The position numbers and the translations under genes are program-made. The notes beneath the pieces were generated by a model. The model was given only the letters and a program-made list of their open reading frames with translations, had not been told where the DNA came from and made no database searches. A stretch of DNA of 60,165 nucleotides, taken from IMG/VR virus record IMGVR_UViG_3300018405_000021, positions 1 through 60,165 of that record, one strand, 5' to 3'. Within the stretch, counting starts at the first letter, position 1; each line of letters begins with the position of its first letter. The stretch is from a virus. Lineage: Duplodnaviria; Caudoviricetes. Of the stretch, positions 1 to 60,165 are shown in pieces.

Positions 1-281
1 CTCTGATGTTGATCGGCGGATTCACCGAGAAGCCAATTGTGAAAACCAGACGTGTTGCTGGTGAACCTGTCCTCTATCGACCATGGAAGCTTGATTTCAT
101 CGCTGCCGTCGAAGAAACGAACCGTAAGCACTTCCGGCGTCGGCTCCTCTTCCGGCCCGTTGATGGAAGCCTTGCAGCCAGGGTTTACCTTGAAGGTAAC
201 GACCATCTTCAATTCGATCTCAGTCCCGCATTCGAAACCGTTGATGGAAATGTCTTGCTCTGCTCGATACTGTTGCGTCAC
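1..281 (-). CDS. Hypothetical protein, 5' part (continues across the junction at 60165..60102)
   Basis: GTG at 281 opens MTQQYRAEQDISINGFECGTEIELK...ESADQHQ, with no stop before the window edge. Confidence 0.75.
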   Translation of the reverse strand, partial: MTQQYRAEQDISINGFECGTEIELKMVVTFKVNPGCKASINGPEEEPTPEVLTVRFFDGSDEIKLPWSIEDRFTSNTSGFHNWLLGESADQHQ

Positions 282-282
282 T

Positions 283-690
283 TCATTCTCCCTTTGCTGT
301 TGCAATCGCGACCCCGGATAAAATCCGCGATGTCGCCCTTACTGTTGCCTCATACCCGTCGAAGTCTGAATAAATGCCCCACAATGTCAGGGCCAGTTCG
401 TGCGGGTTGATACCTGTTCGCGCCCAAAAATCGCGCTCATTCATGCCGTGCTGACGGCGGTGCTGGACCGGCGACAGCGGAAGCGCCCATCGATCTGGCG
501 CTTTCTTCCCTCTTGCCCTGCCGTAATGACCGTAGCGCGGTGCGGAATACGACAGGTGTGCGGCTTCTACCCCTAATCCGCCCGTAACGGCGCAAGGAAG
601 CGTGTGAAGCCACGCTAGGTAGTCTGGCCGCTTTTCTGTCTTAACGCGCGCTGGCGGGGCATTGTCGGGCTTTACGATACGCATTGCCAT
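283..690 (-). CDS. DUF968/Ref-like HNH-fold protein
   Basis: YLAWLHTLPCAVTG...EAAH...PDRWALPLSPVQHRRQH pattern. Confidence 0.7.
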   Translation of the reverse strand: MAMRIVKPDNAPPARVKTEKRPDYLAWLHTLPCAVTGGLGVEAAHLSYSAPRYGHYGRARGKKAPDRWALPLSPVQHRRQHGMNERDFWARTGINPHELALTLWGIYSDFDGYEATVRATSRILSGVAIATAKGE

Positions 691-893
691 TTGTCGGCCT
701 CCTGCTTCAGCGCTTCATCGTCTTCACTTCCTTCGTAAATGACGATGGCATAAATTCCGGACGATGATCCATCTTTCGGCGTGACCACGTGCGTCCTGAA
801 ATAGCCGCCTTCTAACTCTTCATGCTCGTCAATGACGTGTGACGCAATTGCGTGACAAATTTCCTTGTAGTCTAGCTTCCATGCCTGTTTCAT
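672..893 (-). CDS. Hypothetical protein
   Basis: ORF packed in the leftward operon, overlapping the next gene. Confidence 0.6.
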   Translation of the reverse strand: MKQAWKLDYKEICHAIASHVIDEHEELEGGYFRTHVVTPKDGSSSGIYAIVIYEGSEDDEALKQEADKWQCVS

Positions 894-896
894 GGC

Positions 897-1598
897 TCAC
901 GACCCTTTCCGTTCGTCAAGGCGGCGCTTGAGTTCGTAGCTGACTTTCGAGTTCATGGCCGGCACGTGATCCTTAGCCTTGCCCTTCCACGCAAATTCAG
1001 GATTGAGGCAATACATCTTGCTAACGCCGCGATCCGGCTTCTTCTCGAGGATGATGCCCAATTCAACAAGGCGCTTGATCGACCGGCTGACGTTACTCCG
1101 CTTCATCCCCAGTTGATCCGCCATCTCGCTTTGGTTGACAACGGCGAATTCGTTGTTGAATTTTGCATCAACCGTCAGGGCCAGCAATATGGCCAAACCA
1201 TCACCGCCAATGCGCTTCCTATTGCAGGCTATAGACATGATGATATCTTGGTTCATTATGATCCATCGCTCTCCGAACTCTTCAAGGATAACTGATTTGT
1301 TGCTGGCTTCCTTGAAAAGGTGAATTTCCGGCGGGAGGATTGTTTCCATTTCTTCCGAAAACTTAAACCACTCTCCACGTATTCTGAGATGGCTGAAGTG
1401 CTTGTGCAGCCATTTCTCCTCGGCAATTCCTCCTGGAATAGTTCTGAACACATGAAGGTCATGTGGAGAGCCGATTTTCAATTGCGATAGGCGCTTACTT
1501 ACGTTTGTTGCCTTGCCGATTTTCACTTCTCCATATCGATTTTTAATGAAATAGACGACGCTCCTATTTCTTCCCGTTTCGGTAATGCTCATCAACAA
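897..1598 (-). CDS. T5orf172/GIY-YIG-like nuclease domain fused to a RepL-like winged-HTH domain
   Basis: N-term VYFI...VKIG...KRLSQL...EKWLHKHF...GEWF; C-term NQSEMADQLGMKRSNVSRSIKRLVELGII...YCLNPEFAWKG. Confidence 0.7.
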   Translation of the reverse strand: MLMSITETGRNRSVVYFIKNRYGEVKIGKATNVSKRLSQLKIGSPHDLHVFRTIPGGIAEEKWLHKHFSHLRIRGEWFKFSEEMETILPPEIHLFKEASNKSVILEEFGERWIIMNQDIIMSIACNRKRIGGDGLAILLALTVDAKFNNEFAVVNQSEMADQLGMKRSNVSRSIKRLVELGIILEKKPDRGVSKMYCLNPEFAWKGKAKDHVPAMNSKVSYELKRRLDERKGS

Positions 1599-1701
1599 TC
1601 CTTCTCAGAAGTTCAGCCATGGTCATTTCGAGCGCCTCAGCCTCCTCTTTGAGGAGACTAATCTGGCGCTCAGACAAAAATACGGTTGTTCGCTTTTGCA
1701 T
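1564..1701 (-). CDS. Ribbon-helix-helix (CopG-like) regulator, 45 aa
   Basis: MQKRTTVFLSERQISLLKEEAEALEMTMAELLRRIVDEHYRNGKK; below the ORF-track cutoff; paralogous to 3051..3185. Confidence 0.75.
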   Translation of the reverse strand: MQKRTTVFLSERQISLLKEEAEALEMTMAELLRRIVDEHYRNGKK

Positions 1702-1707
1702 GTATAT

Positions 1708-1736
1708 ATCCTATGTTCCTTGTATTCACTTGTCAA
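1708..1736 (-). promoter_or_regulatory. Sigma70-like promoter, probably giving a leaderless RHH mRNA
   Basis: TTGACA-17 nt-TAGGAT, with the ATG 6 nt downstream. Confidence 0.65.
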
Positions 1737-1841
1737 GAGGCCTACGCGGCCCAAACCCGCGCCAGACGCCGCGCGTCTGGACTGCACACTTTGACGCATC
1801 GCCCGCTATCTGGGGAAGTGCATTTTTTGCTTTGGAATGGG

Positions 1842-2009
1842 TTAAACAAACCCGCGATCCTTATGCAGAGCCGACCATGCCCGTTCAAGACGTGCAGCGG
1901 CTTCATCCGGCCAGCGCAACGCAAGGCGGCGCGTCAACGTCGCCATTTCAGCCTGTGCGGCTTCGACAACCCACTTCGGCTTTGCTTCTTTCCAATCGCG
2001 CTCCATCAT
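1842..2009 (-). CDS. Hypothetical protein, 55 aa
   Basis: MMERDWKEAKPKWVVEAAQAEM...; ATGA overlap with the upstream ORF. Confidence 0.5.
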   Translation of the reverse strand: MMERDWKEAKPKWVVEAAQAEMATLTRRLALRWPDEAAARLERAWSALHKDRGFV

Positions 2010-2197
2010 TTTCCCTCTTTCAAAGCCCGCGTCATCGCATCGCGCCGACGCTTCCTGATTTCCTTCACAGGCCGGTGTGCGCGTATCGCCTCACGTTCGG
2101 CCCGGTTGATCTCGTCCAGTTCCGGCATAGCCCGTGCCATCCGCCGGTTACGCCACCACGCGCATATCGTGAAGATGATGCGGTCTAGGCGGGTCAT
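2006..2197 (-). CDS. Hypothetical protein
   Basis: 4-nt overlaps with both neighbours. Confidence 0.6.
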   Translation of the reverse strand: MTRLDRIIFTICAWWRNRRMARAMPELDEINRAEREAIRAHRPVKEIRKRRRDAMTRALKEGK

Positions 2198-2448
2198 GGC
2201 TCATCCCCTTCGATCTGGGCGACACTCCGCGCCCTGCGTTCAAGCGTCTGCATGGCTTGCAGATAAATACGGACGCCGTTGAAAAGCTGCTTGGCAACCG
2301 CTGCCCGCGCTAGGCCGTCTTGCGCGCTGATTTTCTTCTCGCGCATGTCGGTCAAGTCCTGAGACAGACCGCGAATGACGCTTTGCAAATCCAGGCTGTC
2401 ACTCACGGGTGATGTTTCGTAATCTCTGGGCGTCATGTCTATCTCCAC
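2194..2448 (-). CDS. Hypothetical protein
   Basis: Operon packing. Confidence 0.6.
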   Translation of the reverse strand: MEIDMTPRDYETSPVSDSLDLQSVIRGLSQDLTDMREKKISAQDGLARAAVAKQLFNGVRIYLQAMQTLERRARSVAQIEGDEP

Positions 2449-2708
2449 GGGTGCGCTTGACGGTATGCTTCATGGTCGAGCGCAGCGGCCAGAGCGCTTA
2501 TCTGTGTGGCGATACGCCGGTCACGAAATGCGCCTTGCGTCGGCGGGGTAGCGCCGTAGTTCCGTTCGCAGTTCTTGCATACCGGAGCGATTTCTCTGTG
2601 CCGACCATTGTCCCACCATACAGGGGAAATCTCGCGCTGGCATATAACGCATGTGAATGAAGGCTTGCCGCTCACTTCTCCATCCTCGCGATTTGATCGT
2701 TTACCCAT
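2439..2708 (-). CDS. Hypothetical Zn-finger-like protein
   Basis: CVIC...CKNC pairs; start uncertain. Confidence 0.5.
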   Translation of the reverse strand: MGKRSNREDGEVSGKPSFTCVICQREISPVWWDNGRHREIAPVCKNCERNYGATPPTQGAFRDRRIATQISALAAALDHEAYRQAHPWR

Positions 2709-2854
2709 GCCATGCGGACAGGATTGCGGTGATGAGTGCCTTCTTCTGCATCGATATCGTAGCGACCACCTTCATCAAAAGGGGTAATGGTGGATGGAAG
2801 GGACCTCTCAAAAGCAATCAGTATGGGGCGAATATCATCATCTTCCCGTGTCAT
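2672..2854 (-). CDS. Hypothetical protein
   Basis: ATGA overlap with the upstream ORF. Confidence 0.5.
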   Translation of the reverse strand: MTREDDDIRPILIAFERSLPSTITPFDEGGRYDIDAEEGTHHRNPVRMAWVNDQIARMEK

Positions 2855-3054
2855 TTCGATTTCTCCCTGTCTTTCTCGTGCATGTAGGCACGAACCACGT
2901 TGCGAAGGCCGAAGACAACGCCAGCAGCTTTATCTACCGATGCCTCTTTGTGGACGGACGCAAACCGTTCCATCTTTGCGACGAGGCGATCCATTTCCAG
3001 ATCGAGTTGGTCAGCGTCTTTCTGCTTGAACGTTCTGTATCCGCTATGCGTCAT
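2851..3054 (-). CDS. Hypothetical protein
   Basis: ATGA overlaps on both sides. Confidence 0.6.
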   Translation of the reverse strand: MTHSGYRTFKQKDADQLDLEMDRLVAKMERFASVHKEASVDKAAGVVFGLRNVVRAYMHEKDREKSK

Positions 3055-3185
3055 TTGCCGCCCATCTTCTCGTCAATCCACCGGCGTATTAGCTCGGCAA
3101 CGGTGATTTGCAGCCTTGCCGCCTCTTCCCGCAGGTAGTTGCGGCGCTCATCTGTTAGGAAAACTTCCAGTTTGGTCTTTTTCAT
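3051..3185 (-). CDS. Ribbon-helix-helix (CopG-like) regulator, 44 aa
   Basis: MKKTKLEVFLTDERRNYLREEAARLQITVAELIRRWIDEKMGGK; TTGACA at 3245..3240 upstream. Confidence 0.75.
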   Translation of the reverse strand: MKKTKLEVFLTDERRNYLREEAARLQITVAELIRRWIDEKMGGK

Positions 3186-3249
3186 TCGGCTCTCTTCCGC
3201 CTGTAATTCCGCATGTAAGATTTCATGGCAACCTTCCTGTGTCAATAAC

Positions 3250-3281
3250 AAAAAAGCCCCGCATGAATTAACATGCAGGGC
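3250..3281 (-). terminator. Rho-independent terminator
   Basis: GCCCTGCATG-TTAATT-CATGCGGGGC followed by T6 on the minus strand. Confidence 0.8.
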
Positions 3282-3286
3282 GTCGG

Positions 3287-4096
3287 TCATGGCATTTCGT
3301 CCCATGTTCTGCCGTCAAGTAATCGGCCGGCGGCTTTCTTCCCCACTCTCATGGATGGCGGCGGGCACTCACCCTTTGTGGATGTATACAGCAGCGCGTC
3401 GGCACTCCACTCCCCCCATTGTTTAAAATGGAACGCTTTTTTGCCCGCCACGCATTGGTCACGCAACTCTCTCGCCCAGTCTGGATGCATGGGCCGCGCT
3501 CCCTTGCCACTTTCCCCGCCGCATATGATGAGTTCCGGCATGATGTCGCTCGGTATCTCACCAAGGGGGGCGAGCATAGGCTCGACAGACCAGAACCTGA
3601 CTTTCGCGTCTATCGCCATAAGCTTGTGGCCGTCGCGAAGCATTTCATCACGATTGACAACCGTAGCGCCGATCCAGACATTCCGTGGAATTCCCAGCGG
3701 GAACATAAGGTCTAGGTAGCGCTTTGCGTTGCCGATGCGTTTTGTCAACAGCATCCAGTCAAGGCATGGGGTGGCGGTTATCAGCCTAGCCAGTTCATGC
3801 CGCCAATCGTCAATGATCGACGGGTGATTGTCGAACACATCGGCCAGCGATGCACAAAACACACGATGGCGCTCCCCGGCATAACTGGCGGCGCGGTTCC
3901 AAGCCCGTGGCTTATTCCAGTTCTGCACGCCGGTACGGGTTCTATCCGCTGCATGGCCCCATCGCGTTGCCGTTCCTTGCATACCTCTCGCATCCCACGT
4001 TTCGGCGTAGCAATGGTCGCATCCCGGCCCGACCTTCATGCATCCTATCCACGGGTTAAATGAAAAATCCGTCCACGAGATACTCGTTTCAGCCAC
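3287..4096 (-). CDS. Phage Gp37/Gp68 (DUF5131) family protein
   Basis: ISWTDFSFNPWIGCMKVGPGCDHCYAE, FCASLADVF, LLTKR, SVEPML, GGESG, FHFKQWGEW. Confidence 0.9.
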   Translation of the reverse strand: MAETSISWTDFSFNPWIGCMKVGPGCDHCYAETWDARGMQGTATRWGHAADRTRTGVQNWNKPRAWNRAASYAGERHRVFCASLADVFDNHPSIIDDWRHELARLITATPCLDWMLLTKRIGNAKRYLDLMFPLGIPRNVWIGATVVNRDEMLRDGHKLMAIDAKVRFWSVEPMLAPLGEIPSDIMPELIICGGESGKGARPMHPDWARELRDQCVAGKKAFHFKQWGEWSADALLYTSTKGECPPPSMRVGKKAAGRLLDGRTWDEMP

Positions 4097-4175
4097 GATT
4101 TCGTCTCCTTCTCTCTCGTCCTAATTGCTTAATGCGTCGGTGGACAGCCAAGTATGGGTTAGCCAAAACGGAGTT

Positions 4176-4982
4176 TCAGCCTCCTATATCACCAACTTCG
4201 CATTCAAACATTTCCGCGAAGTGCGCCAGATCGCTTTCCCTAAGTCGCGGGAATACAGTCGGATCGGCCTTGATCTGTGCATCGACCGAAAGAAAGATCG
4301 CCTTTAGCTGGTCGTGCAGTTCGGGCCGCAAGGTGTCTTTCCATCCGTCCTTAGCCGCGACCAGAGCGCGCCGTTTCGCATGTGCATCCAGGTCTTCATA
4401 AACGGGAATGGCCATAAGCTTCCGGCAACACTCGATCATCATTTCGCGGTCTACATCCGCTTGTAAATCGCGGCTTCCGGTTTCCTTGGTATCTATGGCC
4501 GGGCTGCCGCCATCTGCTTCTGTGACGGCTTCTCGTGCCGGTGTGTCGACATCTACGTCTTCTGCCGCCGCTTCACGTTTCAGCGTCGAAACGTCAACGC
4601 CGGTAATGCGCGAAAGCAGCGCGATCATCTGCTCCAGAGCGTCGGATAGTTCCGCGTCATCAAGGTCATTCAGAGAGCGCGGCCATTGCATCATGTTGCC
4701 ATGGGCCGACTTCCCCAGATTGACGATGCCGAGTGCCAGCTTGATGGCCTCATGCGCCTCCGTGCTGTTCTTCCACGGTGTTTTGCACTGCTTCATGACA
4801 AGACCGAGGATCGCCCACCAGCGCCTCACGTCTTTCCGGTTCTTCTCTTCCGTGAACTTTACCATGACAGTGGTGCCGTTCCGGTAACTGTCCAGACGCT
4901 CTTGGTCATAGGAAGAGGCCGGAACTAACCGGCCCCCTTCGATTTTCATTCTGAATGCTGGTTTGTCGTCTGCCTTAGCCAT
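4176..4982 (-). CDS. Hypothetical protein (possibly NinB/Orf-like, recombination-associated)
   Basis: Adjacent to ssb; RRWWAILG motif. Confidence 0.6.
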   Translation of the reverse strand: MAKADDKPAFRMKIEGGRLVPASSYDQERLDSYRNGTTVMVKFTEEKNRKDVRRWWAILGLVMKQCKTPWKNSTEAHEAIKLALGIVNLGKSAHGNMMQWPRSLNDLDDAELSDALEQMIALLSRITGVDVSTLKREAAAEDVDVDTPAREAVTEADGGSPAIDTKETGSRDLQADVDREMMIECCRKLMAIPVYEDLDAHAKRRALVAAKDGWKDTLRPELHDQLKAIFLSVDAQIKADPTVFPRLRESDLAHFAEMFECEVGDIGG

Positions 4983-4998
4983 CTATCTCCCCTGTGTT

Positions 4999-5445
4999 TC
5001 AGAACGGAATGTTGTCACCCATATCATCGCCCATGCTGGACGATGAACCGCCACCACGGGAAGCGCTACCGTTCCCGCCGCCATCACCATCGCGGCGACC
5101 ATCAAGCATGGTCAGGGTGCAATTGTAGCCTTGCAGAATGATCTCGGTTGAGTAGCGGTCGTTACCGTCCTTGTCCTGCCATTTTCTTGTCTGTAGCGAC
5201 CCCTCAATGTACAGCTTCGCGCCCTTCTTGACGTACTGTTCAACGACTTTGACGATGTTTTCGTTGAACACAACTACGCTGTTCCATTCCGTCTTTTCGC
5301 GACGTTCGCCGCTGGCCTTGTCGCGCCACGTCTCGGACGTAGCAATGCGCAGGTTGGCAATCGGCGCACCGGATTGTGTCCGTCTGATTTCGGGATCGGC
5401 CCCGACATTGCCTATCAGAAATACGCGGTTAACTGAACCTGCCAT
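4999..5445 (-). CDS. ssb: Single-stranded DNA-binding protein
   Basis: MAGSVNRVFLIGNVGADPEIR...EKTEW...IEGSLQTRKWQD, acidic tail ending DNIPF. Confidence 0.97.
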   Translation of the reverse strand: MAGSVNRVFLIGNVGADPEIRRTQSGAPIANLRIATSETWRDKASGERREKTEWNSVVVFNENIVKVVEQYVKKGAKLYIEGSLQTRKWQDKDGNDRYSTEIILQGYNCTLTMLDGRRDGDGGGNGSASRGGGSSSSMGDDMGDNIPF

Positions 5446-6344
5446 CACTTCGCCTCCTGTGCGCGAATTCGACTTGCTGCGCGCCGCTTGATCGCCAGCG
5501 CGATGCCCTGATTTGTATCGCCGTTCGGCTTGCCGTCGAACCGCGCCATGGGGTCGGCATTGGCCCAGACTTCCTCAAGGCTTTCCATATCGGTCACTAC
5601 CGAAACTTCGTCTTCCAGACGGGTGAAAAATTCGTTGTCGTCTTCCGGCCACGTATCCACGTCGTGGGCGGCGTTTTCGTTTTCCGCTACCGTGGCGTCG
5701 ATAATCACGCCGTCCGCGTCTGCGATCTCTATATGGGCCGCGGTGTCTGCTTTAACGGGTGACGGCGGCATGGGCGGAACGGGCGGCGTTTTGGCCGGCG
5801 TCACGTCGCGCATCTCCGCGATTTTCGCGCCTTCGTCTTCGTCGTAAATTCCGCTCAGGCTGAACGCATAACGGGCGCACTGGATGAGCGCCTTGTGGCG
5901 GAGCATGCGGTGCTTCATCTTCCACGGCTCCGTGTTCCGAACGCATTCAGACAGGTATTCCGTGACAGTGACGGGTCGGCTTCTGTCCTTCCGGTACATG
6001 CGGCAGGTGCATGAAATAAGGTTGCCTTTTTCGTCATGGTCGAAGTCGAACTCGAAACCGTCGCACGCCGGGTTCGAGTTGATGAGGTTCGTCCATCCGT
6101 CAATGGACAGGATCGGCACGATGCCGCCGCCCTTCGCTGGAAACGCATAGATTTCCTTCGTCAACGGGTTGAGGTCGTATTCCTTCGCGACCATCATCAG
6201 GGCCGCGAACTGTTCCGTGGTGTGGTTCGCTGGCATGACCGTGGCGCGAACTGTCTGTTCGAATGCCTTCGGGTCCATGTTGAACTTTTGCGCCATCGAC
6301 GCGATGAGCGACGGCTTTGCCGTTTCAGTGGTGATTGCGTTCAT
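5445..6344 (-). CDS. bet: RecT/Bet-family single-strand annealing protein
   Basis: LNPLTKEIYAFP...IDGW...EYLSEC...PW...RMLRHKALIQCARYAF. Confidence 0.9.
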   Translation of the reverse strand: MNAITTETAKPSLIASMAQKFNMDPKAFEQTVRATVMPANHTTEQFAALMMVAKEYDLNPLTKEIYAFPAKGGGIVPILSIDGWTNLINSNPACDGFEFDFDHDEKGNLISCTCRMYRKDRSRPVTVTEYLSECVRNTEPWKMKHRMLRHKALIQCARYAFSLSGIYDEDEGAKIAEMRDVTPAKTPPVPPMPPSPVKADTAAHIEIADADGVIIDATVAENENAAHDVDTWPEDDNEFFTRLEDEVSVVTDMESLEEVWANADPMARFDGKPNGDTNQGIALAIKRRAASRIRAQEAK

Positions 6345-6577
6345 CAGAAATCCATTTCCTCTTTCACTTCCGGCTGTTTCAGTTCGGCTTTGCGCACGAT
6401 TGTCGCGGTTGCCATTTCGCTTTCGTCTTTGATGGAGACGATCTCCACCTCCGTTTCGCCGCGCCGAGTTTCGACCACAACGCGATCACCGGTCGACAAG
6501 TCCATGCCGTCCGGGATGACATAATCGTATGTCTTGTCGTCTTTCTGCCATCGGAATTTCACGGATGCGTAGGCCAT
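6344..6577 (-). CDS. Hypothetical protein
   Basis: GGAG RBS; MAYASVKFRWQKDDKTYDY...GDRVVVETRRG. Confidence 0.7.
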   Translation of the reverse strand: MAYASVKFRWQKDDKTYDYVIPDGMDLSTGDRVVVETRRGETEVEIVSIKDESEMATATIVRKAELKQPEVKEEMDF

Positions 6578-6578
6578 T

Positions 6579-6806
6579 TTATTCTCCCTTCGGTGCGTGT
6601 TCATTCATGATCAGTTGCATTCCTGACCGGATGGCCGGAGTGACCGGCTCCGCAGGAACGGCGGCAAACGCCGCTTCAAGGGCTACCTTCATGTTTTCCC
6701 GACCGATGCGAAGTTCTTCATCGGTAAACAAGCCGGGATACTTATACCCGCGCTTCTCGATAACCGCTCTGTTTGCCACTTCGATCATTTCATCAGTGAT
6801 TTTCAT
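6579..6806 (-). CDS. Hypothetical protein
   Basis: MKITDEMIE start; ATGA overlap. Confidence 0.6.
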   Translation of the reverse strand: MKITDEMIEVANRAVIEKRGYKYPGLFTDEELRIGRENMKVALEAAFAAVPAEPVTPAIRSGMQLIMNEHAPKGE

Positions 6807-7828
6807 CGGATTTTCGCCTCTTCCTTCGTGGTGATCCCCGGAACCGTGCGGCCCGCATCAACGGCGCGCTGGGCCAGCTTGAGAAGCAGTTCGCGGCATT
6901 CCGGGTGCGACGACATATAAACCGCCAGAGCGGGCCAGTCCGTCACTTCATCGACAACGGTCACAGCCTTGACGCTGGCAGACTTGCCGTATGTGGCCTT
7001 AACTTGCGCTGACGGCTCCGCTGGCGCGCGTTTCGCCTCTTCCGGCTCTACCGCAGCGGGATTGCCTTCGTCGCGTTCTGTGACGCTCTCTGTGGCGATA
7101 CGGGCCTGTTCTGCGGCGATACGTGCCGCTTCTGCCTCGCGCTCTTTCTTGCGCTGATCGGCCAGCTTCTTCGTTCCCCATGCGTCGATTGCGTCACGGA
7201 TTTTTACGGCTCCAGCTTTCGCCCCCTTTACCAGCGGGTTCCATTTCTTATCGACGGCCTTGCAAGCCTCAAGGTGCGGGTCCTTCTGCTTGACGCGGAC
7301 CTTTTCCGCCGCGTTCGAAAGCTCATTCAGCCGGTTGCGAAGTGACAACGCCTTGCTGGCCGTTTCGTCGTCATTGATCGTGGCGTACTTGTCCACGCCG
7401 AGAAGCGCCGCATCGATCTGGTCTTTCAGTTCTTCTGTTTCATCAGCCTTTTCGCTGTTGTCGCCAACGGTCGGCGGCGTGATCTGGGCCGAAACGGTTT
7501 CATCGTCATCGGGCCACCGCCCGGTTTCTACCGCCGCGTCATAGGCTTCACGCGACACGGGGTTCCGGCAGCACCACGTCCAGATATCGACCGCATCGAC
7601 TTCGCGTCCGCTACGCAACGCAACCCATGCGCCGCCATCATCCTTCCAGATAGCAACCGGCTCATATGGACCGCCCTTGCGCTTCGTCCGGTAAAACCCT
7701 TGCTGCGGGTGGCCTTCATGGATAGGCGCTGACTTACCGCCGATCTGCGACGGATCAGCGAGGGCCGTAACCCACCAATCCCACACGCCGACAACGCGAC
7801 CGGCTACTTCTCCAATGCTTTCTACCAT
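6803..7828 (-). CDS. Hypothetical protein with a coiled-coil C-terminal half
   Basis: 341-aa ORF upstream of bet. Confidence 0.75.
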   Translation of the reverse strand: MVESIGEVAGRVVGVWDWWVTALADPSQIGGKSAPIHEGHPQQGFYRTKRKGGPYEPVAIWKDDGGAWVALRSGREVDAVDIWTWCCRNPVSREAYDAAVETGRWPDDDETVSAQITPPTVGDNSEKADETEELKDQIDAALLGVDKYATINDDETASKALSLRNRLNELSNAAEKVRVKQKDPHLEACKAVDKKWNPLVKGAKAGAVKIRDAIDAWGTKKLADQRKKEREAEAARIAAEQARIATESVTERDEGNPAAVEPEEAKRAPAEPSAQVKATYGKSASVKAVTVVDEVTDWPALAVYMSSHPECRELLLKLAQRAVDAGRTVPGITTKEEAKIR

Positions 7829-8046
7829 TTCACGGTTCTTTCCTGGTTGATCTTGTCCTGCAATGCGTAGTGGCTGTCAGCCCTTACAAGCGCCGCCGCC
7901 AGCGCGGCCAGAACGACAGCAGCGACCGTCATCACGACGATGATCCGCGACGATGTACGGCGATAATCATTCAGCGCCGCCATGTAGCGGCTATTCGCTT
8001 CATCAAGGCGGCGCTTTACTGCGATGTGGTCGAATTCGTTTGTCAT
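7822..8046 (-). CDS. Hypothetical membrane-anchored protein
   Basis: GGAG RBS; hydrophobic IIVVMTVAAVVLAALAAAL. Confidence 0.65.
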   Translation of the reverse strand: MTNEFDHIAVKRRLDEANSRYMAALNDYRRTSSRIIVVMTVAAVVLAALAAALVRADSHYALQDKINQERTVKW

Positions 8047-8101
8047 GGCTATCTCCGTTTGTTGGATGAGAACACCATGACAGACGGGAGTTAATGGGCG
8101 G

Positions 8102-8374
8102 TTAAGATCGGCCCTCGGCTTTCGCCAGTGCGTCTCTGGCCATTTGCTTAAGGGCAGCGTTGTTGTTGCGTCCGTCGAATGACGCTATAGCTTTAACTAC
8201 TTCCAGCAATTCAGGAGCGGCGAGGATAAGACGCTTGTCTTCTTCCGATGTGGCCGATACGCATATGCTGAAGTACCGGCCACCCATCATAGGTGATTTT
8301 CCTCCTTTGGCCTGTAGCCATTGCCCGTCATCGCTTAGACCCCACGGCCCCGGCGTGTGCTTCACTTCGCTCAT
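8102..8374 (-). CDS. Hypothetical phage protein (HTPGPW...LAAPELLE family)
   Basis: Motif pair common in phage early genes. Confidence 0.75.
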   Translation of the reverse strand: MSEVKHTPGPWGLSDDGQWLQAKGGKSPMMGGRYFSICVSATSEEDKRLILAAPELLEVVKAIASFDGRNNNAALKQMARDALAKAEGRS

Positions 8375-8384
8375 AGCCTCACCC

Positions 8385-8813
8385 TCACGCTGCATGGCCG
8401 TTGGCAGTCGAATACGTGCCGTACATCGCAGACACGCTCACCGGCTTCTCTGCCTGATGGTCATCCATCCAGCGCGCCCATGCCTTGGACTGCTTGACGT
8501 ACAGCGGCATGATGCTTTCGCACTGGTCACGGTCGTCGTAGTCGAGCGCATATTCTGCATCAGCCTCCATCAGCCATGCGTAAGCGCAGTCGTCGGTGAT
8601 ATCCTCGGCCTTTTCCCACGTCATAGTGTTGATGCGACGTACCTCGACCGTTTCATCCAGCAGGTAATGGCTGATGAAATCGAAGTTTCCGAACTCTCCG
8701 AAGAAAGCCGTCTCGCGGATGAAGCGCTTGCCATTGTACTGGTCGATAACTATCATCGCTTCGTCGGCCTCGATCATGTGCTTGCGGGTGGTTGCCATGT
8801 TCATGCCCTCCAT
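8385..8813 (-). CDS. Hypothetical protein
   Basis: ORF with GGAGG near alternative starts. Confidence 0.65.
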   Translation of the reverse strand: MEGMNMATTRKHMIEADEAMIVIDQYNGKRFIRETAFFGEFGNFDFISHYLLDETVEVRRINTMTWEKAEDITDDCAYAWLMEADAEYALDYDDRDQCESIMPLYVKQSKAWARWMDDHQAEKPVSVSAMYGTYSTANGHAA

Positions 8814-8873
8814 TGTGGAACTCGTTTACCAATCCGGCCCCCGTAAGGGCCGGTGAAGTAAGCGGTTCTTTGG

Positions 8874-9191
8874 TCAGCCATCGCCATCGCCATCGCCATC
8901 GCCAGAGCCAGAGCCATAGCCAGAGCCAGAGCCATAGCCAGAGCCAGAGCCATAGCCAGAGCCATCGCCAGAGCCATCGCCATCGCCATTGCCATTGCCA
9001 TTGCCATTGCCATCGCCATCGCCAGAGCCAGAGCCATAGCCAGAGCCAGAGCCATAGCCAGAGCCATCGCCATCGCCATAGCCAGAGCCAGAGCCAGAGC
9101 CATAGCCAGAGCCATAGCCATCGCCATAGCCAGAGCCAGAGCCATAGCCAGAGCCAGAGCCATCGCTAATAGGCTTATTGAGCATCGACAT
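8874..9191 (-). CDS. Gly-X dipeptide-repeat protein, 105 aa
   Basis: GAAGGAG RBS before ATG 9191; MSMLNKPIS followed by 48 x [D/S/Y/N]G and TGA. Confidence 0.7.
   Translation of the reverse strand: MSMLNKPISDGSGSGYGSGSGYGDGYGSGYGSGSGSGYGDGDGSGYGSGSGYGSGSGDGDGNGNGNGNGDGDGSGDGSGYGSGSGYGSGSGYGSGSGDGDGDGDG
8877..9164 (-). repeat. Hexanucleotide tandem repeat, 48 units (GAT/TCT/TAT/AAT + GGC)
   Basis: Directly visible, 288 nt; all Gly codons are GGC. Confidence 0.97.
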
Positions 9192-9612
9192 GCGGTGCTC
9201 CTTCGATGCTCTTGATTGCGTCGTCCGTGGCCGGAATAATTTCGATAGCTTCAAGCCATACGCTTGAGACGGGCGCGGTGATTTTGCTGACCTTCTGGTC
9301 AACGCCGAAGTTAGCGACGGCGCTGAGAGAAATGGACTTCGCGGCTTTCCAGTACCACAGACGGCGCGCATCGGTGATGATGATCTCGTTGCCATCCTTT
9401 TCGGCCACCGTGCCGAACCACACACCAGCGGAATACGTGCGAATGATCGCCTTCTTTCCGATGAAGTGAGCGTCGATACACGACGGATGATTGCTGCCCG
9501 GGGACTGAGCCGCTTCACCGCCCACAGCAGCATCGGTCGAGTATGTTGCATTCATGATCGATGCAAGCTGTCGTGCTTGCCCGATGGTGAGATCGTTGAT
9601 GTTGATAGTCAT
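9175..9612 (-). CDS. DUF6948-like protein, first gene of the leftward operon
   Basis: IIRTYSAGVWFG...DARRLWYWKA...SLSAVA...EAIEIIP. Confidence 0.75.
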   Translation of the reverse strand: MTININDLTIGQARQLASIMNATYSTDAAVGGEAAQSPGSNHPSCIDAHFIGKKAIIRTYSAGVWFGTVAEKDGNEIIITDARRLWYWKAAKSISLSAVANFGVDQKVSKITAPVSSVWLEAIEIIPATDDAIKSIEGAPHVDAQ

Positions 9613-9690
9613 TGTTTTCCCTCTATTCCTGTTGCCAACTCCCCGCTTGCGAACTTTGGCGAACCAGCGCTTGGCGGTGTTGATGAATTG

Positions 9691-9731
9691 AACGTACAAG
9701 GGAAAAATTCCATTTGCAAGGGATTAATTCC
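9691..9731 (-). promoter_or_regulatory. Leftward early promoter with two operator-like boxes
   Basis: GGAATTAATCCC-TTGCAA-AT-GGAATTTTTCCC-TTG-TACGTT (17-nt spacer). Confidence 0.65.
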
Positions 9732-9775
9732 GAATTTCTGTTGATTTTTAGGGACGCCTCCCGTAGTGATGCGGC

Positions 9776-10198
9776 ATGACGATAATCGATGCCAATGAGA
9801 GACTGACGGGGAAACGGAAATCTTTCGATGGGAAAGGTTCATCCCTTTTCCCTGAAAGATGGATGAGGACCGTAGACGAGCGAAGGGGCCAGGTGAACGA
9901 ATGGCGATACATCGCGATGCAAGTCATAACCAGAAACGGCGGAGGTTTCAGGATCATGGCGATCATAGACGCGGTTTTTGATATGTCGTCGTGCCAGATC
10001 ATTTCTACTGATGAAGAAATGGCTATTGAGGCTGGAGGGTGCAGCGTCAAGACGATATCGCGTGACATACGGGCCATGAAAGATATGGGGCTAATAATTG
10101 CCGAGGAGACGTGGATAGAAAAAAACGGGAAGATGGTCAAAGGCAGAAAAATCAGACTTTCGATACCGTCCGACTTGAGTGGGATTTTTATTAGATGA
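9776..10198 (+). CDS. Winged-HTH DNA-binding protein (replication-initiator N-terminus-like)
   Basis: STDEEMAIEAGGCSVKTISRDIRAMKDMGLI. Confidence 0.65.
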   Translation: MTIIDANERLTGKRKSFDGKGSSLFPERWMRTVDERRGQVNEWRYIAMQVITRNGGGFRIMAIIDAVFDMSSCQIISTDEEMAIEAGGCSVKTISRDIRAMKDMGLIIAEETWIEKNGKMVKGRKIRLSIPSDLSGIFIR

Positions 10199-10374
10199 TT
10201 TTCTCTAGAGCAAAAAACTTAGAGTATCCACAAGCCGTGATGATGGCGATGAGTACGAAGTATGGTTACGGCGGCGGCGAAGCCGTAGCTATGGGTCAAG
10301 GGACGAAGTTCCTTGCGGGGTATGGGGTGGAACCCCATGAAGTATATACGCCGCGCGCGCGCACGCGTAAGGAC

Positions 10375-10435
10375 GGACAACGTATGTCCATATGAATTGG
10401 AAAATCATATGGACAACGTATGTCCATACGAATTG
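10375..10435. repeat. Two 25-nt direct repeats with internal palindrome (iteron/operator-like)
   Basis: GGACAACGTATGTCCATA(T/C)GAATTG at 10375 and 10411, 24/25 identical. Confidence 0.85.
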
Positions 10436-10446
10436 ATGATTTCGGA

Positions 10447-10487
10447 GGGAATTTACCCTTGACAAGTGAGGAATTTATCCCGATGGT
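10447..10487 (+). promoter_or_regulatory. Rightward early promoter with two operator-like boxes
   Basis: GGGAATTTACCC-TTGACA-AGTGA-GGAATTTATCCC-GATGGT, ATG 6 nt downstream. Confidence 0.6.
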
Positions 10488-10493
10488 AGGTGC

Positions 10494-10745
10494 ATGATGA
10501 CAGACAAGAAAATCATAACCGAGATTGAAATCAGGCGTTCTCTGATCGATAGGGCAGAGGCGTATCGCAAGGCTGCGAAGACAAGCTTTTCAGCCATGTC
10601 GATAGCGGCTGTTAACGACAGCAAGTTTCTCAGCCGAGTTGAGAACCAAGATGTTGGGTTCAACATCAAGACGTTCCAGCGCATGGTTGAGTGGCTTGAC
10701 AAAGCAGAGGCCGGTATGGCCGTGACAAAATCGATGGAAGAATAA
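10494..10745 (+). CDS. Cro-like transcriptional regulator
   Basis: LIDRAEAY...SAMSIAAVNDSKFLSRV...FNIKTFQRMVEWL; first gene of the rightward operon. Confidence 0.7.
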   Translation: MMTDKKIITEIEIRRSLIDRAEAYRKAAKTSFSAMSIAAVNDSKFLSRVENQDVGFNIKTFQRMVEWLDKAEAGMAVTKSMEE

Positions 10746-10748
10746 TCC

Positions 10749-10844
10749 ATGACCATTTTCATCGCGTTATCATCCGCCACGCTCGGCGCATGCTTTGGGT
10801 TTGTGATCGCTGTTGCGCTCCTTGGGGATCGCAATGACGACTGA
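10749..10844 (+). CDS. Small hydrophobic protein, 31 aa
   Basis: MTIFIALSSATLGACFGFVIAVALLGDRNDD. Confidence 0.45.
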   Translation: MTIFIALSSATLGACFGFVIAVALLGDRNDD

Positions 10845-11121
10845 GAAGCATGAAATTGAAGCCATGAAGTGCCAGTATTTGGAAGCTGGCGGAGAAATTC
10901 GAGTTTTCCCAGTCGGCATGTCAGCCACGGTTCACGGCATCGAATATGCGCTGCTGAGTATCGGCTACCGGGTGAAGAAATATCAGGGCCGCATGACGAT
11001 ATGGAAGGATGGCGGTGAACAACCCGCCATCAAGGTCAGGCGGAAAGGTTTCGCATATGCTGCTGACAAGATTTTTGCGGCACATGGGATGAGAACGGTA
11101 GGGGCGCGTGACGAACAATGA
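10834..11121 (+). CDS. Hypothetical protein
   Basis: ATG at 10834; operon packing. Confidence 0.6.
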   Translation: MTTEKHEIEAMKCQYLEAGGEIRVFPVGMSATVHGIEYALLSIGYRVKKYQGRMTIWKDGGEQPAIKVRRKGFAYAADKIFAAHGMRTVGARDEQ

Positions 11122-11231
11122 TGATGGTTATGATTTTCGTTTCTGGCGCTGTTTTCGCCACCGTAGGCATGTGTTTCGTCGCCGCCGTCGCTAAGGCCAG
11201 ATCGGGCCACCGTGACGATCTGCATCGTTAA
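11118..11231 (+). CDS. Small hydrophobic protein, 37 aa
   Basis: ATGA overlap; MMMVMIFVSGAVFATVGMCFVAAVAK. Confidence 0.45.
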   Translation: MMMVMIFVSGAVFATVGMCFVAAVAKARSGHRDDLHR

Positions 11232-11246
11232 TTTCGGGAGAATGGA

Positions 11247-11549
11247 ATGGAATGGAACCACGATATCACCGCCGCCCCGCGCGGGAAAATGGTGAAGAAA
11301 ACCAGTCATGTCCCGACCAAGACGGGAAAGAAAGAAATGGAAGTCGAGACGTTCGTTCGTGACAACATCCTGGCGGTGCACCCGGAAGGGCTTGTGTCGC
11401 AATCGTAATGGATACCGCCGATCTACACGAAGTCAGGCGAAGTTCTCGAAGGCGACCGATGGTCCGGTTTCAACCGTGGAACCGATCCGATCGCATGGGC
11501 ACCGTGGCCTACCTATGACGTAAAAGAGGCGGGTAATGGCGGCACATGA
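11247..11549 (+). pseudogene. Phage hypothetical protein with an internal TAA at 11406
   Basis: MEWNHDITAAPRG...VSQS*WIPP...RWSGF...PIAWAPWP continues in frame past the stop. Confidence 0.65.
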
Positions 11550-11691
11550 CAACCGGCTTCGAAGCACTAACGGCGTCTCCTATCTTCGTTGTCCTCACTG
11601 CCGACGCGCATTGACCGCTGGGGAAATTATCGAAAAACACTGCGACGAATGCGACGTGTCTATAACGCCGGAGACGGCAAGGGAGAACTGA
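11536..11691 (+). CDS. Small Zn-finger protein, 51 aa
   Basis: CPHC...CDEC. Confidence 0.55.
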   Translation: MAAHDNRLRSTNGVSYLRCPHCRRALTAGEIIEKHCDECDVSITPETAREN

Positions 11692-11695
11692 AATA

Positions 11696-12787
11696 ATGGC
11701 TAAAATCGAAAAACTCACGCCTGGGCAGGAAGCATATCTCCCGATCTTCCGGGAGGAATGGCTTCAAGTTGGCCTTTCGACCGAACGCGTTGACCGTGAC
11801 CGCGCCACCAAGGCCGTAAAGGCTCTGTATGCCGCCGCTGGTGAGGAAGAGCCATCCGTTATGCACTTCGATAGCCCATGGCAGTGCATCATGGCGATCA
11901 ATTTCTTTCGGCGTTTCAAGGCTGGCGCGGCGATTGAGGCCAACCTCAGGGACAACCTCGGTGCCAACCTCAGGGACAACCTCGGTGCCAACCTCGGGGA
12001 CAACCTCGGGGCCAACCTCGGGGCCAACCTCAGGGACAACCTCTGGGACAACCTCGGGGCCAACCTCAGGGACAACCTCTGGGACAACCTCGGGGCCAAC
12101 CTCAGGGCCAACCTCAGGGACAACCTCTGGGACAACCTCTGGGACAATGCCAAATTCGTAGGTACTTATTTCTGGGGAGGGCAGGACGCATACTGGGTGG
12201 CTTTCTACAAGTTCGGCCAGCATATTGGCGTGCCGTATCAAAAGCAGGATCACCTTGACGCCTACGTCGAGTTTTCGAAGTCATGCGGATGGATGTACGC
12301 GTACAAGGGTATTGCCTTTGTCAGTGACCGCCCGACGATCATCAAGAAAGATGATGAGGCGCGCCTTCACAATGAGACCGGCCCATCTCTGGCATTTGCC
12401 GATGGCTACGAAATGTATTCGTGGCATGGCGTCACTATCCCGGCTGAATGGATCAACGATAAATCCGGCATCACGCCTAAGATCGCGTTGACTTGGGAAA
12501 ACCTTGAGCAGCGTCGAGTGGCTATTGAGATCGTCGGATGGGCCAAGATCCTGCGAGAACTCGACGCCAAAGTGATTGACGCTGACGGAGATCCGCAGAT
12601 CGGAACGTTGGTTGAAGTCAAGCTTCCTGACCTTGACGTTCCGGCTCGCTTCTCTCGCGTCCAATGCGGGACAGGGCGAGAATTCGCCGTTGGCGTTCCA
12701 CCAACCATCAAAACAGCCATGGAGGCGCAGGCGTGGATGAGCGGCCTTGAACTCCATGAATTTGTCAAACCTGAGGTCAGGACATGA
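11696..12787 (+). CDS. DUF6745-like protein with internal tetrapeptide repeats
   Basis: LTPGQEA...GLST...FDSP, SCGW...SDRP...LHNETGPSLAFADG...WHGV...NLEQRRVAIEIVGW. Confidence 0.8.
   Translation: MAKIEKLTPGQEAYLPIFREEWLQVGLSTERVDRDRATKAVKALYAAAGEEEPSVMHFDSPWQCIMAINFFRRFKAGAAIEANLRDNLGANLRDNLGANLGDNLGANLGANLRDNLWDNLGANLRDNLWDNLGANLRANLRDNLWDNLWDNAKFVGTYFWGGQDAYWVAFYKFGQHIGVPYQKQDHLDAYVEFSKSCGWMYAYKGIAFVSDRPTIIKKDDEARLHNETGPSLAFADGYEMYSWHGVTIPAEWINDKSGITPKIALTWENLEQRRVAIEIVGWAKILRELDAKVIDADGDPQIGTLVEVKLPDLDVPARFSRVQCGTGREFAVGVPPTIKTAMEAQAWMSGLELHEFVKPEVRT
11939..12142 (+). repeat. 12-nt tandem repeat, 17 units encoding [A/D]NL[R/G/W]
   Basis: Directly visible; consensus G(A/C)C AAC CTC (A/G/T)GG. 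Confidence 0.95.
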
Positions 12788-13287
12788 GGCCACTTGATTT
12801 GATGGGGCGACAATTTGGAAGGTTGTCTGTTGTTGGGATGTCTGAACCCAAATGTGACGGGGCAAGGTGGTGGAGATGCCAGTGCGAATGCGGGACTGAA
12901 AAAGAAGCCCGTGGTGCAGATCTGAAGCGTGGATTTGTTCAAAGCTGCGGTTGCTGGAGAGAAGAAATGCCGAAGACGAGGGCAACTCACGGCGCTTCTG
13001 GCACGCGCCTTTACCGTATTTGGCAAGCAATGAAAGACCGTACCGGAAATAGCAAGGCAAGTCGATACGCATACTACGGCGGCAGAGGGATATGCCTTTG
13101 CGACGAGTGGAGTGACTTTGAGACATTTCAGAAGTGGTCCCTTGAGAATGGGTACGCGGAAGACTTGTCAATCGACCGCATCAATAACAACGGAAACTAC
13201 GATCCTGGGAACTGTCGTTGGACAACACAAAAGGTCCAAGCTGGGAACAGGCGTTCAAGATCAGAAATGAAAGGACGACAGGCATGA
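12784..13287 (+). CDS. Free-standing HNH homing endonuclease
   Basis: FGRLSV...CQCECG...SCGC...RLYRIWQAMKDR...YGGRGI...SIDRINNNGNYDPGNCRW. Confidence 0.9.
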   Translation: MRPLDLMGRQFGRLSVVGMSEPKCDGARWWRCQCECGTEKEARGADLKRGFVQSCGCWREEMPKTRATHGASGTRLYRIWQAMKDRTGNSKASRYAYYGGRGICLCDEWSDFETFQKWSLENGYAEDLSIDRINNNGNYDPGNCRWTTQKVQAGNRRSRSEMKGRQA

Positions 13288-13637
13288 AGACGTTCTCAAT
13301 ATCAGCAGCTCAGGGTGAGATTTCTATTCGAAAGATTTCTGAGATCCCCTCGCACGTTCAGCCTCTAGAAAAGGAACGCGGCAAGTGGATCATCGGGAAG
13401 TCAGAAACGCACCATGATCATGTTCTCATTGCTGAGGAACCACGTGTTTTTATCAGCACAAAAACGCCCGATGGCATGCGTATTCTCTACGCCAACCTTG
13501 AGGCAGCCGCTGAGCTTGTTCACGAGCGTGGTCACGACACGCACGAAACGATTTCGTTCGAACCCGGCATCTACGAGTTCCGTATCGGTCGCGAGTACGA
13601 CCCTTACGCTGAACTCGCGCGCCAGCAGATGGACTGA
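13284..13637 (+). CDS. Hypothetical protein, probable partner of the DUF6745-like protein
   Basis: AQGEISIR...SETHHDH...HETISFEPGIYEFRIGREYDP. Confidence 0.7.
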   Translation: MKTFSISAAQGEISIRKISEIPSHVQPLEKERGKWIIGKSETHHDHVLIAEEPRVFISTKTPDGMRILYANLEAAAELVHERGHDTHETISFEPGIYEFRIGREYDPYAELARQQMD

Positions 13638-13673
13638 CCAACGCCGAACGGCTCATCAGAAAAGGAACCAAGA

Positions 13674-14213
13674 ATGACGACTATCGGAGACAACAGCGAA
13701 AAGGCCGCGCGTGACCGCAGGGTATTGTTCGGCTATTACCACCGTATCGACCGCGACCTAGCGGCGAAGGTTCGCGAACTGAACGAGCAGAAAAAGTCGA
13801 ACCGCCAGAACGCAAAGGCGTCGGGTTTCCCGGCCCAGAAACTTGACCACTACCTGAAATCGTTCATGGCGGAAGACACGCAAAAGCCGGTGGACAAGCA
13901 TTTGAGCGAGGCCGAAAACCTTCAATGGCTTGGCCTCATCCCGGATACCCGTGGCGGAGATTTGCTCAAGCAGGCGGATCGCGTCGATCACGAAGGCATG
14001 GTACGCGCCAAAGGCTTCCATGCTGGCCTGAATGGCCTTGACCGCGTGTCTGGATATGACGCTGGCAGTTCCGACGATAAAATCTGGCTGGAAAGCTTCG
14101 ACGCTGGCAAGTCGGAATACGATACGAACATTCCCGACATTCTCGCCCGTATCGATGATGCGGCGAACAAGGAAGAGGCCAGCGCTTCCGAGTACGGTCA
14201 AGACCCGTTCTGA
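13674..14213 (+). CDS. Hypothetical protein, weakly GapR/DUF2312-like N-terminus
   Basis: IGDNS start, coiled coil, AKASGF. Confidence 0.55.
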   Translation: MTTIGDNSEKAARDRRVLFGYYHRIDRDLAAKVRELNEQKKSNRQNAKASGFPAQKLDHYLKSFMAEDTQKPVDKHLSEAENLQWLGLIPDTRGGDLLKQADRVDHEGMVRAKGFHAGLNGLDRVSGYDAGSSDDKIWLESFDAGKSEYDTNIPDILARIDDAANKEEASASEYGQDPF

Positions 14214-14269
14214 CATGAATAGCGGCGCTAGCTATTTCGCTGGCGCTGCAACTCTCCGAGGGAAGCGAC

Positions 14270-14593
14270 ATGCTGAAAATCACATGCCCGACATGCGGGC
14301 ATCACATGGGCCATGTGCCTGAACCTGCGAAGGTGAGGGGAGGGCTTTCGCCACAAGAGGCGCTTTTGTTTGATGCGCTCTTATCGGGCGGCGAGCCGGG
14401 GCTGTCCTATCAGAAAATGGGCGTCGTTCTTCACGGTCCGTTCGGTGGGGACAGACGCAACACCGTCACCGCTCACACAGTTTTCCGGCGCATGAAAGCC
14501 AAGATTGAACCGTTCGGCTATTTCATAAAAGCGCACAAAAACGGCACCCGTGAAAACTTCTACTCCATCATTCCCGCCGAGTATCCATCATGA
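14270..14593 (+). CDS. Winged-HTH protein with N-terminal CxxC
   Basis: CPTCG...LSPQEALLFDALL...TVFRRMKAKIEPFG. Confidence 0.6.
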   Translation: MLKITCPTCGHHMGHVPEPAKVRGGLSPQEALLFDALLSGGEPGLSYQKMGVVLHGPFGGDRRNTVTAHTVFRRMKAKIEPFGYFIKAHKNGTRENFYSIIPAEYPS

Positions 14594-15387
14594 AGCTACC
14601 AAGATATTACCCCGGCGCGACCAATGGTCGGTTGAAACTGATTTCCGAGGATCGCGGACAATGGCTTTGCGAATGCTCATGCGGGAAAGACGCATATGTC
14701 GCGGAGGGTGATCTTTCGGAGGCGCGCTCTTGCGGCTGTATTGTCGTTCTAGGGCTCGATCTCGCGTCCAACAGTGGCTGGGCCGTTCGATATAGCTGGC
14801 GCTCGCCAGCGGCGATAAAATGCGGCGTATTTAACGTTTCAGAGGATGATGACGGCAATGATGTGGGATGGGAGACGAAGTACGCGATTACCGCTAACAT
14901 GGTCTACCGGCTCATCAAAGAACACCAGCCTGATTTCGTATGCATCGAAGAGCCGCAACACCGCGTTGCAGAGTTCGCCAAGGTCAAGGTAAACCCCCAG
15001 ACCGGCAGAACTGAAATGACGAAGACGATTAACCCAGCCGCGTTGCAGCTTACCGGGATCGCCGCCGCCGCCATCGGGGTTTGTATGAACATGAAAGTCC
15101 CGTGCGGCACGATCAGCGCCACGTCATGGCACTCGAAATACCACGGCAAAGGCAACAAGCCTGAACCTGGGAAGGACTGGAAAGACGTGGCTATCAAGTC
15201 GTGCGAGCGGGAGAAAATCGTCCTGCCTACGCGCAAGAAAGACAAAAAGGACGCTGCGGAAGCAGTATGCATTTCGGCCTGCTGGCATTGGTGCAACGTG
15301 CTGGAAATCGGATGGATGCAAAAGCGTTTCATGTCGTTGCGCACGGGCGCGGCGAAGGAGCTGGCGAGACGGAAGGCTATAGAATGA
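14590..15387 (+). CDS. RuvC-like Holliday junction resolvase with N-terminal Cys-rich module
   Basis: VLGLDLASNSGWA, PDFVCIEEP, DAAEAVCI; N-terminal GRL...WLCECSCG...SCGC. Confidence 0.7.
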   Translation: MKLPRYYPGATNGRLKLISEDRGQWLCECSCGKDAYVAEGDLSEARSCGCIVVLGLDLASNSGWAVRYSWRSPAAIKCGVFNVSEDDDGNDVGWETKYAITANMVYRLIKEHQPDFVCIEEPQHRVAEFAKVKVNPQTGRTEMTKTINPAALQLTGIAAAAIGVCMNMKVPCGTISATSWHSKYHGKGNKPEPGKDWKDVAIKSCEREKIVLPTRKKDKKDAAEAVCISACWHWCNVLEIGWMQKRFMSLRTGAAKELARRKAIE

Positions 15388-16778
15388 CAACGGACGCATA
15401 TCAGTTATTTCTTGAGAAAAAGAAGATCAACGACCCAATGACGGGCATTTCCCAAGAGCTTGAACTTCGGAATGTTCTTAAGCCCCATCAATGCGATATT
15501 GTGAAATGGGCATTGAAGAGAGGACGTGCTGCTATCTTCGCAGGCACGGGTCTTGGCAAGACGCTTATGGAATTATCATGGGCAGAAAAAGTCAACGCCC
15601 ATACAGGCAAGCCAGTTATCCTTTTCGCCCCTCTTGCCGTCGCGGAGCAGCATATGTCAGAAGCTGAGAAGTTCGGCATTCGCGCCAAGCTTGTTTCGTT
15701 TCACCCAGACGAGGGCATCGGCGTCACCAACTATCAAAAGATGGATCATTTTGACCTATCCAAGTTCGGCGGGGCAGTTCTTGATGAAAGCTCCATCCTC
15801 AAAAGCACTGACGGGAAATATAGGACGCGATTGATCAATGAGTGCGCGTCTATTCCTTTTCGTCTTGCTGCTACGGCTACGCCAGCCCCGAATGACTTTA
15901 TGGAACTCGGGAACCATGCGGAATTTCTAAGCGTCATGTCATACACCGATATGCTGGCAACGTTCTTTACCCATGACGGCGGCGACACACAAAAATGGCG
16001 TCTGAAAGGGCACGCTGAAACTGAGTTTTGGAAGTGGATGGCGTCGTGGTCTGTCATGCTACGCAATCCTTCTGATCTTGGATATCCGAACGATGGGTAC
16101 GACCTGCCACCACTGAATTACGTTCAACACACGGTCAGCGTTGACTACGCACCGAGCATGGACACCGGGCTTCTATTCCCAATGGAGGCTAGGACTTTGC
16201 AAGAGCGCATATCTGCCCGTAGGGATAGCGTGGATGAGCGCGTTGCGTTGGCGGCATCCATCACCCCAAAAGATCGCCCATTCGTGTGGTGGTGCAATCT
16301 CAACAGTGAGGCGGATGCGTTGTCGAAGGCAATACATGGGGCAGTGAATTTACAGGGGTCTGACAAAGATGATGACAAGCGCCGAAAGCTGGTTGATTTT
16401 TCAGAAGGACGCACTCGGGTCATGATCACAAAGCCATCTATCGCTGGATTTGGCATGAATTGGCAACATTGCGCAGATACAGGATTTGTCGGCCTTAACG
16501 ACAGTTTCGAACAAGTATATCAGGCCGTGCGCCGCTTCTGGCGGTTTGGGCAGACTAAGCCGGTCAACGTCCACTTCATCGCGTCAGAAATGGAAGGCGC
16601 AACCGTGGCGAACATCAGGCGCAAGGAGGCCGACGCGGATCGAATGGCCGCTTCCATGGTGATGCACATGGCCGATCTTTCTAGCGCAGAGATACGCGGT
16701 TCCGTTCGCGACAAACCAGACTATAACCCAACCATTCCGATGATAATGCCCAAATGGGTAGGGGAGAATGCCGCATGA
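15384..16778 (+). CDS. SF2 (SNF2-like) helicase
   Basis: AGTGLGKT, LDESS, ATATPAPND, QAVRRFWRFGQ. Confidence 0.9.
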   Translation: MTTDAYQLFLEKKKINDPMTGISQELELRNVLKPHQCDIVKWALKRGRAAIFAGTGLGKTLMELSWAEKVNAHTGKPVILFAPLAVAEQHMSEAEKFGIRAKLVSFHPDEGIGVTNYQKMDHFDLSKFGGAVLDESSILKSTDGKYRTRLINECASIPFRLAATATPAPNDFMELGNHAEFLSVMSYTDMLATFFTHDGGDTQKWRLKGHAETEFWKWMASWSVMLRNPSDLGYPNDGYDLPPLNYVQHTVSVDYAPSMDTGLLFPMEARTLQERISARRDSVDERVALAASITPKDRPFVWWCNLNSEADALSKAIHGAVNLQGSDKDDDKRRKLVDFSEGRTRVMITKPSIAGFGMNWQHCADTGFVGLNDSFEQVYQAVRRFWRFGQTKPVNVHFIASEMEGATVANIRRKEADADRMAASMVMHMADLSSAEIRGSVRDKPDYNPTIPMIMPKWVGENAA

Positions 16779-17767
16779 CAATCAATTGCGTTAACCAAGT
16801 CGTTACGGATCGATACGCAATCTATGAAGGAGATGCTTGCGAGTTGATCAGAGAAGTCCCAGGAGACAGCGTCCATTTCGGCATTCACTCTCCTCCATTC
16901 GAAGGACTTTATAGGTTCAGCAACTACGACCGCGACATATCAAACAACGACGGAGAAAGCTTCTGGTCGCACTATGGATTTCTGATTTCGGAACTCCTAC
17001 GAGTTACGAAGCCGGGCCGCGTCCATAGCGTTCATTGCATGCAGTTGCCTACTAGCAAGACACGTCATGGGTTCATCGGCATGAGGGACTTTCGAGGTGA
17101 GATTGTACGGGCATACGAGGACGCAGGATGGATTTTCCATTCCGAGGTTTGCATTTGGAAAGACCCTGTTGTCGCGCAGCAACGCACGAAATCAATTCGT
17201 CTACTCCACAAGCAGATCGAGAAGGACAGCACGATCAGCGGCATGGGCCTTGCTGACTACATCGTCAGTTTCCGCAAGCCGGGGGATAACGAAAAGGCCG
17301 TATCTGGCATGTTCGAGCTGTGGTCTGGTGATGATAGCTTAGACGTAAGCCGTGAAGCGTATGACCGCCACAGAAAGCAGGTCGAAGCCGAAGGAAAGAG
17401 CGCGTGGCCGTTCGACAAATGGCGGTCCATCCTCATCTGGCAGCGATATGCATCCCCGGTATGGTCTGATATTGACCAGACGAACACTCTTCAATATCGC
17501 GGTGGTCGCGACGAGAAGGATGAACAGCACATTTCTCCGCTTCAACTCGACGTTATCGAGCGTTGCCTTAGCCTGTGGTCTTTGCCGGGCGAGACTGTCT
17601 TGACGCCGTTTCTTGGGATAGGAAGCGAGGTTTACTCTGCCGTTAAGATGGGTCGCAAGGGCGTCGGGTTTGAGCTAAAGCCGTCGTACTTCCGGCAGGC
17701 CGTGAAAAATATCAAAGAGCTTGACCGTGACGAACCTGCATTGCTTTTCGGGGCTGTTAACCAATGA
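16775..17767 (+). CDS. N4/N6 amino-DNA methyltransferase (beta class)
   Basis: HSPPF catalytic motif before the TPFLGIGSE SAM-binding motif. Confidence 0.9.
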   Translation: MTINCVNQVVTDRYAIYEGDACELIREVPGDSVHFGIHSPPFEGLYRFSNYDRDISNNDGESFWSHYGFLISELLRVTKPGRVHSVHCMQLPTSKTRHGFIGMRDFRGEIVRAYEDAGWIFHSEVCIWKDPVVAQQRTKSIRLLHKQIEKDSTISGMGLADYIVSFRKPGDNEKAVSGMFELWSGDDSLDVSREAYDRHRKQVEAEGKSAWPFDKWRSILIWQRYASPVWSDIDQTNTLQYRGGRDEKDEQHISPLQLDVIERCLSLWSLPGETVLTPFLGIGSEVYSAVKMGRKGVGFELKPSYFRQAVKNIKELDRDEPALLFGAVNQ

Positions 17768-19230
17768 ACGCGCACCAAAACTTCACTGCTGATCAGCGGC
17801 GCGACCTGCCGGGGAACATCGAAGCAGAACAAGCCGTCCTCGGCGCGGTTATGGTCAACAATGCCGTCCTTGGCGCGGTCATGTCCCGCGTCAATCTGAT
17901 GGCGGAACACTTCTACGAGCCGATCCACCGCGACATTTTCGCGGGGGTCATTGACTTAGCCGCGCATGGCAAGCCGGTAAACCCAATTACGCTCATGCCG
18001 TACTTGCCAAAGGGACAGATGGTTTCGGGCGACATGAGCGCGGCGCAGTACCTTGCTAGGCTGTCCATGGGCACGGTGTCTATTGCACAGGCCCCATTCA
18101 TCGCGGAGAGCATTGTCGCCGCTCACGCCGCCCGTGAGGCGATTTATGTGTCGGACGAAGTGGCAAACGAAGCATATAATCGCTGGCATGAGGCAGGCTT
18201 CATCGATGCCATCGGAAAGCTATCTACGCGGCTTGTAAACGCCGCTGAGAGCGCCAAGGCAACGGAGAGGCAAAGGCCCGGAGACGCTTATATCGAGCGC
18301 TACAGTGCCAGCGCGGGGGCCACTGGCGTCAATGGTGTTTCTATCGGCCTTGTTGCCTTGCAGAAAGTCCTGAACGAAACTGTGTTCGAAGCGGGAAACC
18401 TGTATGGCCTTCTTTCGTCGTCAGGCGAAGGAAAAACCAGTTTAACGCTGCAAATCATCTTCCATGCAATCACAACGGGTCACCCGGTTCTATTCCTTTC
18501 CTATGACCAATCTGCATCGCAATGCGTTGCCCAGATGGTCGCGCAGAACAAGGGGATCAGTACGGCGCAGCAGAAGACGCCAGAGCGCGGCATGAGCCAG
18601 CATGAACGGGATACTGCCCTTGAATTCGCTGTCTGGATCAATTCTCTTCCTCTGGATATCATCCGTTGCCAGCGCGAGGGGAATGCGCGCCTCATGAACT
18701 ACGCAAAACAGTTCATCACGAAATACCGGGCGAAATACAGCAAGACGCCGCTTGTCGTGATCGACCATATCAAGAAAATCCGGCCCCGCGATGACCGTAT
18801 GTCGCCTGACAAGATTGCCGGCGAGATCAACGTGGAATGGAAGTCATTCGCGGATGAACAGCAGAGCGCCGTTCTCATGCTGAACCAGCGTAACACGGAA
18901 GGCACGCGGCGCATGAACCCACGTCCCATCGGGAAAGACGTGTACGGTGGCGAGGGCGCAAAAGAAGATTATGACGGGATGATTTACCTCTATCGCCCCG
19001 CGAAGTACAAAAAAGACCTTCTGGACACGGCGTCCAGCGACCGGGAACGCGGACAGATCAATGCGATCTTCGCGGAATTCGGGGATGAAGACGCTATCAA
19101 GACAGTGGCGGAAATCGGCGCTATCAAGTTGCGGTTCGGTGACCCATCGATACGTGAGAGAATGCAATTTGAGGCGCGGTATACGCGCTACAAATGCGAA
19201 GAGGACGACGAAGAGAGGATGATGTTTTGA
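17764..19230 (+). CDS. dnaB: DnaB-like replicative helicase
   Basis: NIEAEQAVLGA...HFYEPIHRDIF, SSGEGKTS, VVIDH, LNQ. Confidence 0.85.
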   Translation: MNAHQNFTADQRRDLPGNIEAEQAVLGAVMVNNAVLGAVMSRVNLMAEHFYEPIHRDIFAGVIDLAAHGKPVNPITLMPYLPKGQMVSGDMSAAQYLARLSMGTVSIAQAPFIAESIVAAHAAREAIYVSDEVANEAYNRWHEAGFIDAIGKLSTRLVNAAESAKATERQRPGDAYIERYSASAGATGVNGVSIGLVALQKVLNETVFEAGNLYGLLSSSGEGKTSLTLQIIFHAITTGHPVLFLSYDQSASQCVAQMVAQNKGISTAQQKTPERGMSQHERDTALEFAVWINSLPLDIIRCQREGNARLMNYAKQFITKYRAKYSKTPLVVIDHIKKIRPRDDRMSPDKIAGEINVEWKSFADEQQSAVLMLNQRNTEGTRRMNPRPIGKDVYGGEGAKEDYDGMIYLYRPAKYKKDLLDTASSDRERGQINAIFAEFGDEDAIKTVAEIGAIKLRFGDPSIRERMQFEARYTRYKCEEDDEERMMF

Positions 19231-19284
19231 AGGGGTGCATATTTCAATGAAATCGCGAACGACGCGGAGGACCTTTTCGGATGA
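19227..19284 (+). pseudogene. Orphaned original 5' end of the C5 methyltransferase
   Basis: GGT GCA TAT TTC AAT GAA ATC (GAYFNEI) duplicates AYFNEI at the start of the 19696 gene. Confidence 0.65.
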
Positions 19285-19724
19285 CAGTTGAACAGCGATT
19301 TAGAGCGAAATTTATCGCCGATGAAGACACGGGCTGCTGGAACTGGACGGCATGCAAGCAGCCGACCGGCTACGGAAACATGTGGAACGGCCAGCGCGTC
19401 GAGCAGGCACACCGGATCGCGTACCGACTGTTCTGCGGCCCCATCCCTGAAGGCCGCGAGATTGATCACGTATGCCGTAATCGCGGCTGCGTTAACCCTG
19501 ATCATCTGCGCGCCGTGACGCACCGCGAGAATATGCGGGTCAGCGACACGGTAATGGGCAGGAACGCCGCGAAGCTATTCTGCAAACGCGGCCATCCTTT
19601 CAGTGGACAAAATCTATTCATCTCGAAGTCCGGCGCGCGACAATGCCGGACTTGCATAAACATGCACGCCAGAAACGCAAAACGCAGGAGAAAAGATGGT
19701 GGGCAGACCGCTGGCTTACTTTAA
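19281..19724 (+). CDS. HNH homing endonuclease
   Basis: GCWNWT...GYG...AHRIAY...IDHVCRNRGCVNPDHL...EN, CKRGH...CRTC. Confidence 0.92.
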   Translation: MTVEQRFRAKFIADEDTGCWNWTACKQPTGYGNMWNGQRVEQAHRIAYRLFCGPIPEGREIDHVCRNRGCVNPDHLRAVTHRENMRVSDTVMGRNAAKLFCKRGHPFSGQNLFISKSGARQCRTCINMHARNAKRRRKDGGQTAGLL

Positions 19725-20745
19725 TGAAATAGATCCATACGCCGCGCAATGGCTGAGAAACCTAATCGCTGCTGGTCATATCGCGCCAGGCGACGTTGAT
19801 GAACGGAGTATTGTTGATGTCCATCCAGACGACCTTAAAGGATACACACAGTGCCATTTCTTCGCCGGGATCGGAGGGTGGTCATATGCCTTGCGTCTCG
19901 CAGGATGGCCCGATGACCGACCTGTTTGGACAGGAAGTTGCCCATGCCAGCCGTTCAGTGTCGCAGGGAAAGGCGAAGGTAAAGCCGACGAAAGGCATCT
20001 CTGGCCGGTCTTCTTCGCACTCATCCGTGCCAGACGGCCCGCTGTCGTCATGGGAGAGCAAGTTGCGGCTGCGGTTGGAAAAGATTGGCTCGACGGAGTG
20101 CAATCTGACTTGGAAAGTATCGGCTACGCCTGCGGGGCGGCTGTTGTCCCGGCTTGTGCCGTCGACGCGCCCCACAGAAGAGATCGCCTCTGGTTTGTGG
20201 CCCACCCCGACACTCCCAAACGGCGGGAGGTCGATAGCCTGCGCGGACGAATGGAGGGGCAACACGCCATATCACAAGGGAAAGAAGCTGCAAGTGGACC
20301 TTTCTCAGACCGTCAGGATGGTCGAGGGGGTCTCATTCTGGCCAACACCGAGAGCTGTGGACGGGGACAAGGGGCAGAGAACCCCTGCGGGAGTGATGGC
20401 CGAACTGAAGAGAAAAGGTCGGCTGGACGATCTCCCCTCAACGGCGGTGGCGCTCTGGGCGACACCGAAGGCTTCGGACGGCAAGGGGAATATCTATCTT
20501 CCGGAACCGGATTGCAGGCGCACGGAGCTTCGGAAGCAGGTCGGCGGAATAGCACTGCATGGTCAGGAGCAGAGTTCATCGTCGGCGCAGACGGGAAAGC
20601 CCGGCGCGTTGAACCCGGAATTCGTCTGCTGGCTCATGGGGTTCCCGGCAGAGTGGGAAAGCTGCGCGCCTATGGCAACGCCATCGTCCCGCAGGTTGCG
20701 GCGGAAATCATAGGCGCATACATGGATATCAACGATGTCAAATAA
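19696..20745 (+). CDS. C5-cytosine DNA methyltransferase, alpha polypeptide
   Basis: FFAGIGG (I), GSCPCQPFS (IV), GEQV (VI-like), HRRDRLWFVA (VIII), YGNAIVPQVA (X); no motif IX in this frame. Confidence 0.9.
   Translation: MVGRPLAYFNEIDPYAAQWLRNLIAAGHIAPGDVDERSIVDVHPDDLKGYTQCHFFAGIGGWSYALRLAGWPDDRPVWTGSCPCQPFSVAGKGEGKADERHLWPVFFALIRARRPAVVMGEQVAAAVGKDWLDGVQSDLESIGYACGAAVVPACAVDAPHRRDRLWFVAHPDTPKRREVDSLRGRMEGQHAISQGKEAASGPFSDRQDGRGGLILANTESCGRGQGAENPCGSDGRTEEKRSAGRSPLNGGGALGDTEGFGRQGEYLSSGTGLQAHGASEAGRRNSTAWSGAEFIVGADGKARRVEPGIRLLAHGVPGRVGKLRAYGNAIVPQVAAEIIGAYMDINDVK
19796..20713 (+). CDS. Overlapping +1-frame beta polypeptide of the C5 methyltransferase (start uncertain)
   Basis: 305 open codons inside the alpha gene; three W[P/A]TP modules and LNPEFVCWLMGFPAEW (motif IX-like). 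Confidence 0.75.
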   Translation: MMNGVLLMSIQTTLKDTHSAISSPGSEGGHMPCVSQDGPMTDLFGQEVAHASRSVSQGKAKVKPTKGISGRSSSHSSVPDGPLSSWESKLRLRLEKIGSTECNLTWKVSATPAGRLLSRLVPSTRPTEEIASGLWPTPTLPNGGRSIACADEWRGNTPYHKGKKLQVDLSQTVRMVEGVSFWPTPRAVDGDKGQRTPAGVMAELKRKGRLDDLPSTAVALWATPKASDGKGNIYLPEPDCRRTELRKQVGGIALHGQEQSSSSAQTGKPGALNPEFVCWLMGFPAEWESCAPMATPSSRRLRRKS

Positions 20746-21046
20746 GTTCAGCTTCGGGGCCATCCCCGCGAAAGGCGGCTTCATCGCCTACTATCGCATG
20801 GTGCATCGATCCGATAACTTCGTTTTGCGATCTGGGCGGCACGATATAATTTTCGCCACGCATCACGAGGCATATAAGGCCGCTGGCGATGCGTTTGTTG
20901 CATACCTAAACAGCCCGATAAGCGGGATGCGATTTGCAGCGGAGGAAGCGATGAGCAAGGCAGACGCACTGTTTAACCTGCCGCCCACGGTCAAGCAGCG
21001 CGGCAAGACAAAGCCTGTATTGGTCGAAAGGAAGGTGAGCGCATGA
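20735..21046 (+). CDS. Hypothetical protein
   Basis: Operon packing. Confidence 0.65.
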   Translation: MSNKFSFGAIPAKGGFIAYYRMVHRSDNFVLRSGRHDIIFATHHEAYKAAGDAFVAYLNSPISGMRFAAEEAMSKADALFNLPPTVKQRGKTKPVLVERKVSA

Positions 21047-21729
21047 GCCAGTTATCTATCCCTTTTGCTAATCCGCGAAAATCACTGACGAGAGAACTTC
21101 GTGTTCTTGTGGCGTGCGAATTTTCGGGGACTGTACGCAATGCATTTCTTGACAGAGGGCATGATGCATGGTCGTGCGACCTGTTGCCGGCGGAAGATGG
21201 AAGCAACCGCCATATCACTGGTGATGCGCGCGATATCCTGAATGATGGATGGGACATGCTCATCGTGGCGCATCCGCCATGCACACGGCTTTGCAATAGC
21301 GGTGTTCGGTGGCTGTCTGTCCCGCCGCCCGGCAAGACTGTTGATCAGATGCATGATGAGCTTCGAGAAGGGGCTGAACTGTTTTCGGCTTTCTGGAATG
21401 CGCCGATTGACCGCGTGTGCGTTGAGAACCCCGTCATGCATCGCCATGCAAAGGCGTTGATCGAAAACTACAATGAACCGGCGCAATCTGTGCAGCCTTG
21501 GCAGTTTGGCCATGGAGAGGTAAAGCGCACTTGCTTTTGGCTTCGTGGTCTCCCGGCGCTCACGCCAACGAACATTGTTGAAGGGCGTGAGGCGCGCGTT
21601 CACCGCATGCCCCCCGGCCCGGATCGACGGAAAGAGCGGAGCAGGTTCTTCACGGGAATTGCCGCAGCCATGGCCGACCAGTGGGGAGAATATGCAGTCA
21701 ATCAATTCCATGAGGAGATTGCAGCATGA
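21043..21729 (+). CDS. Short C5-methyltransferase-like protein
   Basis: VLVACEFSGTVR, AHPPCT, VENP, QPWQFGH...KRTCFWL, GIAAAMADQW. Confidence 0.8.
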   Translation: MSQLSIPFANPRKSLTRELRVLVACEFSGTVRNAFLDRGHDAWSCDLLPAEDGSNRHITGDARDILNDGWDMLIVAHPPCTRLCNSGVRWLSVPPPGKTVDQMHDELREGAELFSAFWNAPIDRVCVENPVMHRHAKALIENYNEPAQSVQPWQFGHGEVKRTCFWLRGLPALTPTNIVEGREARVHRMPPGPDRRKERSRFFTGIAAAMADQWGEYAVNQFHEEIAA

Positions 21730-21926
21730 AACCCGCCGCCCGTGATCTACCCTATCTCCGCGCTGCGGCGATGAACCCAACCGGGCGCACGTTCATCAGC
21801 TTCACGTCTGAGGTCTTCCTAAAGGCCAAGCAAGCAGGGTGGATGATCCCGACCCACTACGCGCACGTCGCGCAGATCACCGACAAGGGCCGGCAGGCGC
21901 TGGCGAAGCTGGAGGAAATGGAATGA
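21726..21926 (+). CDS. Hypothetical protein
   Basis: ATGA overlaps; ITDKGRQAL. Confidence 0.6.
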   Translation: MKPAARDLPYLRAAAMNPTGRTFISFTSEVFLKAKQAGWMIPTHYAHVAQITDKGRQALAKLEEME

Positions 21927-22201
21927 AGCTGACATCCGTAAAAATAAGACACGCTCCATTGTCCAACCGCATTGTTTTGGCGCGGTTTGGCAAAGACCAG
22001 AACGTAGCATTGGATACGGTGGATGCCACAAGCGATTTTTGGCAGACGCTTGTATCTTACGCATTCGACGGGAAAATGCCGGCTGAAGGCTTTGCATCAG
22101 AAGTAAGCTTTGGAGGAGGCGATGAGCAATTTGTCGTCACTGTCAAGCGCAAGGAAAACGTCACCCGCGCCGCTCTTGCCAAGATGGAGGCGGGAGAATG
22201 A
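21923..22201 (+). CDS. Hypothetical protein
   Basis: GGAGG RBS; ATGA overlap. Confidence 0.65.
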   Translation: MKLTSVKIRHAPLSNRIVLARFGKDQNVALDTVDATSDFWQTLVSYAFDGKMPAEGFASEVSFGGGDEQFVVTVKRKENVTRAALAKMEAGE

Positions 22202-22316
22202 CACCAGCACAATCACTATGGCTACGCGACATGCAATACAAAGGCATCAACATCGCCCCGGATATGTGGTCTCATCAATGCCCGACAACGAAACATAAGT
22301 ATGAGGAGATGGCGAA

Positions 22317-22922
22317 GTGCCCGCCACCCCAGTTTACACGCAGTCACAGCTAAATGCGCATAAAGCTGCACAAGAGCGAGCCAGACGGCGAAACGAAGCC
22401 GCTAGGCGCGCAGCTAACGGGAATGTGGAAGCGCGCGTCAGTGATGCAGATAAGCCGAAAGAGTACGCATTCGACTTTGCATCATTCGCAACGTCGGTAT
22501 CATTCTCAATCAAGCCGCATAGCGACTATACGCCATACGGGATAGGCTTCGCTGGTGGGCAGAGTGAATGCCTGCGGACGATGGATCAGATTGCTAGGGG
22601 CGTTCTCAAGGCATATCCAGGCATTACGCTGGCTGACATCAAGGGGAGCCGCAGGACGGCAAATATCTATTGGCCGCGCCACCATATCGTTCATTCCATT
22701 CTAGCCGAGCGCCCAGACATTTCATCAACGATGCTCGGTAGGTGGATGGGGGGGCGCGATCACACGTCAATTCTGAATTCCAAGCGTCAATGGGAAAACA
22801 AACTGCAAAGGGAAAAGGACAATGCAAGCAAATCAAAACATGACGCCGACGCAAGCCGCACTTTACGAGGCGGCAAGGGCGAGAGCCGAAAGAAAGGCGA
22901 GACAGGTTCAATGGATCAATGA
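22317..22922 (+). CDS. DnaA C-terminal (domain IV)-like HTH protein
   Basis: ITLADIKGSRRT...PRH...GRWMGGRDHTSILNS. Confidence 0.75.
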   Translation: MPATPVYTQSQLNAHKAAQERARRRNEAARRAANGNVEARVSDADKPKEYAFDFASFATSVSFSIKPHSDYTPYGIGFAGGQSECLRTMDQIARGVLKAYPGITLADIKGSRRTANIYWPRHHIVHSILAERPDISSTMLGRWMGGRDHTSILNSKRQWENKLQREKDNASKSKHDADASRTLRGGKGESRKKGETGSMDQ

Positions 22923-23358
22923 AGAAAAATCACGGGGACGTGTCGTGATGATGGTTCCGTGGGCGGCGCGCGTAAAGCCGGAATGGGAGCAGTGTGAAAC
23001 GCATTTCGACCAGCATGTGAAAGACAGCGGCCAGTTTATCGGGGCATTCTGCGACTGGCGAAAGTGGCTTTACCATAAGGCTGAGAAATACGGCATCACG
23101 TTTGACGATGTGGTCAGCAATAGCCGAAATGAAGCGGTTTTGTTCGCCCGCGAGGAGCTTATTTTCGCGCTCAAAAACGCCAGCGGCTTGAGCATGGACA
23201 ACATCGGGAAAATAATTGGCCGGCATCACTCCGCTGCGATTTATATGGTAAACAAGGCCAAGGCGCGACGTGGCGACGTTAAGGCTCAAGCCTTTATCGA
23301 CAAGAAGCGCATCCGTTCGCTTTCATATCACCACGAGAAGAAATCACACCGGGACTAG
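22822..23358 (+). CDS. Second DnaA C-terminal-like HTH protein
   Basis: YGITFDDVVSNSR...AR...LSMDNIGKIIGRHHSAAIY. Confidence 0.7.
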   Translation: MQANQNMTPTQAALYEAARARAERKARQVQWINEEKSRGRVVMMVPWAARVKPEWEQCETHFDQHVKDSGQFIGAFCDWRKWLYHKAEKYGITFDDVVSNSRNEAVLFAREELIFALKNASGLSMDNIGKIIGRHHSAAIYMVNKAKARRGDVKAQAFIDKKRIRSLSYHHEKKSHRD

Positions 23359-23382
23359 CCGACCGATAGAAAGGGAGAAACC

Positions 23383-23790
23383 GTGACTGACCACAAGGTG
23401 AATATCTATCGCGCCGCCCGTGACTGCGGCGTTACGCTTCTCGCGGGGCACCTGCATAGCCCCGCCAGCCGCAAGCCCCGCTTCTGCTTCTGCAAGCCCA
23501 CGGTGAGAGACGTAGGAAAGGCCCATGGCGAAGCTCATCTTAAACTCGTTCTGGCGCTCCTGACCGGGACGGATGCGAACGCCATGCACCTGTATGCAGA
23601 TGTTATCTGGGCCACGTCTGAAGTCCTTGCGCATAATGAATGGCTGATGAAATCCCCGACATTGCTTTCCGATTTTGACTGCATCGATATCGGGGCCTTG
23701 CGGGCAACGGCCCACGGCATGGCCTGCGGCATCCCTAAGGCTTACGTGATCCGCGTCCTTCTCCTCCAACGCCTTTCTGAGAGATCGTGA
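23383..23790 (+). CDS. Hypothetical protein
   Basis: GGAG RBS, GTG start. Confidence 0.7.
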   Translation: MTDHKVNIYRAARDCGVTLLAGHLHSPASRKPRFCFCKPTVRDVGKAHGEAHLKLVLALLTGTDANAMHLYADVIWATSEVLAHNEWLMKSPTLLSDFDCIDIGALRATAHGMACGIPKAYVIRVLLLQRLSERS

Positions 23791-24437
23791 TGACAGAATA
23801 CGCCGCATGGCATTGGAAGGCCGTCGAAGGCCGTGTGATCGAAATGGCAGACACGTTGCGCAAGCTTCCCGCAGACAAGGGGCCTAAGGCATATGGAAGC
23901 GCTATGCCGGAGGTGGTGCGCCGCTACGATGAAGAGAATGCGGAGCCGATCCGCGTTCCCCGCGCGCCGACCGGGGCCGCAATCGACCGTATGAATGAGT
24001 GCTTCGGGTGGATCAATAGCTATTTGGGAGAGCCGGAGCGCAAGCTTTTATACGCTTGGTCATGGGTAAAAGTCCGTCGCGGTATGAAAATCGCAGGACT
24101 TGCGTCAGAAAATGACATGAACGAGCGATTTTTGAGGCGGGAGATTACGGCCTATTGTCAACATATTGCAGACAATTTGAACCGATTGTTCATTTTACGG
24201 CTTGACAACGGGGATTTACCTTCGTCCGAAAGTGCGGCAGAAAACGATCAATCACATGTAACGTCCAACATTTGCGCGAAACGAGGTCGCAGCAATCATT
24301 GGATGGCAAGTGATGCAAAACCGGTGCATGACCCACAAAGTCCTGAGCTGGTCTCCCTCCGCGAAAGACTGACGGAGGGGAATGCGCGCCGTGAGGCGCT
24401 ACGCCGCGAAAAGCTGGCGCGTGAGGGGCTACTATGA
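23787..24437 (+). CDS. Putative late-transcription regulator (DUF6362/Q-like)
   Basis: VEGRVIEMADTLRKLP...PTGAAIDRMNECFGW; positioned before the late region. Confidence 0.6.
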   Translation: MMTEYAAWHWKAVEGRVIEMADTLRKLPADKGPKAYGSAMPEVVRRYDEENAEPIRVPRAPTGAAIDRMNECFGWINSYLGEPERKLLYAWSWVKVRRGMKIAGLASENDMNERFLRREITAYCQHIADNLNRLFILRLDNGDLPSSESAAENDQSHVTSNICAKRGRSNHWMASDAKPVHDPQSPELVSLRERLTEGNARREALRREKLAREGLL

Positions 24438-24628
24438 CGGAAGCCAGAGAAGCCCCGGAAGAGTGCGAGCCGCAACCCGTTGGATATGTCCGCGAAGGCA
24501 CGATATGCGGTGGACCGATCTGGATATTGTTCGACGGTGACGGTCGGGAGGTTCTGGTGACGGACAACCGGTCTTCCGTATTTTTTCACGCGGCGGCTAT
24601 AGACATGAAGATCGTGTTGCGGCATTGA
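24434..24628 (+). CDS. Hypothetical protein
   Basis: ATGA overlap. Confidence 0.5.
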   Translation: MTEAREAPEECEPQPVGYVREGTICGGPIWILFDGDGREVLVTDNRSSVFFHAAAIDMKIVLRH

Positions 24629-24639
24629 TTTGGTTAAGC

Positions 24640-25367
24640 CGATTTTTGGCGATAAGAACACTCTGCATGTGCCGATAGTCCTGGGTTCAGCCAGAAAGTC
24701 CGTTGAAAGACACGGATAGGTCATGCAGAGGACAAGTCCTGTCTGGCTTCCATGATGGAATTTCAGGCAGGCACCAATTCGCTCGATGGGGCGGAAAACT
24801 CTGCACCCGAAAGCTTTGGTTTTGGTGTGGTTTTAAGATTCGCCAAGGTCGCTACGGCAGAGTTTGTGAAAGACCAATAGATGCCGTTGGGGAAGCGATA
24901 CAGGTCAGTATTTGCGCGGTTCGCTACCGTCCTTAGAATACCTGCCCCACCAATTCGCCCGAACGGGCAACGAAATCGCTCGGGAGCACGGTTGTGCGTG
25001 AGGCGCTTTAGCCTCCCCGGCGTCAAGATCGGGAAGCGGCCAGCCTTAGCGGGCGAGCTTCAGGCACGATAAAGACGAGCGCCAACGTCTGCCTCTTCCC
25101 GACCAAATGCGAGACGAACGGCCTGTCTGAGTTTCGATATCGGAATGCCGATAACGCTAAGGTGCAGCATCAGGCCGACTGATCACCGGCTAGATACGAT
25201 GAACAGCCAGAAATGGGCGAGTGCTGGGCTTGCAATCCAGCGCGAGTGGGGTTGAAGCGTTCGACTGATAATCGGAAATGCTCGCAATAGCCGGTAGGCT
25301 GCGCCCAACGTTCATCGGCCAATAGTCCGGTTATTTATCCAGCCGGTGTCAACCCCGGCCATCGCAT
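24640..25367 (+). ncRNA. Candidate large structured non-coding RNA
   Basis: About 730 nt with no credible ORF and more than 15 complementary segments, including crossing pairings; followed by a terminator-like hairpin. Confidence 0.6.
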
Positions 25368-25370
25368 AAC

Positions 25371-25404
25371 AGGCCATCGTCCTTAACCGGGCGGTGGCCT
25401 TTGT
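25371..25404 (+). terminator. Terminator-like hairpin
   Basis: AGGCCATCGTCC-TTAACC-GGGCGGTGGCCT-TTGT; short U tract. Confidence 0.5.
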
Positions 25405-25436
25405 CGTTTCAACGCCACCCGAAGAGGAAGACGGCT

Positions 25437-25868
25437 ATGTCGAAAGACGAACAGCAAATCGAATCCGAAATCCAGCGCAAGGGCCTGAACGCGCCCCGGC
25501 TCACGCCCGAGCATATTGATGCCCAAATCGTGTCTGAGGACTACCATGTGTTCCCCGGCACGACGCTGACCGTCTGCGCACTCACCCTTCGTAACGGCTT
25601 TCAGGTCACGGGCGAGAGCGCCGCAGCTTCGGTAGAGAATTTCAACCAAGAAATCGGCCGCAAGATTGCCCGCGACAACGCCCGCAACAAAATCTGGATG
25701 CTCGAAGGCTATCTGCTTCGCGACTTCCTTCATCAGATGACGCCCGAGCGTATCCAGCGGCGTTCGCAGCTCTACCGCGATGCCTGCCACATGAACGGCG
25801 TTGACCAGTTGCCAGACGATACAGTCGTGCAGTTGGTTCTGGATGACGCCCGTCGCTACCCTGTCTAG
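25437..25868 (+). CDS. Phage Gp49/66-family protein
   Basis: APRLTPEHID...TVCALTLRNGFQVTGESA...NFNQEIGRKIA...IWMLEGYLL. Confidence 0.85.
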   Translation: MSKDEQQIESEIQRKGLNAPRLTPEHIDAQIVSEDYHVFPGTTLTVCALTLRNGFQVTGESAAASVENFNQEIGRKIARDNARNKIWMLEGYLLRDFLHQMTPERIQRRSQLYRDACHMNGVDQLPDDTVVQLVLDDARRYPV

Positions 25869-25883
25869 CCGAGCGGGGAAGGC

Positions 25884-26141
25884 ATGACCCACACCACCAT
25901 CGTCACGCCAGAGACGCAGCGCATCAACGCCGAGAACATCCGCAACGAGTGCAAGCGCCACTGCCGGATCGGCAAGGTGAGGCGTAAGCTGGCATCTGGG
26001 CATGGGCAGATCGAAGTTTATTGGCCGACGCCGCTTGACCTTCCCCGCGCCATAGCGCCGGATCGCCGCAAATGCTCGTGCCCGCCGGGAACGGTATGCG
26101 GCAGCGTGGCATGTCCGCATCTGCCTGTTGTGACGTGCTGA
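25884..26141 (+). CDS. Cys-rich hypothetical protein
   Basis: CSCPPGTVCGSVACP. Confidence 0.55.
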   Translation: MTHTTIVTPETQRINAENIRNECKRHCRIGKVRRKLASGHGQIEVYWPTPLDLPRAIAPDRRKCSCPPGTVCGSVACPHLPVVTC

Positions 26142-26142
26142 C

Positions 26143-26403
26143 ATGAAAAACTGGATCGAGTTCGGTCAGTCTGACGCCCTGCCTTGCCCAAAGTGCGGGA
26201 GCAAGGATCTGGACTTCTTCGCCAATGTCGTCGCCTGCATAGAGTGCGATCATTACGGCCCAGCGCAGACCGGACCGGAGTTCATGTGCTGCGAGCGCGA
26301 GGCAATCAACGATTGGAACATCGCGGCGGGCGGCACTGACCACCACGGGCGAAGCCGGGAACGGCTAGTCGAGCAGGGGCTTATCCCGGCGTCTGCCTCC
26401 TAA
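26143..26403 (+). CDS. Lar-like (restriction alleviation) Zn-ribbon protein
   Basis: LPCPKCGS...VACIECD...EAINDWN. Confidence 0.7.
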   Translation: MKNWIEFGQSDALPCPKCGSKDLDFFANVVACIECDHYGPAQTGPEFMCCEREAINDWNIAAGGTDHHGRSRERLVEQGLIPASAS

Positions 26404-26558
26404 CCCATTCACTGAGCGGCACATCTCAACTCTCGACAACCGGCACGAGGAACAAGGCGTCTCTTGTGGCTAAGAACCATTGCCGCTCTCACGGCTTTCG
26501 CAGGCCGCATGAAGGGCATGCAAGAGCACAAGCCGGTGAACACCGTAAGGGATGAGAC

Positions 26559-26657
26559 ATGGCGCGGCTTCTAATCGTTCTCGTGCTGGCTGGGGCATTG
26601 CCGTCATGTCAGTCCTATCAACCGCCCGGCGCCGACCTATGGCTGACGGTAAAGTGA
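26559..26657 (+). CDS. Small putative lipoprotein, 32 aa
   Basis: MARLLIVLVLAGALPSCQSYQPPGADLWLTVK; signal peptide with lipobox-like LPSC. Confidence 0.5.
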   Translation: MARLLIVLVLAGALPSCQSYQPPGADLWLTVK

Positions 26658-26675
26658 CCCAAAAGGAAAAACAGC

Positions 26676-26849
26676 ATGGCAATCCAGAAAGACGCGCTGA
26701 CGAAGGTTAAGGCTGCATTCGCGCAACTCAAGCTGACGCTCAATCAAGCCTCTGACACAGAGTTGGAAGGCGACCTTGCAGAAGCCGTGGAGATCGCCAA
26801 GCGCGCCGAAAAGAAGGCCGTGGACTATATCCGCAACGCTTCCAAGTGA
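26676..26849 (+). CDS. Hypothetical protein, 57 aa
   Basis: AAGGA RBS; MAIQKDALTKVKAAF...IRNASK. Confidence 0.65.
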   Translation: MAIQKDALTKVKAAFAQLKLTLNQASDTELEGDLAEAVEIAKRAEKKAVDYIRNASK

Positions 26850-26976
26850 CGGAAACGGAAAACAATTCCTTCGAACTCCCGTTTTCTGGAATAAACAGTT
26901 TGCCTGTGTGGCTCGAAATGCCCCATAGACCCCTTACGGGATACCAACTTTCAGGAATAATTTTGCGTGTGAGCCT

Positions 26977-27441
26977 ATGCCAGTCCTAAAAAACGCAAGA
27001 CATGAGGCTTTCGCGCAGGCCCTCGCTACAGGGATGACGCGAGATGCGGCCTATGCGGCAGCAGGTTATAAGCCCGATAGACAGAATGCTTTCAGGCTGA
27101 CGACAATTGACGCCGTAATGACGCGCGTGATCGAATTGAGCGATAGAGCGGCCCAAAAAGCCGAATGGACCGCCGCTGATAGGCTGTCTTCTCTTAAAAG
27201 GATTTCGGAAGCGGCTGAGAAAAATGACCCTCGCGTTTCGGTTTCAGCCATCGCAGAGGCTAACCGAATGCAGGGCACCCATGCCCCTACCAAGTCGGAA
27301 ATCACCGGCAAGGGTGGCGGGCCTATCGCAACGATTGACGTTACCCGTCTCAAGGGGATGACCAACGAGGAGCTAGAAGTCCTTGAACGTGCCCTTGTCC
27401 AGATTGGAATTGCTGAACGCGATACGGGCGGAGAAGAATAG
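26977..27441 (+). CDS. terS: Terminase small subunit
   Basis: LKNARHEAFAQALATG...AYAAAGY; EITGKGGGPI; directly upstream of terL. Confidence 0.85.
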   Translation: MPVLKNARHEAFAQALATGMTRDAAYAAAGYKPDRQNAFRLTTIDAVMTRVIELSDRAAQKAEWTAADRLSSLKRISEAAEKNDPRVSVSAIAEANRMQGTHAPTKSEITGKGGGPIATIDVTRLKGMTNEELEVLERALVQIGIAERDTGGEE

Positions 27442-29890
27442 CCGTAAGACGCAAGAGGATTTGGTCGAGGAGCGGAAAGAGCTTCTCTCATCTCACCTAG
27501 CGTTCACACGGCGGTTCTTTGTCGAGAAGGAAGGCCAACCGTTTTCCGTCGCTGCCTTCCATGAGGTGATGTGTTGGGTTCTCGACCGCGTTTACGCCGG
27601 AGAGATAAAGCGGCTCATCATCAACATTCCGCCAGGGTTTGGGAAGGCGATTGATTGCGATACGCCTATGTTGACGCCTTCGGGGTGGGTAAGAGCCGGA
27701 GATATCCGCAACGGCGATATGCTGCTGGGGTCTGCCGGACAATGGACAGAGGTGACCGGCGTATTCCCGCAAGGGGTTATTCCTGCGTTCACGGTCACTT
27801 TTTCCGATAGATCATCTATTGTGGCGTGTTCTGAGCATCGTTGGGCCGCCCGTCTTCGCGATGGCAGCAATAATTGGCATGCGCCGTGGCAGGTAAAGAC
27901 GACTGATGAACTAGCCCGCGATCTTAGAGAGGCTGATGGGCGTAAGAAGTGGCGCATTCCTGTCTTATCTGACACTCGGTCGGAAGATATTGACCTGCCG
28001 ATTGATCCGTACCTATTCGGGTGCTGGCTTGGCGATGGCCATAGTTATCAGGCCGCGATTACGACGATGGACGCCGATATCATCACGGCATTCTCTGAAT
28101 TTTCCCCTGTTGCCCAAAAACACCAAAACGCGGGACGTGCGACAACATACTCTCTTCGCAACCGTTTCGTGACTAGGCTTCGTGCGCTTGGTGTTTTGGG
28201 CAACAAACACATTCCCAATGTTTATATGCTTGCCAGCCATCGCCAGAGGGTTGCCCTTCTGCAAGGCATATGTGACACGGACGGAACTGTGAATAGGAAA
28301 TCTGGGGGGCAGAGTGTCACGTTATCGTGCAAGGCTCTCTCAGATGACGTTAGATCACTCATCAACAGTATTGGTGGCGTATGGCGGGGTTATGAGCGCA
28401 AGGCTGGCAAGAAGATAGCGTATACGACGATGCTATCCCTTCCCGATGGCGTGTCTGCGTTTAGGCTTCCGCGTAAGAGTATGCGGGTCAATCCTCGGAA
28501 GGCATGCAACATGCCGCGTCGGTTCGTGGACACGGTAGCCAAGACCAGCGACCGTGAAATGGTGTGTTTCACGGTTGATGCAGATGACCATCTCTTCTGC
28601 GCCGGTCGCGACCTTGTCGTAACGCACAATACTGAGCTTGCGGTGATCAACTTCATCGCCCACGGGTTCGCTATCAATCCACGCGCTCGGTTTATCCACG
28701 CGAGTTATGCCGAACCGCTGGCGCTGGATAACTCGACCAAAGTGAAGGATATCATCACCCTTCCTGGATATCAGGCGCTTTGGCCGGTCACTATGCGTAG
28801 CGACACTAATGCTAAGGGCTTATGGCGCACTACGGCAGGCGGTCATCTTCGTGCGTCGGCTGCTGGTATGCCTATCACCGGGTTTCGTGCCGGTATCCTT
28901 GAGGAGAGCGGCTTTACTGGGGCGCTTGTGATCGATGACCCATTGAAGCCTGACGATGCTTCGTCGGAAAAGCTCCGCAAGTTCATCAATGCCCGATGGG
29001 AAAACACATTCCGTTCGCGTCTCGCGCATGAAGACGTTCCGGTTATCGTGATCATGCAGCGCCTGCATGTCGATGACTTCGCGGCGCATCTCATGCAGAA
29101 CTCCGGCGAGCAATGGCACCTGCTGAGCCTTCCTGTCCTGATACAGGGAGAGGTGGAAGCGCCGGGTGGCAATGTGACCGTCATCCCCCATGGCCTTCCA
29201 GATGGACCGCTGTGGGAAGCGAAGCACAACGAGGAGCAGATCAAGGTTTTGCAGTTATCCCCCACGGTTTATGCGGGGCAGTACGCGCAGAACCCGATTG
29301 TTGCCGGTGGTAATCTGTTCAAGACCGATTGGCTTGTTGATTACGACGATCTTCCGCCTCTCAAATGGCGGGCGGTTTACGCGGATACAGCGCAGAAGAC
29401 GAAAGAGCGGAACGACTACACCGTCTTCGAGCACTGGGGCGCAGGCCATGACGGCAGGGCATACCTGATTGATCTTGTTCGGGGGCGGTTTGAAGCGCCG
29501 GAACTTGAAAGCACGGCGCTGGCGCTATGGGCCAAGGCCAAGCTTATGGACCCGCAGCGCTACGGAATGCTCCGCAAGATGAGCATTGAAGACAAGGTTT
29601 CCGGCACGGGGCTAATCCAGTCCCTCCGGCGCAAGGCTATCCCTGTCGTCGCGGTACAGCGCGACAAGGACAAGTACACCCGTGCGCTTGACGTTGTGCC
29701 GCTTGTCGCGTCCGGGCTCGTCTGTGTGCCAAAGATCGCCCCTTGGAGGCAGGCATTCTCGTCTGAATATGCGGCGTTCCCAGATGGTTCATTTGACGAC
29801 CAGATGGACCCGTTCATGGATGCCGTGACGGAAATGTGTGGCGGGAAGTTCTCGCTTTCGATTAGCAGAGAAGCACTCAAGAAAGCATGA
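27383..29890 (+). CDS. terL: Terminase large subunit, intein-containing
   Basis: RLIINIPPGFGK|T Walker A, IDDP Walker B, IMQRLHVDD, GQYAQNP, DTA...DY, DDQMD nuclease motifs. Confidence 0.95.
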   Translation: MNVPLSRLELLNAIRAEKNSRKTQEDLVEERKELLSSHLAFTRRFFVEKEGQPFSVAAFHEVMCWVLDRVYAGEIKRLIINIPPGFGKAIDCDTPMLTPSGWVRAGDIRNGDMLLGSAGQWTEVTGVFPQGVIPAFTVTFSDRSSIVACSEHRWAARLRDGSNNWHAPWQVKTTDELARDLREADGRKKWRIPVLSDTRSEDIDLPIDPYLFGCWLGDGHSYQAAITTMDADIITAFSEFSPVAQKHQNAGRATTYSLRNRFVTRLRALGVLGNKHIPNVYMLASHRQRVALLQGICDTDGTVNRKSGGQSVTLSCKALSDDVRSLINSIGGVWRGYERKAGKKIAYTTMLSLPDGVSAFRLPRKSMRVNPRKACNMPRRFVDTVAKTSDREMVCFTVDADDHLFCAGRDLVVTHNTELAVINFIAHGFAINPRARFIHASYAEPLALDNSTKVKDIITLPGYQALWPVTMRSDTNAKGLWRTTAGGHLRASAAGMPITGFRAGILEESGFTGALVIDDPLKPDDASSEKLRKFINARWENTFRSRLAHEDVPVIVIMQRLHVDDFAAHLMQNSGEQWHLLSLPVLIQGEVEAPGGNVTVIPHGLPDGPLWEAKHNEEQIKVLQLSPTVYAGQYAQNPIVAGGNLFKTDWLVDYDDLPPLKWRAVYADTAQKTKERNDYTVFEHWGAGHDGRAYLIDLVRGRFEAPELESTALALWAKAKLMDPQRYGMLRKMSIEDKVSGTGLIQSLRRKAIPVVAVQRDKDKYTRALDVVPLVASGLVCVPKIAPWRQAFSSEYAAFPDGSFDDQMDPFMDAVTEMCGGKFSLSISREALKKA
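27647..28630 (+). mobile_element. Intein (328 aa) with LAGLIDADG homing endonuclease; Ala1, class 3 WCT signature
   Basis: Begins AIDCDTPML after GFGK and ends VVTHN before T; EHRW (block B), VCFTV (block F); GCWLGDG and QGICDTDG. Confidence 0.93.
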
Positions 29891-29900
29891 GGTTAACGGC

Positions 29901-31451
29901 ATGGGCCTGAAATCATGGTTGCGCCGTTATCTGGGCGTTGTCGATCCTGTCGCTGCCGTGCATGTTGAAGCGCCGCAGCGACCGGGCATGTCTGTCGGCC
30001 TTGAGGCTCTTGCCCGTGCTAGGGCGAAGGGTGGGGCAGGCATCAGCCCGTTCAAGGTCGATCTGTCCACCATACACCCGCCGCAGGCCACGCCTAGCGC
30101 GGGAATGGCCATGGATAGCTACGAGATGCCCGCCTATGAATGGGCCGCGTCTGTGAGCGTGGAAAGTGCCATTGCAGAGGGGCAGGCGTTCCTAGGTTAT
30201 CCGCTCCTGTCAGAGTTGGCGCAGCGCCCGGAATACCGCCGCATATCGGAAACGATTGCCGGCGAGATGACTTCGAAATGGATCAAGTTCGTTGCGAAGG
30301 GCGAGGAGGACAAATCCGAGCGCATCGCGAAGATCGAAGAGGAGTTCGAACGGCTCTCTGTCCGTGACGTGTTCCGCGAAGTGGCCGAGCAAGATGGGTT
30401 CTTCGGTCGCGGTCATATCTTCATCGATCTGGGTGAGGAAATCGACGGCGAGTTGAAGACGCCTATCGCTGGCCGGTCTGGCAAGCCTATGCGGGCAAAG
30501 ATTGCGAAGGGGTCATTGAAGGCACTCAAGACGGTTGAGGCCGTGTGGTGCTACCCGATGGCTTACAATGCTATCAACCCGCTTTCTGACGACTGGTACA
30601 AGCCGTCAGAGTGGTACGTGATGGGGACCGGCGTTCACGCCTCCCGTCTGATTACTATCGTGGGCCGTGAAGTCCCTGACATGCTCAAGCCGTCCTATTC
30701 GTTCGGTGGCCTGTCCCTATCCCAGATGGCCCGACCATACGTGGACAACTGGCTGGAAACCCGTCAGGCCGTGAATGACATCATCCGCGCGTTTTCGGTC
30801 ATGGTGCTGAAAACGAACATGGCGGAAAAGCTGGCGACAAACCCGACCGGCGAAGAACTGTTTATCCGTGCCGAGTTCTTCAACAAGTTGCGAGACAATC
30901 GCGGCCTGATGATGATCGACAAGGAGCAGGAAGAGTTCGATAATGTGTCCGCGCCGCTGTCCAGCCTGGATGCGTTGCAGGCGCAGTCGCAGGAGCATTT
31001 GGCGTCCGTCAGCGGCATTCCGCTGGTCAAGCTTCTGGGTATCCAACCGGCAGGGCTTAACGCATCGTCGGAAGGGGAGTTGCAGTCCTTCTACGACTGG
31101 ATCAAGTCGCAACAGGAAAAGATATTCCGCAAGCCGCTGGAATACGTCCTGACGATTGTGCAGCTTTCGCTATTCGGTGACGCCGACGACCAGATCACTT
31201 TCGAATTCGAGAGCCTGTGGGATATGTCGGACAAGGAAAAAGCCGAGATCGAGAATATCGAAGCGCAGACGGACGTGTTGCTTGTCGGTGAGGGCATTAT
31301 CTCCACTGAGGAGAGCCGCCGCCGCATCGCGAACGACAAGCATTCATCGCATCAGGGCCTAGATCCGGATGATGCACCGGAACCGCCTATGCCGGAAGGG
31401 ATGGGTGAGAACGATGGGCCACCAGCGCCGCCAGAGGAGTTACCGGAGTGA
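29901..31451 (+). CDS. Portal protein (DUF1073-like)
   Basis: FLGYPLLSELAQRPEYR, YSFGGLSLSQ, SGIPLVKLLGIQPAGLNASSEGE; follows terL. Confidence 0.9.
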   Translation: MGLKSWLRRYLGVVDPVAAVHVEAPQRPGMSVGLEALARARAKGGAGISPFKVDLSTIHPPQATPSAGMAMDSYEMPAYEWAASVSVESAIAEGQAFLGYPLLSELAQRPEYRRISETIAGEMTSKWIKFVAKGEEDKSERIAKIEEEFERLSVRDVFREVAEQDGFFGRGHIFIDLGEEIDGELKTPIAGRSGKPMRAKIAKGSLKALKTVEAVWCYPMAYNAINPLSDDWYKPSEWYVMGTGVHASRLITIVGREVPDMLKPSYSFGGLSLSQMARPYVDNWLETRQAVNDIIRAFSVMVLKTNMAEKLATNPTGEELFIRAEFFNKLRDNRGLMMIDKEQEEFDNVSAPLSSLDALQAQSQEHLASVSGIPLVKLLGIQPAGLNASSEGELQSFYDWIKSQQEKIFRKPLEYVLTIVQLSLFGDADDQITFEFESLWDMSDKEKAEIENIEAQTDVLLVGEGIISTEESRRRIANDKHSSHQGLDPDDAPEPPMPEGMGENDGPPAPPEELPE

Positions 31452-32257
31452 CATTCGTCTGTGTGTCGTGCACGCCGCATATGGCCTTCGACCGAAAGCG
31501 CGAGAAGGGCAACGCGGCACATTCCATGCTGATTAGGGCGCGCAAGGTAGAGCGCTCATATGATCGCCAGCTACGGAAGATCGCGCGATACATCGGCGAC
31601 GTTGTTTCCGGCCTGTATGATCCGACGAAGCCGTTTGACACGGCCCGCATCATCGACGTTCTGACGGCCTACGCCGGGACGCTTCATGACTGGGCCGTGT
31701 CGGTTGCAAGCCGGATGCTGGCCGAAGTCGATTTCCGAACGTCCGATAAGAAAGCGTGGATGGATATGTCCCGCCGCATCGGTCAGGGCATACGGGATGA
31801 GATCGATAACACGCCGGTCGGCGCGATCATGCGCGAACGTCTCGATGAACAAACGAAGCTTATCAAGTCTCTGCCAACGGAAGCCGCCGAGCGCGTGAGG
31901 CAAATCACGTTGCAAGGCATATCCGGCAGTAAGCGCGCCGATGTGGTGGCGAAAGAGATCATGGCTTCCGGTCAAGTATCGAAGTCACGGGCCATGCTGA
32001 TAGCGCGCACGGAAGTGTCTCGCACCGCTACGGAACTCACACGGGCCAGAGCGGAGGCCATTGGCTCCACAGAATTCATATGGCGAACGGTAGGCGATAG
32101 CGATGTGCGCCATGACCATCGTGTGTTGAACGGCAAAACGTTCCGATGGGACAGCCCGCCCGTTGCCGATCAACGGGCGGGGATAAGGGCGCTTCCCGGC
32201 GCTATCTGGAATTGCAGATGCATCCCGGAGGTTATCGTCCCCGATTTCGACCGTTAA
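31448..32257 (+). CDS. MuF/SPP1 gp7-like minor head protein
   Basis: RAMLIARTE...FIWRTVGDSDVRHDH...PGAIWNCRC. Confidence 0.9.
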   Translation: MTFVCVSCTPHMAFDRKREKGNAAHSMLIRARKVERSYDRQLRKIARYIGDVVSGLYDPTKPFDTARIIDVLTAYAGTLHDWAVSVASRMLAEVDFRTSDKKAWMDMSRRIGQGIRDEIDNTPVGAIMRERLDEQTKLIKSLPTEAAERVRQITLQGISGSKRADVVAKEIMASGQVSKSRAMLIARTEVSRTATELTRARAEAIGSTEFIWRTVGDSDVRHDHRVLNGKTFRWDSPPVADQRAGIRALPGAIWNCRCIPEVIVPDFDR

Positions 32258-32272
32258 GCGATAGGAAGAGAA

Positions 32273-34627
32273 ATGCCCGCAGTTTCAGAAAAGCAAGAGC
32301 GGTTCATGAATGCCGTGGCGCATAACCCGGAATTCGCCGCCAAGGTCGATGTGCCGCAAAGCGTCGGGAAAGAGTTCGTCGCCAAGGACGAAGTGAAATC
32401 AGCCGCTGGCGTCCTGTTCGTCGCACCTGACGGCGACGTGCTTTTACTCCTCCGCTCCCCGAATGAAGAGAACTTCGCATCGCATTGGGCGCTACCCGGT
32501 GGTGGAGCGGACGCCGGAGAAACGCCAGAGCAGGCCGCTAGGCGCGAAGTCAGTGAAGAGATAGGCAATGTGCCATGCGATGGCATGACGCCACTGTGTG
32601 AGCGCGTAACGCCGAAAGGAATGGTGTTTACAACGTTCATCTGCCCGGTAGCGGAGAAGTTCGTCCCGACGCTAAATGAAGAGCATTCCGGTTACGCATG
32701 GGTTCCGGTTGATAAGCCCCTCGCCCCGATCCACCCCGCCGTTGCAGATGTCCTGTCTGGGCCGTTCATGGGATGGCTGAGCCGGAAGGGTGGTATCGCC
32801 ACGGATGTGGATTTCGAAGAAAGCAAACACAAAAGGGACGATGGCGGCAAGTTCGCGTCATCCAGTGGGGGTGAGGCTTCAAAGCCGAAAACTGCGAATG
32901 CCGTCCATGAAGGCGCTGACGAAATCGTCAAGAAGCTAAGGGCGGCTGGCATCAGCGCATCCGAGCCGGATCATTCGATAAACCGCCATGGCGAAGCGTC
33001 GTCTTATTTCCGCGTCCCCGGCATTGGTGAGGTCAGATACTCCGACCACTCCAAAAATGAAAACTACGATATGTCTAACCTGTCTCTCGGCAAGACTGAC
33101 GATATCGATGATCTCGTGAGATATATCCAGAAGGTCAAGGAAAAAGCCGCCGCCGCATCTGAGGCCCGCAAAGCGGAGAAGGCAGCGGCAGCGGTTGAGG
33201 TCGAAAAAAAAGAGGCCGATAAACGCGCCATCCGTGAGCAGGACGCCAAGAATGCCGAGATCAAGCGCCAATTCATGATCGATAACGGCCTTCAAGACGC
33301 AAGCGATACCCAGAAGAAAAAAGCATGGGAGGCGCATAAAAAAGCCATGCGCGAAAAAGGCATCGCAAAAGACGATAGTTCACATGAGGTCATAGCCTTC
33401 GATAAAGCGTCCGTCCGGTCCTACGATCAAGACGGGCGAATGAAGGTCGAGCGGTCCACGATCAGCAAGGCGATTGTCTCGCCGTACATCGGTAGGGAAA
33501 TCGTCGGATGGAAGGCGTTGGGCCTAGACCCGAACAAGACATATCGCCTGTTGCGCGACCCGGAAGAACTCAAGGCCGCATCCGACACGTTCAATAATCT
33601 CCCCGTCCTGTCCGAACACGTCGCTGTTTCGGCAAGCGCGCCGCGCAAGGATTTGGTTATCGGGTCGACCGGAACGGACGCCGCGTTTGACGGCAGTCAC
33701 CTGACAAACAGTCTCGTGTTCTGGGATGGTTCCGCCATCCAAGACATCGAAGACGAAAAGGCGAAGGAACTGTCCTGCGCCTATCACTACCGCCCCGACA
33801 TGACGCCAGGAACCTACGAGGGCGAGGCTTATGACGGGGTGATGAGAGAGATCAAAGGCAACCACGTTGCCCTTGTCCCGCGCGGAAGGGTTGGCCCGGA
33901 TGCGTATGTAGCAGACAGCGCCCCTGTGGAGCTGGTCGGGGATGCCGCACCCCTCAATAGCGGCGCTCGAAACAGCCAGCAGGAGAAGAGAACTATGGCT
34001 CACAAAATCCCGAAGCGGGATAAGGTCACGGTTGTGAAGGCGCTGAATGCCATCAAGCCCGATCTCGCGCAGGACGCCGACATCAGCGACATCATCGCTC
34101 TTGTCGAAAAGCTTGAGAATGAAGGCCCGGAAGAAACCGTGGCCGTCACGGAAGACGCTGCCGACATCCACGAATTCCTCAAGGCCAAGCTTTCGGATGA
34201 AGACTACGCCGCCGCGTGTGAGCTTCTGAAGCCTGCCGCTGACGAGGAAGAAGAAGCCCCGGCCATCAAGCCGGATGAGGAAGTTGTCTCCAAGCCCGCC
34301 ATGGATGCCGCAATCGCCGCAGCTACGGCCAAGGCGACGAACGACGCTCTGTCCGCTGCAAAGGCCATCCGTGAAGCCGAGCGCGCTGTACGCCCGTATG
34401 TGGGCGAAATGAGCATGGCCCACGACAGCGCCGACGCTGTTTACCGTTCGGCCTTCGACATTCTCGGCGTGAAGCACAAGGATGTTCACCCGTCTGCATT
34501 CCCGGCGATCCTCGCCGCGCAGACCACGGCATCCCACAAGAAACCGGCACCGATGGCCATGGATGCGAAGGCGAAGGAAAACTTCTCCTCGCGCTTCCCG
34601 GACGCCAGCCGCATCGCAATCAAGTAA
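32273..34627 (+). CDS. Head polyprotein: Nudix + unknown domain + DUF2213-like prohead protease + scaffold
   Basis: Nudix box PGGGADAGETPEQAARREVSEEIG; KELSCAY...NHVALVPRGRVG; helical acidic C-terminus. Confidence 0.88.
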   Translation: MPAVSEKQERFMNAVAHNPEFAAKVDVPQSVGKEFVAKDEVKSAAGVLFVAPDGDVLLLLRSPNEENFASHWALPGGGADAGETPEQAARREVSEEIGNVPCDGMTPLCERVTPKGMVFTTFICPVAEKFVPTLNEEHSGYAWVPVDKPLAPIHPAVADVLSGPFMGWLSRKGGIATDVDFEESKHKRDDGGKFASSSGGEASKPKTANAVHEGADEIVKKLRAAGISASEPDHSINRHGEASSYFRVPGIGEVRYSDHSKNENYDMSNLSLGKTDDIDDLVRYIQKVKEKAAAASEARKAEKAAAAVEVEKKEADKRAIREQDAKNAEIKRQFMIDNGLQDASDTQKKKAWEAHKKAMREKGIAKDDSSHEVIAFDKASVRSYDQDGRMKVERSTISKAIVSPYIGREIVGWKALGLDPNKTYRLLRDPEELKAASDTFNNLPVLSEHVAVSASAPRKDLVIGSTGTDAAFDGSHLTNSLVFWDGSAIQDIEDEKAKELSCAYHYRPDMTPGTYEGEAYDGVMREIKGNHVALVPRGRVGPDAYVADSAPVELVGDAAPLNSGARNSQQEKRTMAHKIPKRDKVTVVKALNAIKPDLAQDADISDIIALVEKLENEGPEETVAVTEDAADIHEFLKAKLSDEDYAAACELLKPAADEEEEAPAIKPDEEVVSKPAMDAAIAAATAKATNDALSAAKAIREAERAVRPYVGEMSMAHDSADAVYRSAFDILGVKHKDVHPSAFPAILAAQTTASHKKPAPMAMDAKAKENFSSRFPDASRIAIK
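33995..34627 (+). CDS. Probable nested in-frame scaffolding protein
   Basis: AGGAG at 33981 followed by an in-frame ATG (MAHKIPK) just after the protease domain. Confidence 0.55.
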   Translation: MAHKIPKRDKVTVVKALNAIKPDLAQDADISDIIALVEKLENEGPEETVAVTEDAADIHEFLKAKLSDEDYAAACELLKPAADEEEEAPAIKPDEEVVSKPAMDAAIAAATAKATNDALSAAKAIREAERAVRPYVGEMSMAHDSADAVYRSAFDILGVKHKDVHPSAFPAILAAQTTASHKKPAPMAMDAKAKENFSSRFPDASRIAIK

Positions 34628-34639
34628 GGAGGGCGGGTA

Positions 34640-35566
34640 ATGTCGTTCCAGACTTCTGTCAATGTCCAGCCCGCAAGCGCCGTCGCCGGCGACTTCGCGG
34701 ACACCAACCCCCGCGTGACGGTCAACGCCGGTCAGGGTGGCCTTGTATCCGGTTCTGCCGGTCTTTACGTGGGCCGCTTCGCGTGGATCACCACGCCCTA
34801 TGACAACAACTCGGCCCCTACCATCGCCAACAACCGTGGCTTTGGTGCCCCGACCGGTTTTGTCGCTCGGACCCAGCAGGCGCATATCACGACCTATCTT
34901 GCCGATAGCTCGATGATGATCGCCCCCGGCTTCCCGGTCACGCTGTTCTCGTCCGGTTCGTTCTGGGCCGTGAACTCCGGCTCCGGTATCGTCAAATGGG
35001 GTGATCCGGTCTACGTCAACTATGCGGATGGCCTCATCAGCAACGCCGCATCGTCCGGTTCCGTTACCGGCTCGATTGCCGCTGCCGCAACCACGTCGGT
35101 CACCGGTTCGATTGCTGACGGCATTCTGACGGTTACGGCTGTCGGCTCCGGCACTCTCGTTACGGGCGCTACGCTGTCCGGCACGAATGTCGCCACCGGC
35201 ACTACCATCATCAACCAGCTTTCCGGCACGGCTGGCGGCGTCGGCACCTACACCGTTTCCCCCGCCGAACAGACTGTGGCAAGCACGACGATCACCGCCG
35301 CTTACGGCGTTCTGACCGTTACTGCTGTCTCGTCTGGCACGCTGGGCGTCGGTCAGGTTCTGTCGGGTTCCGGCATCACCACCGGCACCTACATCACGCA
35401 GCTTGGCACCGGCACGGGCGGCACTGGCACCTATTACGTCAGTGTGTCGCAGACCGCATCGTCCACGACGGTCACCGCCGCCGCGAACTATCTCTCCAAG
35501 TATACGTTCCGCTCCGGCGCTCTGTCGGGTGAGATCGCCAAGATTTCCAGCCACTCGCTGGGCTAA
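34640..35566 (+). CDS. Head decoration/cement protein with two Thr/Gly-rich repeats
   Basis: FQTSVN...GDFADTNPR...VGRFAW; two LTVTAVxSGTL...GTY modules; lies between protease and capsid. Confidence 0.75.
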
Positions 35567-35587
35567 ACCTGACAAGGAGCACCGCAA

Positions 35588-36676
35588 ATGAACCGTACCG
35601 AAGCCGTCGCCAACTGGCAGGCTGACGTCCAGCAGCTTTCCGCGCTGGGCGTCAATCTTCCCGACGTGCAGGCATATGCCGCCGACGAATGGAAGCAGGA
35701 CTACACTCTCGCGATGGACGCCCATCCGTCGATCAACACCACGTCCAACGCTGGCGTCCCGGCGTTCCTCACCACGCTGATCGACCCGCAGGTCTTCAAG
35801 GTTCTGTTCTCCCCGAACAAGGCCGCGCAGATCCTCGGTGAAGTCCGCAAGGGCACTTGGCTGGATGAAACCGCCATGTTCCCGACTGTCGAGCATACCG
35901 GTGAAGTTTCGTCCTACGGCGACTTCAACGAGAACGGTCGTACCGGCGCGAACACCAACTGGCCGCAGCGTCAGGCGTACTTGTTCCAGACCGTCAAGGA
36001 ATATGGCGACCGCGAACTTGAACGCGCCGGCCTCGCCCGCATTTCGTGGGTATCGGAACTCGATGTAGCCGCCGCTACCGTGATGAACAAGTTTTCGAAC
36101 CTGACCTACTTCTTCGGGGTGTCCGGTTTGCAGAACTACGGCCTGCTGAACGATCCGAACCTATCCGCCTCCCTGACCCCGGCCACGAAGGCCGCAGGTG
36201 GCGCGAAGTGGATCACCAACGGTGCGATCACGGCAACGGCGAACGAAATCTACGCCGACGTTGAGGCTCTGTTCTACCAGCTTGTTACTCAGACCGGTGG
36301 TCTCGTGGAACAGACTGACGAACTGGTTCTCGCCATGTCGCCGGGTTCGGCTGTCGCTCTGACCGCAACGAACAGCTTCAACGTGAACGTGACGGACCTT
36401 CTCAAGAAGAACTTCCCGAACCTCCGCGTGGAAACTGCCGTCCAGTATGGCGCTACGTCTGCCACCAACCCGCAGGGCGTTGCGGCTGGCAATCTTGTCC
36501 AGCTTATCGCCACGAAGATCGAGGGCCAGGAAACCGGCTACTGCTCGTTCAACGAAAAGATGCGCGCCTTCCCGGTGGTTCGCGCCATGTCGAGCTACAA
36601 ACAGAAGGTAGTTGGCGGGACTTGGGGGGCGATCATCCGCCAGCCATTCGCCATTTCGTCCATGGTCGGCGTCTGA
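35588..36676 (+). CDS. Major capsid protein (DUF2184-like)
   Basis: LAMDA...NAGVPAFLTTLIDP, GEVSSYGD, YGLLNDPNL, GGTWGAIIRQP. Confidence 0.88.
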   Translation: MNRTEAVANWQADVQQLSALGVNLPDVQAYAADEWKQDYTLAMDAHPSINTTSNAGVPAFLTTLIDPQVFKVLFSPNKAAQILGEVRKGTWLDETAMFPTVEHTGEVSSYGDFNENGRTGANTNWPQRQAYLFQTVKEYGDRELERAGLARISWVSELDVAAATVMNKFSNLTYFFGVSGLQNYGLLNDPNLSASLTPATKAAGGAKWITNGAITATANEIYADVEALFYQLVTQTGGLVEQTDELVLAMSPGSAVALTATNSFNVNVTDLLKKNFPNLRVETAVQYGATSATNPQGVAAGNLVQLIATKIEGQETGYCSFNEKMRAFPVVRAMSSYKQKVVGGTWGAIIRQPFAISSMVGV

Positions 36677-36684
36677 CCATCAAC

Positions 36685-36720
36685 GGGCGGGGCGTAAGTC
36701 CCGCCTATCCCTTTTCTTTC
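36685..36720 (+). terminator. Terminator-like hairpin after the capsid gene
   Basis: GGGCGGGGC-GTAA-GTCCCGCCT followed by a pyrimidine/T-rich tract. Confidence 0.5.
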
Positions 36721-36733
36721 CTTGGAGAATAAC

Positions 36734-37153
36734 ATGGCTGATACCGTTACCGTTGCTTGCAAACTGCCGAATGGCCTTATTCTTCGCGCCTTCGAAATGA
36801 AGGAACGCGATGAGCCGGTCATGGGCGGCGGCTACAAGACTGTGAAATATGCGTCCCAGCGCGGGGAGCCGATCACGATCAATGGCCCTGCTGTTCCGTT
36901 TGGCGCGCCTCCGAAGGTCACTACGGCAGGCGGGTATGCCCTCACATCGAACGTCGATGCGTCGTTCTGGGATGCGTGGCTTGAGCAGAACGCCGAGCTT
37001 GATGTGGTCAGGAACGGCCTCATTTTCGCTATGCCGCGTCAGGACAGCGCCGCGAAGGAAGCCGAGAACCGCACGAAGGTGAAGAGCGGCCTTGAAGCCC
37101 TCGACCCTGAAAAGCCGATGCGTGGCATCCAGAAGGCCGACAAGGCCGCGTAA
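36734..37153 (+). CDS. Virion-associated hypothetical protein
   Basis: VTVACKLPNGLIL...GGYALT...FWDAW...SGLEALDP. Confidence 0.75.
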   Translation: MADTVTVACKLPNGLILRAFEMKERDEPVMGGGYKTVKYASQRGEPITINGPAVPFGAPPKVTTAGGYALTSNVDASFWDAWLEQNAELDVVRNGLIFAMPRQDSAAKEAENRTKVKSGLEALDPEKPMRGIQKADKAA

Positions 37154-37163
37154 GGGGAACGTC

Positions 37164-37571
37164 ATGGCCGCAACCTATGCAACGATGATCGCGGCTTTCC
37201 CGGAGTTTTCGAACACGACGAATTATCCGCAAGTAACAATCGAGTTCTGGTTGTCGCAAGGGTACATCCAAGTCAGTGAGCGGCTTTTCCGGGATAGCTA
37301 TGACATGGCCGTCATGCTGTGGACCGCGCATCACGTCGCGATGGGGGCGGCCAATGCCCGCGCTGCTGCCCGTGGCGGCATACCCGGATCGGCAAGCGGC
37401 GTCCAGACTTCAAAGTCTGTCGATGGCGTTTCCGTGGGGTACAGCACGATTACCAGCCTCAACAATGCCGGGGCATGGAACGCCACGAGCTACGGTCAAC
37501 GCTTCCTGACGATGGCCCGTTCTTTCGCAACAATGCAATACGTCCCCGGCGTCCGCCGACAGTTCCTCTAG
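37164..37571 (+). CDS. Head-tail adaptor (DUF4054-like)
   Basis: FPEF...LWTAH...SKSVDGVSVGY...WNATSYGQRF. Confidence 0.85.
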   Translation: MAATYATMIAAFPEFSNTTNYPQVTIEFWLSQGYIQVSERLFRDSYDMAVMLWTAHHVAMGAANARAAARGGIPGSASGVQTSKSVDGVSVGYSTITSLNNAGAWNATSYGQRFLTMARSFATMQYVPGVRRQFL

Positions 37572-37581
37572 GAGATAGATC

Positions 37582-37895
37582 ATGGCCCTTGCTGGCGCTC
37601 ATTTCGAATTCGGCTACCAGAAAAAGGTCATGGCGAATTCTTCCCCGGTTCTCGGCCCTCTTCCGTCTTCTGAGACGCTGGCCACAGCCGGGACGACAAC
37701 CGCATCCGCCCCCCTACCGATCTTCAAGGCGATCCCGTGGTGAACATCATCGTGGAAGCGGATGCATGGGTTTCGTTCGGCAACCCGCCGCCTGACCCGT
37801 CTATCGCCACGTCCGCGCGCCGGTTCATTTTCGGCGTCACCCCCACGCCTTGCCTTATTCCTCCGGGCGAGCATGTATGGTGGGTTATTGCCTAA
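37582..37895 (+). pseudogene. Small virion-region gene frameshifted at a C6 tract (37709..37714)
   Basis: AGGAG RBS; frame 0 stops at 37743; the -1 frame runs to TAA 37895, overlapping the next ATG. Confidence 0.6.
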
Positions 37896-38410
37896 TGGCT
37901 ATCAAAGTCGGAGTGACGGTCACGCGGGACGCAACGGCTGACATTCTCCGGGCCGTCAAGGCGCTGGTGAAGCGTGAAGCGCTTGTCGGTATCCCCGCCG
38001 ACAACGCCAGCCGCGAACCGGATGAGGATGAGAAAGTCCCGCTTAACAACGCGGAAATCGGCTATCTCATGGAAAACGGTGTGCCGGAGAAGAATATCCC
38101 GGCGCGTCCGTTCCTCAACCCAGGCATCGCCAACGCGAAAGACAAGATCGTCCAAGTGATGGAGGCGGGAGCGAAAAAGGCTCTGTCTGGCGACAGTGAA
38201 GCCGCAGACCGCACGCTAAACACGGTCGGGATTATCGGCATGAACGCGGTTCAGGCCAAGATTACCGATGGACCGTTTGAGCCGCTTAGTGAAGTGACGC
38301 TTGCCAAACGTCGCGCCAAGGGGCGCACGGGTGAGAAGCCTTTGCTGGATACGGGCGCGCTTAGGCGCAGCATTTCCTATGCCGTCAGGCCGAAAGGTGA
38401 GAAGTCCTAG
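37895..38410 (+). CDS. Neck/virion morphogenesis protein
   Basis: VGIP...ENG...IPARPFL...KPLLDTGALRRSISY. Confidence 0.8.
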   Translation: MAIKVGVTVTRDATADILRAVKALVKREALVGIPADNASREPDEDEKVPLNNAEIGYLMENGVPEKNIPARPFLNPGIANAKDKIVQVMEAGAKKALSGDSEAADRTLNTVGIIGMNAVQAKITDGPFEPLSEVTLAKRRAKGRTGEKPLLDTGALRRSISYAVRPKGEKS

Positions 38411-38412
38411 CC

Positions 38413-38790
38413 ATGGCCGAACTTGATGTTACCGAACTGCTTTATGATCCCGATTTTAGCGACACGTTTACGGTCCAGCGGGACACCGAAACAGTCGGTA
38501 GCAATGGCCGCGCCACGGTTGCCACGCAAACGTTTTCTGATTTGATCGGCGTCCTGACGGCTGGGCAAGGGTCTATTCTGAAACAGTTCCCCGAATTGAC
38601 GCGCGTGGAAGGGGCCATCCTCATCCACTGCATGTTCGAACTGAGGCCGGAGACTGACGCCACAAAGGCGGATCGCATCCTGTGGCGCGGCAACACGTAC
38701 CGCGTGACGATGGTCAACAATTGGATGAACTTCGGGGGCGGGTTCGTTTCTGCCGTCGCAACGCTCATTGAGCTTGTCGAGGATGCATAA
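38413..38790 (+). CDS. Head closure/adaptor protein
   Basis: LDVTELLYDPDF...ADRILWRGNTYRV; synteny. Confidence 0.7.
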   Translation: MAELDVTELLYDPDFSDTFTVQRDTETVGSNGRATVATQTFSDLIGVLTAGQGSILKQFPELTRVEGAILIHCMFELRPETDATKADRILWRGNTYRVTMVNNWMNFGGGFVSAVATLIELVEDA

Positions 38791-39386
38791 TGGCAAACGA
38801 TAGCTCAACGGGTGGATACCTTGTTCCATCATCGCCAGCGCCGATAGAAGACGCCGCCCTTGAAGATGTCATTCAAGGCATTGTTGTCGGCATTACCGGA
38901 CTGCCAGGAACAATGGTGCGCCCACGGTGGCAACCGACACCACCGAAGCAGCCGCCACCGGCCACGAATTGGTGCGCCATCGGGATAACCCGGACATATG
39001 GCGAGACATACGCCTATATCAGCCATAGCGGGGCAGGGAATGGCTCCGACACATTGCAGCGCCACTACAGCCTAGATTTGCTCGCGTCGTTCTACGGCCC
39101 GTCTGGGCAGCTTTACGCGGGTCTATTCCGTGATGGCCTGTTGATCGAACAAAACCGCGAAGTGATGGCCGCTAACGGCATGGCGCTTTATGAGGCGCGC
39201 GAGATTATCGCCGCTCCCGAACTGACGAACACACAATGGATTAGGCGCTTCGATGTGCCGTTCACACTGAGGCGGCAGGTCAACCGCACATATCCGGTCC
39301 TCAACCTGCTTTCGGCAGAAGGGACAATCCACGCTGAAACCGAAACGCACGTCAACGAAAACGACTGGATCGTGCAGGAGAACTAA
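38790..39386 (+). CDS. Tail terminator/neck protein
   Basis: STGGYL...GITGLPGTMVRPRWQ...SFYGP; precedes the sheath gene. Confidence 0.7.
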   Translation: MANDSSTGGYLVPSSPAPIEDAALEDVIQGIVVGITGLPGTMVRPRWQPTPPKQPPPATNWCAIGITRTYGETYAYISHSGAGNGSDTLQRHYSLDLLASFYGPSGQLYAGLFRDGLLIEQNREVMAANGMALYEAREIIAAPELTNTQWIRRFDVPFTLRRQVNRTYPVLNLLSAEGTIHAETETHVNENDWIVQEN

Positions 39387-39389
39387 CCA

Positions 39390-40874
39390 ATGGCAACTGG
39401 TCTTAACGTCAACAATGTCGTGCGGGTTTCGATCAATCTCAGCCCGACCGCAGCCGCCACCCGTGACTTCGGCGCGCTTCTCATCATCGGCCCAACGGAC
39501 GTTATTGATGTGTCTCAGCGCATCCGGTCTTATTCCGATCTGGACGGCGTGGCGGCTGATTTCGGAACCACCGTCCCGGAATACTACGCGGCAAGCCTGT
39601 TCTTTTCGCAGTCGCCGCAGCCCGCAATCCTCTACATCGGTCGATGGGCGCAAACCGCTACCAAGGCAGTGCTTAACGGTGGCGTTCTGACCGCTGCCGA
39701 ACAGCTTATGCCCGCGTGGACCACGATCACGGCAGGCTCTTTCAAGATCACGGTTGATGGCACGGTCAAGACGCTGACGGCCCTCGATTTCAGCGCCCAG
39801 ACGAACCTCAATGGCGTTGCATCGGTCATCACTACGGCACTCGCCACGGCAACTTGCGTCTGGGATGCGACCAGCAACAAGTTCACGATCCGAAGCAACT
39901 CGACCGGCGCGACTTCGACGCTTAGCTACGCCACTCCGCACACGACGGGAACGGATATTTCGGGGCTTCTCAAGCTGACAGAAGCTACCGCGTCCGCTCC
40001 CGTCGCCGGTATCGCGGCTGAGACGCTTGCCAGCGCCATGGCGACGTTCGCGAATATCTCGTCTGACTGGTACGGCATCACCGTTGCCAGCGCCACGACG
40101 CCAGCCGATAACGAGATTATCGATGCCGCCGCGTTCATTGAGGGCGCGTCAGTCTCGCATATCTTCGGGATCACGCTGACCAGCACCACCGCCCTTGACG
40201 GCACGATCACGAATGACTTGCCGAGCCTGCTTAAAGCCGCTGGCTACAAGCGCACCACGACGCAATATTCATCGTCTTCGCGTTACGCCGTGGCCTCCAT
40301 GATCGGTCGAGCATTCACCGTCGATTTCACGGCGAACAACACCACGATCACGCTCAAGTTCAAGCAGGAACCGGGCGTCACCGCCGAAACGCTCACGCAG
40401 ACGCAGGCGAACGCGCTGGACGGCAAGAACGTCAACTATTTCGTCAACTATGCCAACGACACCGCGATCATCCAGCAGGGGGTCATGGCGAACGGGTACT
40501 TCTTTGACGAAGTGCACGGGACGGACTGGCTGCAAAACTACATCCAGACGGGGGTCTATAACCTCCTCTACCAGTCCACGACGAAAATCCCGCAGACCGA
40601 CGCGGGTGTGAACCAAATTGTGAACGCTATCGACGCTTGCCTGTCTCAAGCTGTGAACAATGGATTGGTGGCCCCCGGCGTATGGAACGCTGGCGGGTTT
40701 GGCGAACTGTCTCAGGGCGACACGCTGGAAACCGGCTACTACATCTATGCGCCGAAGGTCGCCACGCAGAGCCAGAGTGATCGTGAGGCCCGCAAGTCGC
40801 CCACGATCCAGGTTGCAGTCAAGCTCAGTGGAGCCGTCCACAGCGTTGACGTACAACTAGATGTCAACAGGTAG
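39390..40874 (+). CDS. Tail sheath protein (DUF3383-like)
   Basis: VAADFGTTVPEYYAASLFFSQSPQP, TLKFKQEPGV, DEVHGTDWLQ, KIPQTDAG, GAVHSVDV. Confidence 0.9.
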   Translation: MATGLNVNNVVRVSINLSPTAAATRDFGALLIIGPTDVIDVSQRIRSYSDLDGVAADFGTTVPEYYAASLFFSQSPQPAILYIGRWAQTATKAVLNGGVLTAAEQLMPAWTTITAGSFKITVDGTVKTLTALDFSAQTNLNGVASVITTALATATCVWDATSNKFTIRSNSTGATSTLSYATPHTTGTDISGLLKLTEATASAPVAGIAAETLASAMATFANISSDWYGITVASATTPADNEIIDAAAFIEGASVSHIFGITLTSTTALDGTITNDLPSLLKAAGYKRTTTQYSSSSRYAVASMIGRAFTVDFTANNTTITLKFKQEPGVTAETLTQTQANALDGKNVNYFVNYANDTAIIQQGVMANGYFFDEVHGTDWLQNYIQTGVYNLLYQSTTKIPQTDAGVNQIVNAIDACLSQAVNNGLVAPGVWNAGGFGELSQGDTLETGYYIYAPKVATQSQSDREARKSPTIQVAVKLSGAVHSVDVQLDVNR

Positions 40875-40948
40875 TCGGCGGCGCTCAAGCATACGTCAAC
40901 GCAACACTCCGGTATCACGGCGACTTCGCCTACGCCGCCAGCCGATAG
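40874..40948 (+). pseudogene. Relic C-terminus of an AP2 domain (lost HNH-AP2 endonuclease)
   Basis: Start-less frame reads AQAYVNATLRYHGDFAYAASR*, matching the AxAYxxAxxxxHGxFA end of AP2 domains. Confidence 0.55.
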
Positions 40949-40957
40949 GAGGCTACC

Positions 40958-41398
40958 ATTAGCACGTACTCTTTTCTCGACGTAACCGCTGCGATCAGCG
41001 GCCCCGGTGGGTCGATCAACATCGGCAATAGCGCCGGTCCTTCCGACGAAGGTATCACGGTGTCGATGATCGACAACAAGAACACCATGACCATCGGCGC
41101 GGACGGCTCCGGCATGCACAGCCTTCATGCCGGTAATGCGGGCACGATTACGATCCGCCTTCTGAAAACGTCCCCGACGAATAAGAAGCTCCAGCAGATG
41201 TATTCGTATCAGGTGACGAGTTCCGCCAACCATGGGCGGAATACGATCACGATCCGCGACGTTGCTCGTGGGGATTTCGTAACAGCGACCGGCGCTGCTT
41301 TCCGCAAAATGCCCGACAATGCGTGGGGCAAGGAAGGCAACATGATCGAATGGTCATGGGATTGCATCAAGGTCGCCCAGAAGCTGGGGGCTAACTGA
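40958..41398 (+). CDS. Tail tube protein (DUF3277-like), apparent ATT start
   Basis: AGGAGG-5 nt-ATT AGC ACG TAC TCT TTT CTC GAC (MSTYSFLDV); in-frame TAG at 40946; MTIGADG...LLKTSPTN. Confidence 0.8.
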   Translation: MSTYSFLDVTAAISGPGGSINIGNSAGPSDEGITVSMIDNKNTMTIGADGSGMHSLHAGNAGTITIRLLKTSPTNKKLQQMYSYQVTSSANHGRNTITIRDVARGDFVTATGAAFRKMPDNAWGKEGNMIEWSWDCIKVAQKLGAN

Positions 41399-41799
41399 TG
41401 GCAGAGTTTGAGGTAGGCGGCCATACCTACCGCACCGGAAAACTGAGCGCCATGAAGCAAATTCATGTCGCCCGGAAGATCGCGCCATTGTTCGCCGCCG
41501 TCCCCGGCATTCTGTCCCGCCTCAATGAAGGCGTGGCGGCTCTAAAGCCCGTCCTTGAGGAAATGGCTGGCATGTCTTCCGACGATTTGGATTTCGTCGT
41601 TAAGGAATGCATGTTGACCGCATACCGCAAGGACGGAAGTGACTGGCAGCGCGTGTGGGTCGAAGGGTCTGATAGTCCGATGTATGAAGACATCGACGGG
41701 CCGCAAATCCTGCAAATCGTCCAGCGCGTGGTCATGGAAAACCTCGGCCCTTTTATGCGCGCCGTCCCGCAAAGTTCGAACGATATTCCGGGGCTGTAA
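41398..41799 (+). CDS. Tail assembly chaperone (G-like)
   Basis: Between tube and tape measure; KLSAMKQIHVARKIAP. Confidence 0.8.
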   Translation: MAEFEVGGHTYRTGKLSAMKQIHVARKIAPLFAAVPGILSRLNEGVAALKPVLEEMAGMSSDDLDFVVKECMLTAYRKDGSDWQRVWVEGSDSPMYEDIDGPQILQIVQRVVMENLGPFMRAVPQSSNDIPGL

Positions 41800-41990
41800 A
41801 TTATCAGCCCGTAAGTCTGCCGGACGGCATGGATTGGCTTATGCGTCCCGTGCTTCGCGGGATGTGCAAATACGAGAGCCTGATAGACGGCACTGTTGAT
41901 CTTTGCGACGTGGCGTTGATGAACGAAGCGTTGGACGTGGCCGATACGAACGCAGCCCGTGCCCATGAGGCCATGACGAGGAAAGACTGA
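41748..41990 (+). CDS. -1 frameshift extension of the tail assembly chaperone (GT-like)
   Basis: Slippery C CCT TTT at 41748..41754; -1 frame open to TGA 41990 (DWLMRPV...YESLIDGTVDLCDVALMNEALD). Confidence 0.75.
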   Translation, partial: PFYARRPAKFERYSGAVNYQPVSLPDGMDWLMRPVLRGMCKYESLIDGTVDLCDVALMNEALDVADTNAARAHEAMTRKD

Positions 41991-43891
41991 TGGCCGAGAC
42001 GATTAAGGAACTACTCGTCAGCATCGGGTTCGGAGTTGACGACCGATCTGAAAAGAAGTTCGAAAACTCCATTCGTCGGGCCACGCTGCAAGCGGAACTC
42101 CTGTCTAAAGCGCTCATAGAGACGGCTAAGAACGTCGCACAGGCGCTTGAGAGTGTCGCGAAGAACTTCGACGCCCTTTACTGGACTTCGCAGCGCACGG
42201 GCGCTTCGGTCCAGAATATACGCGCTCTGTCTTATGCTGTGTCGCAGTTGGGCGGCACGTATCAGGGCGCGATGGCGTCGATTGAAGCTTTCGGGCAGAA
42301 GCTTCGATCCAACCCCGGCTATGAAAGCATGGTTCGCGGGTTGGGCGTCCAGACCCGTGATGCACGCGGCCAGCTTCGCGACCAGATCACGGTCATGGAG
42401 GAGCTTGGCGGGCGTCTCAAAAAGATGCCGTACTACATCGCAAACCAGTACGCCGGGGCGCTGGGGATCGATGAGAACACGCTTCGGGCGCTGCAAAGCG
42501 GCGACATTCAGAAGTATCTCAAGCAGTACGAGGAAATCCAAAAGGCGGCGGGGCTAGACCCGGACAAGGCCGCACGGGCATCGCAGCAGTTCCAGACGCA
42601 AATCCGGGCGCTGCAACAGACCATTGAAGCCGTGGCGGCGAAAGCCCTCACGGACTACATGCCGAAAATTTCGGAATGGCTGGAAAAGTTCCAGAAATGG
42701 GTTGTCGACCACGGGCCGGAAATCACAGCGGCATTCGAGAAAATCGCCACGACGGTCGCGCAAGTCGCAACGGACATGGTGGAACTCGCGAAGCAGTTGG
42801 AGCCGGTATGGGATGGCTTTGTAAAGATCGCGGAGGCCATCACCGGGCGTGAAGGGCTTGTTGCCGCGATTGAAGTCCTAGTAGGGGCTGCGGTTCTCGG
42901 AAAATTGGTTTCGATGCTTTCCGTCTTGGTTGGCGCTGGTGGCAACATGGGTGGGCTTATGGGCCGTTTCCTTGGCTTCCTAGCGCCGGTCGCCCTCGCC
43001 ATGGGGATTGCTGGGTATGGCAGTTCTCAGATATTGAGCGATCCTGAAAAGGCGGCGGCAGCTACGCCGGAAGCCAATAAGGCCAGAATTGCAGAGCGCC
43101 GAGGAGCTATCGGCAAGCTGTGGGATAGAGCAAAATCCGCATTGGGTTTCACCGGCACGTCTGACACGACGATGACGCCTGAAAAGCGTGCATTGCTTGA
43201 TACCATCGCCGGACCTGAAAGCGGCGGTCGTTATGACATCCGTTACGGCGGCGGGCGGATCACTGACTTCTCTGATCACCCGCGCATCTATACCCCGATC
43301 ATGAATGGCCCTGATGTTGGGAAAAGATCGTCCGCCGCTGGCCGGTATCAGTTCATCGGCAGCACGTGGGACGATCAAGCACGGAAGCTCGGCCTCAAGG
43401 ACTTTTCTCCTGAAAGCCAGGATAAGGCCGCGTGGAACTTGGCGTGGGAAACGTACAAGAGGAACACGGGGCGTGATCTTGAGGAAGACTTGAAGGGCGG
43501 CGATCCTGCCAGAATGGCTTCTATCGCGCGCGCTCTCAGCGGGCAATGGGCAAGCCTGCCGGGAGGCCGTCAACCCGGCACCACGTCGAACAAGTTCACG
43601 CGAGACTATCTCGGCAATTTGGCGCGCAATGCCGCATCTATGGTCAAACCGCGTCAATCAACCCCGGCGACACCATACAAGGGTAACTTTTCTGTCGCGC
43701 ACCCATCGTTCTTGAGTGCTGGTGCGCCTCTGATGGCCACAAGCAGCGGCAGTTCGGTAAGCATGTCCCAAAACACCAATATCAACGTGGTCGGGTCTAC
43801 CAACCCCGTCGACACCGCGAATGCCATCGAGAAAAAACAGGACGGCGTGAATTCGCGCATGTTCAGAAACACGCAAGGGGCGTTCAGGTAA
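41990..43891 (+). CDS. Tape measure protein with a lambda-R-like lysozyme/transglycosylase domain
   Basis: IKELLVSIGF start; RALLDTIAGPES...Y...SSAAGRYQF...TW...DFSPESQDKAA. Confidence 0.85.
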   Translation: MAETIKELLVSIGFGVDDRSEKKFENSIRRATLQAELLSKALIETAKNVAQALESVAKNFDALYWTSQRTGASVQNIRALSYAVSQLGGTYQGAMASIEAFGQKLRSNPGYESMVRGLGVQTRDARGQLRDQITVMEELGGRLKKMPYYIANQYAGALGIDENTLRALQSGDIQKYLKQYEEIQKAAGLDPDKAARASQQFQTQIRALQQTIEAVAAKALTDYMPKISEWLEKFQKWVVDHGPEITAAFEKIATTVAQVATDMVELAKQLEPVWDGFVKIAEAITGREGLVAAIEVLVGAAVLGKLVSMLSVLVGAGGNMGGLMGRFLGFLAPVALAMGIAGYGSSQILSDPEKAAAATPEANKARIAERRGAIGKLWDRAKSALGFTGTSDTTMTPEKRALLDTIAGPESGGRYDIRYGGGRITDFSDHPRIYTPIMNGPDVGKRSSAAGRYQFIGSTWDDQARKLGLKDFSPESQDKAAWNLAWETYKRNTGRDLEEDLKGGDPARMASIARALSGQWASLPGGRQPGTTSNKFTRDYLGNLARNAASMVKPRQSTPATPYKGNFSVAHPSFLSAGAPLMATSSGSSVSMSQNTNINVVGSTNPVDTANAIEKKQDGVNSRMFRNTQGAFR

Positions 43892-44413
43892 ATGGCTATT
43901 CTTGATGACGCATATGCGTTGATTTCGTTTTCAACGCGGGCGATTGCCTTCCTTGTCCCGAATGCCGTCATTGAGGAAACCAGTCGCGACCAACTCGTGA
44001 TCACCAGCCATCCCGTCGAAAGCGGGGCGGCTATATCCGACCATGCGTTCAAAATGCCTGCGCAAGTGGAAATGCGATGCGCGTGGTCGGATAGTTCCGG
44101 TGGCTATGCCGGGTATTCGAAGCAGATGTATCTGGCGCTCCAAGTCCTGCAAGACATCCGCGTTCCGTTCACGGTGTTCACCGGCAAGCGGGCGTACACA
44201 AATATGCTTGTCTCCTCAATCGAGGTGACTACGAATGAGCAGACGGAATATTCGCTGTTCGCGACTATCGGCCTTCAAGAGGTCATCATAGCGAACACGA
44301 CGACAACGAGCGCCCCGAATTCGGCAATGGCGTCTGCACCCAAAACAGCAAGCGTAGCGGAGAGCGGCACGAAGCAGGTGGCGGAAACAACGCCATTCGT
44401 CGGCCCTCGATAA
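43892..44413 (+). CDS. Dit-like/tube initiator protein
   Basis: ITSHPVESGAAISDHAF...TGKRAYTNML. Confidence 0.75.
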   Translation: MAILDDAYALISFSTRAIAFLVPNAVIEETSRDQLVITSHPVESGAAISDHAFKMPAQVEMRCAWSDSSGGYAGYSKQMYLALQVLQDIRVPFTVFTGKRAYTNMLVSSIEVTTNEQTEYSLFATIGLQEVIIANTTTTSAPNSAMASAPKTASVAESGTKQVAETTPFVGPR

Positions 44414-44530
44414 TCACGGCATACGGACCATGACGATAAGGACGGCGACAAGGATCGCCCATCCTAGCACCCTGAATAGGCCGGGGAACGCGAGAAGCAG
44501 GACGATAAGGACTAGAAGCGCGATAATCAT
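44414..44530 (-). CDS. Antisense small membrane protein (38 aa), moron-like
   Basis: GGGAG RBS; MIIALLVLIVLLLAFPGLFRVLGWAILVAVLIVMVRMP. Confidence 0.6.
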   Translation of the reverse strand: MIIALLVLIVLLLAFPGLFRVLGWAILVAVLIVMVRMP

Positions 44531-44606
44531 GATTTCTCCCTTTGACGGCGGGGCATCCCGCCTCACGCGCGAGTGAACCATAAATTTCAGGGAAGGCCAG
44601 CGAAAA

Positions 44607-44921
44607 ATGGCGACGACATACGAAATTCCTTTATCGCCATCGCCGCAACGCTTCTCTATCCAGCTTTCAGGCGTCACCTACTTTCTGACACTGACGTACC
44701 GTGATGCGATCATGGGCGGGTGGATAATCGACATAGCAGACGTTGACGAGGTGCCAATTGCCAGCGGCATTCCTCTCACGACTAGCCGCGATCTTCTGGA
44801 GCCGTTCGGCTATCTCGGAATAGGTGGGGAGTTGTGGGTCGCAACGGATGCGGATCAGTACGCAACGCCTACATTCGACAATCTAGGTGAAGCCTCTCAT
44901 CTTTATTTCGTGGTGCCGTAA
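44607..44921 (+). CDS. Baseplate protein
   Basis: EIPLSPSPQRFSIQLSG...GWIIDI...GIPL...PTFDNLG. Confidence 0.75.
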   Translation: MATTYEIPLSPSPQRFSIQLSGVTYFLTLTYRDAIMGGWIIDIADVDEVPIASGIPLTTSRDLLEPFGYLGIGGELWVATDADQYATPTFDNLGEASHLYFVVP

Positions 44922-45859
44922 TGACGCAGCAATGGCTAAGGCAATGTAAACTGACGGTAGACGGCGGCGGTAGCGCCATCGATATGTCAGAGTTGCGCAT
45001 CCGGTTCAACGTGACGCAGCAGAATTTACAGTCGCCAGCAGCGGCAGACATAACCGTCACGAACCTTTCCCGCGAGACAGCGAACCGGGCGAAAAAAGAA
45101 GGGCTTAACGTCACTCTTGAGGCCGGTTATCAGTCCAATTCTGCCGTGATCTTTAAGGGGCAAGTGATCCAGGCCAGATATGGCCGGGAAACGCCGGTTG
45201 ACACCTACTTCAACATTATCGCGCAAGGCGGCGATCAGGCATACAATTTCGGCATGGTCAACAAGACGCTGGCGGCTGGGCATACCTACCGCGATCAAGT
45301 TGACGCGGTGTTTGAGGGACTGAAAAAGCACGGCATCACGTTGGGCAAGATTGCCGATCTGGGCACGAAGCAAATGCCACGCGCGCGAGTGATGTATGGC
45401 ATGGCCCGCGACGTTCTGCGCGTAATCTGCATGTCAACGAATACCAGTTGGTCAATTCACAACAATGAACTGACGATCACGAAGGACGATGAGCCGAATG
45501 AAGGCGGGGCGATTGTTCTCAATTCCCGTACCGGCCTTATCGGTTTCCCGACGCAAACGATTGACGGCATTCAGGCGCGTTGTCTGCTGAACCCGAAAAT
45601 CAGGCCGGGGACGTTGGTTCAAATCGATCAGGCCAGCGTTCAAGAGGTGAAGTTCTCGCCGGCTTACACGGCGGAGGTCAACAACGCCATGGCTCCCGGC
45701 ATCGCAGATGATGGCTTCTACAAAGTCCTCGTCGCGGAGCATGAGGGCGATACGCGGGACATACCTTGGTACACAAATATCATTTGCACCCGTGCTGACG
45801 GCAAAGGGCCGATACCTATCGGCTTGGCTGGCAAGGGCATCAACGTGGAGCCGCAATAA
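44921..45859 (+). CDS. Baseplate hub protein
   Basis: LRIRF...TNLS...LEAGY...IFKG...TGLIGFP...CLLNPKI. Confidence 0.8.
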   Translation: MTQQWLRQCKLTVDGGGSAIDMSELRIRFNVTQQNLQSPAAADITVTNLSRETANRAKKEGLNVTLEAGYQSNSAVIFKGQVIQARYGRETPVDTYFNIIAQGGDQAYNFGMVNKTLAAGHTYRDQVDAVFEGLKKHGITLGKIADLGTKQMPRARVMYGMARDVLRVICMSTNTSWSIHNNELTITKDDEPNEGGAIVLNSRTGLIGFPTQTIDGIQARCLLNPKIRPGTLVQIDQASVQEVKFSPAYTAEVNNAMAPGIADDGFYKVLVAEHEGDTRDIPWYTNIICTRADGKGPIPIGLAGKGINVEPQ

Positions 45860-46500
45860 TGGATTATCGGCAGAGGACCGGCGATCAAGAGGAATATCTG
45901 CGGTCCATGATGGACAGCATGAGGTCATCCATGTGGACGGCGCTTCCGTGCGTTGTCACGAAGGTAAGCGGCTCTCACGCTGATTTGCAGCCATCTGTTA
46001 AGTCTCAGGAGCGCCAGCCGGACGGCACAGTAAAGGCCGTCGATCTTCCGCTGTTGAGCAATGTCCCTCTGCATTTCCCGTCCGGCGGCGGTGCAACGAT
46101 GACGTTCCCCGTCGCCGCTGGCGATGAAGCGCTTGTGGTGTTTTCGTCTCGGCCTATCGATGCATGGGAACAATCCGGGGGCGTACAAAGTCAGATTGAC
46201 GCGAGAACACACGATCTCTCTGACGGGTTCGCTTTCGTCGGGTTCAAGGCGCAGCCTTCCGCGCTGGATAACATTTCGTCAACATCGACGCAAATCAGGT
46301 CCAATGACGGGACGATGGTCATAGACTTCAACCCCGGCTCCGGCATGACATTTACCGCCGCTGGCGTAAGCATGGCGATCACAGACGGTGGCGTGGCAAT
46401 CACGGGCGGGACGGTGACGCACAACGGTGTCAACATCGGAAGCGATCACGTCCACGGCGGCGTTATCCCCGGTGGGGCGGATACAGCGGGGCCACACTGA
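45859..46500 (+). CDS. Baseplate spike (Gp138/gpV-like)
   Basis: LPLLSNVP...GDEALVVFSSR...RTHDLSDG; C-terminal HVHGGV. Confidence 0.85.
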   Translation: MDYRQRTGDQEEYLRSMMDSMRSSMWTALPCVVTKVSGSHADLQPSVKSQERQPDGTVKAVDLPLLSNVPLHFPSGGGATMTFPVAAGDEALVVFSSRPIDAWEQSGGVQSQIDARTHDLSDGFAFVGFKAQPSALDNISSTSTQIRSNDGTMVIDFNPGSGMTFTAAGVSMAITDGGVAITGGTVTHNGVNIGSDHVHGGVIPGGADTAGPH

Positions 46501-46853
46501 TGCGGTACCGTAAGCTTTCCTCGACGGGCGACTATACGTTCGGCCACGGTCAAGCCGATTTCTGGCGCGACGTACCGGACGCGGTGGCGCAATCGGTGCA
46601 GACCCGCCTTCGGCTGCAAACCGGGACATGGTTCCTTGATCTAAACGAGGGGATCGACTGGCGCACTAAGGTTCTGGGGAAGTACACCGCTGACGTTCGC
46701 GACACCACGATCCGCTCCCGCATTCTCGGCACAACCGGGGTGACGGAAATCACGGCCTATTCGTCATCCCTGAACCGAGAGACGCGAGGCTTTTCCGTCG
46801 CCACGACTATTTCGACGGTTTACGGCGCGACAACAGTCAATGAGGCTCTGTAA
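46500..46853 (+). CDS. Baseplate wedge/sheath initiator
   Basis: GDYTFG...AVAQSVQTRL...WFLD...GV. Confidence 0.8.
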   Translation: MRYRKLSSTGDYTFGHGQADFWRDVPDAVAQSVQTRLRLQTGTWFLDLNEGIDWRTKVLGKYTADVRDTTIRSRILGTTGVTEITAYSSSLNRETRGFSVATTISTVYGATTVNEAL

Positions 46854-48025
46854 TGGCAACTCCGGTTTGCGTTATCGATGGAAACGGGATCACAGCCCCG
46901 ACCTATGCGGACGTGAAAACGTATTTCGATGACGCATTCAAGGGCATTTACGGGCAAGATATCGTCATCGACCCTGACAGCCAGGATGGGCAGCTAATCG
47001 CGATCTTCTCCGCAGCGGTACATGATGCCAACTCTATGGCCGTCGCAGTCTACAACGCCTTCTCGCCCGTTTATGCGCAAGGTGTGGGCCTGTCTAGCGT
47101 GGTTAAGATCAATGGCATTGCCAGATCAGCCGCTTCGAACTCTGCCGTTGATCTGCGGATCATTGGCGTTGCCGGGACGCAAATCCTGAACGGCAAGGCG
47201 CAAGACAGCGCTGGTTATTATTGGTCGCTCCCTGTCGCGGTACTGATACCGGTCGGCGGCGAAGTGGTCGTAACGGCGACGTGCGACACGATAGGGGCGA
47301 TCACCGCTGCCATCGGCGGCGTCAATATCATCGCCACCCCGACACGCGGATGGCAAAGCGTCACCAATCTTGCGGAGGCAACGGTAGGCGCTGCTGTAGA
47401 GACAGACGCCGCACTTCGCATCCGGCAGAAAACGTCGGTCGCTATCCCGTCGAATTCAATCCTTGAAGGGATTGTAGGAGCGGTGGCCGATCTTCCCGGC
47501 GTCGAGCGATACAGGGCATACGAGAATGATACGGACGCCACCGATGCGAACGGTATTCCTAGCCACTCCATTTCGCTTGTGGTGGACGGCGGCGATGCGC
47601 TTCAAATCGCAACAACTATCGCGGACAAAAAGGGTCCGGGCTGCGGGACATACGGGACAACCTCACAAGTCGTGACTGACAAATACGGCGTCCCCCACAC
47701 AATACGGTTCTACCGGCCTACCGATGTGCCTATCACTGTTGAAATCGACCTGACGCCCCTACCCGGGTACACGACATCTATCCGGGACGAAATCGTCGCG
47801 GCAGTCGTGAGCTACATAAATGGCATGGGGATCGGGAATAAGCTGTACTTCACTCGGCTATATGTCCCGGCGAACTTGTCGAACTCATCCAGTGGGGCGA
47901 CCTTCGATCTTAACTCGGTAAAGGTGTCCCGCAACGGCGATCCTCTCGCGCTGGCCGACATCCCGATAGCGTTTAATGAGGCTGCGTCAACAAACGAAAC
48001 TCTGGTAACAATCGTGGTGAGTTAA
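46853..48025 (+). CDS. Baseplate J-like protein
   Basis: DSQDGQ...ETDAALR...YENDT...PSHSISLVVDGG. Confidence 0.88.
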   Translation: MATPVCVIDGNGITAPTYADVKTYFDDAFKGIYGQDIVIDPDSQDGQLIAIFSAAVHDANSMAVAVYNAFSPVYAQGVGLSSVVKINGIARSAASNSAVDLRIIGVAGTQILNGKAQDSAGYYWSLPVAVLIPVGGEVVVTATCDTIGAITAAIGGVNIIATPTRGWQSVTNLAEATVGAAVETDAALRIRQKTSVAIPSNSILEGIVGAVADLPGVERYRAYENDTDATDANGIPSHSISLVVDGGDALQIATTIADKKGPGCGTYGTTSQVVTDKYGVPHTIRFYRPTDVPITVEIDLTPLPGYTTSIRDEIVAAVVSYINGMGIGNKLYFTRLYVPANLSNSSSGATFDLNSVKVSRNGDPLALADIPIAFNEAASTNETLVTIVVS

Positions 48026-48793
48026 ATGGTGGAAGTCGCATCGGCCCCGGCCACGGTTGATGAATATCTTGGCCTCATCCCGCCATTTAACGCCACATTG
48101 CCTAAGTTTACGGCCACGATTGGCAAGTTGGTTGAGCCATTTGCCATCCTTCAAGGCGTGATTGGAAACTTTCCTGCCGATTATGACGTTGATACGGCTG
48201 TTGGGGCGCAACTTGATGTGGTCGGGATATGGGTAGGGTGGCCGCGCTACCTGCCTAAGCCGATTGAAGGTCTTTATTTCTCGCTCGACGTGCCGGAACT
48301 CGGGTTCGATAAAGGCATATGGAAAGGCCCGTTTGACCCCGACAACGGCATTGTTCGGCTTGATGACGACACATACCGCATGTTCATTAAGGCTAAAATC
48401 CTAGCGAATAGCTGGGATGGAACCATGGGGCAGGCGGTCGATATTCTCGACGTGATCACGGTCGGGGAGGCGTCCTCTAACTTCGCCATGTTCGATAATC
48501 AGGACGGGTCGATAACGATTGCCATCACTGGCGATTTCCCATCCACATTGTTCTTGGCGATGATTGACGAAGGGTACTTCCCGCTCAAGCCGTCAGGCTA
48601 TTGGATCAGGTGGGAAATGACTTCCGCTCCCGGAACGCCAATATTCGGGTTTGACATAAGCAATGACGTTATCGGCGGATTTGATGAAGGCTCATGGGGC
48701 ATAACCCCGGAATACTATCTCACATCTTATTCAGGAACCACGCCGGAACCTGAATTCCTGACCGGCCCCCTAATCCATCTACAGGTGATCTAA
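48026..48793 (+). CDS. Baseplate wedge protein (DUF2612-like)
   Basis: DVDTAVGAQLDVVGIWVG...LDDDTYR...KILANSWDG. Confidence 0.85.
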   Translation: MVEVASAPATVDEYLGLIPPFNATLPKFTATIGKLVEPFAILQGVIGNFPADYDVDTAVGAQLDVVGIWVGWPRYLPKPIEGLYFSLDVPELGFDKGIWKGPFDPDNGIVRLDDDTYRMFIKAKILANSWDGTMGQAVDILDVITVGEASSNFAMFDNQDGSITIAITGDFPSTLFLAMIDEGYFPLKPSGYWIRWEMTSAPGTPIFGFDISNDVIGGFDEGSWGITPEYYLTSYSGTTPEPEFLTGPLIHLQVI

Positions 48794-48794
48794 A

Positions 48795-49877
48795 ATGGCA
48801 GACAATGAATTCCTTCCCTTCGGCACGACTGCCGGGGCGAACGTGCTTGCTCAGGCTCTTTACTCCGGCCTGTCGGCGCGCTCGACCGGCTTCATGTCGG
48901 GTGTGGCGTCGTCTGCCCAGCTGAACAAGGTGTGGCGTCAATCGTCCTCTATGGCCGCGATGATCGGTCAGTTTATTGCCGATAACAGCGGCAACGACGC
49001 GGATGATGATGGAGACATCGCAACGCTTCTGTCCAATTTTGAATTGGCGGCTACATCGTTCGTCGGCGGTAACTTCGTCAATAAGGCTGGCGACACGATG
49101 ACGGGGGCACTTGTCCTCCCCGGCGCTCCCGTTGCCGATCTTCAAGCCACGACAAAGAAATATGTTGATGACAACTTCCTGTCGCTTCCGAATGGCGGCA
49201 CGGTCAACGATCAAGTTTACCTGCCAAATTCTCCGACGCAGGACACTTCGGCGGTAAACCGCGCCTACGTTGACCACCCTGGATACGTTGGCATCAGCGG
49301 GACCACTACACTGGTGCAAAGCCAACTTCGCAAGTATGTCGAGTGCACCGGCTCTGGATCATATACGGTCACGCTCCCAGTACCGACATCAGGCGGGGCC
49401 ACGCCCACAACAGGCGGCTATTACCTCATTTACAATGCAGGTTCGAGCGACAAGACCCTTTCGACACCGAGCGGCAATTTCGTCGGACCTAGCGGATCTG
49501 GCGCGTCTACCCTGACGCTCCCGCGCGGGGCCTTCACGTGGGTAATCGCCGGGTTCTCGAATTGGGTTGTCCTCTATCAAACGTATTCCTACTCCCTGAT
49601 TACCGGAGCGACAACGCTGTCAGCTTCGGCGCTGAATGGATACGTCCAGCTTAGCGGCGGCTCAACGTATACCGTCACGCTCCCGGACCCGTCGAACTTC
49701 TCTGGCGCATCGCTGGAAATCTACAATGCTGGGTCTATCGCATACACGCTATCAACGCCGGGCGGCAATTTCGTCGGGCCTAGTGGGTCGGGTGCGTCCA
49801 CGAAATCCATAGCCGCCGGGTCTTATCTTCATTTCCGTGCTGGCTCTGCGAACTGGATCACGGGATCATTCAGTTAA
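48795..49877 (+). CDS. Tail fibre protein with two tandem C-terminal domains
   Basis: NEFLPFG...ANV...ASSAQLNKVWRQ; GDTMTGAL...ATTKKYVD; duplicated YTVTLP...YNAG...TLSTPxGNFVGPSGSGAST. Confidence 0.8.
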   Translation: MADNEFLPFGTTAGANVLAQALYSGLSARSTGFMSGVASSAQLNKVWRQSSSMAAMIGQFIADNSGNDADDDGDIATLLSNFELAATSFVGGNFVNKAGDTMTGALVLPGAPVADLQATTKKYVDDNFLSLPNGGTVNDQVYLPNSPTQDTSAVNRAYVDHPGYVGISGTTTLVQSQLRKYVECTGSGSYTVTLPVPTSGGATPTTGGYYLIYNAGSSDKTLSTPSGNFVGPSGSGASTLTLPRGAFTWVIAGFSNWVVLYQTYSYSLITGATTLSASALNGYVQLSGGSTYTVTLPDPSNFSGASLEIYNAGSIAYTLSTPGGNFVGPSGSGASTKSIAAGSYLHFRAGSANWITGSFS

Positions 49878-49887
49878 GGGAAACGCC

Positions 49888-50277
49888 ATGACAACGACAG
49901 CCGTTATCGTCCAGAATATTCCGTCGTCTACGGTCAATATCGAGGCTGACGTAGGATACAGCGGAGCTGTGCGGCCCGCATCCGCCGCGCACCTAAAGGT
50001 CAGCAATGACGATGTATCCACAAGCAATCCCGTGCCTATGCAGCTTCCGGCGGGTGGCGTAACGGCGTTCTACCTCCGTAGCGCGACGACAGGGACTGTT
50101 GCCAGCGGCGCTTACAATGCGACATTCGCGAATATTGGAGCCGTTGACGCCTCTCTTTTGGGGGGCGCGCTTCCTCCCGGATCAGTCGTTACGATCAGAG
50201 CGCCAGAAGGGAAAACCCTTGGCGACATGACCTATGACGGGACTAGCACCATTCTGCTTATTTCGGGGGTCAGGTAA
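49888..50277 (+). CDS. Hypothetical virion protein
   Basis: VSTSNPVPM; TAATG coupling to the next gene. Confidence 0.6.
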   Translation: MTTTAVIVQNIPSSTVNIEADVGYSGAVRPASAAHLKVSNDDVSTSNPVPMQLPAGGVTAFYLRSATTGTVASGAYNATFANIGAVDASLLGGALPPGSVVTIRAPEGKTLGDMTYDGTSTILLISGVR

Positions 50278-51803
50278 TGGCAGACATTTATATCAAGCCT
50301 ACGCCATCATCGATTGGGGCCGCTACAGCGGCACAGGGGGCTAAGGCGGATAGTGCGCTTCAACCGACGATGATTGGAACGTTTACAGGCGGCGGCTCGT
50401 ATCTATTCACCGACATCAATGAGCGCGAAGTTAACCTTCTGATGTTCGCGCCGTCACTCACGAATGGCGCAAACGTCTCCGTTGCTATGCAGGCGATGAT
50501 GACGGCCGCCGCTTTGACCGGAAAGCCTGCCAGAATTCCCGTTCATCCATTGGGTTTTTCGTGGACCATGACAGCGGGCGTCAATGTTCCCGGCGTGGCG
50601 GTCTTGTGCGATCCGACCGCAAAAATCTTCACGTCAGCCGATATCGATATGTTTGTCGCGACCGGCCATAGCTGCCTGTGGGATGGCGGCGCGATCACGC
50701 ATGATGGAGACGGCCGCTTTTTCGATAGTGGCGCATTCTCGTCTCACAACATTAGACACGCCGGGCTGACGGCCGGAGACACGGGCGCGACAACTGAGCT
50801 TATTCGAATGCTCGGGTCCAACATCTTTGTTGACGATAACGAGTTCACAACGTTCCGCGTGAACGCCTATTGCATCAACGTCAGCAAGCAAAGCGGCACT
50901 ATCAATATCAACTCCCGCATCTCCAATAACTATTTTGGCGGGACCGGAAAGGGATGGCTAATCCAGTCGGAGCACGTCGGGGAGCGGCCGGAAGGTCTGA
51001 CGATCGAAAGCAATAAGTGTATCTTGACTGGTACGACACACGTCGAAATTCAGGAAATCTTGTCCCTGAAGATGATAAACAATATGTTTGATCTGTCTTC
51101 CGGTGCAACGATCCTTCTGAATTCCGAAGGGCTTGGCATCGACAACGTTGAAATTAGCAGCAGCTACATCACGGCGGCGTCAAACCCGACTGGCGTTAGC
51201 GGTGGCGTTGCGATCAAAAGCCAAGGGTCGGTTGCGATCACTGGCCTAAAAATCCTTCACAATGAAATCAGACATTCCGCCTACGGGTGCGCTCTTTCCG
51301 ACAATCTCTCGGAAGTGAAGATCAAGGACAATACCTTCACGAACATCGATCAAGTCGCAATTGGTGGCCCGGCTGACAATTGGGACATGCAGGGCAACAC
51401 GTTCAACACGGTTGGAACAAACGTATCCATAACCGAAGGAGCGGGCGGCGGAAGCATCATCATCAAGGATGAGGTTTACTCATCCTCTGCCGCAGCGACG
51501 TTGACAATCGCGACGGCGGCAAGGTGGTCGATAGGCCAGACGTTCGGGAAAGTCCTGAAGTCCAGGCGCTCGAATTCCACAGCCGCAAGCCCCGAATCAG
51601 GCGTATACCTAGACGTTGCACACGGGCTTGCGGCCGCGCCAAGGCGAGAGACGATCTCTGTCGAAGCGTCGTTTTCGTCTGGCGCCTATACGAACATCAT
51701 CGCCAACATTGCGGCTATCGATGAAACCAACGTGACAGTTCAATTGTTCTTCACGACTGTCATAAATGGCGTAATCATGGTTGTTGTAGATTGCTCAATC
51801 TAG
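50277..51803 (+). CDS. Tailspike-like parallel beta-helix protein (possible depolymerase)
   Basis: ATAAQGAKADSALQP anchor; repeated IxxN motifs (ISNNYF, IESNKC, INNMF, IKDNTF). Confidence 0.7.
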   Translation: MADIYIKPTPSSIGAATAAQGAKADSALQPTMIGTFTGGGSYLFTDINEREVNLLMFAPSLTNGANVSVAMQAMMTAAALTGKPARIPVHPLGFSWTMTAGVNVPGVAVLCDPTAKIFTSADIDMFVATGHSCLWDGGAITHDGDGRFFDSGAFSSHNIRHAGLTAGDTGATTELIRMLGSNIFVDDNEFTTFRVNAYCINVSKQSGTININSRISNNYFGGTGKGWLIQSEHVGERPEGLTIESNKCILTGTTHVEIQEILSLKMINNMFDLSSGATILLNSEGLGIDNVEISSSYITAASNPTGVSGGVAIKSQGSVAITGLKILHNEIRHSAYGCALSDNLSEVKIKDNTFTNIDQVAIGGPADNWDMQGNTFNTVGTNVSITEGAGGGSIIIKDEVYSSSAAATLTIATAARWSIGQTFGKVLKSRRSNSTAASPESGVYLDVAHGLAAAPRRETISVEASFSSGAYTNIIANIAAIDETNVTVQLFFTTVINGVIMVVVDCSI

Positions 51804-52018
51804 CCAGAGGCGTCATTGCCAACAATGTCGGAACGGGCTTCTCGTCCGGCATCGTTGCCAACCCCGGTCATGCAGGCGTGTCCAACAACATTGCTTACTG
51901 ACTGACTGTGCGCATATGAAGATCGCAGTGATGCGGATCCGTAAAGCGCGCACCTCCCATTTGACCGCGTAATCTTCGCCTTACCATGGCTCCAGTCTCA
52001 AAAGCTGGAACCTTTTTC

Positions 52019-52213
52019 ATGGCCAAGAAACTGCCCATTGCCGTGCCCGCGCCGGCGCGCCTCATTTTGGATTTCATCGGTACGGCGGAAGCGCCCAACG
52101 GTTATGTGACGATTTTCGGCAATCGGCAGAAGGCGCTGAAAAATCCGCTGACGACGATGACAATCGGGGAGAGATCGATGCGCAAGTTTCTGCTTCTGCC
52201 GCCGCTTTCCTGA
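52019..52213 (+). pseudogene. Truncated N-terminus of a former endolysin
   Basis: ARLILDFIGTAEAPNGYVTIFGNRQKALKNPLTTMTIGE, then loss of similarity and a stop. Confidence 0.6.
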
Positions 52214-52462
52214 ACACGCTTGTGATTGAGGCTCTGAACTAAGAGGCATACGTCATGAAAGAAAACTTAGAGAAAACGGCAGGCACAGTTAGCTCCCCGC
52301 CGGTCCAAAAGCCAATGAGTTCGGCTGAGGCTATCGCGATGATCAACGAAGAGAGAGAGAAGTCTCAGATTAGCTTTCGGAGCGTCTATAAACCTTGAAT
52401 ACGTCAGGTGGCGTTGGGCGCTCCGCATGGCTGCAATTTTATCGTAACAATAGGAGTTTCCC

Positions 52463-52678
52463 ATGCTTGTTTCGAACTGGCGTGACGTGGTGCGCAAAGC
52501 GTGGTCCGTCCGTCTTCTTTTGATCGCCGGAATTATGTCAGGGCTTGAGGTTTTCCTCCCCCTGATCGATGGCCTGTACGAAATACCGCGTGGCGTTTTC
52601 GCCGCGCTATCTGGCGTCACGGTTGCGGGCGCGTTTGTGGCGCGTATCGTCGCGCAGAAAGGACTTTCCGATGAGTAG
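52463..52678 (+). CDS. Holin-like membrane protein
   Basis: AGGAG RBS; NWRDVVRKAWSVRL, two hydrophobic segments, ARIVAQ; overlaps the lysozyme start. Confidence 0.7.
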   Translation: MLVSNWRDVVRKAWSVRLLLIAGIMSGLEVFLPLIDGLYEIPRGVFAALSGVTVAGAFVARIVAQKGLSDE

Positions 52679-53135
52679 GCTGAAAAAGGGCGCGGCGGTC
52701 ACTGGGATTGCCGTAACGCTCATTGGCGGCTTCGAAGGCCTGCGAACGGTGGCTTATCCCGATCCGGCGACAAAAGGCCCGCCCTGGACCGTGTGCTACG
52801 GCGAAACTGATGGCGTCAAGCCGGGGGACCGCTATACCGTCGAGCAGTGCAAGGACATGCTCCAGAACTCGCTCCAGAAGTACGCGAAGGGCGTCGAGCG
52901 TTGCGTTATCGCCCCGTTGCCTGACAAGCGCTACGTGGCGCTCGTGTCGTTTGCCTACAATGTCGGGGTTGGCGCGGCCTGTAAGTCAAGCGTGGTGACG
53001 AACATCAATGCCGGTCGGACGCGTGAAGGCTGTGACGCGCTCCTGAAATGGGATAAGGCCGCTGGTGTCCGGTTCCCAGGTCTAACGAAGAGAAGGGTTA
53101 AGGAGCGTGAGTTTTGCCTCGACGGCTTAAGGTAG
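52671..53135 (+). CDS. GH24 lysozyme endolysin (possible SAR anchor)
   Basis: FEGLRTVAYPD...WTVCYGET, ALVSFAYNVG, PGLTKRR. Confidence 0.93.
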   Translation: MSRLKKGAAVTGIAVTLIGGFEGLRTVAYPDPATKGPPWTVCYGETDGVKPGDRYTVEQCKDMLQNSLQKYAKGVERCVIAPLPDKRYVALVSFAYNVGVGAACKSSVVTNINAGRTREGCDALLKWDKAAGVRFPGLTKRRVKEREFCLDGLR

Positions 53136-53679
53136 GAGCATCGGCCCATCTCGCCTCTGGCCACCCGCTTTTCACGCGAAACTTGAGTGTGGCCCAATGA
53201 AGCCCAAGCTTTCTGGCCAAACCACTAAGGTGATAATCATCTCCTTGGTAGGAAACGACAACGTTATTTTTGAGGTGAGACGATTGCTGTAAAGGCGTTG
53301 CCCAAACGCAATTATCTTTTGAATAGCCGCGCTTGCCATCGGTCCTGTCTAGCGTCGTTCCTTCCGGTCTTTCACCCATGTCGGATAAAAAATTTTCGAA
53401 AGAATACCATTCGTCACAGACTGTAACCCCAGCCGCTCCATAGCGAGAATATTTCGGAGCAATCGGGTTGGTGCACCTCTGCAGCATCGTGGCCCACGAA
53501 TTGTATGTCTTACTTTGTCCCGTCTTCGTAGTGTGTCCGTGCTTCTTACTCGTTGTCTTTGCGTTGCAAGACCGAGAGCAAAACCGCCCTCTACCGCGGG
53601 CTATTTGCGGCTCTGTCGCCTTAAAATGATGGCCGCATGTTGGGCAGATTACGTCAATTCGTGGGATTCTAGCCGTCAT
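53098..53679 (-). CDS. HNH homing endonuclease, antisense, within the lysis cassette
   Basis: CPTCG...FCSRSC, YNSWATMLQRC...YGAAGVTVCDEW...FLSDMGERP...TLDR...GYSKDNCVWAT. Confidence 0.9.
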   Translation of the reverse strand: MTARIPRIDVICPTCGHHFKATEPQIARGRGRFCSRSCNAKTTSKKHGHTTKTGQSKTYNSWATMLQRCTNPIAPKYSRYGAAGVTVCDEWYSFENFLSDMGERPEGTTLDRTDGKRGYSKDNCVWATPLQQSSHLKNNVVVSYQGDDYHLSGLARKLGLHWATLKFRVKSGWPEARWADAPTLSRRGKTHAP

Positions 53680-53711
53680 CAATCGCTCCAATCTTTACAG
53701 GAGTTTATATC

Positions 53712-53807
53712 ATGACATGTGAACGAAATAAAGCCGCTGGCATCGTATTCCCCGGCCTGACGAAGCGCCGCGAGCGCGAGCGCCAGTTCTGCCTTGAGGG
53801 GTTGTGA
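53712..53807 (+). pseudogene. Displaced original 3' end of the endolysin, with its own RBS and ATG
   Basis: MTCER-NKAAGIVFPGLTKRRERERQFCLEGL duplicates DKAAGVRFPGLTKRRVKEREFCLDGLR. Confidence 0.85.
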
Positions 53808-54127
53808 TCATGGCAGCGATTTCTTCAAAGCTCAGAAGCGTCGAAGGCGGTCACCTCATGTTCTGGTGTCCCGGATGCGACGGAGCGCACATGGTCGGGG
53901 TTGGCGAGGGGAGTGGCCCAAGATGGGGCTACAATGGTAACCCCGATGCGCCAACTTTCACACCTTCCATTCTCGTGACCTATAACGGCCCCGACGCTGG
54001 CATTGATGGCGCACCACCTGCTGTTTGCCATTCATTCGTTACGGATGGGAAAATTCAGTTTCTTGGTGATTGCACTCACCCGCTCGCAGGAAAGACTGTC
54101 GATATCCCAGATTGGGAGCGGGCATAA
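53804..54127 (+). CDS. DUF6527-like protein
   Basis: FWCPGC...H...WGYNGN...PTFTPSI...CHSFVTDGKIQFLGDCTH. Confidence 0.75.
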   Translation: MIMAAISSKLRSVEGGHLMFWCPGCDGAHMVGVGEGSGPRWGYNGNPDAPTFTPSILVTYNGPDAGIDGAPPAVCHSFVTDGKIQFLGDCTHPLAGKTVDIPDWERA

Positions 54128-54501
54128 TGATCGGCCTCTTCGACTACCTCAAAGCAGGCGTCGACGCTGTCCTCGGTGGCATGATCATGTGGCTGTTCGT
54201 CATCACAATCTACGCCCCGATGATCCGGCACGAGGCAACCGCCAAGGCTGTGGCGCAGTGTGAAGCCGACAAGTCCAACATGGTCAGCCGTGCCGTTGCC
54301 GACGCTCTAGCCGCTACGCTGGCTCAGGAACGACGTTACCGCGTTGCGGCCGACGTTGCCGCATCCGAAGCCGATAAGCGCGCCAGCGAGGCGCTACGGG
54401 CGAAAGAAGAGGCCGACGCGCAGATTGAAGCGCTCAAGGCCGAAGCGAAAGACCAGCCGACATGGACGGAACAGGAAATCGAATGGCTACGCGCGCATTG
54501 A
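54127..54501 (+). CDS. i-spanin (Rz-like)
   Basis: N-terminal TM segment followed by a coiled coil; overlaps the lipoprotein gene. Confidence 0.65.
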   Translation: MIGLFDYLKAGVDAVLGGMIMWLFVITIYAPMIRHEATAKAVAQCEADKSNMVSRAVADALAATLAQERRYRVAADVAASEADKRASEALRAKEEADAQIEALKAEAKDQPTWTEQEIEWLRAH

Positions 54502-54788
54502 TCCTCATCGCCACCGTTCTGCTGGCCGGATGCAAAACGACCGACCACGCCGCCGCGCTATCTGCCGCCCGTCAGGCCGAAGCCGCCGCATCTGCAAAGA
54601 TCGATCTACCCAATCTCGACGCATCCTGCACGGCAAAGCTGGGCCGCGTCTACCCGACTACCGCAGAGGCCCGTGTGATCACGCAAAAGCGCTGGCTGTC
54701 TGTGGCTGATAACCGCGACCGGCAGGCGGATGATTGTGCCGCATGGTGGGCCGCTTTCAAAACGAACATCAACATGCAGGAACGATGA
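54483..54788 (+). CDS. o-spanin (Rz1-like lipoprotein)
   Basis: MATRALILIATVLLAGC lipobox. Confidence 0.7.
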   Translation: MATRALILIATVLLAGCKTTDHAAALSAARQAEAAASAKIDLPNLDASCTAKLGRVYPTTAEARVITQKRWLSVADNRDRQADDCAAWWAAFKTNINMQER

Positions 54789-55108
54789 CGATGACAGAAG
54801 AGCAAGCCTTTGTAGAAGCCGTGACCGAAACCAACGCCCGCGTCGAGGCGGCATTGAATGACGCGGCACTTGGCATCGTCAAACTGATCGAACTCTATGA
54901 AAAGGGTGCCGGTCTGAAATTGAAGGGCGCGACCGGATCGTTCATCGTCAAGGAACGCGCTGCATTCCGTCGTGCCATCGGCCTCATCGGTGAAGCGGAA
55001 GAAATCATCTACCCGGCGCACATCAAAGCTACGGCCATCGCGAAGGCGACCGATACCGGTTATGCTGCCCCTGACGACTACGTGACACTTCTCGGCGGTG
55101 GCCGCTGA
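54785..55108 (+). CDS. Hypothetical protein
   Basis: ATGA overlap; ends LLGGGR. Confidence 0.65.
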   Translation: MTMTEEQAFVEAVTETNARVEAALNDAALGIVKLIELYEKGAGLKLKGATGSFIVKERAAFRRAIGLIGEAEEIIYPAHIKATAIAKATDTGYAAPDDYVTLLGGGR

Positions 55109-55638
55109 TGCAGTGGTATCACCTCGCCATCCCGACAATGGCACTTCTTTCGGCTATTTTGGCTCGGAGAACGCCACGGGCGCGGCTATGGGTATCCGCC
55201 ATCATCGCGGCATGGATTGCGCCTGTGGCCTATCTCTATGCCGGTCGCCCCGACTTTCTGCCATGGTATCCGCCGCAGCCTGGAATTTCCTTCCTCTGCG
55301 ACGGCGCTGTGTACTGCCTCATCATCCATCTGCATCAAGAGCAATGGGAGCGATGGGGCCTCGGCTCCATCTTCATGGCGTCAGCTACAGTCGGTCTCAT
55401 TCAGTGCTTCGGTGTCATGACGGGCTACCCGCCACCGCTGGCCGGCCATTCATACGGTCTTGTTCTCGATGCGCTCAATGTCGCGGCGCTCATTCTCATC
55501 GGCGGCATAGGCATCGCAGACAGGCTTAAGGATGGCAGACGTGATCTTTCTGATTTTTATCAGCGTCATTTGGATCGCGCTCTCCGCTTTGCCCACGCGA
55601 AGACGCATGCCCCGAAACCGTTCCGAAAGGTCTGGTAA
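55108..55638 (+). CDS. Multi-pass membrane protein
   Basis: Four to five hydrophobic segments. Confidence 0.7.
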   Translation: MQWYHLAIPTMALLSAILARRTPRARLWVSAIIAAWIAPVAYLYAGRPDFLPWYPPQPGISFLCDGAVYCLIIHLHQEQWERWGLGSIFMASATVGLIQCFGVMTGYPPPLAGHSYGLVLDALNVAALILIGGIGIADRLKDGRRDLSDFYQRHLDRALRFAHAKTHAPKPFRKVW

Positions 55639-55922
55639 TGGAGACGCCTAGCAACCCTGAAAACTATCGATACGTCGGGGCTGCGCTTGGTGCCATTTCC
55701 GGCCTGATGTTCGTCCGGCCTAAGTCCATCATGGACGCGGTTATCCGACTGGTTTTCTCGTTTGTCGCAGGGGCCGTCCTGTATGTCGTGTTGCACGAAT
55801 ATATGGGATGGCCGCGCGATCCTGATCACATCGTAGCCGCCGCATGGGTGGTTGGCTTTGCAAGCTGGCCGCTGGCCGGAACCGCGCTATCCGCGATTAA
55901 ATCCCGCATGGGAAAGGAATGA
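55638..55922 (+). CDS. Holin-like membrane protein (DUF6107-like)
   Basis: GAALGAISGLMFVRPKS...AVIRLVFSFVAG...GFASW. Confidence 0.6.
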   Translation: METPSNPENYRYVGAALGAISGLMFVRPKSIMDAVIRLVFSFVAGAVLYVVLHEYMGWPRDPDHIVAAAWVVGFASWPLAGTALSAIKSRMGKE

Positions 55923-56106
55923 ACTATGGTGAGGGCTGGTGTACGCTGCATGTTCGCGCGACTGCTGAGATGGCAGGCAGTGTGACACTCAAGGTTTTGC
56001 GGTCGTTCATTCGTCGGCGCGTTCCGGTCGGCTAACCCCACCACTTCACCAAGGCCGCCGCCGCAATCAAAATGATGGGGTGCAGTTCTTTGCACTTTTT
56101 GCAAAC

Positions 56107-56143
56107 AAAAGGCCCGCTGGAGCGATCCGGCGGGCCTCTTTTT
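56107..56143. terminator. Bidirectional terminator between late and early operons
   Basis: AAA-AGGCCCGCTGGA-GCGA-TCCGGCGGGCCT-CTTTTT. Confidence 0.88.
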
Positions 56144-56165
56144 GCGTTTATGGGGGCGATGTACG

Positions 56166-56345
56166 CTACGCCTTCAACCCCGCAGCCCTCGCTTTAGCGA
56201 ACAGTTCCGCATCGCTCTTGCATGCAAAATATGCGCATGTCCTGAGCCGATCCGTGACACGGAATTGCATCCGCGCGCCGTCGAGATATTCAGGCTGTCC
56301 GTAGTCTACGACGATTATCCCGCCTGGGTATTCTTTCTCGGTCAT
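56166..56345 (-). CDS. Hypothetical protein, 59 aa
   Basis: MTEKEYPGG...; ATGA overlap; ends before the terminator. Confidence 0.55.
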   Translation of the reverse strand: MTEKEYPGGIIVVDYGQPEYLDGARMQFRVTDRLRTCAYFACKSDAELFAKARAAGLKA

Positions 56346-56641
56346 TTCGCATCCTTTCCCGCGCTGATCGCTTCGGCAGCAAATTCTTGCAGCTCGGCAA
56401 TGTGATCGCCGGCTGAAAGGAGGCCACGTTCGCGCTTTCCATCATCGTTCGCGATATGCTCAAGCGCCTTACGCATCCGCCTAATCTCAGCTTCATAGGC
56501 TTTTTTTGCCCTCTCGCACCGCCCCCGCTCTGCCATGATGGCGCGGGTGATGATCTTCACGGCCTGAGCAGTACCACGTCCTATCGCCAATAGATGAGCG
56601 TCGTACGCCTCTTTCATCACGTCTTCCGGTATCTTGGTCAT
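56342..56641 (-). CDS. Hypothetical protein
   Basis: MTKIPEDVM; ATGA overlaps. Confidence 0.65.
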   Translation of the reverse strand: MTKIPEDVMKEAYDAHLLAIGRGTAQAVKIITRAIMAERGRCERAKKAYEAEIRRMRKALEHIANDDGKRERGLLSAGDHIAELQEFAAEAISAGKDAK

Positions 56642-56892
56642 GGTGCAATCTTCATCTTTCTGATGGCGGAGGAAGCGTTGCGGTAGCAAGCACTTGCAAT
56701 ATCGCCTCTTCCTTGGCGCGACCGTTCATCCATTTCTTCCGCCGCCATTTCAAGCGCATCTATCTTTGCTTGGCGTATCGCATAAATGGCAATGTATTCT
56801 GCGTGAATGCGCATGTCAGAAGTTGGCGTGACCCCGCACATGTCGCACGCTTCCTTGGCCAACGCCTCATTACTCTTCCGTTTTCGCGTCAT
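56638..56892 (-). CDS. Hypothetical protein
   Basis: ATGA overlaps. Confidence 0.65.
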   Translation of the reverse strand: MTRKRKSNEALAKEACDMCGVTPTSDMRIHAEYIAIYAIRQAKIDALEMAAEEMDERSRQGRGDIASACYRNASSAIRKMKIAP

Positions 56893-57461
56893 GGTGCATC
56901 GTCCTTCAATGCTCGGATGGATGGAGGATCAGGGATAGGGAACCAGTGTGTTACGCGACGGTATGGGTCCATGTCCCAATCGCGCCATGTGGAAAGCCCG
57001 TTGTATTCCTTCCAACGAAGGATAAGCGGTTCGTCGTACTCATCTGTTGAGGCTAAGATGGGCGTCCCATTCTTCGGTGCCGTCTCTATTGGTTGCCAGC
57101 CAATCTCATCCAGTGCCTTGCCGCGCGTCTCTGCCAATTGCTGGCGTAGGGTGGCGTTCTCGGCCTGCAAGCGCTCGATCTCGCCGTCCTTTGCCACAAG
57201 GTTAGCGCATGCTTCATCCGTTCCGCATTCGCATCGTGACATGGCAAAGGCTGCGTCACGCTCTTTCGTTAGGCCATCGATCTCGGCCATTGCTTCGTCG
57301 TGGCGGCAGAGAGCCTGCACGTCCCTGACATCTGAACCATAATGTTTCGTCGGAGGATTTGCGCCGCCATCGGGCCGGTTCAGGACAATGCCCCGCCCCC
57401 AAACCTCAGCGAAATCGTGAAACTCGTAGGACCACGCCACGATCTTGAGTTCTTCAGTCAT
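56889..57461 (-). CDS. Hypothetical protein with DUF551-like C-terminus
   Basis: WQPIETAPKNGTPIL...VTHWFPIPDPP. Confidence 0.75.
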   Translation of the reverse strand: MTEELKIVAWSYEFHDFAEVWGRGIVLNRPDGGANPPTKHYGSDVRDVQALCRHDEAMAEIDGLTKERDAAFAMSRCECGTDEACANLVAKDGEIERLQAENATLRQQLAETRGKALDEIGWQPIETAPKNGTPILASTDEYDEPLILRWKEYNGLSTWRDWDMDPYRRVTHWFPIPDPPSIRALKDDAP

Positions 57462-58143
57462 GGCGTGGGACCTCCGGTGCGGCGGCGAGCATGGCTTTCC
57501 ATGCGTGATCAACGAACGGGCCATTCACCGTTGGGTGAAAACCTGCCTCTAGCATGTCGAGCGTCGGCTCCACCGGCACCAACTGCCACCCTTTGGGGAC
57601 GGCTTTCGCGGCAGGCTCCGGCACCCGCTGAGAAGATTCGCCGCTGAACTCTTCGATAAGATCGTCGCACGCCTGCCGGTATTCGCTGCCCGGCAAGCTG
57701 TCCTGCCCGTAGTCCTCGATCTTCGCGATGATCTGTTCGACCGTGAAGACGGCAGGTTCCGGCGACGTGTTAAGGGCCGACACTGATAGCGCCTCAAGCC
57801 GCGTCAACTCGGCATCCACGTCATCGTCGAGATTGCCGTATTTGATACGAGCAAGCGCGCAGGCCGTTGCCAGTCCGCCAGCCAAACCCTTCACGCTCAC
57901 AGCAGGCGCGGGAGGGGCGGCGTAGAGCGGCGTCCCGACAGGCAGGTGATTGATAGCGTCAAGAGGGTATGGGGCAAGCATCCGGTAGCCGCCGGCGCCG
58001 ATCTCTGCCACGGTGCAAGCCGGCTCCGCATCGGACGCCGACAGCGCGGCCTCAAGGGCGGCGCGCATAGCAGCCGGGCGGCATTTGCCGTCGATACCGG
58101 CGTAAGCCTTGGTGGCAGCGATCATCTGCTCATCAGTTACCAT
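57454..58143 (-). CDS. Mosaic Eaa-like hypothetical protein
   Basis: GGAG RBS; MVTDEQM...AMRAALEAAL...GTPLYAAPP...VPKGWQLVPVEPT...WKAMLAAAP. Confidence 0.75.
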   Translation of the reverse strand: MVTDEQMIAATKAYAGIDGKCRPAAMRAALEAALSASDAEPACTVAEIGAGGYRMLAPYPLDAINHLPVGTPLYAAPPAPAVSVKGLAGGLATACALARIKYGNLDDDVDAELTRLEALSVSALNTSPEPAVFTVEQIIAKIEDYGQDSLPGSEYRQACDDLIEEFSGESSQRVPEPAAKAVPKGWQLVPVEPTLDMLEAGFHPTVNGPFVDHAWKAMLAAAPEVPRHD

Positions 58144-58585
58144 GTGTGTCTCCTTTGAGGGCGGCGCGGGCACGAAACCCGCAGCATACATTGTCCTTGT
58201 CTTCGTTGCCTTCTTTGCATTCGCATAGCGCTGGGCCATGGCAATCATAGAACTCCAGCGCCTCCCGCATCCGTTCATTCTCCGCTTTAAGCCGGTCGAT
58301 CTCGGCAAGGACGGCGGCCATGGCGACGGGGTTGCAGGAGGCAACCAAGGCAGCATTTGCATCCTGCATTCTGGCGGCGTCTTCGCGGATCATGCCGAGT
58401 GCGCCATGTCCGTTACCTGTCAAGTACCCCCATCCGCGAACGTCAAACAGTTTGGCAAGCCCACCAATCTTTTGGTTCTCGCACCCAATTCCAGAGGCGC
58501 TGTAGCCAACTCTCCATTCCCCCGGCGTCGGCCCCGCCTCAAGAGCCTTGCGGATGGCGGCGATGTGTTCTGCTGTGGTAATCAT
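58133..58585 (-). CDS. Ead/Ea22-like protein
   Basis: TPGEW...DANAALVASCNPVAMAAVLAEIDRL. Confidence 0.75.
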   Translation of the reverse strand: MITTAEHIAAIRKALEAGPTPGEWRVGYSASGIGCENQKIGGLAKLFDVRGWGYLTGNGHGALGMIREDAARMQDANAALVASCNPVAMAAVLAEIDRLKAENERMREALEFYDCHGPALCECKEGNEDKDNVCCGFRARAALKGDTHGN

Positions 58586-58983
58586 AGCTTATCCTCTGCA
58601 ATTGCAGTGATCTTCCGGGCCTCACATCCCGCCTCTATGCACGCCTTGGCTGCGAGTGACGGCAGTAGAACCCTGATCCGCTCAAGTTCGGCGGCGATAG
58701 CGTTCAGAGCATCAACCCGCTCTAATTGGCCTTGCTCTTCGTATCGTGCGGCCATTTCTGCGCGAATGGCTTTCGCCGCTTCGATGTCTTCCGACTTTGC
58801 TTCCCTCGCCCACGATCCGTCTCGTGCCGAAATTGAGATGGCCTCAACTCTACGTCTCCAAAGCAGAGGAATGTTGTTGGCCTTCCCGACGGCGCCGTAT
58901 TCGCCGCTGTCGGTCAATTTTTGAATGCGCCGGATCAGTGACGAAAGCTCAACAATCGCGCTTATCTTCGTCGTTTCGCTCAT
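58582..58983 (-). CDS. Hypothetical protein
   Basis: ATGA overlaps. Confidence 0.65.
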   Translation of the reverse strand: MSETTKISAIVELSSLIRRIQKLTDSGEYGAVGKANNIPLLWRRRVEAISISARDGSWAREAKSEDIEAAKAIRAEMAARYEEQGQLERVDALNAIAAELERIRVLLPSLAAKACIEAGCEARKITAIAEDKL

Positions 58984-59531
58984 ACCTTCCCCTCCGCTTG
59001 CTTTGCCCGAAGGATGGCGATCACGAGGGCGATGGGAAGAGACGCATGTTCGGCATGAGTGTCCTCGCCAACTATGGGGTTTAATTCATCGTCTTCGTCA
59101 CTCTGATTTCCCCGCGCCTCAGACCACAGGTCAGCCGTGGCAATAGATGTTCCACTGCCAATCCCGAGAAGGCCTCCCCACCCCGGCAGAACGCGCTCGG
59201 CAAGCGCTACAGCGGCGTCGATGGACTTTGTGAATTCCTCAACCCTAATGCTATTCATCAGGACGTAAGCGCCATCGCGATAAATGACGAGCGTTTCGCC
59301 TTTGATCTGTTTCCGTGTTGCTGAGAACCATTCTCGATCTTTGCCGGGGAAGCGGATGCCAAGGTTCCACGATGGCTGGTCGTCAAGCCGAATATAGCCG
59401 ATAGGGCCACCGTCTGCCTGATGTTGCCCTACAGGAGATGCGAACATATCGAACATGATCTCCGCATCCAGTTCGCGATCGGGCGCAGTGGCGGCTTCCA
59501 GCCTTGCAATGAGCGTGGTGAGGTCGGTCAT
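58980..59531 (-). CDS. Hypothetical phage protein
   Basis: LIARLEAATAPDRELDAEI...FTKSIDAAVALAERVLPGW...PIALVIAILRA. Confidence 0.75.
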   Translation of the reverse strand: MTDLTTLIARLEAATAPDRELDAEIMFDMFASPVGQHQADGGPIGYIRLDDQPSWNLGIRFPGKDREWFSATRKQIKGETLVIYRDGAYVLMNSIRVEEFTKSIDAAVALAERVLPGWGGLLGIGSGTSIATADLWSEARGNQSDEDDELNPIVGEDTHAEHASLPIALVIAILRAKQAEGKV

Positions 59532-59842
59532 GCTTCCACCCCGTAAATCCTGCGGTGCGCGTCGATCAGCGCCGTTTCCTTGTCAGAAAACAGAGGCTGA
59601 GAAACATCGGCGCCGATGAGAGAGTTAAGGCTGCACTGGAGCGCGTCACAAAGAGCCAGGATCATCCACAGCGTTGGGTTCTTAGACTGCCTATGCTCCA
59701 GTGCCCACAGATGCGCTTTCGAGCATCCTGCGCGCCTTGCTATGTCCTCAAGTGATAGGCCAAGCTCATGGCGCCGGACATGAATGTATGTCGCCATGTG
59801 GGCCGTGATTGTTGGCTGACGGTCTGAACGGCTCGCGGTCAT
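59528..59842 (-). CDS. XRE-family HTH regulator
   Basis: RRHELGLSLEDIARRAGCSKAHLWALE...NPTL...LCDAL. Confidence 0.85.
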   Translation of the reverse strand: MTASRSDRQPTITAHMATYIHVRRHELGLSLEDIARRAGCSKAHLWALEHRQSKNPTLWMILALCDALQCSLNSLIGADVSQPLFSDKETALIDAHRRIYGVEA

Positions 59843-60105
59843 TCTGCCCCGCCTTTCCGTGCCTTGAGCATGGCGTCGGCAACCTGATAAGACCGGCCTG
59901 CAATCTCATGAGGACCATAGCTGATGCCGGATGTGCCTGAGAATGCGGCCATGCCTGATGCGATCTGTGCTGCGAAATAATCGCGAATGCTGATGCCACC
60001 AGTCGCGCATGTATAGGCGTCAATAACGTCGCCGTGACCGTCTCTCTCTCCGGCGATAACATCGAATTGCGGAAATGCGAACCCACCGTTTTCAATCTTG
60101 CTCAT
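59839..60105 (-). CDS. Hypothetical phage protein (GGxAFP...RDYFAA...ADAML family)
   Basis: Motif pattern common in phage early genes. Confidence 0.8.
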   Translation of the reverse strand: MSKIENGGFAFPQFDVIAGERDGHGDVIDAYTCATGGISIRDYFAAQIASGMAAFSGTSGISYGPHEIAGRSYQVADAMLKARKGGAE

Positions 60106-60165
60106 TTCCGTTCCTCCCGCAGCATTTCGCGCCGAGCGTCGGCGGCATCTTCAACGGCGCTCTGA
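60102..60165 (-). CDS. 3' part of the junction-spanning gene begun at 281
   Basis: SAVEDAADARREMLREERK*, with ATGA overlap into the 60105 gene. Confidence 0.75.
   Translation of the reverse strand, partial: QSAVEDAADARREMLREERK

Follow-up and report, generated by a model that had tools for sequence, protein, structure and literature searches.

The gene at 19696..20745 raises the question of whether one stretch of DNA encodes one methyltransferase chain or two. It lies in the window, the stretch of 60,165 nucleotides of Caudoviricetes DNA that was analysed. The alpha gene (19696..20745, plus strand, frame 0, 349 aa) encodes the catalytic chain of a C5 cytosine methyltransferase. AGGAG is found 5' of its ATG at 19686-19690. 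In the list of open reading frames (ORFs) this 349-aa ORF encloses a 305-aa ORF (19796..20713, plus strand) at an offset of +1. The beta gene was placed at 19817..20713 (plus strand, +1 frame), giving 298 aa from ATG 19817 in a frame which is open from 19796. A beta ORF nested in the alpha gene in another frame, here at offset +1, is the layout of M.EcoHK31I. In the available text of PMC2836561 and PMC3404938, M.EcoHK31I of E. coli HK31 (YGGCCR; Lee, Kam and Shaw 1995) is a two-polypeptide C5 methyltransferase. Its alpha chain carries motifs I-VIII, X and, by prediction, a target-recognition domain (TRD); its beta chain carries only motif IX (PMC2836561, PMC3404938, available text). An earlier note on this DNA had given this precedent correctly, as these portions of the two papers describe it. 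The locus is most likely one gene of about 1 kb which is open in two overlapping frames and gives the two chains of one C5 methyltransferase.

Two open frames across related loci

Between 19886 and 20710 neither the alpha nor the beta frame contained a stop. The third sense frame contained eight and the antisense frames seven, four and four. A total of 152 distinct related loci was compared over the beta span. They were picked by similarity to beta, so that the openness of beta is partly built in; all were 56-72% GC, and they are phylogenetically non-independent. Zero-stop loci numbered 151 for alpha, 149 for beta and none for the third sense frame, which held 1225 stops across the set. The three antisense frames were free of stops in 1, 10 and 0 loci. 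As alpha and beta are open and the third frame is open nowhere in the 152 loci, the double openness is beyond chance. An interruption of the +1 frame in close homologues would have refuted the reading of the earlier note; both frames were open in close and distant homologues alike. Beta was offset by +1 relative to alpha in 162 of the 163 scored loci, the remaining locus (L117) having an offset of 0. The two-frame layout is also shared by six annotated phages, with stretches down to 46% GC in Paenibacillus phage Shelly and 48% in Lacticaseibacillus phage R23.9.

High GC content or chance alone could keep a second frame free of stops, or a frameshift could have left a decayed pseudogene. The stretch is 62% GC, and a few relatives have an interruption in one frame (L064, L111, L116, L117, L126 and L131). 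This explanation was tested and found to be unsupported. It is opposed by the third sense frame, which is open in 0 of 152 loci, by the persistence of the layout at 46-48% GC and by the beta-frame third-position wobble of the modules described below. Synonymous choices in alpha also avoid +1 stops. When the next codon started with A, 5 of 382 alpha NTN codons had A or G as their last base, compared to 219 of 1046 when it started with C or T. Chance or decay is regarded as extremely improbable.

The predicted catalytic chain and its linker

Alpha matched PF00145 at 1e-18 over aa 79-170 (68.3 bits, cut-off 22) and phrog_363 at 6.9e-87 over aa 5-347. The best Foldseek matches of the alpha model were to M.HhaI (E 6e-8), and alpha has the C5 methyltransferase fold. 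Five segments were found in frame 0: FFAGIGGW (19858-19881), PCQPFS (19942-19959), GEQV (20053-20064), HRRDRLWFVA (20173-20202) and GNAIVPQVAAEII (20674..20712, plus strand). We take these to be motifs I, IV, VI, VIII and X, respectively. On this assignment the segments fall within the set of motifs I-VIII and X that had been claimed for the main frame.

Motifs I, IV, VI and VIII occupy 19858..20202 (plus strand). Alignments of alpha to M.HhaI and E. coli Dcm were made and span motifs IV-VIII only. The catalytic Pro-Cys motif IV is present as PCQPFS (alpha aa 83-88), aligned with PCQAFS in HhaI and PCQPFS in Dcm. Motifs VI (ENV) and VIII (QxRxR) are also present, GEQV being aligned with ENV and HRRDR with QKRER of HhaI; the Q that replaces N and the H that replaces Q are conserved throughout the family. 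In C5 enzymes the AdoMet pocket is formed by motif I (FxGxG) and motif X (GNxV). FFAGIGGW and GNAIVPQVAAEII fall outside the significant Pfam, HhaI and Dcm alignments; both are near-invariant and lie in high-confidence parts of the model. The motif X helix was predicted at residues 332-346, with a pLDDT of 91 for the block at residues 331-340, and G327 and N328 of the motif are invariant. Alpha codon position 3 carried 54% of the differences over codons 10-120. Its share at motif VIII was 57% and that at motif X was 51%; the range over motifs I to VIII was 54-57%.

The alpha linker (aa 188-287; 20257..20556, plus strand) is the frame-0 reading of the module region and was predicted to be disordered. 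It had a pLDDT below 50 and no secondary structure in the model. The core (residues 1-170) had block pLDDT values of 61-97, mostly above 84, and the C-terminal helix had 91. Gly makes up 20% of residues 170-290, which also contain much Arg, Ser, Ala and Glu. Column entropy was 2.5-3.2 bits in this region compared to 0.6-1.4 in the core, with many gaps in the linker. Composition, entropy and pLDDT together bear out the low-information middle noticed earlier in the main frame. Neither a TRD nor motif IX was found on alpha between motifs VIII and X, where aa 188-287 are disordered and unconserved.

To our knowledge, the recognition domain and motif IX of all monomeric C5 enzymes lie between motifs VIII and X. 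This bears on the alternative that alpha works alone as a methyltransferase and that the +1 frame gives a distinct phage protein, accessory or unrelated, overprinted on it. The catalytic motifs and the C5 methyltransferase fold are indeed both on alpha, and beta has no detectable similarity to Pfam or PDB methyltransferases. However, no segment of alpha is conserved or folded between motifs VIII and X. The sole conserved and selected protein in the DNA between them is beta, the end block of which aligns, weakly, to motif IX of Dcm. The alpha chain of M.EcoHK31I is also inactive by itself, according to the available text of PMC2836561. An alpha chain that acts alone is considered improbable.

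The predicted nested chain and its modules

Beta matched phrog_1008 at 2.8e-30. At E<=1e-3 it had 763 homologues, and the count of cluster representatives at this cut-off was 33,701. The candidate in-frame ATGs are at 19817, 19886 and 19913, and the ATG at 19886, called in the source assembly, gives a 275-aa product. A Shine-Dalgarno-like GGAG (19805..19808, plus strand) lies 8 nt 5' of the ATG at 19817, within alpha codons R37-S38. Of 132 loci, 93 had a +1 ATG at alpha D41/V42 and 39 had none at the aligned start site; 72 of the 132 had GGAG within the R37-S38 codons. At R37 the Arg codon was AGG in 51 of 131 cases, compared to 245 of 3937 Arg codons overall. At the D41 site GAT was used 97 times and GAC 19 times, while GAT made up 1102 of 3060 Asp codons overall. 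Judged from this codon usage, the beta start signals (ATG and GGAG) are selected within synonymous sites of alpha. The nested frame of 305 codons is open as the earlier note claimed, but its start is likely to be ATG 19817 rather than TTG 19796.

The N-terminal tail of beta (aa 1-85; 19817..20071, plus strand) is rich in Ser, Gly and Pro. Its sequence is unconstrained and its frame is kept open. Beta codon position 2 was the most variable and the pLDDT was about 50. Over alpha codons 42-125 the +1 frame was stop-free in 127 of 132 loci, compared to 17 of 132 for the +2 frame. The tail is followed by a predicted beta-hairpin, GSTECNLTWKVSATPAGRLLSRLVPS (20087..20164, plus strand), with modelled strands at 96-103 and 109-116 and block pLDDT up to 91. 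Its differences were flat across codon positions (0.34/0.29/0.37) and its invariant columns were G, S, T, E, L, W, T and P. This zone is constrained in both frames.

Three W-x-T-P modules follow the hairpin. Module 1 (WPTPTLPNGG..., 47 aa) is at 20198..20338, module 2 (WPTPRAVDGD..., 39 aa) at 20339..20455 and module 3 (WATPKASDGK..., 49 aa), the final one ahead of the motif IX-like block, at 20456..20602, all on the plus strand. The motifs LWPTP (20195-20209, W at 20198), FWPTP (20336-20350, W at 20339) and LWATP (20453-20467, W at 20456) and the block LNPEFVCWLMGFPAEW (20609-20656) were all in the +1 frame, where they had been reported. Modules were assigned to types at 75% identity and 85% coverage. 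This replaced a looser single-linkage clustering at 55% identity, in which 230 of 338 modules fell into one cluster. Module 1 belongs to type T7, with five occurrences, and module 2 to type T19; both types occur at position 1 or 2. The 'type' T0 (WSTPSG...) is no module but the hairpin region, which also fits the search pattern. The module architectures include T0; the codon-position count of module pairs leaves it out.

The comparison of module numbers across homologues, proposed in the earlier note, gave 0-5 W-x-T-P units per beta. Among locus pairs with catalytic parts at least 90% identical, the module sets differed in 69 of 70, which supports the idea of swappable modules at the level of sequence comparison. 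On this sequence comparison the modules are gained, lost and exchanged as cassettes among related phages. Over 222 pairs of related modules, beta positions 1, 2 and 3 had 751, 876 and 2211 differences.

The motif IX-like block LNPEFVCWLMGFPAEW (20609..20656, plus strand) had predicted helices at 267-273 and 278-282 and block pLDDT of 75-84. L265, P267 and W272 were invariant in 45 sequences. When the beta profile was compared to E. coli Dcm with hhalign, the sole match was beta 261-278 to Dcm 398-415 (RPRRLTPRECARLMGFEA), which was weak (E 0.4, probability 0.14%, 44% identity over 18 columns). This alignment weakly suggests that the LNPEF block of beta may be motif IX.

At E<=10 against Pfam, PF00145 was found in 0 of 45 beta members and there were only scattered single chance matches; the beta profile had 0 matches at E<=10 among PDB sequences, and beta had no match in NCBIfam. 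Its ESM Atlas neighbours were unnamed clusters, mostly viral 'hypothetical protein'. Fused single-chain forms were sought among longer proteins, giving five matches, none with PF00145; such forms may be rare. Beta alone folds poorly (mean pLDDT 57.5, pTM 0.23). This poor folding, the lack of a Pfam or PDB match, the weakness of the 18-column match to Dcm at motif IX and the missing start ATG in 39 of 132 loci are points against a two-chain reading.

By substitution phase, constraint is relayed along the gene. It lies in alpha over motifs I-VIII and X, in beta over the W-x-T-P modules, and it is mixed at the hairpin and the motif IX-like block. The constrained zones follow the canonical order of motifs along the DNA, as they would in one polypeptide (I-VIII, TRD, IX, X) made through two programmed frameshifts, one of +1 that follows motif VIII and one of -1 that follows the motif IX-like block. 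However, the beta frame is open, with its ATG and GGAG, from about 380 nt 5' of the first module, which would be needless for a frameshift product. The opening of the alpha frame through the entire module region would likewise be needless, and no conserved slippery site was seen by eye at the two junctions. Two separate chains were demonstrated for M.EcoHK31I, according to the available text of PMC2836561. Programmed frameshifting was rejected on the upstream beta start, the open alpha frame in the modules, the junctions inspected by eye and the two chains of M.EcoHK31I, and is considered very improbable.

The proposed two-chain enzyme and its relatives

The reading preferred here, held with considerable confidence, is an M.EcoHK31I-like two-chain C5 methyltransferase encoded by one stretch of DNA, with the recognition part in beta. 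We infer translation of both chains, their mutual binding, DNA reading by the modules and the biological role. Ribosomes initiating at 19696 would make alpha, and independent initiation at 19817 in the +1 frame would make beta. Alpha would consist of the AdoMet-binding and catalytic domain (I-VIII), a disordered linker of about 100 residues and the motif X helix, which would close the catalytic domain. Beta would consist of the unconstrained tail, the conserved hairpin, three W-x-T-P modules of about 40-50 residues, which would replace the target-recognition domain, and the motif IX-like helix. By analogy with M.EcoHK31I, for which this was demonstrated by experiment, the two chains would assemble into one enzyme. 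This would methylate the phage DNA, probably to evade host restriction. Each cassette would need a length divisible by 3 nt and no stop in the alpha frame.

It is suggested only tentatively, and with some doubt, that the W-x-T-P modules are each autonomous in recognising a target. This would make the enzyme multispecific, and its targets would be reprogrammed by the exchange of cassettes readable in two frames between phages, and even between prophages of one genome. The multispecific C5 methyltransferases of Bacillus phages (SPR, phi3T and rho11s type) have tandem TRDs in a single chain and one frame. They resemble the window gene in their tandem units of about 40 residues between motifs VIII and IX, the number of which varies between phages. 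They differ in being single-chain enzymes read in one frame, and multispecificity of the window gene is a conjecture.

M.EcoHK31I, compared here by the available parts of its published description, is similar in its nested beta, its motifs I-VIII and X on alpha and its several possible beta ATGs; according to PMC2836561 its beta can start at several in-frame ATGs. It has a TRD in alpha as published (PMC2836561 and PMC3404938, available text), which is a further point against a two-chain reading here. In the window gene the module region is selected in beta (751/876/2211) and disordered in alpha, with no TRD found on alpha. M.EcoHK31I is also part of a restriction-modification system as far as its available description goes, whereas the window gene is a phage gene for which no nuclease partner was identified. 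The M.EcoHK31I-like nested architecture of the earlier note has strong comparative support in its open frames, their own zones of purifying selection and the selected beta start, but the variable region is constrained in beta and not in alpha.

M.AquI is also a two-chain C5 methyltransferase, but in the available text of PMC3404938 its genes are adjacent and non-overlapping, the split is within the variable region, and motifs IX and X are on the small chain. A hidden out-of-frame HNH in an actinophage methylase is described in the available part of PMC11855218 and is not a nested recognition chain. In the portions available of PMC2836561, PMC5582158, PMC6070908, PMC11855218, PMC9957025 and PMC3404938 no two-chain description of this phage family was found.

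The phage 'DNA methyltransferase' families phrog_363 and phrog_1008 have the same nesting, +1 offset and motif distribution as the window gene, which is distinct from them only in its module set. Nested pairs are present in GenBank in K1ind2 (ORF29/ORF28, 'Mte8-like'), PhiXhv-5 and Paenibacillus phage Shelly (gp55/gp56, 'g55 internal gene'). Most records annotate one of the two frames, the other sometimes being 'hypothetical'. The nested layout is already known from some of these annotations, and the result for the window is confirmatory and not new.

Textbooks treat long same-strand overlaps encoding two parts of one enzyme as rare, and M.EcoHK31I is usually mentioned as a curiosity. The family of the window gene comprises tens of thousands of called beta-frame proteins, and the overlap persists in it from phages of Bacillota to cyanophages. 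For annotation, two coding sequences are due from one locus. For evolution, the family is a natural system for measuring how two frames share constraint, through the relay of dominance, a start and Shine-Dalgarno signal in synonymous sites, and the avoidance of stops. In phage biology, the family points to an anti-restriction methylase whose recognition subunit is hypervariable and built of cassettes. If the modules are autonomous, each cassette would fold into a recognition unit when read in beta and would add to alpha a harmless stretch of disordered linker free of stops, and dual coding would house a fast-evolving library of anti-restriction specificities and not a frozen accident.

The alpha/beta locus and its two open frames

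The 60,165-base IMG/VR virus record was estimated to be 79% complete. The alpha ORF (19696-20745, +) comprises 349 codons and the beta ORF (19796-20713, +; 305 codons) lies inside it, shifted one base to the right. All motifs quoted in the earlier note were found at the positions it gave. A DnaB-like helicase gene (17764-19230) lies 5' of the alpha gene and of an HNH endonuclease gene (19281-19724, +; PF13392, 3.8e-18; phrog_826, 6.9e-49), whose 3' end overlaps the alpha start by 29 nt. A 103 aa ORF without a family match (20735-21046) follows alpha. Next, approximately 300 nt downstream of the alpha/beta locus, is a second methyltransferase-type gene (21043-21729, +), which matched phrog_757 'DNA methyltransferase' (6.6e-61) and had no Pfam match.

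When searched with tblastn against 50,697 phage records, alpha and beta matched the same places and were offset by +1 every time. A sample of 80 viral and 80 genomic loci, picked by similarity to beta, was scored with three annotated phage loci, and the best alpha and beta matches were offset by +1 in 162 of 163. Of these, 152 distinct loci had a near-full beta match, and stops were counted across its span. As the loci were selected via beta, the openness of alpha is the independent test; its frame was stop-free in 151 of the 152, compared to 149 for beta and none for the third sense frame, which held 1225 stops. The antisense frames were stop-free in 1, 10 and 0 loci. The two open frames reported for the window were borne out and are shared by its relatives, and the nested architecture proposed with them is well supported by comparison across loci. 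The GC content of the 152 loci ranged from 56 to 72%. The same layout and motif distribution was present in six annotated phages, including lower-GC ones; Paenibacillus phage Shelly and Lacticaseibacillus phage R23.9 keep the layout at 46 and 48% GC in this stretch, respectively. Breaks in one frame were seen in a few loci (L064, L111, L116, L117, L126 and L131).

Probable beta initiation and constraint along the gene

Constraint was examined in a set made up of the window and the 131 fetched loci, out of 160, that remained once duplicates and incomplete or interrupted alpha or beta matches had been left out. A +1-frame ATG was present at alpha D41/V42 in 93 of these 132 loci. The Asp codon at D41 was GAT in 97 and GAC in 19, GAT making up 1,102 of 3,060 Asp codons in these genes overall. 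Two codons upstream, R37-S38 read GGAG in 72 of 132 loci, and AGG accounted for 51 of 131 Arg codons at R37 compared to 245 of 3,937 overall. In the window these signals are GGAG at 19805-19808 and ATG at 19817 (+). Between alpha codons 42 and 125, stops were absent from the +1 frame in 127 of 132 loci and from the +2 frame in 17. Alpha NTN codons ending in A or G made up 5 of 382 before a codon starting with A and 219 of 1,046 before codons starting with C or T. The beta tail is unconstrained in sequence, and its reading frame is held open. Production of a single chain through a double frameshift is unlikely, as the ATG, the GGAG, the open tail and the stop avoidance all count against it. The start signals and the tail are consistent with independent initiation of beta.

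A second candidate beta start was seen at 19872-19888 (+), where a GGAGG inside the alpha motif I codons (G-I-G-G-W) lies 8 nt 5' of ATG 19886. The 275-aa beta called in the source assembly starts at this ATG. Several in-frame Met starts are likewise described for the M.EcoHK31I beta chain in PMC2836561.

Column entropies and pairwise differences in the 132 loci showed constraint relayed between the frames along the gene; the pairs are phylogenetically non-independent, so the figures are patterns rather than P-values. Alpha was constrained at codons 10-120, with 54% of differences at alpha position 3. Beta position 2 was the most variable there, making the beta tail a passenger in sequence. 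Both frames were constrained at alpha codons 121-156 (beta GSTEC..LTWK..; shares of differences by codon position 0.34/0.29/0.37). Alpha was again constrained at motif VIII (57% of differences at position 3) and motif X (51%), and the motif IX-like zone was flat (0.37/0.29/0.34). In 222 related module pairs, differences at beta positions 1, 2 and 3 numbered 751, 876 and 2,211, which points to ordinary purifying selection on the modules in beta and none visible in alpha.

Modules and the motif IX-like block

W-x-T-[PAT] units had a median length of 41 residues; 3, 15, 46, 52, 15 and 1 of the 132 beta proteins carried 0 to 5 units, respectively. Modules were typed strictly at 75% identity and 85% coverage. 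Type T2 occurred at ranks 1, 2 and 3, T6 at 1, 2 and 4, and T7, present in the window, at 1 and 2. Types T3, T9 and T10 were found only first and T4, T5 and T12-T14 only last. In 70 locus pairs the nucleotide sequence of alpha codons 10-168 was at least 90% identical, and 69 of these pairs differed in module architecture, a count that overstates exchange due to the prior removal of identical genes and the arbitrary typing threshold. L100 and L105 are 100% identical over these codons with one module inserted, and at 99.2% identity L011 carries T3-T13 and L017 T3-T1-T2-T54. Whole-unit insertions and deletions are plain, and such gain and loss on near-identical catalytic parts supports the suggestion that the modules are swappable. 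This evidence concerns swapping and does not bear on target recognition by individual units.

At least five copies (L100, L101, L105, L109 and L117) were found in one Bryobacterales MAG. The catalytic part is 97.5-100% identical among L100, L105 and L109, which differ by one middle module; L117 has a frame break. These copies suggest cassette turnover among prophages of one genome. In L005, the closest viral relative, a second two-frame methylase lies directly 3' of the first (alpha-like 2270-3040, 256 codons; beta-like 2376-3014, 212 codons; counted stop to stop). This pair is much shorter and its putative recognition region is different, without W-x-T-P units.

The beta profile found nothing among PDB sequences or in Pfam. 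A single hhalign alignment to E. coli Dcm paired beta 261-278 (KPGALNPEFVCWLMGFPA) with Dcm 398-415 (RPRRLTPRECARLMGFEA), which we take to be the motif IX position of Dcm. Identity was 44% and the alignment was weak (E 0.4, probability 0.14%). The block is a candidate motif IX, the alignment statistics alone being insufficient to establish it.

Comparison with M.EcoHK31I and extent of the family

The alpha structure was predicted with 45 sequences. Residues 1-170 formed a confident core, residues 188-287 fell below a pLDDT of 50 and lacked secondary structure, and residues 332-346 formed a confident C-terminal helix. The best fold matches were M.HhaI ternary complexes (E 6e-8, approximately 170-195 aligned columns), corresponding to the catalytic domain. 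Beta modelled alone was poor (mean pLDDT 57.5); its better-predicted parts were helix 76-90, hairpin 96-116 and the LNPEF block helices.

The precedent cited in the earlier note is confirmed by PMC2836561 and PMC3404938. M.EcoHK31I requires two chains, with beta wholly within another frame of alpha; alpha carries motifs I-VIII, X and a predicted TRD, and beta carries motif IX. By this published description the window gene is similar in its nesting and, with its candidate motif IX, in a putative split of I-VIII and X from IX. Unlike M.EcoHK31I as described there, with a predicted TRD in alpha, its whole variable region lies in beta. From this precedent and the complementary motif content we infer that alpha and beta would associate.

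The nested gene is annotated in GenBank for K1ind2 ('Mte8-like protein'), PhiXhv-5 and Shelly ('g55 internal gene'); most GenBank phage records list a single frame. The literature searched, available in part, did not describe the enzyme of this phage family as two-chain. In Pfam, alpha matched PF00145 only at residues 79-170 (1e-18). M.HhaI and E. coli Dcm align to this same part, the latter with an hhalign probability of 90.8%, and phrog_363 covers alpha at full length (6.9e-87). Beta matched phrog_1008 'DNA methyltransferase' (2.8e-30) and its sequence had no match among Pfam and NCBIfam models. With beta as query a word-indexed search gave 763 proteins at E≤1e-3, almost all unnamed and 250-340 aa in length. 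A full HMMER scan with the beta profile gave 33,701 cluster representatives at E≤1e-3, of which 8,312 reached E≤1e-30. The window gene typifies a family of the M.EcoHK31I kind that is very large and under-annotated.

Follow-up and report, generated by a model that had tools for sequence, protein, structure and literature searches.

The window, by which we mean the whole stretch of DNA analysed (60,165 nt of the IMG/VR virus record IMGVR_UViG_3300018405_000021), has ahead of its packaging genes a gap that begins just past the stop of a 64-aa ORF and ends right before the ATG of a gene of the gp49/Sf6 gp66 family. The genes around it are arranged as follows.

23787..24437, + strand: gene for a 216-aa DUF6362 protein, two genes upstream of the RNA (Pfam DUF6362, 1.4e-07; phrog_6836)
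24434-24628: 64-aa ORF, the last before the gap
24629-25436: non-coding gap, 808 nt
25437..25868, + strand: gp49/Sf6 gp66-family gene, the first after the terminator (Pfam PF13876, 1.1e-33)
26977-27441: terS, downstream of the gp49/Sf6 gp66-family gene
27383-29890: TerL, likewise downstream

The largest ORFs within the gap are 87, 77 and 63 aa long, none of seven gap ORFs tested had a Pfam match at E<=1, and the codon-usage score across 24600-25400 is at background in all six frames, while that of the flanking genes is about 0.2 per codon. This bears out an earlier sequence-only reading of the locus, which had described about 770 nt without a credible ORF. The same reading had described the gap as filled with helices, and an inverted-repeat listing confirms that the helices it named exist, CTCTGCATG/CATGCAGAG at 24661/24722 and AAACTCTGC/GCAGAGTTT at 24796/24857 among them. 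The second of these, although present, overlaps and excludes three helices of the conserved domain described below (P1, P4 and P5), and in the alignment its 5' arm is not preserved in other family members. The repeated TGAAAGAC is found at 24704-24711 and 24867-24874. In folding energy the gap does better than shuffled controls (20 per strand), with z -3.5 on the + strand, but the - strand does so too and even more strongly (z -4.3), so folding energy alone decides nothing. Among sub-pieces only 24655-24735 stands out (z -3.6, with 1 of 200 shuffles as good), the remaining ones having z from -0.3 to -1.6. The decisive support for a structured RNA is comparative, not energetic.

This support comes from a domain in the first half of the gap, for which the search model R1 gives a full-length match (model positions 1-146) with P1, P3, P4, P5, P7 and the pseudoknots PK1 and PK2 all located:

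24797..24951, + strand: conserved core domain, 155 nt (model R1, 107.8 bits, E 2.5e-20)
24801-24806/24825-24830, + strand: core helix P1
24814-24819/24843-24848, + strand: pseudoknot PK1
24850-24853/24894-24897, + strand: core helix P3
24855-24859/24882-24886, + strand: core helix P4
24864-24866/24875-24877, + strand: P5, with the loop UGAAAGAC at 24867-24874
24889-24892/24945-24948, + strand: pseudoknot PK2
24901-24904/24941-24944, + strand: core helix P7
inside 24910-24935, + strand: P6, a variable hairpin

The pairing of PK1 and P1 in the window is shifted by one register relative to the R1 model alignment. Besides the window, 27 phage records carry the core, one of them that of the cultured Pseudanabaena phage Pam5; R1 gave 27 matches in 38 sources, 26 of them distinct, and in addition Pam5 with 112.7 bits (record positions 38346-38552). 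The part common to family members is about 155-200 nt long. Across the 26 distinct sequences the core positions are paired in 94.7% of 780 cells, compared with 33-42% when the partners are slid, and 21 of the 31 core pairs show compensatory change on both sides (117 cells); none of 500 shuffles reached any of these pairing or covariation measures. The share of paired cells is 92.3% for PK1 and 93.3% for PK2, although neither pseudoknot is part of R1. The first nine core sequences had given the same covariation picture as the later 26. G-U pairs, for example the U-G pair of P3 seen in 20 of the 26 sequences, fit the + strand only, and no reading frame of the core is open in more than one of nine members. 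The gathering of homologues and analysis of covariation that had been suggested as a check thus supports, with both pseudoknots, the claim that the late (packaging) region is headed by a structured RNA with pseudoknots. We are highly confident that the core is a member of an uncatalogued phage RNA family, with seven helices, two pseudoknots among them, and highly conserved junction and loop nucleotides.

A DNA-level element such as a replication origin, a cos/pac site or a promoter array, or else a decayed protein gene, could be suspected here because two genes with DnaA C-terminal domains lie 1.3-2.3 kb upstream of the gap, short direct repeats are present and terS is nearby. Such readings are largely refuted by the compensatory changes in seven helices, the one-strand G-U pairs and the two pseudoknots, together with stops in every frame and the absence of codon bias. 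Unpaired letters of the core are highly conserved, with GGCAGAGU, AGAUGC, CGAAAC, CAGUA, GAAU and GCCC invariant or nearly so in the 26 sequences. Long conserved single-stranded stretches of this kind, in a compact double pseudoknot situated in a leader, would suit a riboswitch that senses a ligand or a ribozyme with a self-cleaving or processing role, either one setting the timing or the processing of the late transcript; they would suit a protein scaffold too. We consider the riboswitch or ribozyme improbable: the core has no likeness to any ribozyme or riboswitch in Rfam, and neither a cleavage site nor a ligand can be inferred.

Searches with the whole gap placed it outside known families. 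A cmscan of the whole window with the 4227 families of Rfam 15 gave no match at the gathering score, so that a GOLLD/ROOL-like identity, one of those first proposed for this RNA, is not supported; E-value mode up to E 10 across 24300-25700 added only a sub-threshold match to DUF3800-VI and a chance snoRNA match. By blastn the gap had no match in 50,697 GenBank phage records, and by blastn and nhmmer with 91, then about 205 related loci only L004 (in the part called module C below) and L143 (weakly, in the core) were found. Of the IMG/VR sequence patterns tried, GTGAAAGACCNNNAGATGC returned 42 loci, among which nhmmer recognised only contigs already known, the rest being chance, and a further pattern gave chance matches in 11 of 36 loci. 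In bacteria, sampled with strict filters, R1 had no match in five genomes carrying gp49 homologues or in 151 genomes from the order of G001, nor did the core pattern occur in 401 genomes from its class. A literature search by sequence word returned primers only. The family is uncatalogued in relation to Rfam 15. Fremin et al. 2023 (PMC10690425) reported 8,495 candidate structured RNAs of 29-151 nt from IMG/VR, and part of this motif may be among them. The suggestion that the RNA comes from a Rhizobiales phage is plausible for this record, as homologues of the DUF6362 protein occur in genomes of Rhizobium, Neorhizobium and Shinella, but the RNA family is wider and, with Pam5, reaches a cyanophage.

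The gap outside the core is modular and exchanged between relatives. Its parts, all on the + strand, are the following.

24629..24775, + strand: hairpins peculiar to the window, namely the three-way junction 24661-24730, whose loop is UGAAAGAC, and the hairpin 24736-24771 (inverted repeat; fold z -3.6 for 24655-24735)
24776..24796, + strand: 5' cassette edge; AATTCG-hairpin motif, first of two copies (direct repeat 24772-24792 / 24948-24968)
24948..24975, + strand: second AATTCG-hairpin-AACGA copy (GCCC-GAAC-GGGC), with compensatory stem changes
24976..25023, + strand: small three-way junction, GCAC/GTGC and GAGGC/GCCTC inside CGCTCGGG/CCCGGCG, resembling DUF3800-VI
25025..25106, + strand: long imperfect hairpin GATCGGGAAG...CTTCCCGACC (inverted repeat)
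25165..25307, + strand: module C, a cloverleaf-like fold of about 95 nt closed by GGGCG/CGCCC, with a hairpin before it (likeness to L004)
25362..25411, + strand: intrinsic-terminator-like hairpin, stem 25371-25400 followed by TTGTCGTTTC (dG about -21 kcal/mol)

The window-specific part had no homologue among the about 205 related loci, and the idea that it is a second copy of the core was rejected because R1 does not recognise it. The stem of the second AATTCG-hairpin copy has compensatory changes in the alignment in L214, L143, L210 and L212, and the motif is doubled in L214 too. L207 matches the window at 24778-24797 and, compared by eye, also has the ends of the hairpin 25025-25106 and its inner CCAGCC.TAGCG; the 23-nt imperfect inverted repeat of this hairpin (25029-25051/25080-25102) contains CGGGAAG/CTTCCCG. 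Module C is 77% identical to positions 2537-2672 of L004, where it follows tRNA-Gln and tRNA-Pro and the core is missing, and 5 of its 32 predicted pairs differ on both sides between the two, which are the only two sequences in all, as two exact patterns of the module found only the L004 contig in IMG/VR. Runs X10 and X4 contain contigs identical to 25128-25277 and 25154-25370; parts of the window that the run contigs leave uncovered carry no weight either way. In the closest gp49 relatives, L002 and L003, the place of the gap content is taken by genes or a tRNA.

One large ornate RNA spanning about 770 nt, whether GOLLD/ROOL-like or from a new giant class, would agree with the better-than-shuffled fold of the entire gap and with the modules all lying on one strand with one possible start and one terminator, so that one transcript of 640-780 nt may exist. 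We regard this as very improbable: the family has only the 155-nt core and short flanking motifs in common, other parts are missing or replaced in relatives, there is no Rfam match, the IMG/VR pattern searches gave no homologue conserving the full 770 nt, and the still better fold of the - strand makes the energy argument weak. What is conserved is about 155-200 nt, the rest being swapped, and a single conserved RNA of about 770 nt is therefore not supported.

Relatives have tRNA genes in the same gap; in L143 two of them stand directly after the core. In the window itself ARAGORN found no tRNA or tmRNA gene, Rfam gave no match of the tRNA clan even at E 10 in 24300-25700, and neither program recognised module C as a tRNA, although its loops CUUGCAA and CUGAUAA resemble anticodon loops. 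These observations bear on the reading in which the cassette makes a stand-alone stable trans-acting RNA, or several cleaved from a common precursor, with a terminator of its own, serving as a scaffold or decoy tied to tRNA biology. For example, it could act as a mimic and tie up tRNA-directed host enzymes or defence nucleases, or form a Y-RNA-like particle, with the late genes expressed independently or through leak-through. In its favour, the P6 insertion of Pam5, L265 and L211 contains a T-arm-like hairpin and a D-arm-like GCTCAG..AGAGC and, closed by the P6 stem, resembles a tRNA-like body with a closed acceptor end and an open anticodon end; the two anticodon-like 7-nt loops of module C, its place after tRNA genes in L004 and the tRNA genes of L143 point the same way, as does a Tad5 anti-defence gene (1.5e-46) two genes upstream in L208. 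We nevertheless hold a trans-acting RNA to be possible but rather unlikely, because the core is without a tRNA-like part in at least 22 of the 26 members, no Ro/TROVE gene occurs in the five records searched, Rfam gives no Y RNA, tRNA or tmRNA match, and a strict place before packaging genes would be left unexplained.

The terminator-like hairpin that had been noted at the 3' end is indeed there, a strong hairpin with its T tract at 25371-25410, 26 nt ahead of the ATG at 25437, and there is accordingly no room for a promoter between them. The limits of the cassette could be drawn by comparison with a 35-kb contig of another sample (run X5), which matches the window only at 24776-24971 (with 1 difference), in a short piece and at 25362-25411, and is unlike it before 24776, so that the window-specific hairpins fall outside the common part, and beyond 25411. 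The cassette bounded in this way is 636 nt long in the window and 511 nt in X5, and its movement as a terminator-bounded unit between unrelated flanks is a further point for a trans-acting RNA. A terminator-like site lies at most 65 nt before the next ORF in the window, L212, L214, L296, L283 and L208; a crude scan found one within 750 nt in only 17 of 26 members, and in 6 or 7 of these it stood immediately ahead of the following ORF. Counted from core to terminator, members of the family are about 330-640 nt long, and the terminator is 130-450 nt off the core with variable inserts between, an arrangement unlike the usual expression platform, which also speaks against a riboswitch. A sigma-70-like promoter upstream of the core was seen in only one of 26 members. 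A metatranscriptome contig (run X22) equals 24815-24950, flanked by letters that we take to be sequencing adapter, and is a hint of expression; contigs show neither strand nor ends, and DNA can contaminate an RNA library. The gap is best explained as a + strand non-coding transcription unit that reaches from about 24776 to 25411.

The position of the core is constant. In all 12 records with enough DNA or annotation (the window, L257-L259, L261-L263, L299, L285, L265, L280 and Pam5) it lies upstream of, and on the same strand as, terS, TerL and portal or head genes, and replication genes lie upstream of it. Its place just upstream of terS/TerL/portal would suit a packaging RNA that, like the phi29 pRNA, acts with terminase and portal proteins. 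We find this highly improbable, for nothing else points to it and likeness in sequence or structure is absent (no Rfam match); pRNA is not known outside phi29-like phages. The gene just upstream codes for a NusG paralogue (PHROG 'transcription antiterminator') in three of 26 members (L278, L282 and L283) and for a protein of the DUF6362/phrog_37864 type in seven, the window counted among them. The DUF6362 protein is a candidate late-transcription regulator. Its AlphaFold model is helical (pLDDT 71.6), with Z 5-6.8 between residues ~57-140 and sigma region 4 and Z 5.9 over 102 residues with the Q21 antiterminator (6jnx_P), for which Foldseek gave a probability of 0.25-0.51 and E above 1. For helical proteins these predicted likenesses are below the level that would prove a shared fold and are not convincing, and a sequence profile of the DUF6362 family had no match in the PDB at E<=1. 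Among the upstream proteins at least four unrelated families are represented (hhalign E 0.13-0.82 from one to another), and these proteins do not follow the RNA subtypes. A specific protein-RNA pair is therefore unlikely, which favours a mechanism with RNA only or with a host factor, or no link at all.

From all this we tentatively propose, while giving it somewhat less than an even chance, that the RNA serves as leader to the late operon and controls read-through of the terminator that stands 26 nt ahead of the first late gene. The leader would be transcribed right after the gene of the phage late-transcription regulator, the core would fold on the nascent transcript, and the folded RNA would let RNA polymerase pass the terminator that closes the leader, either by itself, as with put of HK022, or in concert with an elongation factor of the phage or the host, as with LoaP/dfn or lambda Q at pR'-tR'. 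The late packaging and morphogenesis genes would then be on only when read-through works, and accessory modules, tRNA-like in several members, might be carried on the same abundant transcript. It is more speculative, and in our opinion unlikely, that the core is a new cis-acting class that reprograms RNA polymerase alone (an RNA-only antiterminator larger than put), or a new ribozyme or riboswitch gating late genes, common to phages of Alphaproteobacteria and cyanobacteria, some with a captured circularly permuted tRNA-like body. Little is known of how late genes are switched on in tailed phages outside the lambdoid group, and a strongly covarying core between a candidate regulator gene and the packaging operon offers a testable handle on this switch. 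The family spans very different hosts and includes a culturable phage, Pam5; the compact double pseudoknot with its many invariant unpaired nucleotides is a good candidate for structural work, and the tRNA-like insertions and exchangeable modules illustrate how phage non-coding RNAs are assembled from parts.

Compared with known systems, GOLLD and ROOL are phage-borne, large and often near tRNA genes, but there is no covariance-model match to them, and here the conserved core is far smaller and the remainder modular and non-conserved. The piece 24976-25023 has the fold of DUF3800-VI (RF02915; E 0.0044), a small three-way junction, but its 27.5 bits are under the gathering score of 35, and no DUF3800 gene (PF12686) was matched in the 60-kb record, while control genomes were. 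In YrlA, a bacterial Y RNA, the acceptor end of the tRNA-like domain is closed and the anticodon stem is fused to the remaining RNA, and by motif and fold the P6 insertion of Pam5, L265 and L211 seems similarly built. The two differ in that no Rfam Y RNA match or Ro (TROVE) gene (0 of 5 records) accompanies the insertion, which is missing from most members and from the window core. Closer to the late-leader proposal is LoaP, a NusG paralogue which needs the RNA hairpin of the dfn leader for read-through of the leader terminator (PMC12691694). It is encoded beside a long leader with an RNA element and an intrinsic terminator that has to be passed, and three of our 26 members have a NusG paralogue just upstream of the core. 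The LoaP element is one small UNCG hairpin, whereas here there is a pseudoknotted domain of 145-200 nt. In addition, 23 of 26 members, the window included, are without a NusG paralogue at that place. The late leader of lambda (Q gene, pR', 6S RNA, tR', late genes) has the order of a regulator gene, a short non-coding transcript and an intrinsic terminator immediately ahead of the late genes, which is the order here if the candidate regulator is one, and as in a Q-type late leader the window has an intrinsic terminator between leader and first late gene. Some lambdoid phages carry tRNA genes within such a leader. Lambda differs in that the loading of Q depends on a DNA site together with a sigma-dependent pause, that its 6S leader is without a conserved complex fold comparable to the double-pseudoknot domain found here, and that our upstream proteins belong to several unrelated families. 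The put RNA of HK022 acts in cis as a folded nascent RNA, lies upstream of terminators and works without a dedicated phage protein; its two stem-loops of about 70 nt are situated after early promoters. The core has no sequence or structural likeness to put, but by analogy with it an action through RNA only would account for the variation in upstream protein family.

The 808 nt between positions 24629 and 25436 (+), the gap, proved to be non-coding, as the sequence-only reading had proposed: the largest ORF has at most 87 aa, none of the seven tested ORFs has a Pfam match at E<=1, and codon bias is absent from all six frames. The inverted repeats listed in that reading, the repeated TGAAAGAC and a terminator-like hairpin were all found there. 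Its expectation of better folding than shuffled controls held on the + strand (z -3.5), but shuffles were beaten on the - strand too (z -4.3; 20 shuffles per strand), and folding energy is not decisive because this happens on both strands; the sole clearly unusual sub-piece by this measure is 24655-24735 (z -3.6). The IMG/VR record (60,165 nt, linear class, completeness estimate 79%) has most of its genes coded on the + strand. Replication genes lie 5' of the gap and packaging genes 3', and therefore the gap is situated exactly between the two sets:

5' of the gap: genes for a DNA methyltransferase, two proteins with a DnaA C-terminal domain, and phrog_22699
23787-24437 (+): DUF6362 gene, 216 aa, upstream of the gap
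24434-24628: 64-aa ORF directly upstream of the gap
24772-24792 and 24948-24968 (+): AATTCG-hairpin-AACGA motif, one copy on each side of the core
24797-24951 (+): the core, a conserved 155-nt RNA domain
24976-25023 (+): DUF3800-VI-like junction, a sub-threshold Rfam match
25025-25106 (+): long hairpin, its ends and inner motif also in locus L207 (compared by eye)
25165-25307 (+): module C, 77% over 136 nt to locus L004, there directly after tRNA-Gln and tRNA-Pro
last module of the gap (+): strong terminator, 26 nt before the first late gene
25437-25868: gp49/Sf6-gp66-family gene downstream of the gap, then small ORFs
26977-27441: terS, downstream of the gap
27383-29890: TerL, downstream of the gap, then portal, Mu-F-like head protein, protease and major head protein

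Some of the surrounding genes have peculiarities of their own. The 64-aa ORF has a weak DUF1150 match and a homologue (44% over 45 aa) at 1709-1843 of locus L208, where it lies 3' of the core. ORFs 22317-22922 and 22822-23358 are adjacent and overlapping, each with a DnaA C-terminal helix-turn-helix (4e-08 and 4.8e-10). In the TerL ORF (835 aa) a weak LAGLIDADG_3 match (1e-4) separates the N-terminal terminase match from the C-terminal one, suggesting that an intein or homing endonuclease is inserted there, and 32273-34627 codes for a 784-aa protein with an N-terminal NUDIX domain (1.5e-20) fused to a DUF2213/head-maturation-protease region.

Loci were collected round homologues of gp49 (80 viral, 33 genomic, 80 metagenomic) and of the DUF6362 protein (11). 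Using blastn and nhmmer, homologues in these loci were found for just two gap pieces, while the first 147 nt (24629-24775) had none in any loci or contigs searched. The stretch 24829-24954 weakly matched locus L143, in which an ARAGORN tRNA with an undetermined two-letter anticodon (2285-2359; Rfam tRNA 42.9 bits) is placed directly 3' of the core. A pattern made from this match gave eight IMG/VR contigs, and in their alignment conservation extends well past the seed. A covariance model, R1, was built on nine sequences with five nested helices, and 36 loci were found with a second pattern, independent of the first and taken from elsewhere in the domain. Among 38 sources R1 had 27 matches, 26 of them distinct (69.5-158 bits); 11 other pattern loci, without an R1 match, were chance matches. 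The window has a single match, 24797-24951, at 107.8 bits. A blastn search of GenBank phages with a typical member found a single record, Pseudanabaena phage Pam5, in which R1 scored 112.7 bits (E 7.7e-23) at an unannotated gap.

Covariation was scored on an alignment of the 26 distinct members, with both pseudoknots, PK1 and PK2, added by hand. Standard pairs fill 94.7% of 780 cells, as opposed to 32.7-41.6% after the 3' partners have been shifted 1-3 columns, and the compensatory changes sought among homologues are present in 21 of the 31 pairs (117 cells); no shuffle out of 500 reached the observed value in any of five measures. Because the five nested helices guided the alignment, it is biased in their favour, but both pseudoknots lie outside the model: PK1 is 92.3% paired with double changes in four pairs, and PK2 93.3% paired with double changes in three. 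Helix P7 pairs in 100% of cells and three of its four pairs covary. The outcome was the same with the first nine sequences. G-U pairs fit the + strand alone (one P3 position, for instance, is U-G in 20 of the 26 sequences); each coding frame is open in at most one of nine members, and one is stopped within an invariant UGAAAG in all nine. These comparisons show conservation of a pseudoknotted fold in the + strand RNA. The helix AAACTCTGC/GCAGAGTTT of the sequence-only reading excludes P1, P4 and P5, and its pairing is not conserved in the aligned members. In the window P1 (CUGCAC/GUGUGG) and PK1 (CUUUGG/CCAAGG) have letters unlike most members and lie one register off the model alignment; these changes are themselves compensatory. 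The P5 loop is the 8-nt UGAAAGAC in 10 members, and many others have a longer hairpin retaining ..AGAGAC...

A relationship to GOLLD or ROOL, as first proposed, was not borne out, since cmscan of the whole window against Rfam 15 gave no match at gathering score. E-value mode over 24300-25700 returned only a chance snoRNA match and the sub-threshold DUF3800-VI match (24976-25023; 27.5 bits against a gathering score of 35, E 0.0044), and the whole record has no DUF3800 gene. ARAGORN found no tRNA or tmRNA. Thus catalogued GOLLD, ROOL, tRNA, tmRNA, Y RNA, riboswitches and ribozymes were not encountered. The core family is absent from Rfam 15 and a text search found no published description; the supplements of one large IMG/VR candidate-RNA catalogue lie outside its coverage, and therefore we call the family uncatalogued rather than unpublished.

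The gap modules have distributions of their own. The AATTCG-hairpin-AACGA motif, its stem altered in compensatory ways, is also present in L143, L207, L210, L212 and, in two copies, L214. Terminator-like hairpins 3' of the core, compared by eye, share the loop CCUUAACC in the window (25371-25400), L210 and L212, with CCUAACCC in L211; the shared loop occurs in members that are otherwise different. Parts of this stretch are present in 24 sequencing runs from 20 studies; two of the runs may be where this DNA comes from, and four were compared in detail as contigs, from which strand, ends and levels are not readable. A 35,142-nt contig from run X5 matches 24776-24971 (one difference), 25095-25112 and 25362-25411 and differs from the window 5' of 24776 and 3' of 25411. 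This alignment shows a cassette of 636 nt in the window and 511 nt in X5, its 3' edge being the end of the predicted terminator's T tract. A contig from the metatranscriptomic run X22 equals 24815-24950 with three differences and adapter-like letters on both sides, which hints at a short RNA-derived insert, with DNA carry-over also possible. Identical contigs cover 25128-25277 in X10 and 25154-25370 in X4, while gp49 pieces in these runs have 10-15 differences per about 65 positions; thus the RNA modules are better conserved than the adjoining gene.

Most members have a short P6 hairpin of variable sequence, and in Pam5, L265 and L211 P6 carries an insertion of 72-79 nt. This insertion contains a T-arm-like hairpin (5-bp stem; loops UUCAAGU, UUCGAGC and GUCGAUG) and a D-arm-like GCUCAG..AGAGC, and the P6 stem GGCAG/CUGCC closes it. 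By its predicted arms the insertion is a tRNA-like body entered via the anticodon stem. By consensus with L004, module C is predicted to fold into a cloverleaf-like four-way junction with 5 of 32 pairs changed on both sides, two sequences being too few for proof. Where the window has the gap, the two nearest gp49 relatives (87-92% identity) carry a tRNA-Met and small ORFs, and tRNA genes hold this position in L002, L004, L007, L094, L097, L100, L143 and others; a tRNA is found anywhere in the locus in 19 of 206 loci. The tRNA-like insertions, module C and the adjoining tRNA genes all speak for the chief rival to a leader function, namely that the core is a stable trans-acting RNA or an RNA scaffold tied to tRNA biology.

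For gene order, 11-16 kb were fetched round seven members, and 3-kb loci were read as well. TerL and portal genes follow the core on the same strand within 0.3-3 kb in L259, L261, L262 and L263, a portal gene in L257, a major head gene in L258, and terS in the 3-kb loci L299, L285, L265 and L280; on the circular map of Pam5 the core is about 1 kb before terS/TerL/portal. In the larger regions the genes upstream of the core are those of replication (initiator, primosomal protein, helicase, RNase H-like, methyltransferase). This gene order shows that the place of the core ahead of the packaging genes is fixed. Three neighbours may be recorded here: a Tad5 (type I Thoeris inhibitor) gene at L208 420-779 (Pfam 1.5e-46), two genes 5' of the core in a provirus record; a 408-aa protein with an intein splicing domain (4.9e-12) 5' of the core at L286 63-1289; and Pam5_67 (L300 3240-3869), between core and terS, annotated in the database as phosphoribosylaminoimidazole synthetase, an odd neighbour for a packaging module.

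The gene directly upstream varies. In L278, L282 and L283 it is a NusG paralogue (PHROG 'transcription antiterminator') with an NGN domain, and in L278 KOW as well; in the window, L143, L265, L212, L291, L296 and L295 it belongs to DUF6362/phrog_6836/phrog_37864, of which DUF6362 and phrog_37864 are linked through L265, a match to both, and through an hhalign result that this row, common to the two sides, inflates. Three others have phrog_21451, three phrog_15385 and ten no group; hhalign found no relationship among the remaining groups. AlphaFold gives the DUF6362 protein of the window a helical model (pLDDT 71.6), whose best structural neighbours are sigma region-4 domains (Z 5-6.8) and the Q21 antiterminator (Z 5.9, 102 residues; Foldseek probability at most 0.51, with E above 1). 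This modelled likeness is suggestive, below a convincing level.

We propose that the core would serve the late operon as its leader and would control read-through of the terminator that precedes the first late gene. A single dedicated protein partner is argued against, because the upstream proteins vary. Alternatively, these differing regulators may act at the promoter and the RNA may have another role. In a crude scan terminator-like sites were within 750 nt in 17 of 26 members and directly before the next ORF in 6 or 7, and such patchiness counts against the proposed read-through control. For the leader proposed here, the variety of upstream proteins favours action on RNA polymerase or host elongation factors, as with the put RNA of HK022, which needs no dedicated phage protein. 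The late systems of lambda and Q21 are a precedent for the gene order, which is where the likeness to them lies. The likeness to LoaP is in the combination of a NusG paralogue, a leader RNA element and a leader terminator: in that system a NusG paralogue can bring about passage of the leader's terminator by means of an RNA element in the same leader (PMC12691694).
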